NCBI GenBank assembly: GCA_031459875.1 | Contig: JAVKHQ010000009.1 | Location: forward strand, 24,116-88,115 | Origin: Candidatus Fervidifonticultor sextus | GTDB taxonomy: Bacteria > Sysuimicrobiota > Sysuimicrobiia > Sysuimicrobiales > Humicultoraceae | Length of the DNA stretch: 64,000 nucleotides | Direction of reading: 5' to 3' | Shown here: piece after piece, positions 1 through 64,000 of the stretch | Layout: each line of letters begins with the position of its first letter | How positions within the stretch are numbered: the stretch's first letter is position 1 | Notes under the pieces: model-generated | What the model was told of the DNA's origin: nothing | Database searches by the model: none | The model's input: only the letters and a program-made list of their open reading frames with translations | Program-made: the position numbers and the translations under genes

Positions 1-128
1 GGGCTCCGCGAGGTCTTCGCAAACGCCACAGCAATGACCTCAGGAGGAAGGAGCCTGGGGCTGAGGAGGTAGATTTGGCGTTGGCGCTGCGATGGCGTTC
101 CGTCTGCGGAGGCGAACTGTGGGTACAT
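1..128 (-). CDS. thyX: FAD-dependent thymidylate synthase (ThyX/Thy1), 5' part only, runs off window
   Basis: Manual translation from ATG at 128 (SD GGGAGGAAGG upstream): MYPQ...RQIYLLSPRLLPPEVIAVAFAKTSRS, resembling the N-terminus of long ThyX proteins. Confidence 0.6.
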   Translation of the reverse strand, partial: MYPQFASADGTPSQRQRQIYLLSPRLLPPEVIAVAFAKTSRS

Positions 129-241
129 GGCCTTCCTCCCGGGGTCAGGGTATGATTCACCGTCCGGGGGGCAAACTCCTGCTTTTCAGCACAGGATCTT
201 GTGGCCGTGGGGCGATGATCCCCTAAATGTTGTGGCGGCAT

Positions 242-814
242 ATGGCTGAAGATCTCCTGCAGACCCTGAAGAGCCGGCTGGCGGCAAACCGGGCCCGGGA
301 TCTCCCTCCCCACCACCACCGGCGCGCGGCGGTCCTGGTGCCCGTCCTCGAGCCGGACGGGGTCCCACACCTCCTGTTCACCCGGCGGACGGAGACCGTC
401 GAACACCACAAGGGCCAGATTTCCTTCCCCGGCGGCGGTGAGGAGCCCGGGGACGAGAGCCTGCTGGACACCGCGTTGCGCGAGACCTACGAAGAACTCG
501 GGATCCCCCCATCCGCGGTGGAGGTATGGGGCCGCCTGGACGAGGCCGAGGCTGTAGTCTCGGGGTTCGCCATCACGCCGTACGTCGGGTGGATTCCCTG
601 GCCGATCGACCTGCGGCCGAACCCCAACGAGATCGCCGAGGTGGTCGCGGTGCCGCTGGCAGTCTTCCTGGACCCCGCCAACCTGCGCACGGAGCAGGTG
701 GAGCGCGACGGCCGCCGGCGCGAACTCCTCTTCTACGACTACCCGCCGCATGTCATCTGGGGCGTGACGGCCCGCATCGTGAGGAGCCTGACCGAACTGC
801 TGGCGGAGCCCTAG
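242..814 (+). CDS. Nudix hydrolase, CoA pyrophosphatase family
   Basis: AAVL..., RR...HKGQISFPGG, Nudix box TALRETYEELG, IWGVTA. Confidence 0.9.
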   Translation: MAEDLLQTLKSRLAANRARDLPPHHHRRAAVLVPVLEPDGVPHLLFTRRTETVEHHKGQISFPGGGEEPGDESLLDTALRETYEELGIPPSAVEVWGRLDEAEAVVSGFAITPYVGWIPWPIDLRPNPNEIAEVVAVPLAVFLDPANLRTEQVERDGRRRELLFYDYPPHVIWGVTARIVRSLTELLAEP

Positions 815-839
815 AGGCGCCGACTTCCGGGATCCCCGC

Positions 840-2051
840 CTACGGGGCGAACACGTAGACGGCGCCGCCGTGGTGGACGACGTTGAGTTCGCCGTCCTGG
901 TCCTCTCCGAACGAGCTGATGTTGAGCCCCGAATGCAACAGCAGCGCCATGACCCACCGCCCCGGCGACGTCTCGGTGAGGGTCCAGATCCGTCCGCTGC
1001 AGTAGTCCCCGAAGATGTACTTCCCCGCGAGTTCGGGTACCGCGGAACCCCGATAGACGTACCCACCGGTCACCGAGCAGCCCTGGGTGTGGTCGTACTC
1101 GGCGATGGGGAGCACAAGGTCCCCGACGCTGCAGGGCGTCCCGGGCGGGTAGCAGTGCGCGCCCTCCATGATATTCCACCCGTAGTTGTTGCCCTGCTCG
1201 ATGATATTGATCTCCTCCCAGGTGTTCTGGCCCACGTCGGCCAGGAACAGCCGATGGGTGACGCGGTCGAAGGAGAACCGCCACGGGTTGCGCAGGCCGT
1301 AGGCGTAGATCTCGCGGCGGACGCCGGCGATGCGGATGAACGGATTGTCCCGCGGGATCCCATACGGGGTCCCCCGGTCCACGTCGATGCGCAGCACCTT
1401 ACCGAGCAGCACATCCAGCCGCTGCCCGTTGCCCTGGGGATCGCCAGCCCCGCCGCCGTCGCCCAGGCCGATGTAGAGGGTGCCGTCGGGGCCGAACAGG
1501 TTGAGGCCGCCGTTGTGGTTGCGAAACGGCTGAGGGATCTCCAGCAGCACCCGCTCGGCGGGATCGGCCACATCGGGATTGGTGGGAGAGACCCGGTACT
1601 CGGCGATCACCGAGCGCCGGCCGCCGGTCTCCGTCGTGTAGTTCACGAAGAACCGGCCGTTGACCGCGTAGCGGGGGTGAAACGCCACGCTGAGCAGGCC
1701 CATCTCCCCGCAGCAGGTGACCCGGCTGCGGATGTCCAGGTAGGGCGTGGGGAGCAGCGCGCCGTTGCGGAAGATGCGGACCAGCCCGGCCTGCTCGACG
1801 ATGAACAGGCGGCCTGAGCCGTCCCCGGCATGCGTGACGTAGACGGGTTGGCTCAGTCCGCTCACCACCGGCCTCAGGACCGCCTGGCGGACCGGGCCCG
1901 GCCGCCGGGCCGGGGCCGGAGGCCGGGAGGGGGTCAGGACGGATAGCTGCGGTAGCGCCGCAGGCGGCGCGCCGACGTCCGACGACGCGTGCGCCACCAG
2001 GAGCAGCGCGCAGACCGCGGCCGCGGGCGGGAACCGGATCAGGGGGCGCAA
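840..2051 (-). CDS. PQQ-dependent sugar dehydrogenase (GSDH beta-propeller), secreted
   Basis: Signal peptide; GEMGLLSVAFHP, NHNGG..FGPDG.LYIGLGDGG, GLRNPWRFSFD. Confidence 0.9.
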   Translation of the reverse strand: MRPLIRFPPAAAVCALLLVAHASSDVGAPPAALPQLSVLTPSRPPAPARRPGPVRQAVLRPVVSGLSQPVYVTHAGDGSGRLFIVEQAGLVRIFRNGALLPTPYLDIRSRVTCCGEMGLLSVAFHPRYAVNGRFFVNYTTETGGRRSVIAEYRVSPTNPDVADPAERVLLEIPQPFRNHNGGLNLFGPDGTLYIGLGDGGGAGDPQGNGQRLDVLLGKVLRIDVDRGTPYGIPRDNPFIRIAGVRREIYAYGLRNPWRFSFDRVTHRLFLADVGQNTWEEINIIEQGNNYGWNIMEGAHCYPPGTPCSVGDLVLPIAEYDHTQGCSVTGGYVYRGSAVPELAGKYIFGDYCSGRIWTLTETSPGRWVMALLLHSGLNISSFGEDQDGELNVVHHGGAVYVFAP

Positions 2052-2064
2052 GGCCGCCGGTCCT

Positions 2065-3189
2065 TCATCGGACCGTCACGCGGATGACGCGGTCGTCGTC
2101 CGGTGCCGGGGTCCCCCGCCGGTCCCGGTTGCTGGTCAGGATGTAGAGGGCCCCATCGGGCCCCTCGGCCACATCGCGCAACCGGCCGAACTGCCGCTCG
2201 AACAGCGCCTCGAAGTGGAGGACGCGGCGGGGGTCGGCGGCATCAACGACGAGGCGGTAGAGCGCCTGACCGCGCAGGCCCGTAAAGAGCATCGAGCCCG
2301 CCCATGGCCCCCTGGTGACGAAGGCCGCGCCCGCCGGGGCCCAGGTGGTGGTCTCGCCGCTGTGGAGGACCGGCGGGACCATCCCGTCGCGCTGCTGGTC
2401 TCCGCTGACGGACGGCCAGCCGTAGTTCTTCCCAGGCTCGATGTAGTTGACCTCGTCGCGGCAGCACCCCTGGGGTCCGCTGGGGCCGTGCTCGGTGGCG
2501 TAGAGCCGGCGCGTCTGCGGCTGCCAGGCCAGCCCCTGGGGATTGCGATGTCCGTACGAGTACACAGGCGAGTTGGGGAACGGGTTGTCGGCGGGGGCGG
2601 TCCCGTCGAGGTTGAGCCGCAGGATCTTGCCATTGAGCGACGAGCGGTCCTGGGCCAGGTCGGGCACCTGCGCGTCGCCCATGGTCCAGTAGAGCTTGCC
2701 GTCCGGCCCCACCTTGACGCGCCCGCCGTCGTGGTTCGGCGCGCCGGCGACGTCGTCGACCAGGACCCGGTCCAGCACACCCCGGCCGCCAGCCGGATCG
2801 TCCCGCAGCCGGACCAGGCGGTTGACCAGCCGGCCGCCAGGCCCCCGGTAGGTGTAGGCCACGTAGACGAAGCGGCTCTGCGCGAACTGGGGGTCGAGCG
2901 CCAGGCCCAGCAGGCCGGCCTCGCTCACATCTGCAACGTCGATGGTCATCCAGGGTGCGGCCTGCACCTGACCGTCCCTGACGACGCGGATCCGGCCCGG
3001 CCGCTCGGTGAGGAAGATGCGGCCGTCCGGCGCGAAGTCGATCGCCCAGGGCACCTCCAGCCCGCGGATGATGGTCTCGACGGTGGGCACGCCCGCCTGG
3101 GCCGCCAGGCCGGGCCCCGGAGAGGCAAGCGACGCAACGACCGCGCCGCCGCAGACCAGCAGGACCAATGTCCTCATACCCCACCTCAT
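2065..3189 (-). CDS. PQQ-dependent sugar dehydrogenase (GSDH), secreted
   Basis: EAGLLGLALDP, HDGGRVKVGPDG, GHRNPQGLAW, EHGP, GRLRDVAEGPDG. Confidence 0.9.
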   Translation of the reverse strand: MRWGMRTLVLLVCGGAVVASLASPGPGLAAQAGVPTVETIIRGLEVPWAIDFAPDGRIFLTERPGRIRVVRDGQVQAAPWMTIDVADVSEAGLLGLALDPQFAQSRFVYVAYTYRGPGGRLVNRLVRLRDDPAGGRGVLDRVLVDDVAGAPNHDGGRVKVGPDGKLYWTMGDAQVPDLAQDRSSLNGKILRLNLDGTAPADNPFPNSPVYSYGHRNPQGLAWQPQTRRLYATEHGPSGPQGCCRDEVNYIEPGKNYGWPSVSGDQQRDGMVPPVLHSGETTTWAPAGAAFVTRGPWAGSMLFTGLRGQALYRLVVDAADPRRVLHFEALFERQFGRLRDVAEGPDGALYILTSNRDRRGTPAPDDDRVIRVTVR

Positions 3190-3299
3190 CTGGAAGACGA
3201 CATTCTTCTGTATCTTATTAGGTATCTTACCCGCTCCCGGATCGACCGTCAGGCCCCACCAAGCGGCAGACCCGTCCGTGGCGTATAATGACAGTCGGT

Positions 3300-4484
<1,185 letters not shown>

Positions 4485-4519
4485 AGGCGCCTCCGGTTGA
4501 ACCTTCCTGTTGACTCGCC

Positions 4520-4863
4520 GTGGTCGACTACCTCCCCGTCCTCATTCACTTCGTGCTGGTCGTCGGGCTCACGGTCACCCTGCTGGGTGCCCATGCCCTG
4601 CTGGGTGGGAGCCGGCCCCTGCCGCCGAAGCAGGAACCCTACGAGTCCGGCGTGTGGTCCGTCGGGTCGGCGCGCGAGCGCGTGCCGATCCGCTATTACC
4701 TGATCGCCATGCTCTTCATTCTCTTCGATCTCGAGGTCGTCTTCCTGTTCCCGTGGGCGGTCGTGTTCCGGCAGCTGGGCGCCTATGGCCTGGGCGCCAT
4801 GCTGGTCTTCCTGGGCGTGCTCGGCATCGGCCTGATCTACGCCTGGAAGCGGGGAGCGCTCGA

Positions 4864-4873
<10 letters not shown>
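4520..4873 (+). CDS. nuoA: NADH-quinone oxidoreductase subunit A
   Basis: [35 protein letters not shown]. Confidence 0.95.
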
Positions 4874-5356
<483 letters not shown>

Positions 5357-5373
<17 letters not shown>

Positions 5374-5884
5374 CCGGGCCGCCCTGGTCGCCCGCCGCCT
5401 GGGCGAGGCGGACGTGATCATCGAGGAGTTCCGCGGCGAGGTCACGGCGGTGGTGCCCGCGGAGCGCATCCTGGAGGCGCTGCGCGTGTTGCGCGACGCG
5501 CCTGAGGGGACGCCGGTGCTCACCGACCTGACCGCCCTCGACCGCTATCCGGCCGAGCCGCGCTTCGAGGTCGTCTACCTCCTCACCTGGTATGCGCCGC
5601 CGGCCCGCCTCCGGGTGAAGGCCCGGCTTTCAGGCGGCGCGCCCACGATCGCCAGCGCCACATCCCTCTGGCCGGCGGCCAACTGGCTGGAGCGCGAAGC
5701 CTACGACATGTTCGGCATCCGGTTCGAGGGGCACCCGAACCTGACGCGGATCCTGATGCCCGACGACTGGGAAGGGCATCCGCTCCGCAAAGACTTCCCG
5801 CTGACGGAGGAACCGGTGCAGTTCATCGGCCACGTGCCGAAGACGCCCAGCACGATCATTCCCAAGGCGCCGCCGCGTGGGTAG
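5357..5884 (+). CDS. nuoC: NADH-quinone oxidoreductase subunit C
   Basis: [31 protein letters not shown]. Confidence 0.95.
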
Positions 5885-7052
5885 CCGGACCGAGACCCTG
5901 ACCCTCAACATGGGCCCGCAGCACCCATCCACCCACGGGGTGCTGCGGTTGATCCTCGAGCTGGAGGGCGAGGTCATCCTGGGCGCCTCGCCGGTGATCG
6001 GCTACCTGCACACCGGGTTCGAGAAGGAAATGGAGCACCGGACCTACCACCAGAACATCGTCTTCCCGGCCCGGATCGAGTACCTGGCGACCTTCATCGA
6101 GGAGGCCGCCTACGTGCTGGCGGTGGAGAAACTGCTGGGCATCACCCCGCCGCCGCGGGCCCAGGCGGCCCGGGTCATCCTCTCGGAGCTCTCCCGCATC
6201 GCCAGCCACCTGGTGTGGCTGGGCACCAGCGCCCTCGATCTCCAGGTCACCAGCGTCTTCATCTACTGCATGCAGGACCGCGAGGAGATCCTCGACATCC
6301 TGGAGATGGTGTCCGGCCAGCGCATGATGCACGGCTTCCTCCGGATCGGCGGCATGCAGTGGGACCTGCCTGAGGGATTCGAGGCGCGCGTGCGCCGGCT
6401 GATGGACCGCCTGCCCTCCCGGATCGACGAGTACGATCGGTTGCTGACCGAGAACCTCATCTGGCGGAAGCGCACGGAGGGGATTGCGGTCCTGTCCCCG
6501 GATGACGCCCTGCGCTACGGCTGCACCGGTCCGATCCTGCGGGGGTCGGGCGTCCCCTATGACGTCCGCAAGGCCTTTCCCTACAGCGGGTACGAGCAGT
6601 ACCAGTTCGACGTGCCGCTGGGGAAGCACGGGGACGCCTTCGACCGGTACCTGATCCGGCTCGAGGAGATGCGCCAGAGCCGGCGCATCATCCTCCAGGC
6701 GCTCGATCGCCTGCCCGACGGTCCCTGGATCACAGACGACCGCAAGGTGGCGCTGCCGCCTCGAGCCGAGCTAGTGCGCAGCATGGAGGCGGTCATCCAC
6801 CAGTTCAAGCTGGTGAGCGAAGGCCTCCACCCTCCGGTCGGCGAGGTCTATGCGGCCGTGGAATCCCCCCGGGGCGAGAAAGGCTACTACATCGTCAGCG
6901 ACGGGAGCAACCGGCCTGCACGGGTCCGCGTCCGCGCCCCGTCGTTCAACAACCTGCAGGCGCTGCCGGTGATGCTCTACCGCGGCTACGTAGCCGACTG
7001 CGTGGTGGCCATCGCCAGCATCGACATCGTCCTGGGAGACGTGGACCGCTGA
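5877..7052 (+). CDS. nuoD: NADH-quinone oxidoreductase subunit D
   Basis: NMGPQHPSTHGVLRL, ESPRGE, DIVLGDVDR. Confidence 0.95.
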   Translation: MGSRTETLTLNMGPQHPSTHGVLRLILELEGEVILGASPVIGYLHTGFEKEMEHRTYHQNIVFPARIEYLATFIEEAAYVLAVEKLLGITPPPRAQAARVILSELSRIASHLVWLGTSALDLQVTSVFIYCMQDREEILDILEMVSGQRMMHGFLRIGGMQWDLPEGFEARVRRLMDRLPSRIDEYDRLLTENLIWRKRTEGIAVLSPDDALRYGCTGPILRGSGVPYDVRKAFPYSGYEQYQFDVPLGKHGDAFDRYLIRLEEMRQSRRIILQALDRLPDGPWITDDRKVALPPRAELVRSMEAVIHQFKLVSEGLHPPVGEVYAAVESPRGEKGYYIVSDGSNRPARVRVRAPSFNNLQALPVMLYRGYVADCVVAIASIDIVLGDVDR

Positions 7053-7537
7053 TGGCCGTCCCTCCTGCCCCCACCCTCAGCGAGGCGGCGCGGGCGGAGA
7101 TCCGCCGGCTGGCGGGGCGCTACGAGCACCGGCAGTCGGCGCTGCTGCCGGCGCTGTTTGTCGCGCAGGAGGAGGTGGGGTACCTGCCGCCGGAGGTGCT
7201 GGCGGCGGTGGCGGAGACGCTGGACCTGCCGCTGTCGGAGGTCGTGTCGGTGGCGTCGTTCTACCATCTGTTCCACCTGGAGCCGATCGGGCGGCACCTG
7301 GTGCAGGTCTGCACCAACCTCTCGTGCCTGCTGAATGGATGCCGTCAGGTCGTGCGGCGGTTGGAGGAGCACCTGGGGGTGGCGGCGGGCCAGACCACCG
7401 CGGACGGCCGGTTCACGTGGCGGGCGGTGGAATGCCTGGCGGCGTGCGAGGAGGCGCCGGTGGTGCTGGTGGACGAGGACCGGTGGCCGAAGGTCGCCCC
7501 CGAGGATGTGGCGGGGATCCTGGAGCGCTATCCGTGA
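7052..7537 (+). CDS. nuoE: NADH-quinone oxidoreductase subunit E
   Basis: VASFY, CTNLSC, ECLAAC..AP 2Fe-2S motif. Confidence 0.93.
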   Translation: MAVPPAPTLSEAARAEIRRLAGRYEHRQSALLPALFVAQEEVGYLPPEVLAAVAETLDLPLSEVVSVASFYHLFHLEPIGRHLVQVCTNLSCLLNGCRQVVRRLEEHLGVAAGQTTADGRFTWRAVECLAACEEAPVVLVDEDRWPKVAPEDVAGILERYP

Positions 7538-7547
7538 GGGGCGGCTG

Positions 7548-8798
7548 ATGCGGGAGTCGATCATCCTGAAGTGGGCGCAGACGCCGGGGATGGGAGACCT
7601 GGAGGCCTACCGGTCAGCCGGGGGCTACGAGGCCGCGCGCCGGGTGGCGGTGGGAGCGCTGACGCCGGACCAGGTGATCGAGATGCTGACAGCGTCGGGG
7701 CTGCGGGGCAAGGGCGGGGCGGGCTTCCCCACCGGGCAGAAGTGGAAGTTCATCCCCCGCCAGGCGCCGACCACGTACGTGGTGGTGAACGCGGACGAGG
7801 GGGAACCGGGGACCTTCAAGGACCGGACGCTCCTGGAAGGCTGCCCGCACCTGTTGATCGAGGGGATCCTGATCGCGGCGATGACGGTGGGCGCGAAGAA
7901 GGCCTACATCTACCTGCGGCGGGAGTTCCACCGGGCGCGGCGGGGGCTGGAGGCGGCGCTGGCGCAGGCCCGGGCGGCGGGGGTGGTGGGCGAGCGGGTC
8001 TTTGGGACCGGGCAGGCGGTGGAGATCGTGGTGCACACGGGGGCGGGGGCGTACATTGCGGGGGAGGAGTCGGCGCTGCTGGAGTCGCTGGAGGGGCGCC
8101 GGGCGCTGCCGAGGCTGCGGCCGCCGTTCCCGGCGCAGGCCGGGCTGTACGGGCAGCCGACGCTGGTCAACAACGTGGAGACGCTGTGCCACGTGCCGGT
8201 GATCCTCACCCTGGGGCCGGAGCGCTACCGCGGTTACGGCCCGCCGGCCCTGTTCTCCGTGAGCGGGTGCGTGGTGCGGCCGGGGGTCTACGAGGCGCCG
8301 CTGGGGGTGACGCTGCGGGCGCTGGTGTTCGAGTATGCCGGGGGGCTGCGGCCGGGGCGGCGGTTTGTGGCGGCGTTTCCCGGGGGGTCCTCGTCGATGC
8401 TCCTGACCGCAGAGCACCTGGATGTCCCGATGGACTACGACAGCCTGCGGCAGGTGGGCTCGATGCTGGGGTCGGCGGCGGTGATCGTCCTCGACGATAC
8501 CGCGGATCTCGTGGAGGTCATCGCCCGCGCCGTGGCGTTCTACCGCGACGAGTCCTGCGGCAAGTGCACGCCCTGCCGGGAGGGCACGGTCTGGCTCAGC
8601 CAGATCTTCGACCGCATCCTGGGGGGCCGCGGCCGGATGGAGGACCTGCACCTCCTGGAAAGCATCGCCCAGGGCATGACCGGGACATGCTTCTGCCCGC
8701 TGGGCGAGAGCGTCCCGCCCAGCCTGATCGCCTCGCTCCGCCACTTCCGCGGCGCCTATGAGCGGCACATCGCCCGGGCGGTGGTCCATGGCCGCTGA
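7548..8798 (+). CDS. nuoF: NADH-quinone oxidoreductase subunit F
   Basis: SGLRGKGGAGFPTG, NADEGEPGTFKDR, ESCGKCTPCREG, CFCPLG. Confidence 0.95.
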   Translation: MRESIILKWAQTPGMGDLEAYRSAGGYEAARRVAVGALTPDQVIEMLTASGLRGKGGAGFPTGQKWKFIPRQAPTTYVVVNADEGEPGTFKDRTLLEGCPHLLIEGILIAAMTVGAKKAYIYLRREFHRARRGLEAALAQARAAGVVGERVFGTGQAVEIVVHTGAGAYIAGEESALLESLEGRRALPRLRPPFPAQAGLYGQPTLVNNVETLCHVPVILTLGPERYRGYGPPALFSVSGCVVRPGVYEAPLGVTLRALVFEYAGGLRPGRRFVAAFPGGSSSMLLTAEHLDVPMDYDSLRQVGSMLGSAAVIVLDDTADLVEVIARAVAFYRDESCGKCTPCREGTVWLSQIFDRILGGRGRMEDLHLLESIAQGMTGTCFCPLGESVPPSLIASLRHFRGAYERHIARAVVHGR

Positions 8799-11187
8799 GG
8801 TCGGGGCCCGGACGGTCACCCTGACCATTGACGGCCGGCAGGTGACCGTGCCAGAGGGGACGACCGTCTACCAGGCCGCCCGGGCCGCCGGCGTCGAGAT
8901 TCCCATCTTCTGCTACCACGACCGCATGCCGCCGCTGGGCGCGTGCCGCATGTGCCTGGTCAAGGTAGAGAAGATGCCGAAGCTGCAGGCCTCCTGCACC
9001 CTGCCGGCCGCCGACGGCATGGTGGTCGACACGCAGGGCCCCGAGGTCCGGGCCGGACAGGAGGCTATCCTCGAGTTCCTGCTGATCAACCACCCGCTGG
9101 ACTGCCCGATCTGCGACAAGGGCGGCGAGTGCCCGCTGCAGGACCAGACCTTCCGGTGGGGCCCCGGCCGCAGCCGGTTCATCGAGCCCAAGCGCGACTT
9201 CGCCAAGCCCGTCTCGCTGGGTCCGGTGCTGACCCTCGACCGCGAGCGGTGCATCCTCTGCTGGCGCTGCGTGCGCTTCGGCGAGATCATCGCGGGCGAC
9301 GATGCCCTCAAGGGCTTCCAGCGGGGATTTGCCAGCGAGATCAACACCGCGTTCACGCAGCCGGTGGCCTCCAAGTTCATCGGCAACACCATCGCGATCT
9401 GCCCTGTGGGGGCGCTCACCAGCCGGCCCTACCGGTTCCGCGCCCGGCCGTGGGACAACCGGCCGGTGCCGTCTGCCTGCACCCACTGCGGCCTGGGCTG
9501 CGCGGTCTGGCTGGACGTGCGGGACAACCAGATCCTCCGCACCCGCGCGCGGGAGGAACCGGCGGTCAACGACATCTGGCTGTGCGACCGCGGCTTCTTC
9601 GGGCACGACTACGTGAGCGCGAAGGATCGGCTGACCACCCCCCTGGTGCGGCGCCACGGCCGGCTCGAAGAGACGTCCTGGGGTGAGGCCCTCGACCTGG
9701 TCGCCTCCCGCCTGCGCGCCTCGAGGACGCACGGGCCCGGGCGGGTGGCGTTCCTGGGGGGCGCGCGCCTGTCCAACGAGGAGGCGTGGGTGGCCTCCCG
9801 GTTCTTCCGCCAGGTGGTGGGCACGCCGCACCTGGACCATCGGGTGGACGCCCCGCCGGGCGGCGCCAGCCTGCGCGTCCCCTGGGGCCTGCGCGCGCCC
9901 ATCGAGGAGATCGGCCGCGCCGACGTGCTGGTGCTCATCGGCTGCGACGTCACCGAAGAGTACCCGGTGCTGTGGCTGCGGATGAAGCAGGCGGCCGACC
10001 GGGGCGCGACCCTCGTCGTCGTCCACGCCAAGCGCCTGGAGATCCACCGGTTCGTCCGGCACGAGCACTTGGTCCGCCATGACCGGCTGGCCGCCACGGT
10101 GGAGGACCTGGCCAGGGGTGCGGAGGCCACCGACGCGACGGTGGTCCGCACGGCCGCGTCGATCGCGGCAGGGGCCCGGGTCCACATCCTGGTCGGGCGG
10201 GGAGCCCTCGATGCCCCGGGCGGCCCGGCCCTGCTGCGGGCGGCGGCGCGCCTGGCGGCGCGGGTGAAGGGCACGCTCCACATCGCCCGCGGCAGGGGGA
10301 ACGAGATCGGCGCCCAGCGCTTCGGCCTGATCCCGTCGGATGGCGGCTGGAGCGCGCCCGAGATCCTGGAGGCGGCGGCCGACGGGAGGCTCGATGTGCT
10401 CTACGTGGCCGGCAGCGATCCGGCGACGGCGGTCACCGACCGCGCCGCCTGGGAGGCTGCCCGGCGGGGCGTGGGCTTCCTGGTGGTGCACGAGGCGTTC
10501 CTCTCGGCGACGGCCCGGTCGGCGGATGTGGTCCTGCCGGCGCTGGTGCTCCCCGAGAAGTCCGGCACCGTGACCAACCTGGAGGGCCGTACCCTCCCGC
10601 TGGCCGCGGCGGTGGTGGGCCCGGGCCAGGCCCGGGCCGATGACGCGATCTTCGCCTCCCTGGCCGCGGCCCTGGGCGTGACGTTCTCGTACGGCACCAG
10701 CGAGGAGCTCCTGGAGGAGATGCGCGCAGCCGTCCCCGACTTCCGCCCGGGGGCCCTCTCGCCGATTCCGCCGGTCAGCGTCCAGGCCGGCGCCCTCCGG
10801 AGGCCGGAGGCGCGCCCCGACGAGGAACCGGGGCGGACGGAGGCGTCCGGCCTGCATCTGGTGCTCACCGAGCAGCTCTTCACGCAGGGGGTCATGACAG
10901 GACGGTGCCGGGGCATCACGGACCTGGCGGGCGCCCCGCACTGCCTGATCCATCCCGACGATGCCAACCGGCTCGGCATCCGGGATCGGTCGTTGGTCGA
11001 ACTGGCGACCGCGCACGGCGCCGTCGTGCTGCAGGCGCGCACCAGCGATGTGACCCTACCCGGGCAGGTCCTGGTGCCCCGCGGCTACGACGCCGTCCCG
11101 GTGCACACGCTGGTCCGCTGGCCCCACCCCGCCGCCGCGGTCGCGGTGCGACCGATCCTGCCGGCGGCGGCCGGAGGTGGCGCGTGA
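8788..11187 (+). CDS. nuoG: NADH-quinone oxidoreductase subunit G
   Basis: IPIFCYH, GACRMCLV, NHPLDCPICDKGGECPLQD, CILCWRCVRF, CTHCGLGC. Confidence 0.95.
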   Translation: MAAEVGARTVTLTIDGRQVTVPEGTTVYQAARAAGVEIPIFCYHDRMPPLGACRMCLVKVEKMPKLQASCTLPAADGMVVDTQGPEVRAGQEAILEFLLINHPLDCPICDKGGECPLQDQTFRWGPGRSRFIEPKRDFAKPVSLGPVLTLDRERCILCWRCVRFGEIIAGDDALKGFQRGFASEINTAFTQPVASKFIGNTIAICPVGALTSRPYRFRARPWDNRPVPSACTHCGLGCAVWLDVRDNQILRTRAREEPAVNDIWLCDRGFFGHDYVSAKDRLTTPLVRRHGRLEETSWGEALDLVASRLRASRTHGPGRVAFLGGARLSNEEAWVASRFFRQVVGTPHLDHRVDAPPGGASLRVPWGLRAPIEEIGRADVLVLIGCDVTEEYPVLWLRMKQAADRGATLVVVHAKRLEIHRFVRHEHLVRHDRLAATVEDLARGAEATDATVVRTAASIAAGARVHILVGRGALDAPGGPALLRAAARLAARVKGTLHIARGRGNEIGAQRFGLIPSDGGWSAPEILEAAADGRLDVLYVAGSDPATAVTDRAAWEAARRGVGFLVVHEAFLSATARSADVVLPALVLPEKSGTVTNLEGRTLPLAAAVVGPGQARADDAIFASLAAALGVTFSYGTSEELLEEMRAAVPDFRPGALSPIPPVSVQAGALRRPEARPDEEPGRTEASGLHLVLTEQLFTQGVMTGRCRGITDLAGAPHCLIHPDDANRLGIRDRSLVELATAHGAVVLQARTSDVTLPGQVLVPRGYDAVPVHTLVRWPHPAAAVAVRPILPAAAGGGA

Positions 11188-11200
11188 TTCCCGCCGGGGG

Positions 11201-12205
11201 ATGCATCGGGTGGGCCCCGTGAGCGCCATCCTGGTCGAGGCCACGGTCAAGAGCGCCGTCCTTTTGGTCCTGCTGCTGACGGCCTTCGCCTACATGACCC
11301 TGCTCGAACGCCGGCTGATCGCCCGCTTCCAACTGCGCTATGGACCGAACCGGGTCGGCCCCCTGGGCCTGCTCCAGCCGCTGGCCGACGGGATCAAACT
11401 CATCTTCAAGGAGAGCTTCATCCCCGCCCGCGCCGACGTGCTGGTGTACTGGATCGCGCCGGCTGTCTCGATGATCGCGGCCCTGTTCGTCTACGCCGTG
11501 ATCCCCATTGGGCCGGAGGTCCAGATCTTCGGCCGCAGGGTGGCCCTGTACCTGGCCGATGTCAACATCGGGATCCTGCTGGTGCTCGGCGCCTCGTCGA
11601 TCGGCGTCTACGGCATCATCCTCGGCGGCTGGTCGGCCAACAACAAGTACGCGCTGCTGGGCAGCCTGCGCTCCTCGGCCCAGGTCATCAGCTACGAACT
11701 GGTCATCGGACTGGCGGTGGCCTCGGTGGTGCTCAGCGCGGGGTCGTTGAGCCTGGTGGACATCGTGAACGCGCAGCAGCGGCTCTGGTTCGTGGTCACC
11801 CAGCCGGTCGCGTTTCTCCTGTTCCTCATCGGGGGCGTCGCCGAGACCAACCGCGCCCCCTTCGACCTCCCCGAGGCCGAGCAGGAGCTGATCGCCGGCT
11901 TCCACACCGAGTACGGCGGGTTCAAGTTTGCCATGTTCTACGCCGGGGAGTACCTCGGCATTGTGACGATGAGCCTGCTGACCGCCACGCTCTTCCTGGG
12001 CGGCTGGCACGGGCCGGTCCTGCCCGGGGTGGTCTGGGTCGCGCTGAAGACGTTCGCCTTCGTCTTCCTGTTCATCTGGCTGCGCGCCACGTTCCCGCGG
12101 GTGCGCCACGACCAGTTGATGGGGCTGAGCTGGAAGGTGCTGATCGAGATCGGATTCGCCAACGTCGTGGTGACGGCGGCGGTCCTGACGCTGCTGGGAC
12201 GATAA
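11201..12205 (+). CDS. nuoH: NADH-quinone oxidoreductase subunit H (start 11201 or 11219)
   Basis: [34 protein letters not shown]. Confidence 0.95.
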
Positions 12206-12207
12206 CC

Positions 12208-12681
12208 ATGGCGTCGCTGCTCAGGCAATCGCTGGCGCTGCTGCGCGGCCTGCTCATCGTCGGGCGGTATCTCTTCCGCCCGCGGGTCACCACCGCTTAT
12301 CCCGACGTCAAGACCCGGGTCGAGGCGCGGTTCAAGGGGCGCCACTGGCTGACCCGCTACGAGGACGGGATGGAGCGGTGCGTGGGGTGCGAGCTGTGCG
12401 TCATCGTCTGCCCGTCCCAGGCGATCTACGTCAAGGCGGCCGAGAACACCCCGGAACGCCAGGTGAGCAAGGGCGAGCGGTACGCCGAGGACTTCCAGAT
12501 CAACATGCTCCGGTGCATCTTCTGCGGGTTCTGCGAGGAAGCCTGTCCGACCGGGGCCATCGTGCTGGGGCGCGACTACGAGCTCTCCGGGTACACCCGC
12601 GAGTCGCTCATCTACACGAAGGCGATGTTGACCGAACCGTATCCCGGAGCGTCGGGCCGCGACCCGCGGCGGGAGGTGTAG
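12208..12681 (+). CDS. nuoI: NADH-quinone oxidoreductase subunit I
   Basis: Two CxxCxxCxxxCP motifs. Confidence 0.95.
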   Translation: MASLLRQSLALLRGLLIVGRYLFRPRVTTAYPDVKTRVEARFKGRHWLTRYEDGMERCVGCELCVIVCPSQAIYVKAAENTPERQVSKGERYAEDFQINMLRCIFCGFCEEACPTGAIVLGRDYELSGYTRESLIYTKAMLTEPYPGASGRDPRREV

Positions 12682-12684
12682 GCG

Positions 12685-13191
12685 GTGGAATGGGTCGTCT
12701 TCATCCCGGCCGCCGCCCTGGCCCTCGCCGGCGGCGTGGGTGTCGTCGCCGCCCGGCAGCCCGTCCACAGCGCCATCGCCCTGCTGGTGGTGCTGGCCGC
12801 GCTGGCGGTGACCTACCTGCTGCTGGCCGCGCAGTTCATCGCCGTCCTCCAGGTGATCATCTACGCCGGCGCCATCGTCGTGTTGTTCCTCTTCGTCATC
12901 ATGCTGTTGCACGCGCGCTCGGGCGAAGGGCCGGTCCCCAAGCTGCCCCGACAACGGGGGACCGCGGCGGTCGCGGCGGCCCTCTACCTGGCCGCACTCC
13001 TGGTGGCCGTGCTGGCCGCCTCCGGACCGTTCCCCCCGGCCCCCGAGGGCTTCGGGGAAGCCCGGCAGATCGGCGCGGCGCTGTTTGCAGGGTTCCTGCT
13101 GCCCTTTCAGCTGGCGGCGATCATCCTGCTGGTCGGGATCGTGGCCGCCGTGATCCTGGGCCGCCGCCCCGAGGGCGAGGAGGAGCGCTAG
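12685..13191 (+). CDS. nuoJ: NADH-quinone oxidoreductase subunit J
   Basis: QVIIYAGAIVVLFLFVIML. Confidence 0.95.
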   Translation: MEWVVFIPAAALALAGGVGVVAARQPVHSAIALLVVLAALAVTYLLLAAQFIAVLQVIIYAGAIVVLFLFVIMLLHARSGEGPVPKLPRQRGTAAVAAALYLAALLVAVLAASGPFPPAPEGFGEARQIGAALFAGFLLPFQLAAIILLVGIVAAVILGRRPEGEEER

Positions 13192-13194
13192 ACC

Positions 13195-13497
13195 GTGGTC
13201 CCCTCGTCCGCCTATCTGGCCCTGAGCGCGGCGCTGTTCACCCTCGGCGCCGTCGGCGTCCTCGTTCGCCGCAGTGCGCTCATCATCTTCATGTCCGTGG
13301 AGTTGATGCTCAACTCCGTGAACCTGGCGTTCGTGACCTTTGCCCGGATGCACCGGTCTATCGAGGGCCAGGTGGTGGTCTTCTTCGTCCTGGTGGTGGC
13401 CGCGGTTGAGGTGGTCGTCGGCCTGGCCCTGATCGTGGACATCTTCCGCTCCCGCGAGAGCGTGGACATCGACGACGTGGACCTCCTGCGAGGCTAG
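13195..13497 (+). CDS. nuoK: NADH-quinone oxidoreductase subunit K
   Basis: [23 protein letters not shown]. Confidence 0.95.
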
Positions 13498-13500
13498 ACG

Positions 13501-15402
13501 ATGGACGACGTGGTCATCAGAGTCGGCTGGCCGTTGATGCTGGTCTGGCCGCTGCTGGGCTGGCTGGCCAACGGCCTGCTGGGCGGTCGGCTGCCCCGGA
13601 CGGCCTCGGGGGTCATCGCCAGCGCCTCCGCCGGCGCCAGTTTCGCCACCGCGCTGCTGGTCGCCTCAGCCTACCGCGCGGTTGCCGCGGCGGACGCGGC
13701 GGTCTCGCTCCCGATCCCGCTGTTTGACTGGCTGGGCGCCGGGCGCCTGACGGTGGAGGCGAGCCTGCTGGTCGACCCGCTGGCGCTGGTCATGGCGCTG
13801 GTGGTGGGTGGCGTCGGGTTCCTCATCCACGTGTACTCGATCGGGTACATGGCCGACGACCCCCATCCGTCGCGCTACTTCGCCTACCTCAACCTCTTTG
13901 TCTTTGCCATGCTCCTGCTGGTCTCGGCCGGCAACCTGCTGCTCCTCTTCGTCGGCTGGGAACTCGTCGGCCTCTGCTCCTACCTGCTGATCGGGTACTG
14001 GTTCGACCGCCCGGCCGCGGCGGCCGCCGGCCGCAAGGCCTTCGTCGTGAACCGCATCGGGGATGCCGCGTTCCTGCTGGGGGTGTTCCTCCTCTTCGTG
14101 ACCCTGGGGACGCTGGACATCCTGGAGATCCGCGAGGGCGTGGCGACCCTCTCGAAGGAGGAGCGCCTGCTGGCCGCGCTGCTTCTGTTCGCGGGCGCCA
14201 CCGGCAAGTCCGCGCAACTGCCGCTGCACATCTGGCTGCCGGACGCCATGGAGGGCCCGACGCCGGTCTCGGCGCTGATTCATGCCGCCACGATGGTCAC
14301 CGCCGGCGTTTTCATGATCGCGCGGCTGGATCGGCTATACCTCGCCGCGCCTGAGGCCCTGATGGTCGTGGCGACCGTCGGCGCGCTGACCGCATTCTTC
14401 GCCGCGACGGTGGCGCTCCGCCAGCACGATCTGAAGCGTGTGCTGGCCTACTCCACCATCAGCCAGCTCGGGTACATGTTCGTGGGGATGGGTGTCGCGG
14501 CCCCCTCAGCCGGGATCTTCCACCTGGTCACCCACGCCTTCTTCAAGGCGCTGCTGTTCCTGGCCGCCGGCAGCGTCATGCATGCGATGCACGGGGTCAT
14601 CGACATGCGCCGCCTGGGCGGGTTGGCCCGGCCGCTGCGGCAGACCGCCGGCGGGTTCACGATCGGTGCACTGGCCCTGGCCGGCGTGCCGCCCTTTGCG
14701 GGCTTCTTCAGCAAGGACCTGATCCTCGAGCACGCCTTCGCGTTCGGGATCCGCACCGGCAACTACCTCCCCTACGCGCTGGGCCTGGTGACGGCCGCCG
14801 TGACGGCCGTCTACATCACGCGCGCCGTCCTGCTCACCTTCTCGGGGCCGCCCGCCGAGCCGGGCGCGCACCCGCACGAGGCGCCGCCGGTCATGCGGTG
14901 GCCGATGGCCGCCCTGGCCATCCTCTCGGTCGCCGGCGGCCTGCTGGGCGCCTCCGTCGCCGGCGCGCCGCTGCTGCGGTTCCTCGACGGGCTGCTCGGC
15001 GTGGTGGAGTCCGGCCCCGAGGCCGCGCCGCACCCGCCGGCCGGCCTGCTGCGTTGGCTCTCGGTGGCGGCCGCCCTGGCCGGGGTGCTGGTCGGGTGGC
15101 GCGCCCACCGCGGACGCCGCGAGCCGGTGCTGGGGCGGGTGGGCGTCTTCCTGGAGCAGCGCTGGTACATCGACGCGCTGTACGACCGCGCCATCGTGGG
15201 CCCCGGCCACACGCTGGCGCGCTGGCTCGCCGGGCCGTTCGATCTGGGCGTCATCGACGGCGCGGTGAACCTGGTGGGCCGGGGGCTGGGGGCGCTCGGC
15301 GGGCAGGCGCGGCGGTTGCAGACCGGCTATGCCCGCCAGTACGCGCTGGGCGTGCTGATCGGGACCGTGCTCATCCTGGGTTACTGGATGCTGAGGTGGT
15401 GA
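13501..15402 (+). CDS. nuoL: NADH-quinone oxidoreductase subunit L
   Basis: GKSAQLPLHIWLPDAMEGPTPVSALIHAATMV, HAFFKALLFL. Confidence 0.95.
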   Translation: MDDVVIRVGWPLMLVWPLLGWLANGLLGGRLPRTASGVIASASAGASFATALLVASAYRAVAAADAAVSLPIPLFDWLGAGRLTVEASLLVDPLALVMALVVGGVGFLIHVYSIGYMADDPHPSRYFAYLNLFVFAMLLLVSAGNLLLLFVGWELVGLCSYLLIGYWFDRPAAAAAGRKAFVVNRIGDAAFLLGVFLLFVTLGTLDILEIREGVATLSKEERLLAALLLFAGATGKSAQLPLHIWLPDAMEGPTPVSALIHAATMVTAGVFMIARLDRLYLAAPEALMVVATVGALTAFFAATVALRQHDLKRVLAYSTISQLGYMFVGMGVAAPSAGIFHLVTHAFFKALLFLAAGSVMHAMHGVIDMRRLGGLARPLRQTAGGFTIGALALAGVPPFAGFFSKDLILEHAFAFGIRTGNYLPYALGLVTAAVTAVYITRAVLLTFSGPPAEPGAHPHEAPPVMRWPMAALAILSVAGGLLGASVAGAPLLRFLDGLLGVVESGPEAAPHPPAGLLRWLSVAAALAGVLVGWRAHRGRREPVLGRVGVFLEQRWYIDALYDRAIVGPGHTLARWLAGPFDLGVIDGAVNLVGRGLGALGGQARRLQTGYARQYALGVLIGTVLILGYWMLRW

Positions 15403-15435
15403 CGGTGCCGGCATCCGGGGAGCGGAGGTAGCAGG

Positions 15436-16938
15436 ATGCTCTCGGTGCTCATCGTGCTTCCGCTGGCCGGCGCCCTGCTCGTGGCGCTGATCCCGCGCGA
15501 GCGCGAAGAGACGATCCGGCGGGCGGGGTTGGCCGTCAGCCTGGCCACGCTGGCAGTCGCCGCCTGGCTCTTCCGGGTCTTCGACCCCGCCTCCGGCGCG
15601 ATGCAGTTTGCCGTGCGGGTGCCGTGGATCCCCGCCCTGGGCATCGGGTACGCCGTCGGCGTGGACGGCATTTCGCTGCTGCTGGTGGGCCTGACCGCCG
15701 TCATCTTCCCCCTGGCGTTGCTGGGGTCGTGGGACTCGATCACCGAGCAGGTCAAGTGGTTCACCGTGGCCATGCTGGGCCTGGAGGGCGCGGTGCTCGG
15801 GACGTTTCTGGCCCTCGACCTGATTCTCTTCTACGTGTTCTGGGAAGCGGTCCTGATCCCCATGGCCTTTCTCATCGCGCTGTGGGGCGGGCCGGCCAGG
15901 CGGTACGCGGCCATCAAGTTCTTCCTGTATACGATGGCGGCCAGCGTGGTGATGCTGGTGGCGATTTTGGCCCTCCACGTGCTGGGCAGGAGCCTCCTGG
16001 GGGAGCGGACGTTCGACCTGGAGGTGCTCGCGGCCATGGTGCTGCCCCCCGGGGTGCAGGCGTGGCTGTTCGCGGCGTTCGCCCTGGCCTTTGCGGTCAA
16101 AGTGCCGGTGTGGCCGCTGCACACCTGGCTGCCCGACGCCCACACCGAAGCGCCCACCGCCGGCAGCGTGATCCTGGCCGCGCTGCTGTTGAAGATGGGT
16201 ACCTACGGCTTCGTGCGCTTCGGGCCCATGCTGTTCCCCCAGGCGCTCCCGGCGTCGGCGCCGCTGCTGGCGGCGCTGGCGATCGTCGGCATCCTCTACG
16301 GGGCGGTGGTGTCCTGGGCGCAGACCGATCTCAAACGCCTCATCGCGTTCAGCAGCGTCAGCCACCTGGGGTTCGTCATGCTGGGGATCGCGTCGCTCAC
16401 CGAGCAGGGCCTCCAGGGCAGCCTGATCCAGATGGTCAACCACGGGATCAGCACCGGCGCGCTCTTCCTGATTGTGGGGGTGCTCTACGACCGGACCCAC
16501 TCGCGCCAGATCGCCGACTACGGCGGGGTGGCCTCGCTCATGCCGCGGTTCGCCGCGATCTTCACCATTGTCATGCTGTCATCGGTGGCGCTGCCCGGCA
16601 CCAACGGGTTCGTCGGCGAGTTCCTGATCCTGCTCGGCGCCTTCCAGACCTCGACGTGGTGGGCGGTCCTGGGGGTGGGGGGCGTGATCCTCTCCGCCGT
16701 CTACCTCCTCTGGGCCTACCAGCAGGTGATGCACGGACCGCAGGCCGCGAAGCATCCCGAGCGGCTGGTCGAGGTGACGCGCCGCGAGGTCCTGGTGTTC
16801 GCGCCCCTGGTGGCGCTGATCTTCTTCATCGGGGTCTACCCGAAGCCGCTGCTGGACCGCTCCGAGGCCGCGGTCCAGGCGGCGCTGGACCGGCTGGACC
16901 GCCCGGCGATGGCGGAGCCCTTCAGGAGGCACCGGTGA
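15436..16938 (+). CDS. nuoM: NADH-quinone oxidoreductase subunit M
   Basis: KVPVWPLHTWLPDAHTEAPTAGSV, LPGTNGFVGEF. Confidence 0.95.
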   Translation: MLSVLIVLPLAGALLVALIPREREETIRRAGLAVSLATLAVAAWLFRVFDPASGAMQFAVRVPWIPALGIGYAVGVDGISLLLVGLTAVIFPLALLGSWDSITEQVKWFTVAMLGLEGAVLGTFLALDLILFYVFWEAVLIPMAFLIALWGGPARRYAAIKFFLYTMAASVVMLVAILALHVLGRSLLGERTFDLEVLAAMVLPPGVQAWLFAAFALAFAVKVPVWPLHTWLPDAHTEAPTAGSVILAALLLKMGTYGFVRFGPMLFPQALPASAPLLAALAIVGILYGAVVSWAQTDLKRLIAFSSVSHLGFVMLGIASLTEQGLQGSLIQMVNHGISTGALFLIVGVLYDRTHSRQIADYGGVASLMPRFAAIFTIVMLSSVALPGTNGFVGEFLILLGAFQTSTWWAVLGVGGVILSAVYLLWAYQQVMHGPQAAKHPERLVEVTRREVLVFAPLVALIFFIGVYPKPLLDRSEAAVQAALDRLDRPAMAEPFRRHR

Positions 16939-18428
16939 TCGGACGCCCGCCGGTCCCGATCCTGCTGATCGCCCCTGAGGTCGCCGTCCTGACCACGGCC
17001 ATGGTCGTGCTCCTGGCCGACCTCTGGGTGCGGCCGAAGCGCCGCGGCCTGCTGGTCGGCATGAGCGTGTTCGGCGTGGTGCTGGCCGCCCTGGTGGGGG
17101 TGACCCTCCCCGACGGGGTCGGGTTCGCCGACATGTATGTGCGCGATGGGCTCACCCGGGTGGGCCAGACCCTGGCCCTGGCCGCCGTCGCCCTGGGCGT
17201 CCTGGTGGCCCCGGAGTACCTGCGGCGCCTCAGGATGGAGCGCGGCGAGTACTATGCCCTGGTGCTGATCGCCGGCGTCGGCGCGATGCTCATGGCGGCC
17301 AGCGGCGACCTGTTGCTGCTCTTCCTGGCCCTGGAGACGCTCTCGATCCCGCTCTACGTGCTGGCGGCATTCCGCCGCGGCAGCGTCCGGAGCCAGGAAG
17401 CCGGCATGAAGTACTTCCTGCTCGGCGCCTTCGCCAGCGCCTTCTTCCTCTACGGCATCGCGCTGCTCTACGGCGCCGCAGGCACGACCCGGCTTTCGGG
17501 TCTGGCTGACTTCCTCTCGCGGGGGCCGTCGAGCCTGGCGGCGGCCGCCGGGGTCGGCCTGCTGGTCATCGGCCTTGGTTTTAAGGCAGCCCTCGTCCCG
17601 TTCCACACCTGGGCGCCAGACGTCTACGAGGGCGCGCCCGTACCCGCGGCCGCGTTCATGTCGGTGGTGGCGAAGATCGCCGCGTTCGCGGCGCTGGTTC
17701 GGGTGTTCCCGCTCACCTTGGGGGCGCTGGCCGGGCAGTGGACGGTGCTGCTCGGCGCCCTGGCGGCGGTCACCATGATCGTTGGCAACCTGGCCGCCCT
17801 GGCGCAGACGAACTACAAGCGCCTGCTGGCCTACTCCAGCATCGCGCACGCGGGGTACCTCCTGGTCGGGGTGGCCACGGCGACGCCGGATGCGGCCTCG
17901 GCGGTCATGACCTACCTGGCGGTCTACGCGGCGATGGGCATCGGGGCCTTCGCGGTGGCGGTGGCCCTGGAGCGGGGCGGGCAGGAGGCCGACCGGATCG
18001 AGGACTACGCCGGGCTCGCCGAGCGCGCGCCGCTGCTGGCCGCCGCCACCGCGCTGTTCATGATCTCGCTGGCGGGCCTGCCGCCCACAGGAGGGTTCAT
18101 CGCCAAGTTGGGGATCTTCGCCGCGGCGGTCGAGGGGGGAGGGCGGGGCGGCCTCGCGCTGGCGCTGATCGGGGTGCTGACCAGCGTCGTCTCTGTGTAC
18201 TACTATCTACGCATCCCATACGTCATGTACGCGGACCGGCCCGGTCCCGCGGTCCCCTCCGGCGGGATCTCCTCCAGCGCCGGTGAGCCAGGCGGTGCGG
18301 TACGCCTGCATCCCAGCCCGATGGTGAACCTGGTGCTGCTGCTGACGGCGGCCGCGGTGCTGCAGATGGGGTTCCTGCCGCGGACGATCATCGCGTTCGC
18401 GCAGCAGGTGGGCGCGCTGCTGCGGTGA
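16935..18428 (+). CDS. nuoN: NADH-quinone oxidoreductase subunit N
   Basis: GTG at 16935 overlaps the nuoM stop, SD AGGAGG; EAGMKYFLLG, FKAALVPFHTWAPDVYEGAP. Confidence 0.95.
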   Translation: MIGRPPVPILLIAPEVAVLTTAMVVLLADLWVRPKRRGLLVGMSVFGVVLAALVGVTLPDGVGFADMYVRDGLTRVGQTLALAAVALGVLVAPEYLRRLRMERGEYYALVLIAGVGAMLMAASGDLLLLFLALETLSIPLYVLAAFRRGSVRSQEAGMKYFLLGAFASAFFLYGIALLYGAAGTTRLSGLADFLSRGPSSLAAAAGVGLLVIGLGFKAALVPFHTWAPDVYEGAPVPAAAFMSVVAKIAAFAALVRVFPLTLGALAGQWTVLLGALAAVTMIVGNLAALAQTNYKRLLAYSSIAHAGYLLVGVATATPDAASAVMTYLAVYAAMGIGAFAVAVALERGGQEADRIEDYAGLAERAPLLAAATALFMISLAGLPPTGGFIAKLGIFAAAVEGGGRGGLALALIGVLTSVVSVYYYLRIPYVMYADRPGPAVPSGGISSSAGEPGGAVRLHPSPMVNLVLLLTAAAVLQMGFLPRTIIAFAQQVGALLR

Positions 18429-18817
18429 GCCGCACGCTACGCACGGCCCCAGCCAAGCCCTGGCTGGCCTGGGGCGATGCCGCCAGCCTGCTCCTGTTCA
18501 CCGTGCTGGGGCTGCGGTTCCACAAGGTCGCGGTGACCCTCGGCGAAGTGCTGCAGACCGCGGTGCCGCTTTGGGCGGCGTGGTTCGCCGTGGCGGCCCT
18601 GCTGAAGACGTACCGCCGTCCCGGCGCTGGGGTGTTCCTCGCGAACTGGATCGTGGCGGTGCCGCCGGCGCTCCTCGCCAGGCACCTCTGGCTGGGGAGG
18701 CCGTTCGGCCAGGGGTTCCTGGTCTTCCTGGGGGTGGCGCTTGCCCTCACGCTCGTCTTCCTGGGCGCCTGGCGGATCGGGGCATTCCTGGCGGAACGCG
18801 CAGGGAGACGGTCCTGA
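18425..18817 (+). CDS. Small membrane protein, DUF3054-like
   Basis: Four hydrophobic segments, GD..LLFTVLGLRFH, TAVPL; GTGA overlap with nuoN. Confidence 0.6.
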   Translation: MSRTLRTAPAKPWLAWGDAASLLLFTVLGLRFHKVAVTLGEVLQTAVPLWAAWFAVAALLKTYRRPGAGVFLANWIVAVPPALLARHLWLGRPFGQGFLVFLGVALALTLVFLGAWRIGAFLAERAGRRS

Positions 18818-18892
18818 CCCGATGTTCCCGGCCGGCGTCAACCGCCGCCTGGAGCGGGAGGGCGTTCGCCTGTCCCGCGGCGGGGCTGGCTG

Positions 18893-19639
18893 TCACCCTG
18901 CAGGGCGTGGCCCCACGTGCGTCCCCCGGCGGAGCGCCCATACCCCCCAGATGATCAGGACCATCGCCGGAATCTGCCCCAGCGTCAGGGGGCCCAGCGC
19001 CCGCAGGTCGCTGCGCAGCATGTCCAGGAACAGGCGGCCGATCGAGGTGGGCACCACGATGCCCCAGAAGACCTGGCCGTCGAACCTCCGGGTTGCCGCC
19101 ACCCTCCGCGCGTAGAGCAGGATGCCCGCGGCGAAGAGCATCTCGTAGATCTGCAGGGGATGGCGTGGCACATCGGGCGCCGTTGCGAACCGGACGCCCC
19201 ACGGCAGCGTGGTCGGATCGCCGTAGAGCTCCCCGTTGATGAAGTTGCCGAGGCGGACGAAGATGTTGCCGATGGGAATCGCCCAGCCGAATGCGTCCGC
19301 GAAGGTCCACATGGAGATGCCGCTGCGCCGGGAGGCCCAGGCCACGTAGAGCAGGCCGGCGGCGATGGCGCCGTGGGAGGTCAGCCCGCCCTGGTCCACC
19401 CGGACGACGTCGATCAGGTGGCGGAACTCGCCCGGGTGGGAGAGGACATAGCCCACCCTGGCGCCCACCAGGGCCGCGAGCGTGAACCCGACGGTGGTGC
19501 GGTCGAGGACCGCCGGGGGAATCCCGATGCGGGGTCCGTAGCGGTAGGCGACCACCATGCTGAGCGCAATGGTGGTCGCCAGCAGGAGGCCGTACCACCG
19601 CACGGCCAGGGGGCCGATCTGGATGATCACGGGGTCCAC
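18893..19639 (-). CDS. lgt: Prolipoprotein diacylglyceryl transferase
   Basis: IGPLAVRWYG, GARVGYV, RLGNFINGELYG, HPLQIYE. Confidence 0.93.
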   Translation of the reverse strand: MDPVIIQIGPLAVRWYGLLLATTIALSMVVAYRYGPRIGIPPAVLDRTTVGFTLAALVGARVGYVLSHPGEFRHLIDVVRVDQGGLTSHGAIAAGLLYVAWASRRSGISMWTFADAFGWAIPIGNIFVRLGNFINGELYGDPTTLPWGVRFATAPDVPRHPLQIYEMLFAAGILLYARRVAATRRFDGQVFWGIVVPTSIGRLFLDMLRSDLRALGPLTLGQIPAMVLIIWGVWALRRGTHVGPRPAG

Positions 19640-19649
19640 AGCCGGGGTC

Positions 19650-19679
19650 AGTCTAGCACCGGCTGTCCGGGCCGCTCAA
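19650..19679 (-). promoter_or_regulatory. Putative sigma70 promoter of lgt
   Basis: TTGAGC-18 nt-TAGACT with extended TG on the minus strand, just upstream of the lgt start. Confidence 0.5.
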
Positions 19680-19688
19680 GGTGCCAGG

Positions 19689-19815
19689 GGGGTACTTGAT
19701 AAGAAGCCTGAAACGTCACCCCCTCCATATTACGGTGTCAAGAAGGCAGGGCATCCTGGCCGTGGGCGTTCCCTCTGGGGCTGCTTCCCGGGGTCCAACG
19801 TATGGGCCGCCTCCA
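19689..19815 (+). repeat. Left terminal inverted repeat (127 bp)
   Basis: GGGGTACTTGATAAGAAG...GGGCCGCCTCCA; roughly 88-90% identical by eye to the reverse complement of 22481-22608. Confidence 0.92.
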
Positions 19816-19902
19816 GGATCGGCGGTGGTTGTTTGGGGTGCACCTGAATATTGTCCGGGAAGAGAACGCCGTCTCCGTAGGAGCTCCTGGCCGCGCGAGA
19901 GA

Positions 19903-21274
19903 GGTCAAGTGTCAGATTTCCTGTAAAAGTTTCGGGCCTGGGTCATGCTACTTCACCTTCCTCCCCAGCCTGGTCACACGGTGCGGTCTCGCATGACGCA
20001 GTACGCTGATCCCCAACTCCTGGCGGAGCTGCCGCAGCTGCTCACGGTGCCGATCGATCATCGGGATCCGGTGCCCGCGCTGGCTCGCCCGGACCAGGGT
20101 GGCGTAGACGAGCTTCAAGCAACTGCGCTCATCAAAGAAGCGCGGGATGATCTTCGTCCGTCGGCGCTCCTCCAGAAAGCTGCGCTCGATGAGGTTCGTG
20201 GTGCGGACGTGCTTGCGGTGCGCGGCGGGCAACCGCAGGTGCGCCAGCGTGGCGTCTGGGTCATCCGCCAGCGACGCCATGGCGGCAGGAAACTCCCACT
20301 CAAAGCGCGCCCGCGTGGCTTGCAGGGCCTGCTGGCCGGCCTCGTACGTCGGGGCATCCCGCACGCCCACCAGGTGCGCCTTCACCTCGGCGCGGGCATA
20401 CTCGGGCACTTTGGCCAGGACGTTGCGCATCTTGTGGACCCAGCAGCGCAGCCGCAGACTCTTCGGCCAGATGTCCCTGATCGCCGCACCAGCCCCGGCG
20501 CCCCGTCGCTGGTGACCCTCACCGGCGTGCGCAGCCCGCGGCGCACCAGGTTCCGCAGCATCGCCAGCCAGGCCCCGTAGCTCTCCTGATTGCCCAGGGG
20601 CAGGTGCAGCAGCACCTTGCGCCCATCGGCCAGGATCGCCCCAGCGCACCGCAGCGCCTCGGCCGGGCCGCCCTGCAGCCGCAGCGACTCGTAAATCGCA
20701 TCCAGGAAGCGGTACTCGACCGCGAAGCCCGACAGGTCCCGCTTGGTGAACGCTTCGTAGTCTTCCCACAGGCGGTCCGTCAGTTCGCTCACCGCGCTGG
20801 CGCTCACCAGACAGCGGCCCGTGCCGTCCCGGAGCGCGTCCTCAATGTCGCGCGTGCTCAGGCCCCGCGCATCCATCTCCGCGACCAGCCGCTGCAGCAC
20901 ATCGGTGTGCCCCCGCAGGAAGGTCAGGAGCTTCGATTGGAAGGGTTCCGGCGTCTGCCGGACTTGCGGGAGCTGCGGGGATCTCGCCTTCCGCCGTGCG
21001 CCCGCGCCCCGGTTCGTACCCGGTGCGGTACCCACGGTGCGGCTGGCCTCCGCGGTGGCGGACGTAGCGTTCCCGACCCAGGAAGTCCGTCACCTCCTCT
21101 TCCAGCAGCTCCTGAGCCAGCCGCTGGGCGCCCAGGCGGAGCAGGGTGCTGGTCACCTCAGCCCTGCCATCGACTCCGTCTCTGAGGCCGCGATCAATCT
21201 CTTCCCGACCACGCCGGCTTGGTGCTACCTTGGGCATAGGTCTGGGCTCCGCGCCGGGATCTGAGGAGTGTAAC
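19903..21274 (-). mobile_element. IS256-family insertion sequence, degenerate
   Basis: Carries a mutator-type transposase pseudogene; downstream end reads ...TTTACAGGAAATCTGACACTTGACC; upstream end uncertain and no TSD found. Confidence 0.75.
19948..21237 (-). pseudogene. IS256 (mutator) transposase, frameshifted
   Basis: Motifs spread over three frames: LEEEVTDFLGRERY..YRTGY; RGLSTRDIE, FLDAIY, SDGAPGL; CWVHKMRN, RTTNLIERSFLEERRRTK. Confidence 0.9.
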
Positions 21275-21281
21275 TGTCCCA

Positions 21282-21960
21282 TCGCTATTCGAAGACGCGC
21301 CTGAGGACGGTGTCTGTTCAAGGAGAAGGCTCGATGACTTCCGCACCGAGGCGGACGTCCGCAATCTTCTCGGCACCCTCTACAGAGCGGTCCGTGACGC
21401 CAAGCGCACCTACGGCGTGGTGCACTTGTTGCTGTCGGGCGGTCGAAAGGTCATGAGCGTGGCAGCGATGGTGGTGGCGCAGCTTCTGTTCGGACCCGAG
21501 GATCGCGCCTGGCACCTTCTGAGTGAGGGTTGGGCGCCCGGAGCACCGCGGAAGATGCACCTGGAGCTCGGCGACGTCGTGCACCTCGTACCGATCCCCG
21601 TCCTGCGGTGGACCGACTCAGGGGTAATGCTGGCAGCACTCGCAGTGCTCGACGATCCCTTGGAGGCTATCCGTCGCTACGAGGAGATCGTCCGAGGCGA
21701 GCGTATGCGGAGCCGGCGTGGATTCGTCGGGCGGTGGCTTACCCTTGCGGAAGGGGACGTGGCGCGTCTGGCCTGCCGGGGGCTCGACAACGCCGCGATT
21801 GCCCGTCGCCTGGGCCGCAGTCCCAGGACCGTGGCCAACCAGCTTACCGCCATATGCGACAAGCTGGAAGACTGGCTTGGCTTCCAGGGCCCCCGGCTGA
21901 CCGGGCCCTGCTGCTGGCTGAACTCGCCCCGTATTTCGAGCTCGAGAACGTGTCTAGAAC
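21282..21960 (+). pseudogene. CRISPR-associated Csx14/NE0113-like (CARF-related) protein with C-terminal LuxR-type HTH; 5'-truncated and frameshifted
   Basis: LDDFRTEAD...LYRAV...VHLLLSGGRKVMSV...AQLLFGPEDRAWHL, then LTLAE..VARLACRGLDNAAIARRLGRSPRTVANQLTAICDKL. Confidence 0.7.
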
Positions 21961-22066
21961 GGAGGACGGGAACAGGTCCCCAAGCAGAAGGGTAAACGCT
22001 TCTCATGCGCGGTGGGCCAAGGGCGGCTAATCTCCTCCCGAAGACATCGTCGGGGAGTGCGAGGAA

Positions 22067-22230
22067 GTGCGGTACCGGGCCTTGTTGCAGGAGGTAAGTG
22101 CCTTCGAGGTCGGGCGCTACAAGGTCCGGTGGGTATCGGATGCCGGTGGGCGCTTGCCGTGCTTCCTCGGCCCTACCTTCAGAGGAGGTTTGGGCCATGT
22201 GCTACGCCGCACGGCCTGCCCCCTGGGCAG
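22067..22230 (+). pseudogene. cas6: Cas6-family endoribonuclease, N-terminal fragment
   Basis: SD GAGG plus GTG; LPCFLGPTFRGGLGHVLRRTACP matches the LP.y.GstlRG.fG..lrr..C N-terminal pattern; coding signal is lost after about 55 codons. Confidence 0.6.
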
Positions 22231-22302
22231 CCGTGGCAGCTGGAAAAACCGAGACCCGAATTGCCACTGGGCCCGGTCAGATGCGCTAGGCGGACCGTTG
22301 GG

Positions 22303-22460
22303 GTGAAGCGAATCGGGCTTTCCCCAGACAAGCTGGCCTTCTACGACGCGCTGGCCGAAAGCCAAAGGCCTCCAGGCACTGCTCGTTGCTGGACAGGCAA
22401 GAGAAAGCGACGCTGACCGTTCTCGAGCAGGTAGAGACCCTTGCTGAGCTTTGGGTACGA
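22303..22460 (+). pseudogene. hsdR: Type I restriction enzyme HsdR C-terminal (DUF3387-like) remnant with internal deletion
   Basis: IGLSPDKLAFYDALAES followed in another frame by DRQEKATLTVLEQVETLAELW, both typical of the HsdR C-terminus. Confidence 0.65.
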
Positions 22461-22480
22461 GCGGTCCAAAGGCTCCTGTT

Positions 22481-22608
22481 TGGAGGCGGCCCACACATTG
22501 GACCCCGGGAAGCAGCCCCGGAGGGAACCCCCACGGCCAGGGTGCCCTGCGTTCTGGACACCGTAAATGGAAGGGGTTTGACGTTTCTGACTTCTCATCA
22601 AGTACCCC
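22481..22608 (-). repeat. Right terminal inverted repeat (128 bp)
   Basis: Reverse complement reads GGGGTACTTGATGAGAAG...GGGCCGCCTCCA. Confidence 0.92.
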
Positions 22609-22684
22609 CTCAAGGTCCCAGAGGTCTGCAGGGTGGCGGCCAGGTCGAGAGGAAGTCTGGCATCCAGAAGGGAGGGGCACGGTC

Positions 22685-23251
22685 GTGAGCACGCCGCCGT
22701 CGGATCCGATCCTGCTCCTGGGCGACCCCCGACTGCGGATCGTCTGCGCGCCGGTGGCCGACCTCCGCGATCCCGTCTTCCGGAACCGGGCCGCCCGGCT
22801 CCAGGCCGCGCTGGCGCGGTTCCGCGCCGAGCACGGCTTCGGCCGGGCCATCGCCGCCCCCCAGATCGGCATTCCGAGCCGCTTCGTGGCCATGGATCTG
22901 GGTTCCGGCCCCATGCTCCTCGTCAATCCCGAGATCACCTGGACCAGCGAGGAGACCTTTACCATGTGGGACGACTGCATGTGCTTCCCGTGGATGCTGG
23001 TCCGCGTCCGCCGGCACCGCTCGATCTCGGTGCGGTTCGCCGACGGGGAGGGCCATCTCCACGAGTGGCCGCGGCTCGACCCGGCCACCTCGGAGTTGCT
23101 CCAGCACGAACTCGACCACCTGGACGGCATCTTGGCCATCGACCGGGCGCTGGACCGCGAGGCCATCGTCAGCCGCGCCGTCTTCGAAGCGGACCCCGGG
23201 AGGTTCCGCTCCCAGGTGGACTACGTGGTCGATTCGAAATCCACCGAGTGA
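22685..23251 (+). CDS. def: Peptide deformylase family protein
   Basis: GDPRLR, GRAIAAPQIG, LVNPEI, DDCMC (variant of EGCLS), LQHELDHLDG. Confidence 0.85.
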   Translation: MSTPPSDPILLLGDPRLRIVCAPVADLRDPVFRNRAARLQAALARFRAEHGFGRAIAAPQIGIPSRFVAMDLGSGPMLLVNPEITWTSEETFTMWDDCMCFPWMLVRVRRHRSISVRFADGEGHLHEWPRLDPATSELLQHELDHLDGILAIDRALDREAIVSRAVFEADPGRFRSQVDYVVDSKSTE

Positions 23252-23279
23252 AATCTTCCATCCCACCAGAGGACGTGCT

Positions 23280-24119
23280 GTGAACCCGCTCGTCTTCGTT
23301 GCCGCTGTGGCCGTCATTGGGGTGGGGGCCGGGATCGCCGGCGCGTTGTTTGGGCTCGGCGGGGGCATCTTCCTGGTCCCGGCCCTGACGCTGCTCTTTC
23401 ACGTCAATATCAAGTACGCCATCGGCGCCAGCATCGTCTCGGTGATCGCCACCAGCAGCGGCGCGGCCGCCGCCTACGTCCGCGACCGGCTGACCAATGT
23501 CCGAGTCGGCATGCTGCTGGAGATCGCCACGGTAACCGGGGCCCTGTCGGGGGCCTATCTCACGGGGCTGCTGGCGCCCCGCTGGCTGTATGTGATCTTT
23601 GGGACCCTGCTCCTCTACTCGATCGTCCCGATGGTCGTCCGCCGCGGCATCGACCTGCCGCCGCCGGGCCCCGCTGATCCTCTGACGGTGCGCCTGGGTC
23701 TGGCGGGGGTCTACCACGATGCTGCAACCGGTCGGGAGGTGGCATACGCCCCCCGCCGCGTGTCTGCCGGCGCCGGCATGATGTACGTCGCCGGGCTCAT
23801 CTCAGGCCTCCTGGGGATCGGCAGCGGCATCTTCAAGGTCCTGGCCATGGACGTCGTGATGCGGCTGCCGCTCAAGGTCTCCACCGCCACCAGCAACTTC
23901 ATGATCGGGGTGACGGCTGCCGCCAGCGCCAGCGTGTATTTCGCCCGGGGGGACATCAACCCGCTGGTGGCCGCCCCGGTCGCCCTCGGAGTGCTGGGTG
24001 GAGCCTGGATCGGCACCCGGCTCATGCTGCGCGCACACCCCCAGACCCTGCGCGTCCTCTTCATCCCGATCCTGGCCTACATTGGTGTGACCATGATCGT
24101 CCGGGGGCTCGGCCTGTGA
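23280..24119 (+). CDS. TauE/SafE (TSUP) family transporter
   Basis: GLGGGIFLVP, SGLLGIGSG, KVSTATSNFMIGVTAA. Confidence 0.88.
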   Translation: MNPLVFVAAVAVIGVGAGIAGALFGLGGGIFLVPALTLLFHVNIKYAIGASIVSVIATSSGAAAAYVRDRLTNVRVGMLLEIATVTGALSGAYLTGLLAPRWLYVIFGTLLLYSIVPMVVRRGIDLPPPGPADPLTVRLGLAGVYHDAATGREVAYAPRRVSAGAGMMYVAGLISGLLGIGSGIFKVLAMDVVMRLPLKVSTATSNFMIGVTAAASASVYFARGDINPLVAAPVALGVLGGAWIGTRLMLRAHPQTLRVLFIPILAYIGVTMIVRGLGL

Positions 24120-24508
24120 ACCGTCCCAGAGACTCCCTTGAGGATGTCGTGAGCGGCATCCTGCTGGCGGGCGTGGCGACCTCGGCGCTGGTCGTCGCGA
24201 TCGGCCTGATCCTGCTGATTCCCGCCGGGACGGGCAAGAGGCTGCTGCTGGAGCAGTTGACGTCCGAGCACGAAGTCTACATTGCGGGGCTGCCGCACAC
24301 GTTGGGCGCGGTGCTGGCAGGTGCCGTGCAAGGTCGGCCGGTGGCCGTGATCCTCCTCGGCCTGCTCCTGTTGATCGCCACGCCGATCGTGCGGGTCCTG
24401 GTGGCTGCAGCCTATTTTGCCTTCACCGGGGATTGCCGGTACGCCCTCATCTCCACCGGTGTGCTGCTCCTGCTCCTGCTGGGGTTCGTCCTCGGCAGGG
24501 CCACCTGA
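24116..24508 (+). CDS. DUF1634-like membrane protein
   Basis: LGLLLLIATPIVRV; usual partner of TSUP genes; GTGA overlap. Confidence 0.75.
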   Translation: MNRPRDSLEDVVSGILLAGVATSALVVAIGLILLIPAGTGKRLLLEQLTSEHEVYIAGLPHTLGAVLAGAVQGRPVAVILLGLLLLIATPIVRVLVAAAYFAFTGDCRYALISTGVLLLLLLGFVLGRAT

Positions 24509-24619
24509 CCGCACCAGGCCCGAGGCCCCAGGCCCCTCAACCGCGGGCTCGATACGGTCCGGAGCCGATGCCCACCGCAACCCGTCCGGTGCACACTGGG
24601 GCCGAAGGAGGCGCTTCTA

Positions 24620-24769
24620 TTGAGCAGCATGGGCAGGGTGGCTTTCTTGCGGTCGCTCAACGGCCTGCGGCAGTACGTGGCCGAGGTGACCACCCGGCAG
24701 TTCCCGCAGCCCGAGCACTGGTTTGGGATCGACGACGGGCAACTGATGGAACCGAAGAAGACCGCCTGA
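24620..24769 (+). pseudogene. 49-aa ORF resembling the PanB C-terminus
   Basis: SD AAGGAGG plus TTG; GLRQYVAEVTTRQFPQPEHWFGID is similar to the PanB tail (a..qY..eV..g.fP..EHsf). Confidence 0.4.
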
Positions 24770-24791
24770 ACGCACGAGGCGGCATAGGGGA

Positions 24792-25844
24792 GTGGTCCCC
24801 GACCACGTGAGGTCAGCCTTCCGGCCCGAGTTCCGGGCGACGGCGGTGGGGAGCCTGCCCCACACCGACCCGGTGGTCGCCTGCGACCTGATCGCCCAGT
24901 ATCTCCCGGATATCCCCGCCTGGCCGCAGCTGCCCAGGCGCGACCCCCGCGAGAGCATGTACGTGCAGTACAGCCAGGGATTTCCCGGGATCGTCTTCGA
25001 GCACGGACGGATCTATGTGGACCGCCGGCGCGATCTGGAGGCCGGCCTGGAGCACCTGTACCTGCGCTACCTGAACGCCGACGCAGGCGCGTCGGCCACC
25101 AGCCCCGACCACGCGGCGGGGCTCGCGCAGTTTCTGACCCGGCCCTGGGAGTCGATCGCGGCCGTCAAAGGCCAGATCGTGGGACCGGTGAGCTGGGGGC
25201 TGACCGTCACCGACCAGGACCGGCGGGCCATCCTTTACGATGACCTGCTGGCCGACGCGGCGGCGAAACACCTGCGGCTGGCCGCGGTCTGGCAGGAGCG
25301 CGAACTCCGCCGCCTGGCCCCGCACACCATCATCGTCGTGGACGAGCCCTATCTGGCCTCGGTCGGCTCGGCGTTCGTGGCCGTCGAGCGCCACGAGGTC
25401 GTCGCGCTGCTCGAGGAGGTCTTCGCCGGCCTGCAGGGCCTCAAAGGCGTCCACTGCTGCGGCAACACCGACTGGTCGCTGATCCTGGAGACCTCGGCTG
25501 ATGTCCTCAGCTTCGACGCCTACGGCTTCGCCGCACCGCTCTCCCTCTATCCCCGGGCCCTGCGGGCGTTTTTGGACCGCGGTGGCATCATCGCCTGGGG
25601 GATCGTCCCGACCTTGGACGATGCCACGGTGATGGCGGAATCGGCCGAGAGCCTGACCGACCGCCTCTGGAGCGCGCTGAGGCTCGTCGCCTCCAAGGGC
25701 ATCCCGCTGGACGACCTGCTCGCCGCCTCGTTGGTCACCCCGTCCTGCGGGATGGCGACCCTCTCGGAGCCGGCGGCGGTGCGGGCGCTGGAGTTGCTGG
25801 CCGGGGTCGCGGCGAGGATGCGACATGACGTTCTGGGACGGTGA
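24792..25844 (+). CDS. Core (folate-independent, MesB-like) methionine synthase, MetE C-terminal barrel only
   Basis: TAVGSLPHTDP, WPQLP, KGQIVGP, DEP, GVHCCG, SFD, WGIVP, TPSCG; 350 aa. Confidence 0.75.
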   Translation: MVPDHVRSAFRPEFRATAVGSLPHTDPVVACDLIAQYLPDIPAWPQLPRRDPRESMYVQYSQGFPGIVFEHGRIYVDRRRDLEAGLEHLYLRYLNADAGASATSPDHAAGLAQFLTRPWESIAAVKGQIVGPVSWGLTVTDQDRRAILYDDLLADAAAKHLRLAAVWQERELRRLAPHTIIVVDEPYLASVGSAFVAVERHEVVALLEEVFAGLQGLKGVHCCGNTDWSLILETSADVLSFDAYGFAAPLSLYPRALRAFLDRGGIIAWGIVPTLDDATVMAESAESLTDRLWSALRLVASKGIPLDDLLAASLVTPSCGMATLSEPAAVRALELLAGVAARMRHDVLGR

Positions 25845-25894
25845 CCCCACCCCAACCTGGCTTGACTGCACCAACGGGGGGAGGAACTCCATAC

Positions 25895-26089
25895 GTGATC
25901 AACCGCAAGGTGGGGTTCAACTTCGGCAACTCCGCGAACAACCAGACTATCGAAATGTGCGCCGAGGTGCGCCGGGCGATGGACGCGGAGACCATCCTCC
26001 GCTTCGAGCACCCCTCCGGTGTGCTGGACCGGCCGGCGGGGCGCGGGCCCACGGCCGGTGCCGGGCCTGTGCTGGCCGGTGCCTGTTGA
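25895..26089 (+). CDS. Small hypothetical ORF or gene remnant (64 aa)
   Basis: SD GGAGG, GTG start, C/G-ending codons in the first 45 codons. Confidence 0.3.
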   Translation: MINRKVGFNFGNSANNQTIEMCAEVRRAMDAETILRFEHPSGVLDRPAGRGPTAGAGPVLAGAC

Positions 26090-26114
26090 CGGATGCAGGC
26101 CCGTGTGCTAGTCT
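26086..26114 (+). promoter_or_regulatory. Sigma70 promoter of the SAM-riboswitch operon
   Basis: TTGACG-17 nt-TAGTCT with extended TG. Confidence 0.7.
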
Positions 26115-26134
26115 TACGATCAACTGAATAGCTT

Positions 26135-26235
26135 CTCTTATCAAGAGTGGGTGAGGGACGGGCCCGATGACCCCCGGCAACCTGCCAGTGCGGTAAGGTG
26201 CCAACCCCCGCGGATCCAGTTCCGGCGGATAAGAG
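26135..26235 (+). ncRNA. SAM-I (S-box) riboswitch aptamer
   Basis: CTCTTATCAAGAG...GAGGGACGGGCCCGATGA..CCGGCAACC...GGTGCCAA...GATAAGAG, with P1 CTCTTATC/GATAAGAG. Confidence 0.95.
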
Positions 26236-26241
26236 GGTGGG

Positions 26242-26276
26242 ATCCCCTCCAGAGGCAGGAAGTGGAGGGGATTTTT
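26242..26276 (+). terminator. Riboswitch-coupled intrinsic terminator
   Basis: ATCCCCTCCA...TGGAGGGGAT stem followed by a T run. Confidence 0.85.
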
Positions 26277-26295
26277 GTATCCTGCGGAGGCGTCT

Positions 26296-27195
26296 GTGGG
26301 CATCCCATCCGAGCGCGTGCGCGTCAGCGTCCCGGCGTCGGTCGCCAACCTGGGCGCGGGATTCGACTGCCTGGCGGCCGCCGTCGGCATCCGTGCCGAG
26401 ATCGCCCTGGCGCGGGCCGCATCCCCGGCGGTCGCCGTCACAGGCGTGGCCGTCCCCCAGGATGAGACCAACCTGATCTACCGGAGCGCGGCCGCGGTGG
26501 CAGAGCGCGTCGGCTACGCCGGCGCCTTCGAACTGCGGGCCTCCTTCCCCATTCCGCTCCGGGGCGGGCTGGGCAGCAGCGCCGCCGCGATCGTCGGTGG
26601 GGCGGTGGCCGCGACCCGGCTGCTGGAGGCGCCGCTGGACGCCGACGCGCTGCTGGAGTTGGCGACCTCGTTCGAAGGCCACCCCGACAACGTGGCGGCG
26701 GCCCTGCTGGGCGGCGTGGTGATCGTGGCGCAGAACAGCGCGGCCATCCGGTGGACCCGGATCGTGCCTCCCGGATCGCCAGCGGTGGTCCTCGCCATCC
26801 CCGCGCTGGAGGTCGAGACGGCGAAGGCGCGTCAGGTGCTGCCCGACCGGGTCAGCCGGGAGGACGCGGTCTTCAACCTGGGCCACACCGCCCTGCTGGT
26901 GGCCGCGCTGGCGCAGGGCCGGAAAGACCTGCTGCGGGTCGCCCTGCACGACCGCCTGCACCAGCCCTACCGCGCCCCGCTGGTCCCGGGCTTCGGGGCG
27001 GTGGTGGACGCCGCGCAACGGGCCGGGGCCTACGGGGCCGTGCTCAGCGGGTCGGGTCCGACGGTGGCCGCGCTGGCGCCGCCGGAGGCAGCGCCGTCGG
27101 TCGGCGAGGCGATGCGCAGGGCGTTCGGGCAGGCCGGGGTGGAGAGCCGCGTGGTGGTGACGGAGATCGACCCGCGCGGGGCACTCGACGGCTGA
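26296..27195 (+). CDS. thrB: Homoserine kinase
   Basis: VPASVANLGAGFD, GHMP motif IPLRGGLGSSAA, EGHPDN, DRLHQPYR, SGSGPT. Confidence 0.92.
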   Translation: MGIPSERVRVSVPASVANLGAGFDCLAAAVGIRAEIALARAASPAVAVTGVAVPQDETNLIYRSAAAVAERVGYAGAFELRASFPIPLRGGLGSSAAAIVGGAVAATRLLEAPLDADALLELATSFEGHPDNVAAALLGGVVIVAQNSAAIRWTRIVPPGSPAVVLAIPALEVETAKARQVLPDRVSREDAVFNLGHTALLVAALAQGRKDLLRVALHDRLHQPYRAPLVPGFGAVVDAAQRAGAYGAVLSGSGPTVAALAPPEAAPSVGEAMRRAFGQAGVESRVVVTEIDPRGALDG

Positions 27196-27251
27196 TGGGG
27201 GAACTCGCTCGGGCACCGAGGCGGTGCCGGGCAGACGGAGGAGGCGATGCG

Positions 27252-28481
27252 ATGCCAGTGGAGCGGTTGCGGTGTCGGGAGTGCGGGACCGAGGTGCCGG
27301 TTGGGCCCGAGTACGTGTGCGAGCAGTGCTTCGGCCCGCTGGAGGTCGTCTACGACGTGGAGGCGATGCGTCGCCTGCCGCTGCGCGAGCGCATCGAGGC
27401 CGGGCCCCGCTCCATCTGGCGCTACGCCGACCTGCTGCCGGTGCCCTACGATCCCGCCGTGGACCTCGCCGCCGGGTTCACGCCGCTGTTGCCCGCGCCG
27501 CGCCTGGGGGCGGCGCTGGGCCTGCGCCGGCTCTTCCTCAAGAACGACTCCACCAACCCGACCTGGTCGTTCAAGGACCGCGCGGTCGAGATCGGAACCG
27601 CCGCGGCGCGACGGTTCGGGTTTACCGTGCTGGCCTGCGCCTCCACCGGCAACCTGGCCAACTCCGTCGCGGCGCATGCGGCGCGGGCGGGCATGCGCGC
27701 CTTCGTCTTCGTGCCCGCCGGCATCGAGCGCGGCAAGGTGGTGCAGTCGGCCATCTACGGCCCCACGGTCATCGAGGTCGAGGGCGGCTACGACGAGGTC
27801 AACCGGCTGTGCGCGGAGATCGGGGAAGAGCACCACTGGGCGTTTCTCAACGTGAACCTGCGGCCGTTCTACAGCGAGGGCGGCAAGACGCTGGCCTTTG
27901 AGGTCGCGGAGCAACTGGGCTGGCAGGCGCCGGATGACATCGTGGTCCCCATCGCATCGGGTAACCTGCTGGTCAAGATCCACAAGGGCTTCCACGAACT
28001 GGCCGCCCTCGGGCTGATCCCGAGCGCGTCCACGCGGATCCACGGCGCGCAGGCCGACGGATGCGCGCCGGTGGCAGCCGCCTTCAAAGACGGCGGGGAG
28101 ATCCGGCCGGTGCGTCCGCAGACCATCGCCCATTCCCTGGCGATCGGGACCCCCGCCGACGGCCGCTACGCCATCGCCGCCGTGCGCGGCAGCGGCGGGC
28201 GGATCGAGGCGGTCACCGACGACGAAATCCTGGAGGGGATGACGGTGCTGGCACAGACCGAGGGAATCTTCACCGAGACGGCCGGCGGGGTGACCGTCGC
28301 CTCCCTGAAGAAACTGGCGGCCTGCGGCGCGGTGGATCCCGACGGCGTCACCGTCGCCTGCATTACCGGCATGGGCCTGAAAACCCAGGAGGCGGCGGCC
28401 GGGGCGGTTGCCGCCTCCGTGCGTATCCGGCCCACCCTGCGCGCGTTCGAGCAGGCCGCCCTGGCCGCCGCGCCCGTCTAA
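27252..28481 (+). CDS. Threonine-synthase-like PLP enzyme, probable O-phosphohomoserine sulfhydrylase
   Basis: N-terminal CxxC..CxxC, NPTWSFKDR, ASTGNLA, NVNLRPFYSEG; SAM-riboswitch and sulfur-carrier context. Confidence 0.8.
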   Translation: MPVERLRCRECGTEVPVGPEYVCEQCFGPLEVVYDVEAMRRLPLRERIEAGPRSIWRYADLLPVPYDPAVDLAAGFTPLLPAPRLGAALGLRRLFLKNDSTNPTWSFKDRAVEIGTAAARRFGFTVLACASTGNLANSVAAHAARAGMRAFVFVPAGIERGKVVQSAIYGPTVIEVEGGYDEVNRLCAEIGEEHHWAFLNVNLRPFYSEGGKTLAFEVAEQLGWQAPDDIVVPIASGNLLVKIHKGFHELAALGLIPSASTRIHGAQADGCAPVAAAFKDGGEIRPVRPQTIAHSLAIGTPADGRYAIAAVRGSGGRIEAVTDDEILEGMTVLAQTEGIFTETAGGVTVASLKKLAACGAVDPDGVTVACITGMGLKTQEAAAGAVAASVRIRPTLRAFEQAALAAAPV

Positions 28482-28512
28482 AGGACCCCACAGGACCAGA
28501 GAGGGAGGCACG

Positions 28513-28785
28513 ATGGCGACCATCAGGATTCCCACCCCGTTGCGGCGCTACACCAACGGCGAGCGGCAGATCACGGTCACCGCGGACACGGTGGCATCGG
28601 CGATCGCCGAGCTCGACCGGCGGTTCCCGGGGGTGCGCTCGCGCCTGCTGGATGCCGACGGGCAGATCCACCGCTTCGTCACCATTTTCGTGGGGGAGCA
28701 GGACGTCCGGCTCCTGGCCGGCCTCGCCACGCCGCTGGACGAGCAGGCGGAGGTCTCCATCATCCCCGCCATGGCCGGCGGCTGA
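28513..28785 (+). CDS. MoaD/ThiS/CysO-family sulfur carrier protein
   Basis: IRIPTPLRRYT...SIIPAMAGG with C-terminal Gly-Gly. Confidence 0.9.
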   Translation: MATIRIPTPLRRYTNGERQITVTADTVASAIAELDRRFPGVRSRLLDADGQIHRFVTIFVGEQDVRLLAGLATPLDEQAEVSIIPAMAGG

Positions 28786-28849
28786 TCCGCCTCCGATCGT
28801 GCTATGGTTAGGGTGGAGTGCAGGCCACACGGCCGCTGTCGGGCCCTGA

Positions 28850-30868
<2,019 letters not shown>

Positions 30869-30878
30869 GGGCGCACTG

Positions 30879-31388
30879 ATGCGGCGGGCGCTGCTCTGGC
30901 TGGCGGTGTTGGGCCTGGCCGCCGTCCTGATCTGGTGGACGCAGGTCCGGCCGCAGCCGGTGGTGGTGCGGATCTACTTCGTGACCTCCACCGACGGCGC
31001 CGCGACGGTCGCCCCGGTGGAACGCACCGTCGTGGGCGGGCGCGCCCCCGAGATCCTCCGCGGCGCCCTGGAGGCGCTGCTGGCTGGGCCGTCGGCGGCC
31101 GAGCGCGCCCGCGGTCTGGTCACCGAGATTCCCGCCGGAACGCGGCTGCGGGGCGTCACGGTGCAGGACGGCGTGGCCGTGATCGACCTGACGGAGGCGG
31201 TCACCTCGGGCGGGGGCTCGTCGAGCATGCTGGGCCGCCTCTGGCAGATCGTCTACACGGGCACGGAGGTGCGGGGGATCGCGCAGGTGCGGATCCTGAT
31301 CGAGGGTGCCGAGCGTCCCGGTCTGGGCGGGGAAGGGGTGCTAATCGACCGGCCCCTCGGCCGTCCTGCGGCGTTCCCGCGGTTCTGA
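30879..31388 (+). CDS. GerMN-domain membrane-anchored protein
   Basis: N-terminal TM; ALLAGPS..E, IPAGTRL, GGGSSSMLGRLWQIVYT. Confidence 0.8.
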   Translation: MRRALLWLAVLGLAAVLIWWTQVRPQPVVVRIYFVTSTDGAATVAPVERTVVGGRAPEILRGALEALLAGPSAAERARGLVTEIPAGTRLRGVTVQDGVAVIDLTEAVTSGGGSSSMLGRLWQIVYTGTEVRGIAQVRILIEGAERPGLGGEGVLIDRPLGRPAAFPRF

Positions 31389-31462
31389 GGTCCCGGGCAG
31401 GAGAGGTCTTCGCACCCGCAGAACAACGTGCACGGCCACCACGCGGAGGACGGAGCCTGCCG

Positions 31463-32632
31463 TTGCCCAGAGAGGTCTTTGCCGAGGAGATCGAGGAGTT
31501 CCTCGAACGGCTGGACGCCGTCGCCGCGGCCCGGGTCGTCGCCAACGACGCCGGCGAGATCGACCGGATCTACATCACCACCGAATCCACCCGCGACGAC
31601 CTCGCCATCCGCCGCGCCATCACGTCGGCGCTGATGAGCCAGTACAGCCTCCCGGTCGACGGCTGGCGGGTGCAGATCGCCCACCTGGAGCCAGCCGCCC
31701 CGCCCGAGCCGGTGCCGGAGTGCCACCTGGCCCGGCTGGAAGAGACGGTCACCGAGACCATGACCCGGGTGGTCGTGGAGCTGCGCTACGAGCGGGACGG
31801 CGTGCAGAAGACGGTGTCCGGATCGGCGCAGGCTCCGGCGGGCCAGGTGCACCGGCTGCGCACGGTGGCGCTGGCCACGGTGGACGCCCTGCGCCCGCTG
31901 GCGGATCGGGCGGGGGGGCGGCCGCAGTTGGAGGGGCTGACCATGATGCCGTTTGCGGGCGTCACGGTGGTGCTGGCGGCGGTCTCCCTGGTCGGTGAGC
32001 GCGGGAGCCTCATGCGGGTGGGGGCCGAGACGGTCTTTGCCAGCGAGGCGGAAGCCGCCGTCGGGGCCGTGCTCGATGCGATGCGGAAGCCGATCCGGCC
32101 GGCGGCCCAGCCGGCCGGAATCCGGACCGACCGGCGGCGTCAGTTCGAGGGGCTGCGCCGGCACTACGAGCGGCTGATCCGGATGGAAGCCCCGGTGCGG
32201 CCTCCGGCCCCGCTGGAGTCGGCTCCACCCCCCCCGGAGGCGGGCGGCACTGGAGAGGTGCGGGCCGCCGGGGAGGTCCCGCACCCTGCGGATGTGATTC
32301 AGGCCATGACCGAGATTCGTCCCGAACCTGAGGGAGGTGCGCCAACCGCGATGCGCGAGGACATCCGAAGCGAGGGCGCCGCCGGGGTCAAGCCGGGCCC
32401 GCGCTATTCCATGGAAGACGCCTTCTACCGCCGGCTGGTCTCAGCCGGCCTGCCCGTCCACATCCGGTGTCGGGACGGCTACGAGATCCCCACGGCGATC
32501 GTGCGGGACTTCGGCACCTACAGCCTGATGGTGGAAGTCAACGGGGTCCAGGAACTCGTGTTCAAGCACGGGATCATCGCCATCCGGCCCTACGGCCCGC
32601 TGCCGCCCGAGACGGCGCCGCCTCCGTCGTAG
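31463..32632 (+). CDS. Multidomain protein with C-terminal Hfq/Sm-like domain
   Basis: 32411-32590 [42 protein letters not shown] aligns by eye with Hfq Sm1/Sm2; start approximate. Confidence 0.7.
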
Positions 32633-32637
32633 CCTGC

Positions 32638-34185
32638 GTGGCGCCCGACCGGCTGGAGGAACTGCGCCGCCGCCGCGAGCGCGTGCTGGCCATGGGCGGC
32701 GAGGATCGCGTCCGCCGCCAGCACGAGGCCGGGAAACTCACCGCCCGCGAGCGGTTGGACCTGCTGCTGGATCCCGGGTCCTTCGTCGAACTCGACCCGT
32801 TCGTCACCCCGCGCGGCCGCGAGTTCGGCCTGGACAAGGTGGAGGGCCCCGCCGACGGCGTGGTGACCGGCTGGGGCACGATCGACGGCCGGCCGGTCCA
32901 CGTCTTCTCGCAGGACTTCACGGTGCTGGGCGGCTCGCTGGGCGAAGGGCACGCCGCGAAGATCTGCAAGGTCATGGACCTGGCCCTGCGCACCGGCACG
33001 CCGGTGGTCGGGCTCAACGACTCGGGAGGCGCGCGGATCCAGGAGGGGGTCGCCAGCCTCGGCGGCTACGCCGACATCTTCCTGCGCAACACCCTGGCCA
33101 GCGGCGTCGTCCCGCAGATCTCGGCGATCATGGGGCCGTGCGCCGGCGGCGCGGTCTACTCGCCGGCGATCACCGACTTCACCATCATGGTCCGCGGCAC
33201 CGCGTACATGTTCGTCACCGGGCCGCAGGTCGTCCGGGCCGTGACGCGCGAGGAGGTCGCCTTCGAGGAGCTCGGGGGCGCCGACGTCCACGCCACGAAG
33301 AGCGGCATCGCCCACTTCACCGCCGCCGACGACGAGGAGTGCCTCCTGCTGGTCCGACGCCTGCTGGGCTTCCTGCCGTCCAACAACCTGGAGGACCCGC
33401 CGCGGCGGACGCCGACCGACGACCCCGCCCGGGCCGACCCTGCGCTGGACGGCCTGGTCCCCGACGATCCCACGAAGCCCTACGACATGCATGACGTCAT
33501 CCGGCGCATCGTCGACGACGGCGACTTCCTCGAGGTCCACGCGGCCTTCGCCCGCAACCTGGTCGTCGGCTTTGCCCGCCTGCACGGCCGGCCGGTCGGC
33601 ATCGTCGCCCAGCAGCCGCAGGTCCTCGCCGGGGCGCTGGACATCGACGCGTCGGCCAAGGGCGCGCGCTTCGTGCGCTTCTGCGACGCGTTCAACATCC
33701 CCCTGGTGACCTTCGTGGACGTCCCGGGGTTCCTGCCCGGCGTGGCGCAGGAGCACGGCGGCATCATCCGCCACGGGGCCAAGTTGCTCTACGCCTACTG
33801 CGAGGCCACCGTGCCGAAGCTGACGGTGATCACCCGCAAGGCCTACGGGGGAGCCTACGACGTCATGTCCAGCAAGCACATCCGCGGCGACCTGAACCTG
33901 GCCTGGCCGACGGCGGAGATCGCCGTCATGGGCCCGGAAGGCGCCATCGACATCATCTTCCGCAGGGAACTCGCCCAGGCTGCCGATCCCGAGGCGCGGC
34001 GCCGGGAACTGGTGGCCGAGTACCGCTCGCAGTTTGCCAACCCCTATGTGGCGGCCGCCCGCGGCTTCATCGACGACGTCATCGCCCCGCGCGAGACGCG
34101 GCGGCGCCTGATCGCGGCCCTGGAGGTCCTCCACCGCAAGCGCGAGGCCACCCCCCGCCGCAAACACGGCAACATCCCCCTGTAG
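32638..34185 (+). CDS. pccB: Propionyl-CoA carboxylase beta (carboxyltransferase) subunit
   Basis: [45 protein letters not shown]. Confidence 0.92.
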
Positions 34186-34290
34186 GCTCTTCCCTGCGGT
34201 CTTGGGGTGGTCGAGGCGGACGAGGGCGAGGAATCGGTGCGCCGCAGGTGGAATTCTGATTGGGAGATCCCCGATCGTGGCTGATGGCCT

Positions 34291-34770
34291 ATGCACCTGC
34301 AACCCGTCACCCCAGGCGATCCCCGCTTCCGTGACTGGCTGCGCCGATACCGCGAAGAGATCACCGGGGAGCCGCCGTCCGAGGCGTGGCTGGACAAGTA
34401 CCTGGAGTCCCTCTTCGCCGAGCAGGGCACCCACCGGTTCATCTGGTGGGCCGTCGAGAATGGCCGCAGGATCGGGTTCGCCGTCGCGGTCCTGACCAGA
34501 CACTGGGCGAACAAGGCGCGCAAGCAGGGCGTCATCGGCGAGTTCTTCGTGTATCCCGAATACCGCCGCGAGGGCCACGGCCGGCGCATGGCGCAGGCGG
34601 TGATCCAGTTCCTTAAGGACCACGGCGCCGAAGAGATCCAGTCCGGCGTGATCGCCGGCAACGTGCGCGGCCTGCGTTTCTGGGAGGCGGTCGGCTTCCA
34701 GATCGCCCGGTACGCCCTGGTCTACCGCCCCGACCGACCCCGCGAGCCCGAGGAAGACGAGGGCGAGTAG
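34291..34770 (+). CDS. GNAT N-acetyltransferase
   Basis: EFFVYPEYRREGHG, N..GLRFWEAVGF. Confidence 0.85.
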   Translation: MHLQPVTPGDPRFRDWLRRYREEITGEPPSEAWLDKYLESLFAEQGTHRFIWWAVENGRRIGFAVAVLTRHWANKARKQGVIGEFFVYPEYRREGHGRRMAQAVIQFLKDHGAEEIQSGVIAGNVRGLRFWEAVGFQIARYALVYRPDRPREPEEDEGE

Positions 34771-34779
34771 CCCCCCGCA

Positions 34780-36258
34780 ATGCCGCCGCTGCGCCGGCTG
34801 CTCATCGCCAACCGCGGGGAGATCGCCGTCCGCGTCGTGCGCGCCTGTCGCGACCTGGGCGTCTCGCCGGTGGCGGTGTACGCGCCGATCGACGCCGACA
34901 GCCCTCACGTCCGTCTGGCCGACGACGCCTTCGCCCTTCCCGGCGATGCCCCGCACGAGGGCTACCTGAACGCGCCCCTGCTGGTGGACCTGGCCAGGCG
35001 CGCGGGCGCCTCGGCCATCCATCCGGGGTACGGATTCCTGGCCGAGAACCCCGCCTTCGCGGCGGCGTGCGAGGCCGCAGGAATCGCGTTCGTCGGCCCG
35101 CCCGCCGAGGTCCTGGCGCGGTGTGGGGACAAGGCCGCCGCACGCGCCGCGGTGGCCGCAGCCGGCGTGCCGGTGCTGCCCGGCACGGACGCCGTGGGGG
35201 ACGACGAGGCGGCCCGGGCCGCCCGGGACGTTGGGTTCCCGTTGCTGATCAAAGCGGTGGGAGGCGGCGGGGGCAAGGGGATCCACCTGGTCCGGGCGAT
35301 GGAGGAGTTGCCCGCCCAGCTCCGGCTGGCCCGCGGGGAGGCGCAGACGGCGTTCGGCGACCCCCGCGTCTACCTCGAGCGCTGGCTGGAGCGATCCCGA
35401 CACGTCGAGGTCCAGATCCTGGCCGACCAGCGGGGGCGCGCCATCCACCTGGGAGAGCGCGCCTGCTCGGTCCAGCGCCGCCACCAGAAGCTGATCGAGG
35501 AGGCTCCGGCCCCGGGCCTCGACCCGGGGGTGCGCGAGGCCTTGACCGACGCGGCGGTGCGCGTGGCCACGGCGCTGGGCTACCGCAACGCCGGCACCAT
35601 CGAGTTCCTCGTCGACGGCCGCGCCTTCTACTTTCTCGAGGTGAACGCGCGGATCCAGGTCGAGCATCCGGTCACCGAGGCGACGACCGGTGTGGACCTG
35701 GTCGCCGCGCAACTCCTGATCGCCGCCGGCGAACCGCTGCCATTCCGCCAGGAGGATGTGCGCGCCAGCGGGTGGGCCATCGAGTGCCGCATCAGCGCCG
35801 AGGACCCCCACGGCGGCTTCCTCCCGTCGCTGGGCCGCATCGACGGCGTCGTCGAACCTGCGGGTCCCGGAATTCGCGTGGACAGCGGCCTGTGGGTGGG
35901 CCAGACGGTGTCCCGCCACTTCGACCCCCTGCTGGCCAAGGTGATCGCCAGCGGGCCGACGCGCGAGGCGGCCATCGCGCGCGTGCGCCGGGCCCTGGCC
36001 GAATTCGCCATCTCGGGCGTGGACACCACGATCCCCTTCCACCTGTGGGCCCTGGAGCAGCCCGCCTTCGTGCAGGGCACCTACGACGTGCGTTTCGCGG
36101 AGCAGTGGGGAGGGGGACCCACCTCGCCGGAGGCCGAGCGGCTGGCCGTCCTGGCGGCGGCGGCGTGGTTCCACCGGACACGGCACCGGCCCTCGCTGCC
36201 CGCCGATGGCGCCTCCCCGGCGTGGGTCGCCGCGGCCCGGCAGGAGGCCCTCCGATGA
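34780..36258 (+). CDS. Biotin carboxylase subunit of acyl-CoA carboxylase
   Basis: IANRGEIA, HPGYGFLAEN, GGGGKG, QRRHQK, EVNARIQVEHP. Confidence 0.93.
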   Translation: MPPLRRLLIANRGEIAVRVVRACRDLGVSPVAVYAPIDADSPHVRLADDAFALPGDAPHEGYLNAPLLVDLARRAGASAIHPGYGFLAENPAFAAACEAAGIAFVGPPAEVLARCGDKAAARAAVAAAGVPVLPGTDAVGDDEAARAARDVGFPLLIKAVGGGGGKGIHLVRAMEELPAQLRLARGEAQTAFGDPRVYLERWLERSRHVEVQILADQRGRAIHLGERACSVQRRHQKLIEEAPAPGLDPGVREALTDAAVRVATALGYRNAGTIEFLVDGRAFYFLEVNARIQVEHPVTEATTGVDLVAAQLLIAAGEPLPFRQEDVRASGWAIECRISAEDPHGGFLPSLGRIDGVVEPAGPGIRVDSGLWVGQTVSRHFDPLLAKVIASGPTREAAIARVRRALAEFAISGVDTTIPFHLWALEQPAFVQGTYDVRFAEQWGGGPTSPEAERLAVLAAAAWFHRTRHRPSLPADGASPAWVAAARQEALR

Positions 36259-36833
36259 CTGCCCCGGGAGAGGACGGCCCCTCCATCGCCTTCGAGGTCA
36301 CTGCGGGCGGCCGCCGGCATGGGGTAAAAGTCACACCGTCGAACGACGCTCTGACGGTCACCGTAGAAGGACAGCCGACGGTGGTGCGGCTCGATCCTGC
36401 GGCGGGGTCGGAGTGCTGGCGGCTGTGGGTGGAGGGCCGGGCGGTGCCGGTACGCGTGCGCGAGGTGGCCGGCGGGTTGCTGGTCGGCGTCGGTGCCGCC
36501 TGCGTCCAAGTCAGCGTGCGGCGGGCGCTGCCGATTCCAATCCGCCGGGCATCGGCAGCGACGAGCGACGATCGCCTCGAGGTGCGGGCGCCGATGCCGG
36601 GGCTCGTCGTGAGCCTCCCGGTCGGAGCCGGCGAACTGGTCGCCGAGGGAGGCACGGTTGCGGTGGTCGAGGCCATGAAGATGCAGATGGACGTGTCCTC
36701 GCCGGCCTCCGGCCGCATCGAGGAGATCCGCGTCCGACCGGGCCAGGAGGTCACCGGCGGCCAGGTGCTCGCCGTGGTCCGGCCGGTGCGTGCGGGTGAG
36801 GACGACACATCGGGGGGAGGGTCCGGGGCGTGA
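36255..36833 (+). CDS. Biotin carboxyl carrier protein
   Basis: APMPG, EAMKM biotinylation motif. Confidence 0.88.
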
Positions 36834-38425
36834 GGGAGCAGCGGACGCCCGAGGTGGTCACGGCAGACGGCATTCCGGTGGAGGTGGTCTACGGGCCGCA
36901 GCACGTGCGGGAGGACTACCTGCGCGATCTGGGCGCCCCCGGGGAGTTCCCCTACACCCGCGGCATCTACCCCACGATGTACCGCGGCCGCCTGTGGACG
37001 ATGCGGCAGTACGCCGGCTACGGGGGTGCCGAGGAGTCAAACCGGCGGTACCGCTACCTCCTGGAGCAGGGTCAGACCGGGCTCTCGATCGCCTTTGATC
37101 TCCCGACCCAGATGGGGTACGACTCCGACCATCCGGAGGCGCTGGCCGAGGTCGGCAAGGTCGGCGTGGCCATCGACACGCTGGCCGACATGGAGATCCT
37201 CTTCGGCGGCATCCCCCTCGACCGTGTCTCGACCTCCATGACGATCAACGCCACGGCGGCAGTCCTGTTGGCCATGTACGTCGCCGTGGCGGAGAAGCAG
37301 GGCGTGCCGCCCGACCGTCTCGACGGCACGACGCAGAACGACATCCTCAAGGAATACATCGCCCGCCGCACCTACATCTACCCGCCGGGGCCGTCGCTGC
37401 GCCTGGTCACCGACACCTTCGCCTTCTGCGCACGGCACCTGCCCCGGTGGAACCCGATCAGCATCAGCGGTTACCACATGCGGGAAGCCGGCGCAACGGC
37501 GGTTCAGGAGGTGGCCTTCACCATCGCCAACGGCCTGACCTACCTCCAGGCGGCGATCGACGCCGGCCTCGAGGTGGACCAGATCGCGCCTCGGCTCTCG
37601 TTCTTCTTCGCGGCGCAGATGCACCTGCTGGAGGAGGTCGCCAAGTTCCGGGCGGCGCGCCGGCTGTGGGCGCGGCTGGTCTGCGACCGCTTCCGGCCAA
37701 AGGACCCGCGCTCGACGATGCTCCGGTTCCACACCCAGACGGCTGGCGCCGCGCTCACCGCCCAGCAGCCGGACAACAACGTGGTCCGGGTGACGATCCA
37801 GGCTCTGGCCGCGGTGCTGGGCGGCACCCAGTCGCTGCACACCAACGCGCGGGACGAGGCCCTGGCACTACCCAGCGAGGCCTCGGCGCTGCTGGCGCTG
37901 CGGACCCAGCAGATCATCGCCTACGAGAGCGATGTGGCCGCCACCGCCGATCCGCTGGGCGGCGCGTACTTCATCGAGCACCTGACCGACGAGATCGAGC
38001 AGCGGGCGGCGGGGCTGATCTCGCAGATCGAAGCCACCGGCGGGGTGCTGCGGGCCATCGAGAACGGCTGGATCGAGCGTGAGATCGCCGAGAGCGCCTA
38101 CCGGGAGGCGCAGGCGGTCGAGCGGGGCGAGCAGGTCGTCGTTGGCGTCAACCGGTTCGCAAGCGGTGCGCCCGCGCGCATCGACCTCCAGCGCATCGAC
38201 CCCGAGGTCGTTGACCGGCAGCTCGAGCGCCTCAGGCGCGTGCGGGCCGGGCGCGACGGGGCCGCGGTGGCGCGGGCGCTGGAGCGCCTGGGCGACGCGG
38301 CGCGCGGCCCCGACAACCTCCTCCCTCCGATCCTGGAGGCGGTGCGCGCCTACGCCACTATCGGGGAGATCTGCGACGTGCTACGGGGAGCCTTCAGCCG
38401 CTACCGGCCGCCGATCGTGGTCTAG
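36830..38425 (+). CDS. Methylmalonyl-CoA mutase, substrate-binding subunit (no B12 domain)
   Basis: [13 protein letters not shown] (specificity Tyr of MCM), [15 protein letters not shown]. Confidence 0.92.
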
Positions 38426-38440
38426 ATCCCCGGGGGAGCC

Positions 38441-39238
38441 GTGCCGCTTCGGTCCGGCGTCGAGCACGAGGTCACGCTGGTCATCGCCTCGGATGTCCCC
38501 GAGGCGGTGGCGGAGCGCCTCGCCGATCTCACGGACCTCGCAGGCTACCGGCTCCTGGCGCCCCAGACCCACGCGATCCGAGACGTCCACTTCGACACGC
38601 CCGACCGAGCCCTGGAGGCCCGGGACCTGGCGCTGCGCCTGAGGGAGATCGACGGCCAGCGGTGGATCTCCGTGAAAGGCCCCGCGCGCCCGCTGCCCGG
38701 CGGCGGCGTGGCGCGGCCGGAGTTTGAACGGCCCTGGTCCCCCGAAGCCGTTGTGGCGGCACTCGACGAACTGGCCCGTGCCGGCGTCACGCTTCCGGCG
38801 GTCGGGCCTGCGCCGGCCGGTCTTGGCGCCCGCGAGGGCATGCTGGCCGCGGGCCTGGAGGTGATCCAGGACCGCGAGACGCGCAGGGTGGTCCGGGCCG
38901 TCGTGACGGAGAAGGGGGAACCGTCTCTGGCCCAGCTGGCCGTGGACGCCGTGGTCTTCCACCTGCGGGGCGTCGATGTCCGCCACCATGAGGTGGAGAT
39001 CGAGGCTGCCTCCGAAGCCGGACGGGAGGTCCTCCCCCTTCTGGCGGGGACCCTCCTCCGGCAGTTCGGGCCGGCGCTGCGCGTGGGTCTCCAGAGCAAA
39101 CTCGCGATCGGCAGGGCCCTGGAGTGCCTGCTGCGGCAGGGGGTCCTCTGGGGTGTCCTGGATAGGCGTGGGAATCTGACGCCCGCCGGCTACGACCGCC
39201 TCGTGGCCTGCGGACCAATTCCCCACAACCGCGGATGA
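38441..39238 (+). CDS. CYTH-domain protein
   Basis: EHEVTL (ExExK variant), DVHFDTPDRAL..LALRLR, EVEIE, SK. Confidence 0.65.
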   Translation: MPLRSGVEHEVTLVIASDVPEAVAERLADLTDLAGYRLLAPQTHAIRDVHFDTPDRALEARDLALRLREIDGQRWISVKGPARPLPGGGVARPEFERPWSPEAVVAALDELARAGVTLPAVGPAPAGLGAREGMLAAGLEVIQDRETRRVVRAVVTEKGEPSLAQLAVDAVVFHLRGVDVRHHEVEIEAASEAGREVLPLLAGTLLRQFGPALRVGLQSKLAIGRALECLLRQGVLWGVLDRRGNLTPAGYDRLVACGPIPHNRG

Positions 39239-39299
39239 GGCGCTGGCAGCCTTCCCGGCAGGTGGAGTCGGTGGCGCCGACCTGCTATCCTGGCACCAG

Positions 39300-40661
39300 A
39301 TGCGCCGCCATGAACTGCCGCAACTCGTCTCCGAGGTCGTCGCCGGCTCACCCCTGGCGGCGGGCCGCCTGATCTCCCTGCTGGAGAACGACGGCGAGCA
39401 GGCTGCCGACATCCTGCAGGGACTCCTTCCCCACGCCGGCCGGGCTCACGTGGTCGGGATCACCGGCCCCCCTGGCTCCGGCAAGAGCACGCTGGTCAAC
39501 GCCGCGATCCGGGGCCTGCGGGCGCAGGGCCGGCGGGTCGGTGTGGTCGCCGTGGACCCGACCAGCCCCTTCACCGGCGGCGCGCTGCTTGGGGACCGCA
39601 TCCGGATGCAGGACCACAGCACCGACCCCGACGTCTTCATCCGCTCCATGGCGACGCGCGGCAGCCTGGGCGGGCTGGCGCCGGCTGCAGGGCAGGCCGT
39701 CACGGTCCTGGATGCCTGGGGAGCGGCGGTGGTCTTCGTGGAGACCGTCGGCACCGGGCAGGCCGAGGTGGACGTCGTGGCCGCCGCCGACACCGTCGTG
39801 GTGATTACCGCGCCGGGGCTGGGTGACAGCATCCAGACCCTCAAGGCCGGCATCATGGAAATCGGTGACATCTTCGTGGTCAACAAGGCGGACCGTCCGG
39901 AATCAGACCGGGCGGTCACCGACCTCAAGATGGTCCTCAGCCTGGTCCCGGACGACCGGTGGCGGCCTCCGGTCCTGACCACGGTGGCCACGACCGGCGA
40001 AGGGGTCGCCGGCCTCCTGGCCGCCATCGCGGACCATCGGCGCCACCTGGAGGCGACAGACGGGCTCCGCGCCCGGAGGCGGGACCGCTGGAGGCGTGAG
40101 ATCATCCGGGCAGCCGAAGCGCGCCTGCGGGCCGAGATCGAGGAGGGTGCCGTCGGCGCGCGCCTGGACGACCTGGCGGAGCGTGTGGCGTCGGGCGCGC
40201 TCGACCCCCTCACGGCGGCCGACCGCCTGCTCGGCCGGCCGGGGTCGATTTTTGGGGACCAGCCGAGCGTACGGATCGACCACATCGGGGTGGCGGTGCG
40301 AAGCCTCGAATCGGCCAGGCGCTTCTATGAGGAAGTCCTGGGCACCGAGACCGGCCCGCCGGTGTCTCTCCCCGACGAGGGGGTGGTGGCCGCCTTTGTC
40401 GTCCTCGGCCAGACCCGGATCGAACTGCTGGAACCGTCCTCGCCGGAGGGGCCGGTGGCCCGGTTCCTCGGCCGCCGCGGAGAGGGAGTGCATCACATCG
40501 CCCTGGCCGTGCCCGACCTGGCCGGCGCCCTGGCGCGCGCAGAGGCGGCAGGCTGTACGCCGCTCGACCACACCCCGCGCCCCGGCGCCCATGGCACGCG
40601 CATCGCCTTCCTCCACCCGAAGAGCACCCACGGGGTTCTGATCGAGCTGGTGGAGCGGTAG
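39300..40661 (+). CDS. meaB: MeaB GTPase fused to methylmalonyl-CoA epimerase
   Basis: GPPGSGKST, DPTSPFTGGALLGDRIRM, NKAD; C-terminal IDHIGVAV, IELLEP, GEGVHHIA, FLHPKSTHGVLIEL. Confidence 0.9.
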   Translation: MRRHELPQLVSEVVAGSPLAAGRLISLLENDGEQAADILQGLLPHAGRAHVVGITGPPGSGKSTLVNAAIRGLRAQGRRVGVVAVDPTSPFTGGALLGDRIRMQDHSTDPDVFIRSMATRGSLGGLAPAAGQAVTVLDAWGAAVVFVETVGTGQAEVDVVAAADTVVVITAPGLGDSIQTLKAGIMEIGDIFVVNKADRPESDRAVTDLKMVLSLVPDDRWRPPVLTTVATTGEGVAGLLAAIADHRRHLEATDGLRARRRDRWRREIIRAAEARLRAEIEEGAVGARLDDLAERVASGALDPLTAADRLLGRPGSIFGDQPSVRIDHIGVAVRSLESARRFYEEVLGTETGPPVSLPDEGVVAAFVVLGQTRIELLEPSSPEGPVARFLGRRGEGVHHIALAVPDLAGALARAEAAGCTPLDHTPRPGAHGTRIAFLHPKSTHGVLIELVER

Positions 40662-40690
40662 CCTCCGGCATCCTGCCCACCGCCGGGTGG

Positions 40691-40719
40691 TTGCCGTCGA
40701 TGTCGGCTGGTGGTAAACT
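40691..40719 (+). promoter_or_regulatory. Sigma70 promoter
   Basis: TTGCCG-17 nt-TAAACT with extended TG. Confidence 0.65.
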
Positions 40720-40869
40720 ACTAAACAGTTCAGCTCAGACTTTCCGCATCCCGTCGCTTTGGGGGCCGTCGCCGGAGGGGCCTTCCGAACGCCCCGGATC
40801 CTTCAGGCCACTCGCGGTCCGGCACCGTCAGGCCGATCCTTGACGCCCCTCTGGGAACGAGGTGAGAGG

Positions 40870-41865
40870 ATGCGCGCGCGCAGACTTCGAACGGTGCTCG
40901 TCGGTGCGGTGGCGGCCGGTTCGCTGGCCGTCGGTGCCGCGGCGTCCGCGCATCTCCCCCGGGTCGTCCGGGTACGCACGGAGGCGGGGACGGTGTCCGT
41001 CAAGACCTACGGGGCTACTGTGGCCGAGGCCCTGCGCGAAGGACGGATCACCCTGGAATCCCACGACCGGGTCCGGCCGGAGCCGGGGACTCCGCTGACC
41101 GCCGGAATGACCATCACCGTACGGAGGGCCTTCCCGGTGACCCTGGTGGCCGACGGCCGGCGCCAGACATTCTCGACCTCGGCCCGGACGGTCGAGGAAT
41201 TCCTGGAGGAGGCCGGCGCGCGCCTGCGGCCTCGCGACAAGGTCTACCCCTCGATGGAGGCCGCCCTCTGGCCCCGCGCGACGGTGCGCATCGTCCGGAT
41301 CGAGACCCGGATCGTCACCGCCCGGGTGGCAGTGCCCTACGGTCGGATCACCCGGCCTGACCCGGACCTCCCCCGCGGGCTGACCCGCGTGGTCCAGCCC
41401 GGCCGGCCGGGTGCGCAGATCCGCCGGATCGCCGTGACCACGGCGGACGGGCTGGTGGTGGACCGCCAGGTGGTGGAGGACGTCCTCGTGCGGCGGCCGC
41501 AGGACCGCATCACCCAGGTCGGGACGCGGCGGGTCTTCGCCAGCCGGGGGGAGTTTGCCGGAAGGGAGATCCTCCACATGGAGGCCACCGCGTATGCGCC
41601 CTGGCATGGAAAGGGCGTTGACGGCATCACCGCCACCGGCCTACGGGCCGGCTTCGGCGTGGTGGCCGTGGACCCGCAGATCATCCCTCTGGGATCCCTG
41701 CTCTACATCGAGGGCTACGGCCGGGCGATCGCCGGAGACACCGGCGGCGCCATCAAGGGCCACCGCATCGACCTCGGGTTCAACACCGCCAGGGAGGCCT
41801 TCCGCTTCGGCCGCAGGCTTGTCCGCGTCTACCTCCTCTCGACGCCGGTCCAGGCGAATCGGTAG
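40870..41865 (+). CDS. YabE-like protein (DUF348 repeats, G5, 3D domain), cell-wall hydrolase
   Basis: TVAEAL..DRVRP repeats, G5 segment, MEATAY, VAVDP..IPLGS, AGDTGGAIKGHRIDL. Confidence 0.88.
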   Translation: MRARRLRTVLVGAVAAGSLAVGAAASAHLPRVVRVRTEAGTVSVKTYGATVAEALREGRITLESHDRVRPEPGTPLTAGMTITVRRAFPVTLVADGRRQTFSTSARTVEEFLEEAGARLRPRDKVYPSMEAALWPRATVRIVRIETRIVTARVAVPYGRITRPDPDLPRGLTRVVQPGRPGAQIRRIAVTTADGLVVDRQVVEDVLVRRPQDRITQVGTRRVFASRGEFAGREILHMEATAYAPWHGKGVDGITATGLRAGFGVVAVDPQIIPLGSLLYIEGYGRAIAGDTGGAIKGHRIDLGFNTAREAFRFGRRLVRVYLLSTPVQANR

Positions 41866-41914
41866 CCCCGGCCCTCCGGTTTCCGGACCAGGGCCTGCAC
41901 CCGACCCGGGGGAC

Positions 41915-42796
41915 CTGGATCCGACCACCCGCGCCGGCGTGCGGGCGGCGCTGGCGGCGTTCGGCATCAGGCTGCGTCCGGCGCGGGGTCAGCACTTCCT
42001 GGTCAATCCCCGAACCTTCGACAGGATCCTCGCTGCGGCGGAGCCGGGGCCGGACGACGTGATCCTGGAGATCGGCGCGGGGATCGGCTCCCTCACCGTG
42101 GCGCTGGCGAAGACCGGCGCCCGCGTCATCGCCATCGAGGTGGATGCCCGCTTCATCCCGATCCTGCGGGCCGTGGTGGCTCCGTATCCTCGCGTCAGGA
42201 TCCTCCAGGTGGACGCCATGGCCCTGACCCCGACCATGCTGCCCGCCCGTCCCACCAAGGTGGTCGCCAACCTCCCCTACTCCATCGCCTCACCGCTCCT
42301 GGTGAACCTGCTGCAGATGGGCATCGGCCACCGCTACGTCGTCATGCTCCAGGAGGAAGTCGCCCGCCGCATCGTCGCCGGCCCCGGCGACAGGGCCTAC
42401 GGCCTGCTCTCCGTCGCCATCCAGGCCTGCGCCCTCCCCAGCATCGTCTCCGCGGTGTCCCGGACCGCCTTCTTCCCGCCTCCCCAGGTCGCCTCGTGCA
42501 TCGTGAGGCTGGACGTCCCGGACGAGCCTCCGGTACCGCGGGCCCTGGTCCCGACCCTCATGGCCGTGGCCCGCGCCGCCTTCGGCCAGCGCCGCAAGAT
42601 GCTCCGCTCGTCGCTCCAGGCTGTGGAAGGCCGCGCCCTGTCCCCCGCAGACGTGGAGGCACGCTGCCGCGCGGCGGGAATCGATCCGCGGCGCCGCGGC
42701 GAGGACCTCTCCCTGGAGGAGTTCGTGCGGCTGGCCAGGGCCTTCGGGGAGAGGGATGAGCCCCTGGCGGCGGGAAGTCTCCCGGGGGGAATCTGA
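41915..42796 (+). CDS. rsmA: 16S rRNA adenine dimethyltransferase (start uncertain)
   Basis: GQHFL, EIGAGIGSLT, VVANLPYSI, QEEVARRI, FGQRRKML. Confidence 0.92.
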   Translation: MDPTTRAGVRAALAAFGIRLRPARGQHFLVNPRTFDRILAAAEPGPDDVILEIGAGIGSLTVALAKTGARVIAIEVDARFIPILRAVVAPYPRVRILQVDAMALTPTMLPARPTKVVANLPYSIASPLLVNLLQMGIGHRYVVMLQEEVARRIVAGPGDRAYGLLSVAIQACALPSIVSAVSRTAFFPPPQVASCIVRLDVPDEPPVPRALVPTLMAVARAAFGQRRKMLRSSLQAVEGRALSPADVEARCRAAGIDPRRRGEDLSLEEFVRLARAFGERDEPLAAGSLPGGI

Positions 42797-42802
42797 GCGG
42801 GG

Positions 42803-44068
42803 GTGTTCCCCGTGACCGACTTCGAGGCGTTCTTCTCCCGCTCCACCCGCGGCGCCGAACGTTCCATGATCCGGGAACTGCTGAAGATCGCCGCGGCCGC
42901 CGGCAGCCAGATCATCTCCTTTGCGCCGGGCCTGCCGGACCCGGCGACCTTTCCCGTCGACGAGATCCGCGAGGTCGTCGGGGAACTGCTCGCGCGCGGT
43001 GCGGCCCGGGCCCTTCAGTACGGCACGACGGAGGGCGACGCGGCCCTGCGAGACGAGCTGGTGCGCTGGATGGCCAAAGATGGTATCAGGGTGATCCGCG
43101 ACCAGGTCCTGGTCACCACGGGCTCGCAGCAGGCCCTGGACATCGCCGGGCGGGTCTTCCTGGAGCCCGGCGACGTGATCGTGCTGGAACTGCCGTCGTA
43201 CCTGGGCGGCCTGCAGGCGTTCCGGGCCTACCAGGTCGAGATGGTGGGGGTGGCGCAGGACGACGAGGGCATTGCCCCGGACCGGCTGGCCGAGGCGCTC
43301 ACCCGCCTGAGGCGGGCAGGCCGCCGGCCGAAGTTCATCTACGTGGTCCCTGACTTCCAGAACCCCTCAGGGATCACCTGGAGCCGCCAGCGCCGGGAGC
43401 GCCTGCTGGATCTGGCAGAGGAGTTCGACACCCTGGTCGTAGAGGACAACCCCTACCGGGAGATGCGGTTTGCAGGTGAGGCTCCGCCGCCGGTGATGGC
43501 GCTGGACCGCAGCGGACGCACCCTCTATCTGTCCACCTTCAGCAAGACGCTGGCACCCGGGCTGCGGATCGGCTGGATGGCCGCACCCCTCCCCGTGATC
43601 GAGCGGTGTGTGACCGCCAAACAGGGGATGGACCTATGCGGGCCCGCCTTCACCCAGGCGATTGCGGCGGCGCTGCTTGGCCGGGGGACCCTGCTCGATC
43701 GGCTGCCGGCGGTCGTCGAGCGCTACCGGCGGAAGTGCCGGGCGATGCTGGACGCGCTGGAGGACGAGATGCCGCCCGGCGTCACCTGGACCCGGCCCCA
43801 GGGCGGGCTCTTCCTCTGGGTCCGGCTACCCGAGGCGATCGATGCCGGCGCGCTGCTGCAGCACGCCATCGAGGAGGAGGGCGTCGCCTACGTCCCGGGA
43901 CAACAGTTCCACTGCGACGGCAGCGGAGGCAACACCATGCGCCTGAACTTCTCGTACCCGTCGGAAGACGAGATCCGCGACGGGATCGCCCGCCTGGCGA
44001 GGGTCATCAGGCGGACGGCGCCGCCTGTCCACAACATCCACAGGAGGGGAACGCCCGTTTCGGATTGA
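42803..44068 (+). CDS. PLP-dependent aminotransferase class I/II (LysN-like)
   Basis: GLPDP, TTGSQQAL, PDFQNPSG, EDNPY, TFSKTLAPGLRIGW. Confidence 0.9.
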   Translation: MFPVTDFEAFFSRSTRGAERSMIRELLKIAAAAGSQIISFAPGLPDPATFPVDEIREVVGELLARGAARALQYGTTEGDAALRDELVRWMAKDGIRVIRDQVLVTTGSQQALDIAGRVFLEPGDVIVLELPSYLGGLQAFRAYQVEMVGVAQDDEGIAPDRLAEALTRLRRAGRRPKFIYVVPDFQNPSGITWSRQRRERLLDLAEEFDTLVVEDNPYREMRFAGEAPPPVMALDRSGRTLYLSTFSKTLAPGLRIGWMAAPLPVIERCVTAKQGMDLCGPAFTQAIAAALLGRGTLLDRLPAVVERYRRKCRAMLDALEDEMPPGVTWTRPQGGLFLWVRLPEAIDAGALLQHAIEEEGVAYVPGQQFHCDGSGGNTMRLNFSYPSEDEIRDGIARLARVIRRTAPPVHNIHRRGTPVSD

Positions 44069-44094
44069 CGGCTCTTGTGGCGCCGTGCTAGAGT
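44065..44094 (+). promoter_or_regulatory. Sigma70 promoter with no downstream CDS
   Basis: TTGACG-18 nt-TAGAGT with extended TG. Confidence 0.6.
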
Positions 44095-44099
44095 GCTTC

Positions 44100-44186
44100 C
44101 GTCAGCGGCACGTGGTTGCGTGAGGTGGGAGGAGGTACTCCTTCGGGAGCAACCCGGCCTAACTCGGCAGCCGGCGGCCGCTGACG
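44100..44186 (+). ncRNA. Candidate small structured RNA (long irregular hairpin)
   Basis: CGTCAGCGGC/GCCGCTGACG closing stem, GGTTGC/GCAGCC, CTCC-TTCG-GGAG cap; starts at the expected TSS. Confidence 0.5.
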
Positions 44187-44190
44187 TGTG

Positions 44191-45579
44191 TCAGTGCGGG
44201 TTCGCCCGCCGCAGCGACGCCCCCTGCGCATTCTCGGCCGCGTCACGGGTCAGGATCACGGTGACGCCGGCCGATGACGTTCCGGAAACGGGAGTGCTCG
44301 GTCCCTGAGTGACGACCGCCTTGCCCACCGCGGCGGCGACCATGCGCGCCACATGAGGGCCGCCGCCCGATTCGGTAACGGTGGTGACGCCGCCTGCGAC
44401 CCTGGCGGCCCGCAGCCGCACCGTCCTGAACCCGAGGGCCTGGAGGCGGGCGGCCACCTGCCAGCCCACCGCCGGATGGCCGCTGGCGTTGACCACCTCG
44501 ATGGGGACCGTGGCGAGTTCTGCCTCGGACACGCCGTAGAACAGGTCGGCCACCAGGATCCGCACCTTGGGGAGATCGGGTTCCCAGAACATCGGCGCGA
44601 AGGTGCCCGGCAGGGTGTACTCACGCAGGGGACCGCCGTCGGCCCGCAGGGCGAACCAGCCCAGCGTCAGCAGTTCGAGGGGCCTGAGGTTGGACTCGGT
44701 GTTCTCGACGAAGGCCCGCAGCAGCCTGGGCGCCGCCAGGACGATCGAAGGCTGCTTGAACCGCCCCAGCAGCGTGTGCATGACCCTCCGCTGCCGCTCG
44801 ACCCGACCGATGTCGCCCAGCGCGTCGTGGCGGAAGCGGATGTACCCGGTGGCCTGCTCGCCGTTGAGCCGCTGGCGGCCCCTTTTGAGGTCGATGGTGT
44901 AGCCGGCCCAACTGTCGGTGTACTTCATGTCCTTCTCCACATCGACCTCGATCCCCCCGAGCGCGTCGATGATCCTGGCGAAGGACCGGGGCCCCAGCTT
45001 GACGTAGAAATCGACCTTCACCCCCAGCAGGTGCTCGACGGTGGCGATGGTCAGGCGCGGGCCGCCGTAGGCGTAGGAGGCGTTGATCTTCTGGACCCCG
45101 ACGCGCGGGATCTCGGCCCGGGTGTCGCGCGGGATGGAGAGCGCGACGATGCGCCGGCGGTGAGGGTCGAAGGACGCCAGCACGAGCGTGTCCGCCCTGG
45201 CGACGTTGAGGACGCGTCGCCGGTTGTCCAGCGTCACATCGATCCCGATGATGAGGACGTTCACCCGGTCGGTCAGACGCAGGGGCCACGCAAGAGCAGG
45301 AGAGGCGGGACGCCGGAGGTCGGTCCCGGGAACCACCACACGGCCGAGTACGTAGAGGTAGGCCCCCAGTGCCAGGCCGGCGACGATCACAATGGCGACC
45401 GGGAGCGCCACGAGCAGGACGCGCCACCGGGGGCGGGGGCGGGCCGGCGGCCCGGCCGGTCTTTGGGGCGCCTGCGCCGCCTCGTTCCCGGGCGTCTGTG
45501 CAGCGTCGGCGGCCGCCGAGGGGCCCGACGGGGACGAGGGTGCCTGGTCAGGATCGTTGAAAGGATCGCGCACGACCAC
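44191..45579 (-). CDS. LCP (LytR-CpsA-Psr) family protein with LytR C-terminal domain
   Basis: TM helix, RADT, SIPRDT, KINASY, RFRHDALGDIGRVERQ; probably leaderless (TAGGAT 6 nt before GTG). Confidence 0.9.
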   Translation of the reverse strand: MVVRDPFNDPDQAPSSPSGPSAAADAAQTPGNEAAQAPQRPAGPPARPRPRWRVLLVALPVAIVIVAGLALGAYLYVLGRVVVPGTDLRRPASPALAWPLRLTDRVNVLIIGIDVTLDNRRRVLNVARADTLVLASFDPHRRRIVALSIPRDTRAEIPRVGVQKINASYAYGGPRLTIATVEHLLGVKVDFYVKLGPRSFARIIDALGGIEVDVEKDMKYTDSWAGYTIDLKRGRQRLNGEQATGYIRFRHDALGDIGRVERQRRVMHTLLGRFKQPSIVLAAPRLLRAFVENTESNLRPLELLTLGWFALRADGGPLREYTLPGTFAPMFWEPDLPKVRILVADLFYGVSEAELATVPIEVVNASGHPAVGWQVAARLQALGFRTVRLRAARVAGGVTTVTESGGGPHVARMVAAAVGKAVVTQGPSTPVSGTSSAGVTVILTRDAAENAQGASLRRANPH

Positions 45580-45689
45580 AAGTCTATCCTACCCCTTGAG
45601 GTCGTGCAACGACACCAATCGCAGAGGACTTGCGTCCCATGGTACCTAACCTCTACGGTGCCGCCGGAGCCCTTCAGGAGGCCGTCTAC

Positions 45690-46556
45690 GTGAAGGAACT
45701 GCGCCTGAATGCCTACGCCAAGGTGAACCTGGGGCTGAACGTGCTGGAGCGTCGGGAGGACGGATTCCACGAGGTCGAGACCATCCTCCACACCATCGCC
45801 CTGCATGACGAGATCACACTGCGCGAGGCGGGCGAGGGCGTGCGGGTCGTCGCAGACACCGCCGAGGTGCCCACCGGGCCCGACAGCCCCATCTATCGAG
45901 CCGCGGCCCTGCTGCGCGAGGAGCACCGGATCACCCAGCCGGTGGAGATCGAGGTGCGCAAGCGGATTCCCATCGCCGCCGGACTGGGCGGCGGGAGCGC
46001 CGATGCCGCCGTGACGCTCATGGGTCTGGCGCAGATGTGGAAGTTGCGCCTGGACGGCCGCGAGCTGGCCGCCCTGGCCGGCCGGATCGGGTCTGATGTC
46101 CCCTTCTTCCTGGGCGGCGGTGCGGCCGTGGCCCGGGGCCGCGGAGAGCGCGTGCAGCCTCTGCCGGCGCTACCGGCGACGTGGGTGGTGCTGGCCCGGC
46201 CGCGCATTCCCGTCTCGACCGAATGGGCCTACCGGCAGATCAGGCCCGCGGAGATCGTCCGTCGGCCCGACATCCCCGGTCTGATCGAGGCGATCACCCG
46301 GCGGGACGTCCCCGCCGTCGGCCGGCTGCTGGGGAACGTCTTCGAGGAGGTCATCGCCGCCCATCACCCCATCGTCGCCGAGGTGAAGGCGCGCATCCTG
46401 CACGGGGAAGCCTACGGCGCCGCCATGACCGGGACCGGCCCGACCGTCTACGGCCTGATGGCCAACGAGGCCGCGGCGCGACGGGTCGCCGAGGACCTGA
46501 CGACCATGGACAACCTGGACGTGATCGTGACGCGCACCTTTGCGGAGGAGCGGTAG
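45690..46556 (+). CDS. ispE: 4-diphosphocytidyl-2-C-methyl-D-erythritol kinase
   Basis: AKVNL, DGFHE, KRIPIAAGLGGGSADAA, GSDVPFF, MTGTGPTV. Confidence 0.95.
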   Translation: MKELRLNAYAKVNLGLNVLERREDGFHEVETILHTIALHDEITLREAGEGVRVVADTAEVPTGPDSPIYRAAALLREEHRITQPVEIEVRKRIPIAAGLGGGSADAAVTLMGLAQMWKLRLDGRELAALAGRIGSDVPFFLGGGAAVARGRGERVQPLPALPATWVVLARPRIPVSTEWAYRQIRPAEIVRRPDIPGLIEAITRRDVPAVGRLLGNVFEEVIAAHHPIVAEVKARILHGEAYGAAMTGTGPTVYGLMANEAAARRVAEDLTTMDNLDVIVTRTFAEER

Positions 46557-47350
46557 TGCCCGACGCGGTCGTCCTGGCCGGCGGCGGACCTGAGCCGGGC
46601 CTGGCTCCCGGTCTGCCCAACAAGGCGTTCCTGGAAATCGCGGGCCGGCCGCTGGTGCTCCGCGTTGTCGAGGCGCTGCGGGCGTGCCCGGCGGTGGGCC
46701 GCGTGGTGGTGGCGGGGCCGCCGGCGTCGCTGCGCCCTCTCTTCGACGCGTCGGTCCAGATCGTGCCCGAGCGGGATGCCATGATGGACAACCTGATGGC
46801 GGCTGTGGCCAGCCTGCCGGGTGCGGTCCAGGTCCTGGTGGTGGCGTCCGACCTGCCCCTGCTGTCGGCCGAGGCGATCGGGAGTTTTCTGGATCGCTGC
46901 GAGGGCGGCGCCGATGTCTACTACCCGATCGTGCCGCAGTCTTCGATTGAGAGCCGCTATCCGGGTGCCCGCAAGACCTACGTCCGGGTGGCCGACGGTA
47001 CGTTTGCCGGCGGCAGCGTGCTGCTCCTCTCCGCCAGCGTCCTCGATCGCGTCCGGCCGTTGGTCGAACAGATCGTGGCGGCACGGAAGAGGCCGTGGGT
47101 GCTGGCGCACCTGTTCGGGTGGTCCGTCGTGATGAAGTTCGCCTCCGGAAGGCTCTCCATTGCCGAGATGGAGGCGCGCGCTCTCCAGGTGGCTGGGATC
47201 CGGGGCCGCGCGGTCATTGTCGAGGACCCCGCCCTCGCCCTCGATGTGGACGCCGAGCGGCCCGAGAACCTCCGCGCGATCCGGCGGGCCCTGGGCGCCG
47301 ACCCGGCCGGAGACAGTCTAGGCGTGGGGACCGAAGGGGACGCGGGGTGA
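46556..47350 (+). CDS. MobA-like nucleotidyltransferase family protein
   Basis: DAVVLAGG, NKAFL, SDLPLL. Confidence 0.75.
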   Translation: MPDAVVLAGGGPEPGLAPGLPNKAFLEIAGRPLVLRVVEALRACPAVGRVVVAGPPASLRPLFDASVQIVPERDAMMDNLMAAVASLPGAVQVLVVASDLPLLSAEAIGSFLDRCEGGADVYYPIVPQSSIESRYPGARKTYVRVADGTFAGGSVLLLSASVLDRVRPLVEQIVAARKRPWVLAHLFGWSVVMKFASGRLSIAEMEARALQVAGIRGRAVIVEDPALALDVDAERPENLRAIRRALGADPAGDSLGVGTEGDAG

Positions 47351-48240
47351 TGCTGGAGGGAACGTCCACGGGGCGCCGGAGGGCCGGCCGGCTCCGGCGG
47401 GGCGACCGGATGGTGGTCATCGCTCACCGGTTGATGGCGGCGCCGAACCGCCTGGTCTCCCTCTCGGCGTTTGCGGATCTGCTGGGCGCCGCCAAGTCTA
47501 CGGTCAGCGAGGATCTGGCGCTGCTGCGCGCGGTGTGCGAGCGCTTCGGCCTGGGCAGGATTGAAACCGTCCCTGGCGCCGCCGGCGGCGTGCGCTACCG
47601 GCCGCTCAGGACCCGGGCGCAGATCCTGGGCCTGGTGGAGGATCTCTGTGGCCGGCTGCGGGAGCCGGCCCGGGTGCTGCCGGGCGGATTCCTGCACACC
47701 ACCGACCTAATCTCGACCCCCACCCTGGCGGCGGCGGTCGGCGAGGTCTTCGCCACGCTGTTCGAGGACGCCCGGCCCGACGCGGTCCTGACCATGGAGG
47801 TCAAGGGTATCCCCCTGGCCCTGATGACCGCGCGTGCCTTCAACGTCCCCCTGGTGACCATCCGTCGGGGCGGGAGGGTGACCGAAGGGCCGTCGGTGAG
47901 CGTCAACTACGTGTCGGGGTCGTCCCGAATGGTCCAGTCGATGACCCTGCCGCTACGGGCCATCCCGCAGGGCGCGCGGGTGCTGTTCATCGACGACTTC
48001 CTGCGGGGTGGCGGGACAGCCCGTGGGGTATATGATTTGATGAAGGAATTCGGGGCGGAAGTCGCGGGTGTCGGAGTGCTGATAGAGACGGAGCAGCCGG
48101 CCGACAAGATGCTCGACCGCTATCTCGCGCTCATCACCTATCATGGGGTCGGGACGCACGGCGAGGGGCTGGTCAGCCCCAGCCGCTGGGTGACGTCCCT
48201 GGCGGGCCGCGATGACGACGACGTGAGGTCCCGCGAGTGA
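47350..48240 (+). CDS. purR: Bacillus-type pur operon repressor
   Basis: AKSTVSEDL, GAAGGVRY, LPGGFL, VTEGPSVSVNYVSGSS, IDDFLRGGGT. Confidence 0.9.
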   Translation: MLEGTSTGRRRAGRLRRGDRMVVIAHRLMAAPNRLVSLSAFADLLGAAKSTVSEDLALLRAVCERFGLGRIETVPGAAGGVRYRPLRTRAQILGLVEDLCGRLREPARVLPGGFLHTTDLISTPTLAAAVGEVFATLFEDARPDAVLTMEVKGIPLALMTARAFNVPLVTIRRGGRVTEGPSVSVNYVSGSSRMVQSMTLPLRAIPQGARVLFIDDFLRGGGTARGVYDLMKEFGAEVAGVGVLIETEQPADKMLDRYLALITYHGVGTHGEGLVSPSRWVTSLAGRDDDDVRSRE

Positions 48241-48839
48241 CCCTGGACGACATTCACCGAGAACTGGCGTTCTTCCGTCCGGGCGTCGTGCGCCTGAACC
48301 CTCCTGCATCGCCGGGGGTGATCGCGCAGGCCGAGGCCGAACTGGGCGTGCGGTTCTCCCCGTCCATGCGCGCCGTGCTGGAGGGCTTCAACGGCGGCTA
48401 TGTGGTCAACGAGCCGATCCTCGGCGTGCCGCCGGTGCAGTCGGCCCTCGATCTCCTCTTCGCCACGCGGCAGGCACGGGCCCACTGGGGGCCCATCGGC
48501 TGGAAGCAGGAGTTCGTGGAGATCGGCAGCGACGGCTGCGGCAATCCGTACGTGCTGTTGACAGACCGCGCCGACCCGGGCGGTGAGGCGCCGGTGGGCT
48601 TCTTCGACGCCGGCGTGATGGACATCACCGAGGTCGTGGCGTCGTCGTATCTGACCTACCTCTGGTTTCTGATTCAGGACGTCAAGTGGTACCATCAGGC
48701 CGACGGGAAACCGCTGGTCCGCGACGAGGTCCTCTGGACGAAGGCGACCGTCGTCGTCCGTCCCGACGCGCTGTCCCCCTGGCGCTTCAACGAGGCCTGG
48801 ATGCTCGCGCACGACCCCGCGCTGGCGAGGTGGCGCTAG
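48237..48839 (+). CDS. SMI1/KNR4 (SUKH) family protein
   Basis: PPAS..IAQAEAELGVRF, FNGG, IGSDGCGN.Y. Confidence 0.75.
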   Translation: MTLDDIHRELAFFRPGVVRLNPPASPGVIAQAEAELGVRFSPSMRAVLEGFNGGYVVNEPILGVPPVQSALDLLFATRQARAHWGPIGWKQEFVEIGSDGCGNPYVLLTDRADPGGEAPVGFFDAGVMDITEVVASSYLTYLWFLIQDVKWYHQADGKPLVRDEVLWTKATVVVRPDALSPWRFNEAWMLAHDPALARWR

Positions 48840-48904
48840 GCCGCCGCGCGCATCGGTCCCGACAGCGGCATCCCACCCCGACCCTGCGCTCACTGGAGGT
48901 TGAG

Positions 48905-50305
48905 ATGAGTGTCTTGACGCATTCGTGGCTGCGGGCCTGCCTGGCAGCCGTTGCCTGCCTCGTGCTCGCGGCTCCTGCCCATGTGGCCATGGCTCAGGCG
49001 CCGTCTATGGCGCCCGCCCAGACCCCGGCCCAGCCGCCGCGGCCCATCACGTTGCTCGAGGCGCTGACGCTGGCCGCCCAGAACAACCACGGGCTGCGCG
49101 CCGCCGCCTTCGAGGTGACCGTGGCCCGGGCGCAGCTGGCGCAGGCCGAGGCCTTCAAACGGGGGCTGCTGACGGGATCGGCGTCTTACACCCGCATCAA
49201 CGAGCGCTCCGGGGGCACGATCACCATCCCGCCTATTCCCGGCGTTACCCCATCGCCGGTCACCATCACGCTGCCGCCGCCGGACCCGAACATCTACTCG
49301 GTGGGCGTCGTCTACCAGTTCCCGCTGTATTCCGGCGGCCGGTTCGAATGGCAGATCGCGCTGGCCCAGGCCAACGTGCGCGGCGCCGAGGCCGCCCTGG
49401 AGCGGGCCAAGCAGCAACTCGTGCTGGACGTCCGGCAGGCGTACTTCCAGGTACTCCTGGCCCAGGCCGGCGTGGAGGTCGCCCGGCGCACCGTGGCGTC
49501 GGCGGAGGAGAACCTCCGCCTGGCCCGCGCCCGGGTCGCCGCCGGGGCCTCGCCCCGGTTCGACGAGGTGCAGGCCGAGGTCACCCTGGCCAACGCCCGC
49601 CAGAGCCTGATCCGCGCGCGCAACGGCCTGGCGCTGGCCCAGCACGGCCTCAACACCCTGCTGGCGCTGCCCCAGGATACGCCGCTGGCGCCGCGGGAGA
49701 CGATGACCGCCGTCCCGCTGCGCACCGGCCTGGAGGCCCTCATCCGGCGCGCTCTGGAGAACCGTCCCGAACTCGTCGAGCACCGCGCGCGGCTGGCCGC
49801 GGCCCAGGCCGCCGTAGAGGTCGCCCGCGCCGGCTTGCGCCCGCTGGTCGTCGTGCAGGGGGGACCGACGTACGGCAACGCCTCGGGCACCGGCGGCGCG
49901 CCGACCGCCTCAGCCGGGTGGAGCGTCACGCTGCTGGCCACCCTGACCCTCTCCGACGGCAATCAGACCAGCGAACGCATCCGCGAGGCCGAGGCCAGGG
50001 TGGCGCAACTGCGGGAGGCTGAGGCGCACCTGCGTCAGGCCGTCGAGCTTGAGGTCCGCCGCGCCGTGCTGAACCACGCGGCGTCCGCCGAGGAACTGGC
50101 AGCTGCCGACAAGATCATCGAGCAGGCCCAGGAGCAGTTGCGCATCGCCAGCGTCCGGTTTACCGCCGGCGTCTCGACGAATTTCGAGGTCATCACGGCG
50201 CTGGCTGCGGTCGCGCAGGCCGAGGCGAACCGGATCCAGGCGCTGTTCAACCTGAACGTGGCGCGGGCGCAGCTGGAGCGGGCGGTGGGCGGAGGAGTGG
50301 AGTGA
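48905..50305 (+). CDS. TolC-family outer membrane protein
   Basis: Signal peptide, two OEP repeats, PLYSGG, VRQAYF, AQLERAVG. Confidence 0.88.
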   Translation: MSVLTHSWLRACLAAVACLVLAAPAHVAMAQAPSMAPAQTPAQPPRPITLLEALTLAAQNNHGLRAAAFEVTVARAQLAQAEAFKRGLLTGSASYTRINERSGGTITIPPIPGVTPSPVTITLPPPDPNIYSVGVVYQFPLYSGGRFEWQIALAQANVRGAEAALERAKQQLVLDVRQAYFQVLLAQAGVEVARRTVASAEENLRLARARVAAGASPRFDEVQAEVTLANARQSLIRARNGLALAQHGLNTLLALPQDTPLAPRETMTAVPLRTGLEALIRRALENRPELVEHRARLAAAQAAVEVARAGLRPLVVVQGGPTYGNASGTGGAPTASAGWSVTLLATLTLSDGNQTSERIREAEARVAQLREAEAHLRQAVELEVRRAVLNHAASAEELAAADKIIEQAQEQLRIASVRFTAGVSTNFEVITALAAVAQAEANRIQALFNLNVARAQLERAVGGGVE

Positions 50306-50373
50306 GGGGAGCAGGTTGCGGGCGGTCCGGCATGCGGGCGGTGCGGGAGCGTGCGGGAGGTGTGCTGGAGTGG

Positions 50374-50402
50374 TTGACACTCTGCGGGCTGGGCGCTAGC
50401 AT
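50374..50402 (+). promoter_or_regulatory. Sigma70 promoter of tRNA
   Basis: TTGACA-17 nt-TAGCAT. Confidence 0.8.
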
Positions 50403-50413
50403 CTAAGGTGCGA

Positions 50414-50490
<77 letters not shown>

Positions 50491-50499
50491 AAAATCGAG

Positions 50500-50529
50500 A
50501 CAGGACGCGAGTTTCGGCTCGCGTCCTGT
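50500..50529 (+). terminator. Hairpin terminator after tRNA
   Basis: ACAGGACGCGAG-loop-CTCGCGTCCTGT perfect 12-bp stem. Confidence 0.75.
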
Positions 50530-50566
50530 TCGCATCTCTGAGCGCCTGCTAATTAGGTTCTGCTCG

Positions 50567-50761
50567 TTGGGAGAGGCTGGCGCGACCCAGAGGTCGATCA
50601 AGCAGAGGGTTCTTGAGGCCGCTGAAAGCCTGCCCGCGGACGCGACTGTCGAGGACGCCATGGAGCGCCTCTACTTGCTGGCGAAGATCCAGCGGGGCCT
50701 TGAACAAGCTGCGGGGGAGACGGTCTCCAACGAGGAAGCCAAGAAGCGGCTTCTCAAGTGA
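50567..50761 (+). CDS. Putative antitoxin of a RelE/ParE-type module
   Basis: KQRVLEAAESLPADATVEDAMERLYLLAKIQRGLEQ..GETVSNEEAKKRL. Confidence 0.6.
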   Translation: MGEAGATQRSIKQRVLEAAESLPADATVEDAMERLYLLAKIQRGLEQAAGETVSNEEAKKRLLK

Positions 50762-50805
50762 AGCGGGTCCTCTGGTCTAGGGGCGTCGCCCCGCCGGCCG
50801 GCTCA

Positions 50806-51258
50806 CTAGATCCGCAGGTCCACGATCGCCGACACGCCGACCCCCGGCACCCGCCGCAGCGCCTCCCAGGGCTTCAGGTCGTCCACCGGAACATAGGCCT
50901 TGATGCGGAACGCCGTCTGGAAGTCTGCCTCCACCAGGGCGACAGCCTGGACCCGTCGCACCGCCGACTGGGGGCCGGAGACCTGCGCGGCCCCGACGTA
51001 GGCGCCGCCAGGGTTGTTGATCCCGATGGTCACGCTGAGGATGGGCACGACCTTGGTCTGGGCGCGCACGGCCGCGCCGCGGTTTTGCAGCAGATCGTTG
51101 ATGAAGGTGTTGATCTGGGGCGCGAAGGCTCTCACGGCGTACCCGACGCCGAGGGTCTTGATGATGCTGAAGACGTCCTGGCTGTGGACGCGGGCGGCGG
51201 TGCCGCCGATCAGGAGCGTCATCAGGAGCGAGAACGCCATCCCACGCAGTGCGCGCAT
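50806..51258 (-). CDS. Conserved hypothetical secreted protein
   Basis: SD GGGAGGG, signal peptide, INTFIN...TKVVPILS...YVGAAQVSGP. Confidence 0.7.
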   Translation of the reverse strand: MRALRGMAFSLLMTLLIGGTAARVHSQDVFSIIKTLGVGYAVRAFAPQINTFINDLLQNRGAAVRAQTKVVPILSVTIGINNPGGAYVGAAQVSGPQSAVRRVQAVALVEADFQTAFRIKAYVPVDDLKPWEALRRVPGVGVSAIVDLRI

Positions 51259-51357
51259 GGCCACCCTCCCTGTGCGAGACGTCTCCGGCATCTGGTCTTG
51301 ATACGGCGGGACAGCCCGGCAGGTTCCGGCGACGCCGTCGAGAAGACGAGAGCGTCC

Positions 51358-52500
51358 ATGGACGCTCTCGTCCGGCGCGGCCTGCAGGCCCTCGAGGCGG
51401 CCGTGCCCCAGGTCATCGAGGAGGCGATCGGCATCTGCAGGGTGCCGGCGCCGACGTTTCATGAAGCCCGCAGGGCCGGGCACGTCTTGGAGCGCATGCG
51501 GGCGCTGGGGCTCGGCGATCCCCGCACGGACGAGGCAGGCAATGTGATCTGTGAACTTCCGGGCGATCCCGGCGGCCCGGCGGTGGTGCTGATGGCCCAC
51601 CTGGACACGGTCTTTGGCCCGCAGACACCGATCGAGGTGCGCCGCGAGGGCGACCTCCTCTATGGCCCCGGGATCGGCGACAACAGCGTGGCGCTGGCGG
51701 CGATGCTCTGGTTGGGGCGGACGCTGCGGGACCTGTCGGGCCGCGGCACCCTGATCCTGGCCGCGAACGTGGGCGAGGAGGGCCTGGGCAACCTCCGGGG
51801 CGCGAAGGCCGTGTGGGACCGGTTCGGCAGCCGGGCCGATGCCTGGATCATCCTGGAAGGTGCCACGTTCAACCGGGGCGTGCGGGCCGGCGTCTGCTCG
51901 CGGCGGCTGGCCGTGACCTACCGCACCGCGGGCGGGCATTCGTGGCTGGACTTCGGTCAGCCCAGCGCCGTCCACGCGCTGGGGACCCTGATCAGCGGGA
52001 TCGCCCAGATCCGGGTCCCGTCGGAGCCGAAGACCACGTACAACGTCGGGGTCATCGAGGGGGGCCGGTCGGTCAACACCATCGCCCCGGAGGCGAGCCT
52101 CACCCTCGACATGCGGTCGGAAGACGCCCGCGCGCTGGCCGCGCTGGAGGAGACGGTGCGGGGTCTCGTCGAGGCCGTCGCGCGCGCCGCAGGGGTCCGG
52201 GCCGCCATCGAGGTGGTGGGAGACCGCCCGGGCGGACGTCTGCCGCCGGACCATCCCCTGGTCAGGCTGGTGGAAGACACCGCCGTGTCCCTGGGGACGC
52301 CCATCCACTGGGAGCCCGGGAGCACCGATGCCAACGTGCCGCTGGCTCACGGCGCCGCGGCGGTCTGCCTGGGGGTGGCCAGCGGACGCCACCTCCATTC
52401 GGTCGATGAGGTGCTGGATGTGAGCGTGCTGCCCGCCGGCCTGCGGCAGGCCTACCTGGTGCTGGCGGCGCTGCTGCGGGGGGCGATGGCAGCCCGGTGA
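51358..52500 (+). CDS. M20/M25/M40 metallo-hydrolase
   Basis: AHLDTV, GPGIGDN, VGEEGLGNL, GGHS, STDAN. Confidence 0.88.
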   Translation: MDALVRRGLQALEAAVPQVIEEAIGICRVPAPTFHEARRAGHVLERMRALGLGDPRTDEAGNVICELPGDPGGPAVVLMAHLDTVFGPQTPIEVRREGDLLYGPGIGDNSVALAAMLWLGRTLRDLSGRGTLILAANVGEEGLGNLRGAKAVWDRFGSRADAWIILEGATFNRGVRAGVCSRRLAVTYRTAGGHSWLDFGQPSAVHALGTLISGIAQIRVPSEPKTTYNVGVIEGGRSVNTIAPEASLTLDMRSEDARALAALEETVRGLVEAVARAAGVRAAIEVVGDRPGGRLPPDHPLVRLVEDTAVSLGTPIHWEPGSTDANVPLAHGAAAVCLGVASGRHLHSVDEVLDVSVLPAGLRQAYLVLAALLRGAMAAR

Positions 52501-52568
52501 GAGCCGCGGCCACTCTCCCCCGGCGGCGCTCGGTCCTTCGATCCCTGTCTGCGACCTGCTCCCGTCAC

Positions 52569-52955
52569 CTACCCGTCTGCCCAGTGGCGCCGCGGCACGT
52601 CCCAGTGGGTGCGGCCGGGCAGTTTGATCGAGATGTGGCAGGCTGGCCCGTCGCGCGTCGCGCCGTGCCAGTGCCAGAGGCCCCGCGGGACGATGACGAA
52701 ATCCCCCGCCTCGGCGATGTGCCGGTCGTCCTCGATCACGACGACGACGCGGCCCGAGACGACCTGGAGCACCTGGGTGCTGTCGTGGGTGTGGGGCGTG
52801 GTGCGGGCGCCGGCCTCGAAGAACACGGCGACCAGCTCCGACTCTTCGCCGTCACGGTCGGGTTCGTAGAGGGCCTGCATGCGGACGTGTCCCTCGAAGT
52901 ACTCCGGCCGGACCGCCGGATGGGCCTGGGCCGGATCGATCCTCCTGACCAGCAC
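52569..52955 (-). CDS. Cupin domain protein
   Basis: HTH...QVL, HWHGA. Confidence 0.8.
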   Translation of the reverse strand: MLVRRIDPAQAHPAVRPEYFEGHVRMQALYEPDRDGEESELVAVFFEAGARTTPHTHDSTQVLQVVSGRVVVVIEDDRHIAEAGDFVIVPRGLWHWHGATRDGPACHISIKLPGRTHWDVPRRHWADG

Positions 52956-53058
52956 GGTGGCCTCCCTCCACGTCCTCGGCGAGGAAATACCTGATGTGTT
53001 CTCCGTGTCCTCGTGGTTGCCCTCGCTGTCGTGGGAGGAGCGGATCGTTGCCCCGAGG

Positions 53059-53517
53059 CTACCTCGTACCCAGGCCGCGGCCGCCGGAGCGCAGATCGCC
53101 CCACTGCACGGCGCGTTCGATCCTCACGGCGATGATCGGCCGGCCCTCGAGGTCCATCGCACGGTACTGCGGGTACTTCCGCCGGAGGAGGCGGAGCGCC
53201 GCCGCATGCTCGGATCCCTGATGGAGCAGGCGGGCATGGCCTTCGAGCAGGACGAATCCCAATCGCGACCAGTCTTCCGAGTAGGTGTCTGCAACCACGG
53301 CCACCCGCGGATTCTCCAGCACATTCCGGAGGCGCCGGAGCCTGCGCGGATCGGTCTGCTTGGGCTTGCGGTCGATGACCGAGTACAGCGTACGGCCCGA
53401 GAGCGCGAAGCAGATGGGCACGATGTGGGGCCTCCCGGAGGCGTCGGCGGTGGCCAGGCGGGCAACCCGCTGGCCCGACACAAACGCCGCGACGGCTCGG
53501 GACAGGGGCGGGCGCAT
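53059..53517 (-). CDS. PPOX-class (putative F420-dependent) oxidoreductase, TIGR03668-like
   Basis: VARLATAD..PHIVP, IDRKPK, LRRLRN, EDWSRL, KYPQY. Confidence 0.8.
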   Translation of the reverse strand: MRPPLSRAVAAFVSGQRVARLATADASGRPHIVPICFALSGRTLYSVIDRKPKQTDPRRLRRLRNVLENPRVAVVADTYSEDWSRLGFVLLEGHARLLHQGSEHAAALRLLRRKYPQYRAMDLEGRPIIAVRIERAVQWGDLRSGGRGLGTR

Positions 53518-53644
53518 GCTAGGGTCGTTGTTGGCGCACAGCCGTCGGATTGCAGGGCTTCAGGCCACAGCCCTCCGCACATGGCGGAATACGACCATGG
53601 TCGGCGGCGTTCCTGGCATGTGCGCACCGTGCGCCAGGGCACCG

Positions 53645-54262
53645 ATGAACACCGTGGACATCCTCATCGTCGCCGACGACCCCCTGGCCCGCGCCGGACT
53701 GGCGGCCCTGCTGGATGACCCCGCCACCGCTGTCGTCGGCCAGGAAGGCTCCGCGACCGTGATCGGGTCGCTGGAGGCCGATCCCGACGTGATCATCTGG
53801 GATGCGGGCTCGAATGCGGCACCCGTGTTGGAACACCTGGCGGCCCTCGATCCCACGCGGTACCCGACCGTGGTGCTCGTCGCCACAAGGCGGGACGCCC
53901 TCGGTGCCCTGGCGGCCGGCGCGCGCGGGGTGTTGTCCCGCACGGTCGACGCTTCGACGCTGCGCGCCGCGGTCGAGGGGGTGGTGCGGGGCCTCGTGGT
54001 CATCGATCCGTCCCTGGCCGCAGCCCTGCCGACGGCGCGGGATCCTCACGCGCCCGTTCCCCTCGAAGACCTGACGCCCAGAGAACACGAGGTCCTGCAG
54101 TTGATGGCCCAGGGGTTGTCCAACAAGGCCATCGCCCGCCGCCTGGGCCTGAGCGAACATACGGCCAAGTTCCACGTCAACGCCATCCTGAGCAAACTGG
54201 ATGCCCACAGCCGCACCGAAGCCGTCACCCGGGCGGCCCGGCTGGGCCTGATCATCCTCTGA
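53645..54262 (+). CDS. LuxR/NarL-family response regulator with atypical receiver
   Basis: LTPREHEVLQLMAQGLSNKAIA..TAKFHVNAILSKL. Confidence 0.88.
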   Translation: MNTVDILIVADDPLARAGLAALLDDPATAVVGQEGSATVIGSLEADPDVIIWDAGSNAAPVLEHLAALDPTRYPTVVLVATRRDALGALAAGARGVLSRTVDASTLRAAVEGVVRGLVVIDPSLAAALPTARDPHAPVPLEDLTPREHEVLQLMAQGLSNKAIARRLGLSEHTAKFHVNAILSKLDAHSRTEAVTRAARLGLIIL

Positions 54263-54361
54263 CCGGCGACCGACGCGCTTGGTGTCCCCCTCCGACCCGC
54301 CCGGTCGGCGGGGCCCGGCCCCCCCAAATGGGTGATGCGCGACGGCGCGGGCGGCCGCATC

Positions 54362-55279
54362 ATGCCGGAGGAGGTGACTGCGGGCGTGTCGTCCATTGTC
54401 GATCTTTCTCGGGCACTGGCCGGGATCGCGGAGGCGGTGGCTCCGTCGGTGGTCCGCGTGGAGGCGCGGGGCCGCCTGCCGGCCAGCGGCATCGTGTGGT
54501 CCGCCGAGGGCCTGGTCGTGACGGCCGACCACGTCATCGAGGACGACGAGCACATCCGCGTGGGGCTGCCGGACGGCGCGGTCGTCGCTGCCACGCTCGC
54601 GGGCCGCGACCCGACGACCGACCTGGCGGTCCTGCGAACGGACGCCCGCGGCCTCCGCCCGGCAGTCTGGACCGACCCCCACCGTGCCCGGGTAGGTCAT
54701 CTGGTGGTGAGTCTGGGCCGGCCCGGCCGCACGGCGCGGGCTGCCCTGGGCATGCTCAGCACCGTGGCCGAGGCCTGGCGCGGCCCGGGGGGAGCGGTCA
54801 TCGACCGGTATCTCCAGATCGACCGCAGGCTCCCGCCCGGATTCTCCGGCGGCCCGCTGGCGGAGGGCGGGGGGCAGGTGCTCGGCCTCAACACGGCCGG
54901 GCTGCTGCGGGGCGCGGTGCTGGCCGTTCCCGCTCCGACCGTGGGCCGCGTGGTGGAGACGCTGCTCGCGCACGGCCGCATCCCGCGCGGCTACCTGGGG
55001 ATCGGGGCCCAACCGGTGCGCCTGCCGGCGGGTCTGCGGCAGGCCCTCGGCCAGGAGTCCGGGCTGCTGACCGTGTCCGTCGAGCCCGGCAGCCCTGCCG
55101 AGCGCGCAGGTCTCCAGCTGGGCGACGTCCTCCTGCGGCTCGGCGAGACGACCGTGCGCCATCCTGGCGACCTCATGGCGGTGCTGGGGGCCGACCGGAT
55201 CGGGGCGACGCTGGTGGCCCGGTTGCTGCGCGGCGGCACGGTGCAGGAGGTCGCGGTGACCGTCGGCGAGCGGCCGTGA
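54362..55279 (+). CDS. S1C (HtrA-like) serine protease with PDZ, no signal peptide
   Basis: TADHV, TDLAVL, PGFSGGPL, PDZ. Confidence 0.85.
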   Translation: MPEEVTAGVSSIVDLSRALAGIAEAVAPSVVRVEARGRLPASGIVWSAEGLVVTADHVIEDDEHIRVGLPDGAVVAATLAGRDPTTDLAVLRTDARGLRPAVWTDPHRARVGHLVVSLGRPGRTARAALGMLSTVAEAWRGPGGAVIDRYLQIDRRLPPGFSGGPLAEGGGQVLGLNTAGLLRGAVLAVPAPTVGRVVETLLAHGRIPRGYLGIGAQPVRLPAGLRQALGQESGLLTVSVEPGSPAERAGLQLGDVLLRLGETTVRHPGDLMAVLGADRIGATLVARLLRGGTVQEVAVTVGERP

Positions 55280-55310
55280 CGCCAGCTGGCAGGCGAAGGG
55301 ACGGAGGACA

Positions 55311-56783
55311 ATGGTGACGATCGTGAGGCCGGCCGATAACGAGATCGAGGTCTACGATGCCTATTCGCAGGCGGTCATCCGCGCGGTCGAGCGCGCCGGA
55401 CCCGCGGTGGTCAGCGTGGGAGTCGAGGACCGGGCCTCGCGCCAGCGCGTCCCCGACCTGCGCGGGTCGGGCAGCGGCGTCATCATCGCGCCGGACGGCT
55501 ACGTGCTCACCAACAGCCACGTCGTGCAGGGCGGGAGGGACACCGGCGTCCAGCTCCAGGACGGCCGCCGCCTGGCCGCTCAGGTGATCGGGACCGACCC
55601 TCATACCGACCTGGCCGTCCTCCGGGTCGGCGCCTCGGGGCTGCCGGCCGCCGAACTCGGCGACTCCAGCCGGCTGCGCGTGGGACAGCTCGTGGTCGCC
55701 ATCGGCAACCCGCTGGGCTTCCAGGCCACCGTGACCGCCGGCGTGATCAGCGCGCTGGGCCGAAGGCTGCGCGGACAGACCGGCCGGCTCATCGATGACG
55801 TCATCCAGACCGACGCCGCGCTGAATCCCGGCAACTCGGGCGGGCCGCTGGTGGACTCGCACGGACGGGTCATCGGCATCAATACCGCCATCATGGCGTT
55901 TTCGCAGGGCCTCTGCTTCGCTGTCCCCATCAACACCGCCAAGTGGGTGGTCGGGCAGCTGCTGCGCGAGGGACGTGTGCGGCGGGCCTATCTGGGCGTC
56001 GTGGGGCAGACCGTCGAGCTCGACCGCCGCCTCACCCTGCACCACCGGCTGGGAGGCCACTGGGGGGTTCGGGTGGCCGAGGTGCAGCAGGACAGCGCCG
56101 CGGCCCGCGCCGGGATGCGCGCCGGCGACATCATCGTGACGCTCGACGAGATCCGCATAGAGTCCGGCGACGATCTGCAGCGGGCCCTCGGACAGCGGCA
56201 GATCGGGACGCCGGTCCGCCTGGGGATCCTGCGGGACGGTGCCGTGAGGACCGTCGAGGCGCGGCCCACCGAACTCCCCGACACCCGATGGTCCCCCAAA
56301 GGGGACGACCCCGTCTTCGGCGAAGCAGGAGCCATCACGCCCGGAGGGAGAGGCATGGCCGAGCCGGCAGTGGTGACAGCCTACCTGATGAATGTCCCCA
56401 TCTTCAAAGACATCCCGACGCGCCTGCTGGAGTCGGTGGCCCGGTCAATGCGGGAGCGCATCTACGAGCCCGGCCAGGTGATCGTCAAGCAGGGCGACCC
56501 GGGCGTGGGGTTCTTCCTGATTACCGAAGGTAGGGTCGAGGTTTCGCACGACAGCCACCACATTCGCTTCCTCGGCCCGGGCGAGTTCTTCGGCGAGATG
56601 GCGCTGATGGAGGAACGGCCGCGCAGTGCGACCGTGACCGCGCGGGAGCGCACCACGTGCCTCCAGCTCGTCCGGTGGGATTTCCGCGCGCTCCTCAAGG
56701 AGAATCCCGACCTGGCCGTGAGAATCCTGGAGGTGGTCGTCCAGCGCCTCCGGGAACATCCCGACGCACACGACCTCGACTGA
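55311..56783 (+). CDS. S1C protease-PDZ in frame with a cyclic-nucleotide-binding domain (possible separate start at 56355)
   Basis: TNSHVV, NPGNSGGPL; then FGEMAL..PRSATV CAP_ED motif. Confidence 0.8.
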   Translation: MVTIVRPADNEIEVYDAYSQAVIRAVERAGPAVVSVGVEDRASRQRVPDLRGSGSGVIIAPDGYVLTNSHVVQGGRDTGVQLQDGRRLAAQVIGTDPHTDLAVLRVGASGLPAAELGDSSRLRVGQLVVAIGNPLGFQATVTAGVISALGRRLRGQTGRLIDDVIQTDAALNPGNSGGPLVDSHGRVIGINTAIMAFSQGLCFAVPINTAKWVVGQLLREGRVRRAYLGVVGQTVELDRRLTLHHRLGGHWGVRVAEVQQDSAAARAGMRAGDIIVTLDEIRIESGDDLQRALGQRQIGTPVRLGILRDGAVRTVEARPTELPDTRWSPKGDDPVFGEAGAITPGGRGMAEPAVVTAYLMNVPIFKDIPTRLLESVARSMRERIYEPGQVIVKQGDPGVGFFLITEGRVEVSHDSHHIRFLGPGEFFGEMALMEERPRSATVTARERTTCLQLVRWDFRALLKENPDLAVRILEVVVQRLREHPDAHDLD

Positions 56784-56808
56784 GGCGCCGCTGCACGCGC
56801 TGGGAGAA

Positions 56809-56834
56809 TCGGGAGGTCGCGATCGACCTCCCGA
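56809..56834. terminator. Hairpin between convergent genes
   Basis: TCGGGAGGTCG-CGAT-CGACCTCCCGA. Confidence 0.65.
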
Positions 56835-56858
56835 CGGCATGACTTTGGGGCTGAGCTG

Positions 56859-57065
56859 TTAGCTCAGGGCCTTGACGTTTGCGGCCTGCGGGCCCTTTTG
56901 ACCTTGCACCACCTCGTACTCGACCTTCTGACCCTCGTTCAGACTGCGGTATCCGTCAGCCTGGATCGCGGAATAATGGACGAAGACATCTTTCCCGCCT
57001 TCGTCAGGGGTAATGAAGCCATACCCCTTCTCGGCGCTGAACCACTTGACCGTTCCGATCGGCAT
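56859..57065 (-). CDS. Cold-shock protein
   Basis: [21 protein letters not shown]. Confidence 0.95.
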
Positions 57066-57290
57066 GCCCTGCCACCTCTTTCGTCGTTCGCCGCCGGTCT
57101 GCGCGGCCGGCGACGCCGTTCTGACCTACGAGGGTGTAGTATTGGCACCCGATGCGAAGATTCCTGCCGGCCGGCCGGAGATCCTCTCCGGCCGCCGTTC
57201 GAACCAGAGGAACCCCCGGTGGGGCTGCCCGCGAGGGGGCAGGCCCCCAGGGATCTGTGGGCGAAGCAAGAGGAACGGGGAGGAAGAGTT

Positions 57291-57905
57291 ATGCGTGTCG
57301 CGGTCCTGCTTGCGATCGTGATCCTGGCTGTTCCCGAGGGGCGGACGGCCGCCGGACCCTCCCCATCCCTGTTCCCGCTGGTGGTCGGGGCCGTCTGGGT
57401 CCGCCGGAGCGACGATGGGGGCGAGGCGACCTCGCGGGTCGTCGGGCCCAAGACGGTAGGGACGACCCGGTGCACGGTCGTCGAGCGCAGAGCCGTCGAG
57501 CGCGGCCGCGAGCGGATTGGCCGGACCTGCTTCCTGGCGACGGCCAGCGAGGTGCTGATCGTCGAGTGGACGACCCCCCGCGGCGAGCTCCAGGTCCTGA
57601 ATCCGCCGCGGCCGACCCTCAAGCTCCCGCCGCGGGCCGGACAGACCTGGTCGTGGAGTCCGGCCAGTTCCGCCGTCGCGCTGAAGATCACCGAGCGGTG
57701 GATCGGCGAGGAGACCATCAAGGTGGTGGCCGGCACCTTCCGGGCGTGGAAGTTGCAGACGGTGGCGACCGGTGAGGACTCGGAGATCACCACCTACACC
57801 TGGTACGCGCCGGGTGTGGGCGCGGTGCGCAGCGAGCGGAAGGGACGCCGGGGCGACCGACAGATCAGCGGGTGGTCGGAACTGGTGAGCTACAGGATCC
57901 CGTAG
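57291..57905 (+). CDS. Hypothetical secreted beta-rich protein
   Basis: SD GGAGG, signal peptide, FPL..G..W, ETIKVVAGTF, WYAPGVG. Confidence 0.7.
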   Translation: MRVAVLLAIVILAVPEGRTAAGPSPSLFPLVVGAVWVRRSDDGGEATSRVVGPKTVGTTRCTVVERRAVERGRERIGRTCFLATASEVLIVEWTTPRGELQVLNPPRPTLKLPPRAGQTWSWSPASSAVALKITERWIGEETIKVVAGTFRAWKLQTVATGEDSEITTYTWYAPGVGAVRSERKGRRGDRQISGWSELVSYRIP

Positions 57906-57921
57906 GGTCTCCGTCAGCGGA

Positions 57922-59151
57922 GTGATAGGCGCGCAGGCGATTCCGCCGGTCCTCCGTCGGCAGATCTGGATGCTGTTCGCCACGATCTTCCTCGCGATGA
58001 TCGGCATGGGTATCATCATGCCGATTCTCCCGTTCTTCGCGCGCGAGTTCGGCGCCTCACCCGTCCAGATGGGGTTGCTCATCACCGGGTGGTCGCTGGC
58101 CCAGTTCCTCGCGGCGCCCTTCTGGGGACTCCTCGTCGATCGCCTGGGACGCAAGCCGGTGCTGCTGACCGGGCTCTGCGGCTTCGGCCTGACGTTCGTC
58201 GGCATGGCGCTGGCGCAGTCTTACGCCATCCTCCTGGCGGCGCGAATCGCAGGCGGCCTGCTCTCCAGCGCGGTGCTCCCGTCGGCGCAGGCCATCGCCG
58301 CCGACCTCACCCCGCCCGAGGAGCGGGGGGCGGTGATGGGGATGATGGGCGCCGGGTTCGGCCTGGGGTTCCTGGTGGGTCCGGCGCTCGGCGGGGCCCT
58401 GGCGCTGCTCGGTCCGCGGATGCCCTTCTATGCGGCTGCGGTCTCGGCGGGCCTGGCGCTGCCGACGGTCTTCCGGTCGGTGCACGAGCCGGCCATGGAT
58501 GCGCGGCGCGCGGCGACGGCTCATCTGGGTGCCGCGGCGCTGGTCCGCGCCCTCCAGAGCCCCGAGCGGCCGCTGTACCTGATGGCGTTCGCGACCACCT
58601 TCGGCGGGTCGAGCCTGTTCTCGATGCTGGGCTACTATGCGATGGATCGGGTTTCGGCCAGCCCCTCCAGCGTGGGCATCATGTTCACCGCCCTGGGGCT
58701 CGGCTCGGTGGTGACGCAGGGGTTCCTGGTCGGACCGATCACCAGGCGGTGGGGCGAGGTGCCCGGCATCCGTCTGGGGTTTCTTGGCGGCACCCTGGGC
58801 TTCATCGCCCTATCATGGGCCGCCTCGGTCTTCTTGATCACCGTCGCCGTCCTGGTCACCTCCACCGCCATGGCGCTGCTGCGCCCCGCGCTGGCCGCGT
58901 TGAATTCGCGGCGGACCACGCTGGGGTACGGTACGTCGCTGGGGATGCAGACGGCCTTTGACAGCCTGGGCCGCACGCTGGGGCCGCTGTGGGCCGGGTC
59001 CGTCTACGACGTGGCTCGGGCTGGCCCGTTCCTGGCCGCGGCGGGCGTCTACCTGGTCGCCGGGCTGGCGACCCTGCGGCTGACCGATGACGCGGCGGCC
59101 CGGGGGGCGCCACCGCCGCTGGCCGAACCGATGGAGCCGCCCGCGTCCTAG
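57922..59151 (+). CDS. MFS transporter, TetA/DHA1-like
   Basis: GIIMPILP, WGLLVDRLGRKP, 12 TM pattern. Confidence 0.9.
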   Translation: MIGAQAIPPVLRRQIWMLFATIFLAMIGMGIIMPILPFFAREFGASPVQMGLLITGWSLAQFLAAPFWGLLVDRLGRKPVLLTGLCGFGLTFVGMALAQSYAILLAARIAGGLLSSAVLPSAQAIAADLTPPEERGAVMGMMGAGFGLGFLVGPALGGALALLGPRMPFYAAAVSAGLALPTVFRSVHEPAMDARRAATAHLGAAALVRALQSPERPLYLMAFATTFGGSSLFSMLGYYAMDRVSASPSSVGIMFTALGLGSVVTQGFLVGPITRRWGEVPGIRLGFLGGTLGFIALSWAASVFLITVAVLVTSTAMALLRPALAALNSRRTTLGYGTSLGMQTAFDSLGRTLGPLWAGSVYDVARAGPFLAAAGVYLVAGLATLRLTDDAAARGAPPPLAEPMEPPAS

Positions 59152-59164
59152 GCCGGGCGCTTGG

Positions 59165-60316
59165 CTACTCCACGATGAAGACGCCGATCATCCCGCGGTC
59201 CGCGTGGTCCACCACGTGGCAGTGGAAGAGCCAGATGCCTGGATGCCTAAAGCTGATCTGCAGGGTATCGGCGGCGCCGCCCACCAGCGGCAGCACCTGG
59301 GCTGGCCAGGGGCGGCCGTTGAGCACGCCCAGCGAGATCATGGGGATCTCATGGATGTGCAGGCTGTGGTCGATGTTGCCGATGTTGACCACGTGCAGCC
59401 GCATGCTCTCGCCGACTTTCATCTTGAAGAAGGGGACCGTCTTGCCGAGCTGCGCCACGACCCCCTGCAGGCCGTCCTTCTTGTAGATCTCTTCCAGGGC
59501 GAGTTCGCCGCCGGGGACACCCATACCGTTCATGATGTAGGGCGGGACGTTGCTCCCCTGACGCTGCCGGGTGGTCTCCGCCATGAAAAGAACTTCCTCA
59601 CGCACCGACGGCGCCCTGGGATCCTCCACGATGATCATCCCGTAGAGGCCCTGGAGGATGTGCTGGTTGATCGGGAACTCCCGGTCACCCGAGTGGCAGT
59701 GGTAGTAGGTCACCATGGGCCGGTCAGTGCTGTACTGATAGGTGTACTCCTTGCCCGGGGGGATCATGGCGCCGGAGCCCCTGCCGGTGATGATGTTGGC
59801 CTGCGAGCCGTCGTTCTCGATGGGATAGTAGCTCAGGTGGGTGTGGAAGCTGTGGACCCGGGTGTGCCTGTTGACGACCCGCACGCGGAGGATCTCGCCG
59901 GCCTTCACCCGCAGGGTGGGCCCCGGTACGGTCCCGTGGTACGTCCAGACCGTCCACCTGTTGCCGCCGCCGTAGTCGATGGTCTGCTCGGTGATCTCCA
60001 GGGTGTATTCCCTGACCGTCACCGCGCCCTGTCGCGAGACCTTGGACTGGATCTCCGGCCGCATGGCCGGGACGGCGGCGGCGGCGATCCGCGCCGCGGC
60101 GGCGGCGGCGGGCCCGCCCATGAGCAGGTCCATGAACATGGGGACCGGCCTGGCCTGGGAGGCCGGGCCCGCGGCGGACCCGAACAGGTGCTGGAGGTGG
60201 TCGCGGTGTGCGGCCGTCTGCGGATGCCACAGCGGTCTGCCGGCGAGGACTCCCGCGGACACCAGTCCCACGATGACGAGCGCGGTCACAACACCCTTCT
60301 TGCTGGTCCTGGGCAT
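59165..60316 (-). CDS. Two-domain multicopper oxidase, exported
   Basis: SD GGGAGG plus ATG at 60316; HSFHTH, YHCH..H, HSLHIH, WLFHCHVVDHADRGM. Confidence 0.85.
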   Translation of the reverse strand: MPRTSKKGVVTALVIVGLVSAGVLAGRPLWHPQTAAHRDHLQHLFGSAAGPASQARPVPMFMDLLMGGPAAAAAARIAAAAVPAMRPEIQSKVSRQGAVTVREYTLEITEQTIDYGGGNRWTVWTYHGTVPGPTLRVKAGEILRVRVVNRHTRVHSFHTHLSYYPIENDGSQANIITGRGSGAMIPPGKEYTYQYSTDRPMVTYYHCHSGDREFPINQHILQGLYGMIIVEDPRAPSVREEVLFMAETTRQRQGSNVPPYIMNGMGVPGGELALEEIYKKDGLQGVVAQLGKTVPFFKMKVGESMRLHVVNIGNIDHSLHIHEIPMISLGVLNGRPWPAQVLPLVGGAADTLQISFRHPGIWLFHCHVVDHADRGMIGVFIVE

Positions 60317-60751
60317 CAGTCGGCCTCCCTCTGGGTGTTTCAACTCTTCGGTGCGCCGCTGCAGCGACGCGATCGTGGTGCCGTCCAGTTCGCGGGTTAC
60401 GAACCGCTGGATGCGCCGCCACACCGGGTGCGCCGGACAGCGCCGCATCAGGGGGCAGGCCCCCGGACCGACCAGGCACCGGTTCAGCCGGATCGGCCCC
60501 TCGATCGCCTCTACCACATCCAGCAGGGTGAGGGTGCGCGGATCGCGGGCCAGGGCGACCCCGCCGCCGGTACCCCGGTAGGTGCGGACCAGCTTGCGGT
60601 GCGCCAACCGCTGCACCACCTTTGTCAGGAACGCGCGTGGGATGCGCTGCCGGCGCGCGATCTCTGCAGAGCGCACCGGGGCGCCCGCCGCCCGATCGGC
60701 CAGGTCCAGGATCACCCTGACGGCGTAGTCGGCCTCTCGCGTGAGTTGCAC
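60317..60751 (-). CDS. Rrf2-family transcriptional regulator (no stop codon; reads into the MCO frame)
   Basis: LTREADYAVR, RGTGGG..LAR, TLLDVVEAIEG, C..C..C Fe-S cysteines. Confidence 0.85.
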
Positions 60752-60770
60752 CGGTCCGTCGACTCCAAGA

Positions 60771-60785
60771 GGACCCAAATGGTCC
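60771..60785. promoter_or_regulatory. Palindromic operator candidate upstream of rrf2
   Basis: GGACC-CAAAT-GGTCC, about 20 bp upstream of the start. Confidence 0.45.
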
Positions 60786-61057
60786 AGTTGCGATCTGTCC
60801 AGATGGTGCCAGGCCCTGAGGCGCCGTGCCATCAGGTCTGCGCCTGATTCTCTTCTCAGCGGGCCGACTCCCCCTAACCCCGCCACCCGTTGGGTTGAGA
60901 TCTCGTTGATGCGTACCGTGGCGGTCGACTGCGGCCCATGATCCGGCAGGACCAGTACGATGTAGCGGAGGCGAACCTGGCCGTGAGGGACACGCCCGAA
61001 ATAGGATAGACATGGCGACGGGCCCGGGGGGTACGTGCTGTCCTTGCTGGCCGAGGG

Positions 61058-62104
61058 CTAGCGGCCCCAGGTCAGCACGCAGGCCGACCAGGTGAAGCCG
61101 CCGCCGAAGGCCACCAGCACCAGGTGGTCGCCGTCTCTGATCCGTCCGTCGCGCAGTGCTTCCCACAGCGAGAGCGGGACCGACGCCGACGAGGTGTTGC
61201 CGTAGCGCTCGATGGTGCAGACGAACCGCTCCAGGGGCAGGCCCACGGCGCGGGCGATTGCTTCGATGATGCGCTGGTTGGCCTGGTGGGGGACGATCCA
61301 CGCGATGTCGTCCAGGGTCATCCCGGCGGCTGCCACGACCTGCCGGACGGCGTCGGGGACGACCCGCACCGCGAGTTTGAAGACGGCCTGACCGTCCATC
61401 CGCGCCCGGTGGAGCCGCTGCGCGATGGCCTCCTGGCTCATGGGGAGGCGGCTCCCGCCGGCGGGCAGTTTCAGCAGATCGCCGGCCGATCCGTCGGCAC
61501 CGACCACGCTGGCCCGCACGCCGGCGCCGGACTCAGACGGGCCCATCACGACCGCACCGGCCCCATCGCCGACCAGCACGGCCAGCGTCCGGTCACTCCA
61601 GTCCACGAGCTTGCTGAGGACCTCGGCACCCACGACGAGCACGTGGCGGGCCACGCCCGCCTCGATGGCGGCCGCCGCCGAGACGACGCCGTAGACGAAG
61701 CTGGAGCACGCGGCCAGCAGGTCGAACGCCCCGGCGCGTGTGGCGCCGATGCGGTCCTGGATCAGGCAGGCCGTCGCCGGGAACAGCATGTCGGGGGTGG
61801 TGGTCGCACAGATGATGAGGTCCAGCGCGGATGCCTGCAGTCCGGCGTCGCGCAGGGCGGCCTCGGCCGCCGCCACCCCGAGGTCCGATGCGGCCTCGCC
61901 GGGCTCGGCGATCCGGCGGGTCCTGATGCCCGTGCGCTCGATGATCCAGGCGTCGCTGGTGTCGACCATCCGCTCCAGATCGGTGTTGGTCAGGACGCGG
62001 GACGGCACGTGGACGCCAAGCCCCAGGACAGCGGCTCGCGTGCCGGCCCGTGCGGGCGTTTGTGCGTCCGGTCCGGTCCCCGCAGCGACCTCAGGCTGGC
62101 GCAT
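61058..62104 (-). CDS. fabH: 3-oxoacyl-ACP synthase III
   Basis: DTSDAWIIERTGI, AACSSF, GDGAGA, PHQAN, GNTSSAS. Confidence 0.93.
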   Translation of the reverse strand: MRQPEVAAGTGPDAQTPARAGTRAAVLGLGVHVPSRVLTNTDLERMVDTSDAWIIERTGIRTRRIAEPGEAASDLGVAAAEAALRDAGLQASALDLIICATTTPDMLFPATACLIQDRIGATRAGAFDLLAACSSFVYGVVSAAAAIEAGVARHVLVVGAEVLSKLVDWSDRTLAVLVGDGAGAVVMGPSESGAGVRASVVGADGSAGDLLKLPAGGSRLPMSQEAIAQRLHRARMDGQAVFKLAVRVVPDAVRQVVAAAGMTLDDIAWIVPHQANQRIIEAIARAVGLPLERFVCTIERYGNTSSASVPLSLWEALRDGRIRDGDHLVLVAFGGGFTWSACVLTWGR

Positions 62105-62106
62105 GC

Positions 62107-63417
62107 TCAACGGGGTTCGGCGGCCCGGGGAGGTCTCCTGCCCGACCACCAGGCCGGCAGCCACGAATAGCCCAGCACAAAGGCAAACAGGCACGCGCCG
62201 GCCAGGAATCCCACGCCGCCGGCTGCCGCGGTGAGGGGATCGGCCCGGAGGACACCCAGGGCGATGAGCCCCGGCGCGCCAGCCAGCAGCACGAACGGGG
62301 GCAGCGCGGCGCGCGGCCAGTACGGCGCCGGGAGGCGCGGGACCTCCAGCGCGCTCATCCCGAGGTGGAACCGGTAGTACCACATGAGGAACGGCGTGAC
62401 CTTGAACGCCTGGCCGGTGATGGCAAGTGTGACCCATCCCAGGAGGAACAGGGCGACCCCCGCCACCCCCCAGCGCGACGCCGCCCCGGGAAGCAGGCCC
62501 GTCGCCCACGCCAGGACTCCCAGGCTCAGCAGGGCGCCTTCACCGGCCAGGACCTGCCAGTGAGCGCGCGTGATGTCCGGCGCATGCGGCCGCCAGGCGC
62601 GCAGGTAGCGCACCAGGTCGGCCGTGTAGAGGAGTCCGGCGGCGGCGACCGCCGCGCCGCCGGCGCGCGCCAGGGGCGGGCTGAACAGGGCACCCGCGAC
62701 CAGCAGCAGCAACCCCGCGCCCAGCGTCCAGAAGACAGCCTCCGGCCGGATCCCCGGGAGATCGCCGGTGCCGGCGAACCGTGGCAGCAGGTAGTAGGAG
62801 ACGCCGGTGATGAGGAACGCGAACCAGCCCACCAGGCCCAGCGCCAGGTGCACCGCCAGGCCCATGGGCCCGATCAGGTCCCTCCAGAAGACGAATTTCC
62901 AGTTTGCGACGAGCAGCAGTCCCCAGGTCGCCGTCGCGCCCAGGGACGCCAGGGCCACGATCGCAAAGCGCAGCACCGGGAGGGTGCGGCGCCGCTGCCG
63001 GATCAGCGACGCGGCCACACCGAGCAGGATCGCGATGCTGGCGGCCACCAGGACGGCGCCGGCGACCAGCAGATCCACCGACCGCCCAAGGAACCCCGCC
63101 GTCATCAGGACGACCCCGAGCACGTGGACGAGGAACTGCCAGGGGACGGCCCGGCCCGGCTCGCGCCGCACCCCCACGGCGGCCGGCAGGAGCTGGTGCA
63201 GGGCGCCGATGGCGATCATGGTCCCCCACAGCAGGGTCACCAGGTGGTTGGCCGCCAGCACCGGCATCGAGCGGTGCTGGAGGAGGGCGAGCCTGGGGGA
63301 CGCCACAGCCACGAACGCCGCCACGATGGGGAAGCCCAGCACGCCGCCTGCAAGGAACAGGCCGGTGCGGGCGGCTCTGACCGGGAAGACATCGGCGGGT
63401 CCAACCGTTGGAGGCAA
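62107..63417 (-). CDS. Polytopic membrane protein with His-containing helices (NnrS/heme-copper oxidase-associated-like); start uncertain
   Basis: About 12 TMs, NHLVTL, GALHQLLP, VHLALGLVGW, GQAFKVTPFLMW. Confidence 0.6.
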   Translation of the reverse strand: MPPTVGPADVFPVRAARTGLFLAGGVLGFPIVAAFVAVASPRLALLQHRSMPVLAANHLVTLLWGTMIAIGALHQLLPAAVGVRREPGRAVPWQFLVHVLGVVLMTAGFLGRSVDLLVAGAVLVAASIAILLGVAASLIRQRRRTLPVLRFAIVALASLGATATWGLLLVANWKFVFWRDLIGPMGLAVHLALGLVGWFAFLITGVSYYLLPRFAGTGDLPGIRPEAVFWTLGAGLLLLVAGALFSPPLARAGGAAVAAAGLLYTADLVRYLRAWRPHAPDITRAHWQVLAGEGALLSLGVLAWATGLLPGAASRWGVAGVALFLLGWVTLAITGQAFKVTPFLMWYYRFHLGMSALEVPRLPAPYWPRAALPPFVLLAGAPGLIALGVLRADPLTAAAGGVGFLAGACLFAFVLGYSWLPAWWSGRRPPRAAEPR

Positions 63418-63444
63418 CGAAGATCCCTGCAGGGAGGGCCCTAG

Positions 63445-63614
63445 ATGTCGGTCACATTCGACGAGCACGTCCGGGCATTTCTGAGCGAGCCGCTGGCCGC
63501 CGTCCTGGCCACGGTCTCCCCGAGGAGACGACCCCAGGCCACGCCGGTCTGGTTCATGCTGGACGACGGCCTCATCCTGATCAACACCAGCCGGGGCCGG
63601 GTGAAACTCAGGAA
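63445..63614 (+). pseudogene. PPOX-class oxidoreductase interrupted by an IS
   Basis: AVLATV..PQATPVWF..INTSRGRVKLRN stops at the IS end, where the usual l.rDPrv continuation is absent. Confidence 0.75.
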
Positions 63615-64000
63615 CAGGAGTTACGCAGCCGGCATGATTACCTCCTTTCGGGATGGGGCCACGGGCGTGTCGAGGGCGGGCTGGTGTCCCTGAATGACGG
63701 CGAGTTGCAGGCGGCGTTTGACCTCACCCACCGTGTCTGATGGATCGAGCCGCGCCTGCTGGAGTACGACGAAGGCGAGGAGGACCAGCGCGACATGACG
63801 CTCCATGGCCTGCGGCACCCGGCACTGGCAGGCCCCCAGCCCCGCCAGTTGCTTAGTGTCGCGGAAACACGTTTCGATGTCCCAGCGGCTGCGCTTGCGA
63901 GCGAGCAGGGTCTTCCCGCGCCGATGCCAATCGTTGCTGACGATGTAGTCCAGTCCTCCCTGGCCGTTTGTAGCCACGACGAGTCGGATGGCGCCGTATC
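63615..64000 (-). mobile_element. IS701/IS4-superfamily insertion sequence, 3' end (runs off window)
   Basis: Transposase C-terminus RWDIETCFRDTKQLAGL.ACQCR; stop TAA at 63621 lies inside the end sequence CAGGAGTTACGCA. Confidence 0.85.

Follow-up and report, generated by a model that had tools for sequence, protein, structure and literature searches.

A real, old and orphan transposon relic in the lgt–def spacer of Candidatus Fervidifonticultor sextus

The lgt–def locus and its inverted repeats

The window, i.e. the whole stretch of 64,000 nucleotides of Candidatus Fervidifonticultor sextus that was analysed (GenBank assembly GCA_031459875.1, contig JAVKHQ010000009.1, positions 24,116 to 88,115), contains two intact genes, lgt and def, that are separated by a pair of long inverted repeats and the gene fragments enclosed by them. 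lgt orthologs were found in 34 of the 34 relatives searched. The features of the locus are:

18893..19639, minus strand: lgt (prolipoprotein diacylglyceryl transferase), left flank, intact (Pfam LGT, E = 3.3e-53)
19650..19679, minus strand: predicted lgt promoter, with -10 TAGACT (19650–19655), -35 TTGAGC (19674–19679) and an 18-nt spacer
19675..19687, no strand: left copy of the target duplication, (C)TCAAGGTGCCAG, covering 4–5 nt of the -35 box; single copy in the G002 empty site (L033)
19688..19815, plus strand: left terminal inverted repeat, tip GGGGGTACTTGAT
19816..19902, no strand: 87-bp stub that separates the left repeat from the insertion sequence; without a match in 94 class and phylum genomes
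19903..21250, minus strand: IS256-family insertion sequence with a frameshifted transposase in two ORF pieces, which match Pfam Transposase_mut at E = 2e-24 and 2e-21
21330..21995, plus strand: C-terminal part of a CARF (Csx14/Cas_NE0113-like)–LuxR-type HTH regulator (Pfam Cas_NE0113 9.4e-18, GerE 4.9e-5)
22094..22219, plus strand: 5' stub of a Cas6-family gene, 42 codons long (74% identical to residues 1–42 of the G040 Cas6 by tblastn, E = 2.5e-13)
22270..22413, plus strand: frameshifted C-terminal-domain fragment of a type I restriction R subunit (hsdR), reading toward the right repeat
22481..22609, minus strand: right terminal inverted repeat, an inverted copy of the left arm
22609..22621, no strand: right copy of the target duplication, (C)TCAAGGTCCCAG, with one mismatch
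22685..23251, plus strand: def (peptide deformylase paralog), right flank, intact (Pfam Pep_deformylase 1.5e-32)

A repeat search returned two pairs of arm pieces, 19720–19815/22481–22576 (96 nt, 89%) and 19688–19723/22574–22609 (36 nt, 86%), which join and thus form a single repeat of 128–129 nt per arm. In a global alignment of 19688–19816 with the reverse complement of 22481–22609, 116 of 131 columns are identical and the differences comprise 11 mismatches, two indels within the alignment and one gap at its end, in agreement with an earlier sequence-only reading that had described inverted copies of about 128 bp with about 14 differences. Each arm starts with GGGGGTACTTGAT, with five G in both, and reads 5'-GGGGGTA; on the opposite strand the arms end in 3' oligo-C. 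GAAACG, an A-run followed by CG, is found at nt 22–27 of the arm. Internal repeats of at least 7 nt are absent from the arms, and an Rfam search yielded no family at E ≤ 1. When the whole 3.05-Mb genome was searched by BLAST, the second arm was the sole further match (E = 4.4e-42, with 89% identity along 128 nt); the match ranked below it had an E-value of 0.03. Solo repeats and MITEs are present in many copies per genome, whereas here the two arms are the only copies, and reads cover them no more deeply or thinly than the flanks in 3 runs; the ends are thus neither dispersed repeats nor MITEs.

The occupied locus is present in three runs of one hot-spring study, of which X1 may be the source of the window. 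Contigs assembled independently from a second run (X2) span the left junction (19300–19932, 3 differences) and the right junction (22380–22791, 0 differences), and none of the loose ends listed for the sequencing runs falls at 19688 or 22609. Parts of the stretch are without read cover in X3, from which we conclude nothing.

Target duplication, empty site and the lgt promoter

The arms are flanked by a direct repeat, CTCAAGGTGCCAG at 19675–19687 and CTCAAGGTCCCAG at 22609–22621, whose copies match at 12 of 13 positions, or at 11 of 12 when the leading C is assigned to the repeat arm. The 12/14 match reported from the sequence alone is correct as well; 12–13 bp are certain, and 14 are reached only when a further mismatch is allowed. 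That reading had also predicted an empty lgt–def site with a single target copy, and such a site exists in G002, a genome of the same genus in which the def ortholog adjoins lgt and both proteins are 94% identical to those of the window. The orthologous spacer of G002 includes exactly one copy of the word (...GGCCGCTCAAGGTGCCAGAGGTCTGC...) and no insert, and it aligns to the left flank of the window up to the word and to the right flank from the word onward. A spacer with one copy of the word and without the insert indicates a true insertion with target duplication: the window locus is a genuine insertion with a 12–13-bp target duplication. The assembly comprises 67 contigs and may be a metagenome bin, but an assembly or binning artefact, or a chance pair of repeats, is hardly conceivable given that contigs from another run, assembled separately, include both junctions, that the repeat pair has an E-value of 4.4e-42 and that the clean G002 site fits the duplication base for base.

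One core at an empty site and two around an insert is also the attB/attL/attR pattern that a tyrosine or serine recombinase would leave, with the 12–13-nt word as the shared att core. We regard such site-specific integration as very improbable, since the site is a promoter spacer, neither a tRNA nor any other typical att site, the interior includes no integrase fragment, the word adjoins no other island in the genome and the ends occur as two copies only. Moreover, islands borne by integrases are not known to have 128-nt terminal inverted repeats that abut the core.

The duplication overlaps TTGA(G) of the predicted -35 element of lgt. Upstream of lgt, CTTGAG-N17/18-TGCTA[C/G]ACT is conserved in 10 of the 16 regions compared, including that of the genome studied here (G000). 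The -10 is extended (TGCTAGACT, to 19658) and the start codon lies 10 nt past it, as in promoters of the leaderless type. The promoter is predicted from this conservation and not from the consensus scan, which left it uncalled (8/12 matches, under the scan threshold). The lgt-side cut fell inside the -35 hexamer of the predicted promoter, and because the duplication rebuilt this hexamer, lgt, an essential gene, would have kept its promoter. A position tied to a sigma-70-type -35 hexamer, with the promoter preserved, is reminiscent of promoter-homing TnGBS/ISLre2-type elements. These elements insert 15–17 bp upstream of the -35 and make 9-bp duplications, whereas the relic was cut within the hexamer, and a target preference is not inferable from its one insertion.

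The two arms have diverged at 15 of 131 columns (11.5%), the four-fold sites of lgt and def differ between G000 and G002 at 25 of 253 positions (9.9%), and one of the 12–13 duplication bases has changed. These divergences fit an insertion whose age is close to that of the species split; the element entered the lgt–def spacer after the separation from the sister species.

Debris between the repeats

The interior of ~2.9 kb is debris, namely an IS256-family element and fragments of CARF-LuxR, cas6 and hsdR genes, which bears out the decayed defence genes and IS256 of the sequence-only reading. Three interior stretches of 87, 76 and 50 bp fall outside annotated features.

The IS256-family element is short by about 90 bp at its right end, i.e. 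the 5' end of the transposase. Copies elsewhere in the phylum (70–76% identical) all stop at 19903 and 21250, and an intact copy (L067) is ~90 bp longer and includes an inverted copy of the 19903–19942 end. Judged by these boundaries, the IS256-family element is a secondary invader and not the mobilising enzyme. It does encode the sole transposase gene between the repeats, and eukaryotic Mutator elements combine long repeats with 9–11-bp duplications, so that the relic could be pictured as a long-repeat Mutator-like element whose own enzyme is the IS256-family transposase rather than a later arrival. We give this next to no credence, as homology to the IS copies breaks off abruptly at both 19903 and 21250, the first of these 87 bp inward of the left repeat, the IS bears its own inverted end of ~40 nt, and its copies in other phylum genomes are without any 128-nt repeat. 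That the whole element belongs to the IS256 family was likewise rejected, because the IS ends (19903/21250) lie inside the repeats and the outer duplication is 12–13 bp versus 8–9 bp.

The CARF-LuxR gene has lost its N-terminal ~164 codons and kept the C-terminal two-thirds. The fragment is 78% identical to residues 165–352 of the full G040 gene, its DNA is 73–77% identical to that of 4 genomes, and it matches NCBIfam cas_csx14 at 3.9e-13, under the cut-off. The Cas6 stub is supported by DNA matches in other genomes too, and the G040 Cas6 used as the tblastn query itself matches Pfam CRISPR_Cas6 (1.4e-15). A 136-codon gene that precedes cas6 in relatives is deleted in the window. The hsdR fragment matches the DNA of 4 genomes at 76–78% and gave a BLASTP E-value of 1e-8; the gene matched in L091 is identified by T1RH-like_C (6e-132), while Pfam on the fragment itself reached just 0.012. 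Three hsdR-homolog loci gave local alignment scores of 12–14 with the right arm, within the shuffled range of 10–15. No Cas10 or Csm/Cmr effector gene was found in the element; the 'type III' assignment made earlier is not supported, as only the CARF-LuxR fragment and the Cas6 stub are left, and in relatives the same gene trio is likewise without effector genes nearby.

None of the CARF-LuxR, Cas6 and hsdR fragments is present at the G002 empty site. We consider it very probable that a transposon with terminal inverted repeats and cargo, once far larger, has left its dead shell at 19688–22609, a proposal of the sequence-only reading that the empty site and the long target duplication support. 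The target was cut with a stagger of 12–13 bp, the repair of which gave the flanking duplication, and the element's two 3' ends (...GTACCCCC-3') would have been those that attacked it. The defence genes would have arrived as cargo and the IS would have invaded later; subsequent deletions would have removed the transposase, most of the cargo and one IS end. The element would be immobile now, as the genome includes no second copy and no matching enzyme. In keeping intact-looking ends and a duplication without a working enzyme, the relic resembles gutted derivatives such as the IS231-derived insertion cassettes. Such cassettes consist of transposon ends only, are recent and have autonomous partners, whereas the relic is single-copy, ~11% decayed and without a partner anywhere searched.

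Related ends and candidate enzymes

No intact copy was found when full-length copies were sought in the genome itself, in the 94 phylum genomes and in larger collections. Within the genome, the 12-mer tip with at most 1 mismatch gave 12 matches, none with a partner or an extension. Searching 60 relatives and then 94 genomes of the phylum and class with the arms returned only a 21-nt chance match in G012; the 21-nt tip with at most 3 mismatches had 3 single matches in the 94 phylum genomes versus 7 for the reversed control. The arms had no match in plasmids and phages by sensitive BLAST, viral contigs gave 0 matches to each of two patterns, and the three hot-spring runs included no further copy of the ends. 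In representative genomes the 19-mer tip had 5 matches, none extending or with an inverted partner, and in JGI metagenomes there were 18 matches; one pattern was scanned in each of these two collections, so diverged copies may be missed. Twelve of the 18 represent one conserved sequence common to those contigs, which we take to be a gene, and 2 share 21–26 nt only, without an inverted partner. As no second copy was found anywhere searched, the ends are not linked to any enzyme. The transposon relic is real, old and an orphan. No remnant of a transposase of its own remains inside the repeats, in line with the earlier statement that casposase and PolB are gone.

Mobilisation by a DDE-type transposase, from an undescribed family or from an atypical relative of Tn3 or IS4/IS231, falls a little short of an even chance in our estimate; the relic would then be a conventional transposon, cut-and-paste or replicative, with defence genes as cargo. 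Tn3-family transposons have GGGG-initiated terminal repeats and 5-bp duplications, and the repeats of IS1071 and some other members are ~110 bp; the relic shares the GGGG start, the cargo and, with some members, the long repeats. IS4 and IS231 make duplications of 10–13 bp, and casposons were not seen in 94 genomes of the phylum. No DDE family, however, is known to combine GGGG tips, repeats >100 nt and a 12–13-bp duplication, and the tips of IS4 and IS231 start with CA or CT. A DDE_Tnp_Tn3 transposase is absent from both the element and the genome, and tips similar to those of the relic are absent from the 94 phylum genomes with 3 mismatches in 21 nt allowed. Membership of the Tn3 family itself was rejected on the duplication, which the empty site shows to be 12–13 bp and not 5 bp. 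This part of the contrast with Tn3 drawn by the sequence-only reading holds, while the contrast in repeat length is weaker in view of IS1071. The GGGG tip alone does not discriminate, because it is a hallmark of Tn3-family repeats as well.

A Cas1-type casposase is the best named candidate for the enzyme that made the insertion, since the tip, the repeat length and the duplication length all fit published casposons, but we put it forward tentatively, with a probability clearly below even. A casposon origin of the relic is plausible in the same measure. Casposon ends of families 2 and 3 begin GGG(G)(T/A)A, those of MetLum-C1 and NitAL212-C1 begin GGGGTA, and an A-run followed by CG or TG is found about 20 nt in (Krupovic et al. 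2014, PMC4046053). In a comparison with 11 published pairs, made by eye, after the fact and with no statistical test, the relic shares the GGGGTA tip and the 3' oligo-C with families 2 and 3 (NitAL212-C1, MetLum-C1, MetArv-C1, StrAlb-C1, AceAut-C1), as well as the A-run and CG about 20 nt in. Both arms have the 3' oligo-C/GGG tip, a trait not unique to casposons. The 3' pentamer TCCCC is all that the A. boonei casposase requires, and slippage in the oligo-C tract is tolerated (PMC6614799), and the M. mazei ends finish CCC-3' with a 14-bp offset (PMC6977970). According to the casposon data of PMC4046053, repeats are 25–602 nt long, three of them 116, 134 and 602 nt, a range that includes the 128–129 nt of the relic, and duplications are mostly 14–15 nt (median 15, range 1–27), so that the long duplication of 12–13 nt lies inside the published range and below the usual value. 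As in casposons described there, one base of the relic can be assigned to either the repeat or the duplication.

The setting is similar too. All four bacterial or environmental family 3 casposons have an intergenic target, the AceAut-C1 duplication, on the other strand, likewise ends in a -35-like TTGACG, and casposons may include IS parasites and restriction-modification-type cargo (PMC4046053); the relic has an intergenic target, an IS inside and cargo of the restriction-modification type. In contrast, its cargo comprises CRISPR accessory genes (a CARF regulator and Cas6), whereas Cas6, CARF and HsdR are all absent from the 2014 casposon annotation tables (PMC4046053).

The casposase proposal of the sequence-only reading thus stands as far as the end sequence and the lengths of repeat and duplication are concerned, but the relic, unlike casposons, is without Cas1 and PolB, even as stubs: no remnant of either was found inside the repeats by Pfam on the interior ORFs or by DNA search against 94 genomes. 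The whole genome (96% complete) gave no match to Cas_Cas1 at E ≤ 0.01, and its only PolB, on contig C1, is shared with the sister species and has no Cas1 nearby. In the host phylum, moreover, no casposon was seen in the 94 genomes searched. Cas1 is present in 16 of these and PolB in 44, never both on one contig, which gives no sign of casposons circulating in the phylum; a weak Cas1 match in G012 lacks flanking inverted repeats, and another in G030 we take, by gene sizes alone, to be part of a cas operon. Among 301 sampled Acidobacteriota genomes, PolB occurs in 39 and Cas1 in 102, and 0 of 39 PolB contigs had Cas1 within reach among the matches listed. No pair of repeats with a duplication was found at 10 PolB loci and 8 weak-Cas1 loci of this sample. 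A 164-bp inverted pair in G355 was rejected as casposon ends, as it has no duplication and the Cas1 lies 3.5 Mb away. The remaining probability falls to an enzyme that is neither a casposase nor of the DDE type.

The full picture of a fossil Cas1-driven transposon with CRISPR accessory genes and type I restriction cargo, homed to a -35 box in a small hot-spring bacterial phylum without a known casposon, is doubtful, slightly more so than the casposase by itself. Being a lone, old copy without an enzyme, the relic is of limited practical value. The locus documents a defence island that arrived by transposition and then decayed to a shell, and it is an example of an insertion into a -35 box that is tolerable because the duplication restores the promoter. 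If its ends are casposon ends, CRISPR-associated genes and a Cas1-type transposon would have been joined in one mobile unit, which would bear on the exchange of parts between casposons and CRISPR systems, give casposons a new host phylum and provide a further instance of promoter (-35) targeting. The relic would then be a casposon that served as a vehicle for defence genes, including parts of CRISPR systems.

Insertion between lgt and def

The element (window 19688–22609) lies between two divergently transcribed genes, and its surroundings are arranged as follows.

left neighbour: lgt (Pfam LGT, 3.3e-53)
19675–19687: left flanking word, CTCAAGGTGCCAG
19688–19815 and 22481–22609: left and right arms
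22609–22621: right flanking word, CTCAAGGTCCCAG
right neighbour: def, peptide deformylase (Pfam, 1.5e-32)

Both arms are real. A repeat search of the window returned 19688–19723/22574–22609 and 19720–19815/22481–22576, which join into one inverted repeat, and in a global alignment 116 of 131 columns are identical, the rest comprising 11 mismatches, two indels within the alignment and a gap at one end. Genome-wide (3.05 Mb, 67 contigs), the sole other match to an arm is the second arm (E 4.4e-42), the remaining matches having E ≥ 0.03, and the 12-mer tip, with one mismatch allowed, revealed no further candidate end in this genome. Both arms are tipped by five G followed by TACTTGAT. The duplication measures 12 or 13 bp, because the word's first C is indistinguishable from the fifth C of the arm; 14 bp, the upper value in an earlier, sequence-only reading, requires accepting one more mismatch.

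Of the 34 genomes in which lgt has an ortholog, G002, a sister in the same genus, is the closest, and its Lgt and Def proteins are both 94% identical to those of the window. Its lgt and def are about 110 bp apart, and the spacer aligns with the left flank of the window up to the word and with the right flank from the word onward, the word being present exactly once (...GGCCGCTCAAGGTGCCAGAGGTCTGC...). Such an insert-free spacer with a single word copy is what the sequence-only reading had anticipated, and judged from this empty site the element is an insertion. Both junctions are also crossed by separately assembled contigs of a second hot-spring run, with 3 and 0 differences, so the structure did not arise by misassembly; the three runs holding the locus belong to one hot-spring study, and one of them may be the window's own source.

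The def gene beside lgt (22685–23251) is a second deformylase paralog with a 94% identical counterpart in G002 (C2:24661–25221). The def adjoining lgt in genus g4 (G008, G018) has 65% identity, whereas the only def in four further genomes of the same genus lies elsewhere and is 31–37% identical.

Fragmentary interior

Four remnants are recognizable between the arms.

19903–21250: IS256-family element, transposase split over two or more frames (Pfam Transposase_mut, 2e-24 and 2e-21)
from 21330: CARF-LuxR gene fragment, residues 165–352 kept, 78% identical
22094–22219: Cas6 stub, first 42 codons kept (E 2.5e-13)
22270–22413: hsdR tail, oriented towards the right arm and matching the C-terminal domain of the R subunit of a type I restriction system

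Segments 19816–19902, 21251–21329 and 22220–22269 have no match in 94 genomes of the class and phylum, and no interior part has a second copy elsewhere in its own genome at the DNA level.

Copies of the IS256-family element in other genomes of the phylum are 70–76% identical, and their homology to the window ends exactly at 19903 and 21250. An intact copy at locus L067 extends about 90 bp past the point matching 21250, where an inverted copy of the 19903–19942 end is found. The IS therefore invaded separately and had ends of its own, one of which has since been lost, and with these ends lying inside the arms its transposase was rejected as the enzyme of the outer element. This IS is common to at least eight genomes of the phylum (70–76% identity; loci L064–L068) and is represented in the window's own genome by the one truncated copy.

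The CARF-LuxR fragment is 73–77% identical in DNA to a gene of G040, G042, G045 and G012. In its full-length relatives a LuxR-type helix-turn-helix is fused to the CARF domain (up to 1.7e-45 for Cas_NE0113); the closest NCBIfam model is Csx14, below cut-off. Downstream of this gene in G040 come a 136-codon gene, absent from the window, and then a Cas6-family gene. The hsdR tail is 76–78% identical in DNA to four genomes (BLASTP 1e-8), and the gene it matches at locus L091 is T1RH-like_C (6e-132). Neighbours of the CARF gene vary among relatives (urease genes, cytosine methylase, Cas6), as for defence-island genes. The arms, the empty site and this fragmentary interior bear out the proposal of a collapsed cargo-carrying transposon; its 'type III' label lacks support, because the element contains no CRISPR effector gene.

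The trio of CARF-LuxR regulator, familyless 136-codon gene and Cas6 recurs in G040 (L093, 9006–11538) and G042 (L094, 9430–11206), with no effector genes nearby at either locus. The window's own genome, without detected Cas1, carries a CRISPR array at a contig edge (C25:41–300; 36-nt repeat, four copies) and a second Cas6-like gene (C59:6270–6872).

Candidate mobilising enzymes

The best clue to the mobilising enzyme is the length of the duplication. In the ISfinder tables, Tn3-family elements combine GGGG tips with a 5-bp duplication, IS256 duplicates 8–9 bp and Tn7/Mu-type elements 5 bp. To our knowledge only the IS4/IS231 groups of these tables reach 10–13 bp, and their tips differ from GGGG. 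An undescribed or atypical DDE transposase is a plausible mobiliser, at slightly under an even chance.

That a Cas1-type integrase moved the element, as in casposons, is a more tentative proposition. In the supplement and passages of Krupovic et al. 2014 (PMC4046053), casposon ends of families 2 and 3 begin GGG(G)(T/A)A and resemble the tips of this element, those of MetLum-C1 and NitAL212-C1 being GGGGTA as here; most published ends have an A-run and then CG/TG about 20 nt in (GAAACG in this element), although the comparison was made by eye and post hoc. The same excerpts give repeats of up to 116, 134 and 602 nt, place all four bacterial or environmental casposons in intergenic DNA, and show an AceAut-C1 duplication that reads, on the other strand, CTGCCA...TTGACG (CTGGCA...TTGAG here). 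Casposase biochemistry also fits the ends: passages on the A. boonei enzyme state that a 3' pentamer TCCCC suffices and that slippage in the C tract is tolerated (PMC6614799), and those on the M. mazei enzyme describe ends finishing in CCC-3' and an offset of 14 bp (PMC6977970). However, casposon duplications in the Krupovic excerpts are mostly 14–15 nt, leaving this one 1–2 bp short, and GGGG tips are not specific. Cas1 and PolB, the two genes that define casposons, were sought and are absent inside the element, a search for Cas1 in its own genome was negative, and across the phylum Cas1 (16/94) and PolB (44/94) never share a contig. The published ends strengthen the casposon link as a reasonable lead, not as a membership. 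A site-specific recombinase is very improbable.

The phylum PolB, an ORF of about 750–800 aa in those 44 genomes (own copy C1:99517–101880), looks chromosomal rather than casposon-borne, because it does not adjoin Cas1. No PolB-Cas1 pair occurs among the matches listed for 301 Acidobacteriota genomes. One acidobacterial genome (G355, C1:5628654–5638484; L138/L139) has a PolB gene enclosed by a 164-bp inverted pair, 91% identical and spaced 9.8 kb; the pair lacks a flanking duplication, and the only Cas1-like match of that genome is 3.5 Mb off. The tallies of lgt orthologs and of Cas1/PolB in the phylum and the Acidobacteriota include the unpublished G013 and G144, on which no claim depends.

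Age of the insertion and its target

The arms differ in 15 of 131 columns (11.5%), one duplication base has changed, and between the window's genome and G002 substitutions separate 25 of 253 four-fold degenerate positions in lgt and def (9.9%). Provided that the element arrived with identical arms, its insertion would date to roughly the time when these two species split. The sequence-only reading had looked to this genome and its relatives for further copies of the arms. None was found in the 94 genomes (the whole phylum as available: one class, one order), and the ends have no other copy in plasmids, phages, viral contigs or the three runs holding the locus. A 19-mer tip scan of 185,579 species, one genome each, gave five chance matches and no true end, and JGI metagenomes gave 18 matches and no true end; both scans used exact patterns, one each, and diverged relatives may lie beyond them. 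The element is a fossil: single, old and inert.

Its target overlaps one further feature.

19640–19680, minus strand: putative lgt promoter, from conservation

Upstream of lgt, CTTGAG, 17–18 nt, TGCTA(C/G)ACT, 10–11 nt and the start codon succeed one another in 10 of the 16 regions compared in the family (L033–L046), a layout that we infer to comprise -35 and extended -10 boxes and a start of leaderless type. The promoter was assigned from conservation because a consensus scan did not call it (8/12 matches only). On the lgt strand the duplication reads CTGGCACCTTGA(G) and covers the first 4–5 bases of the putative -35 hexamer, so the lgt-side cut would lie inside it. Despite such a cut, the duplication would have left lgt with a complete predicted promoter.
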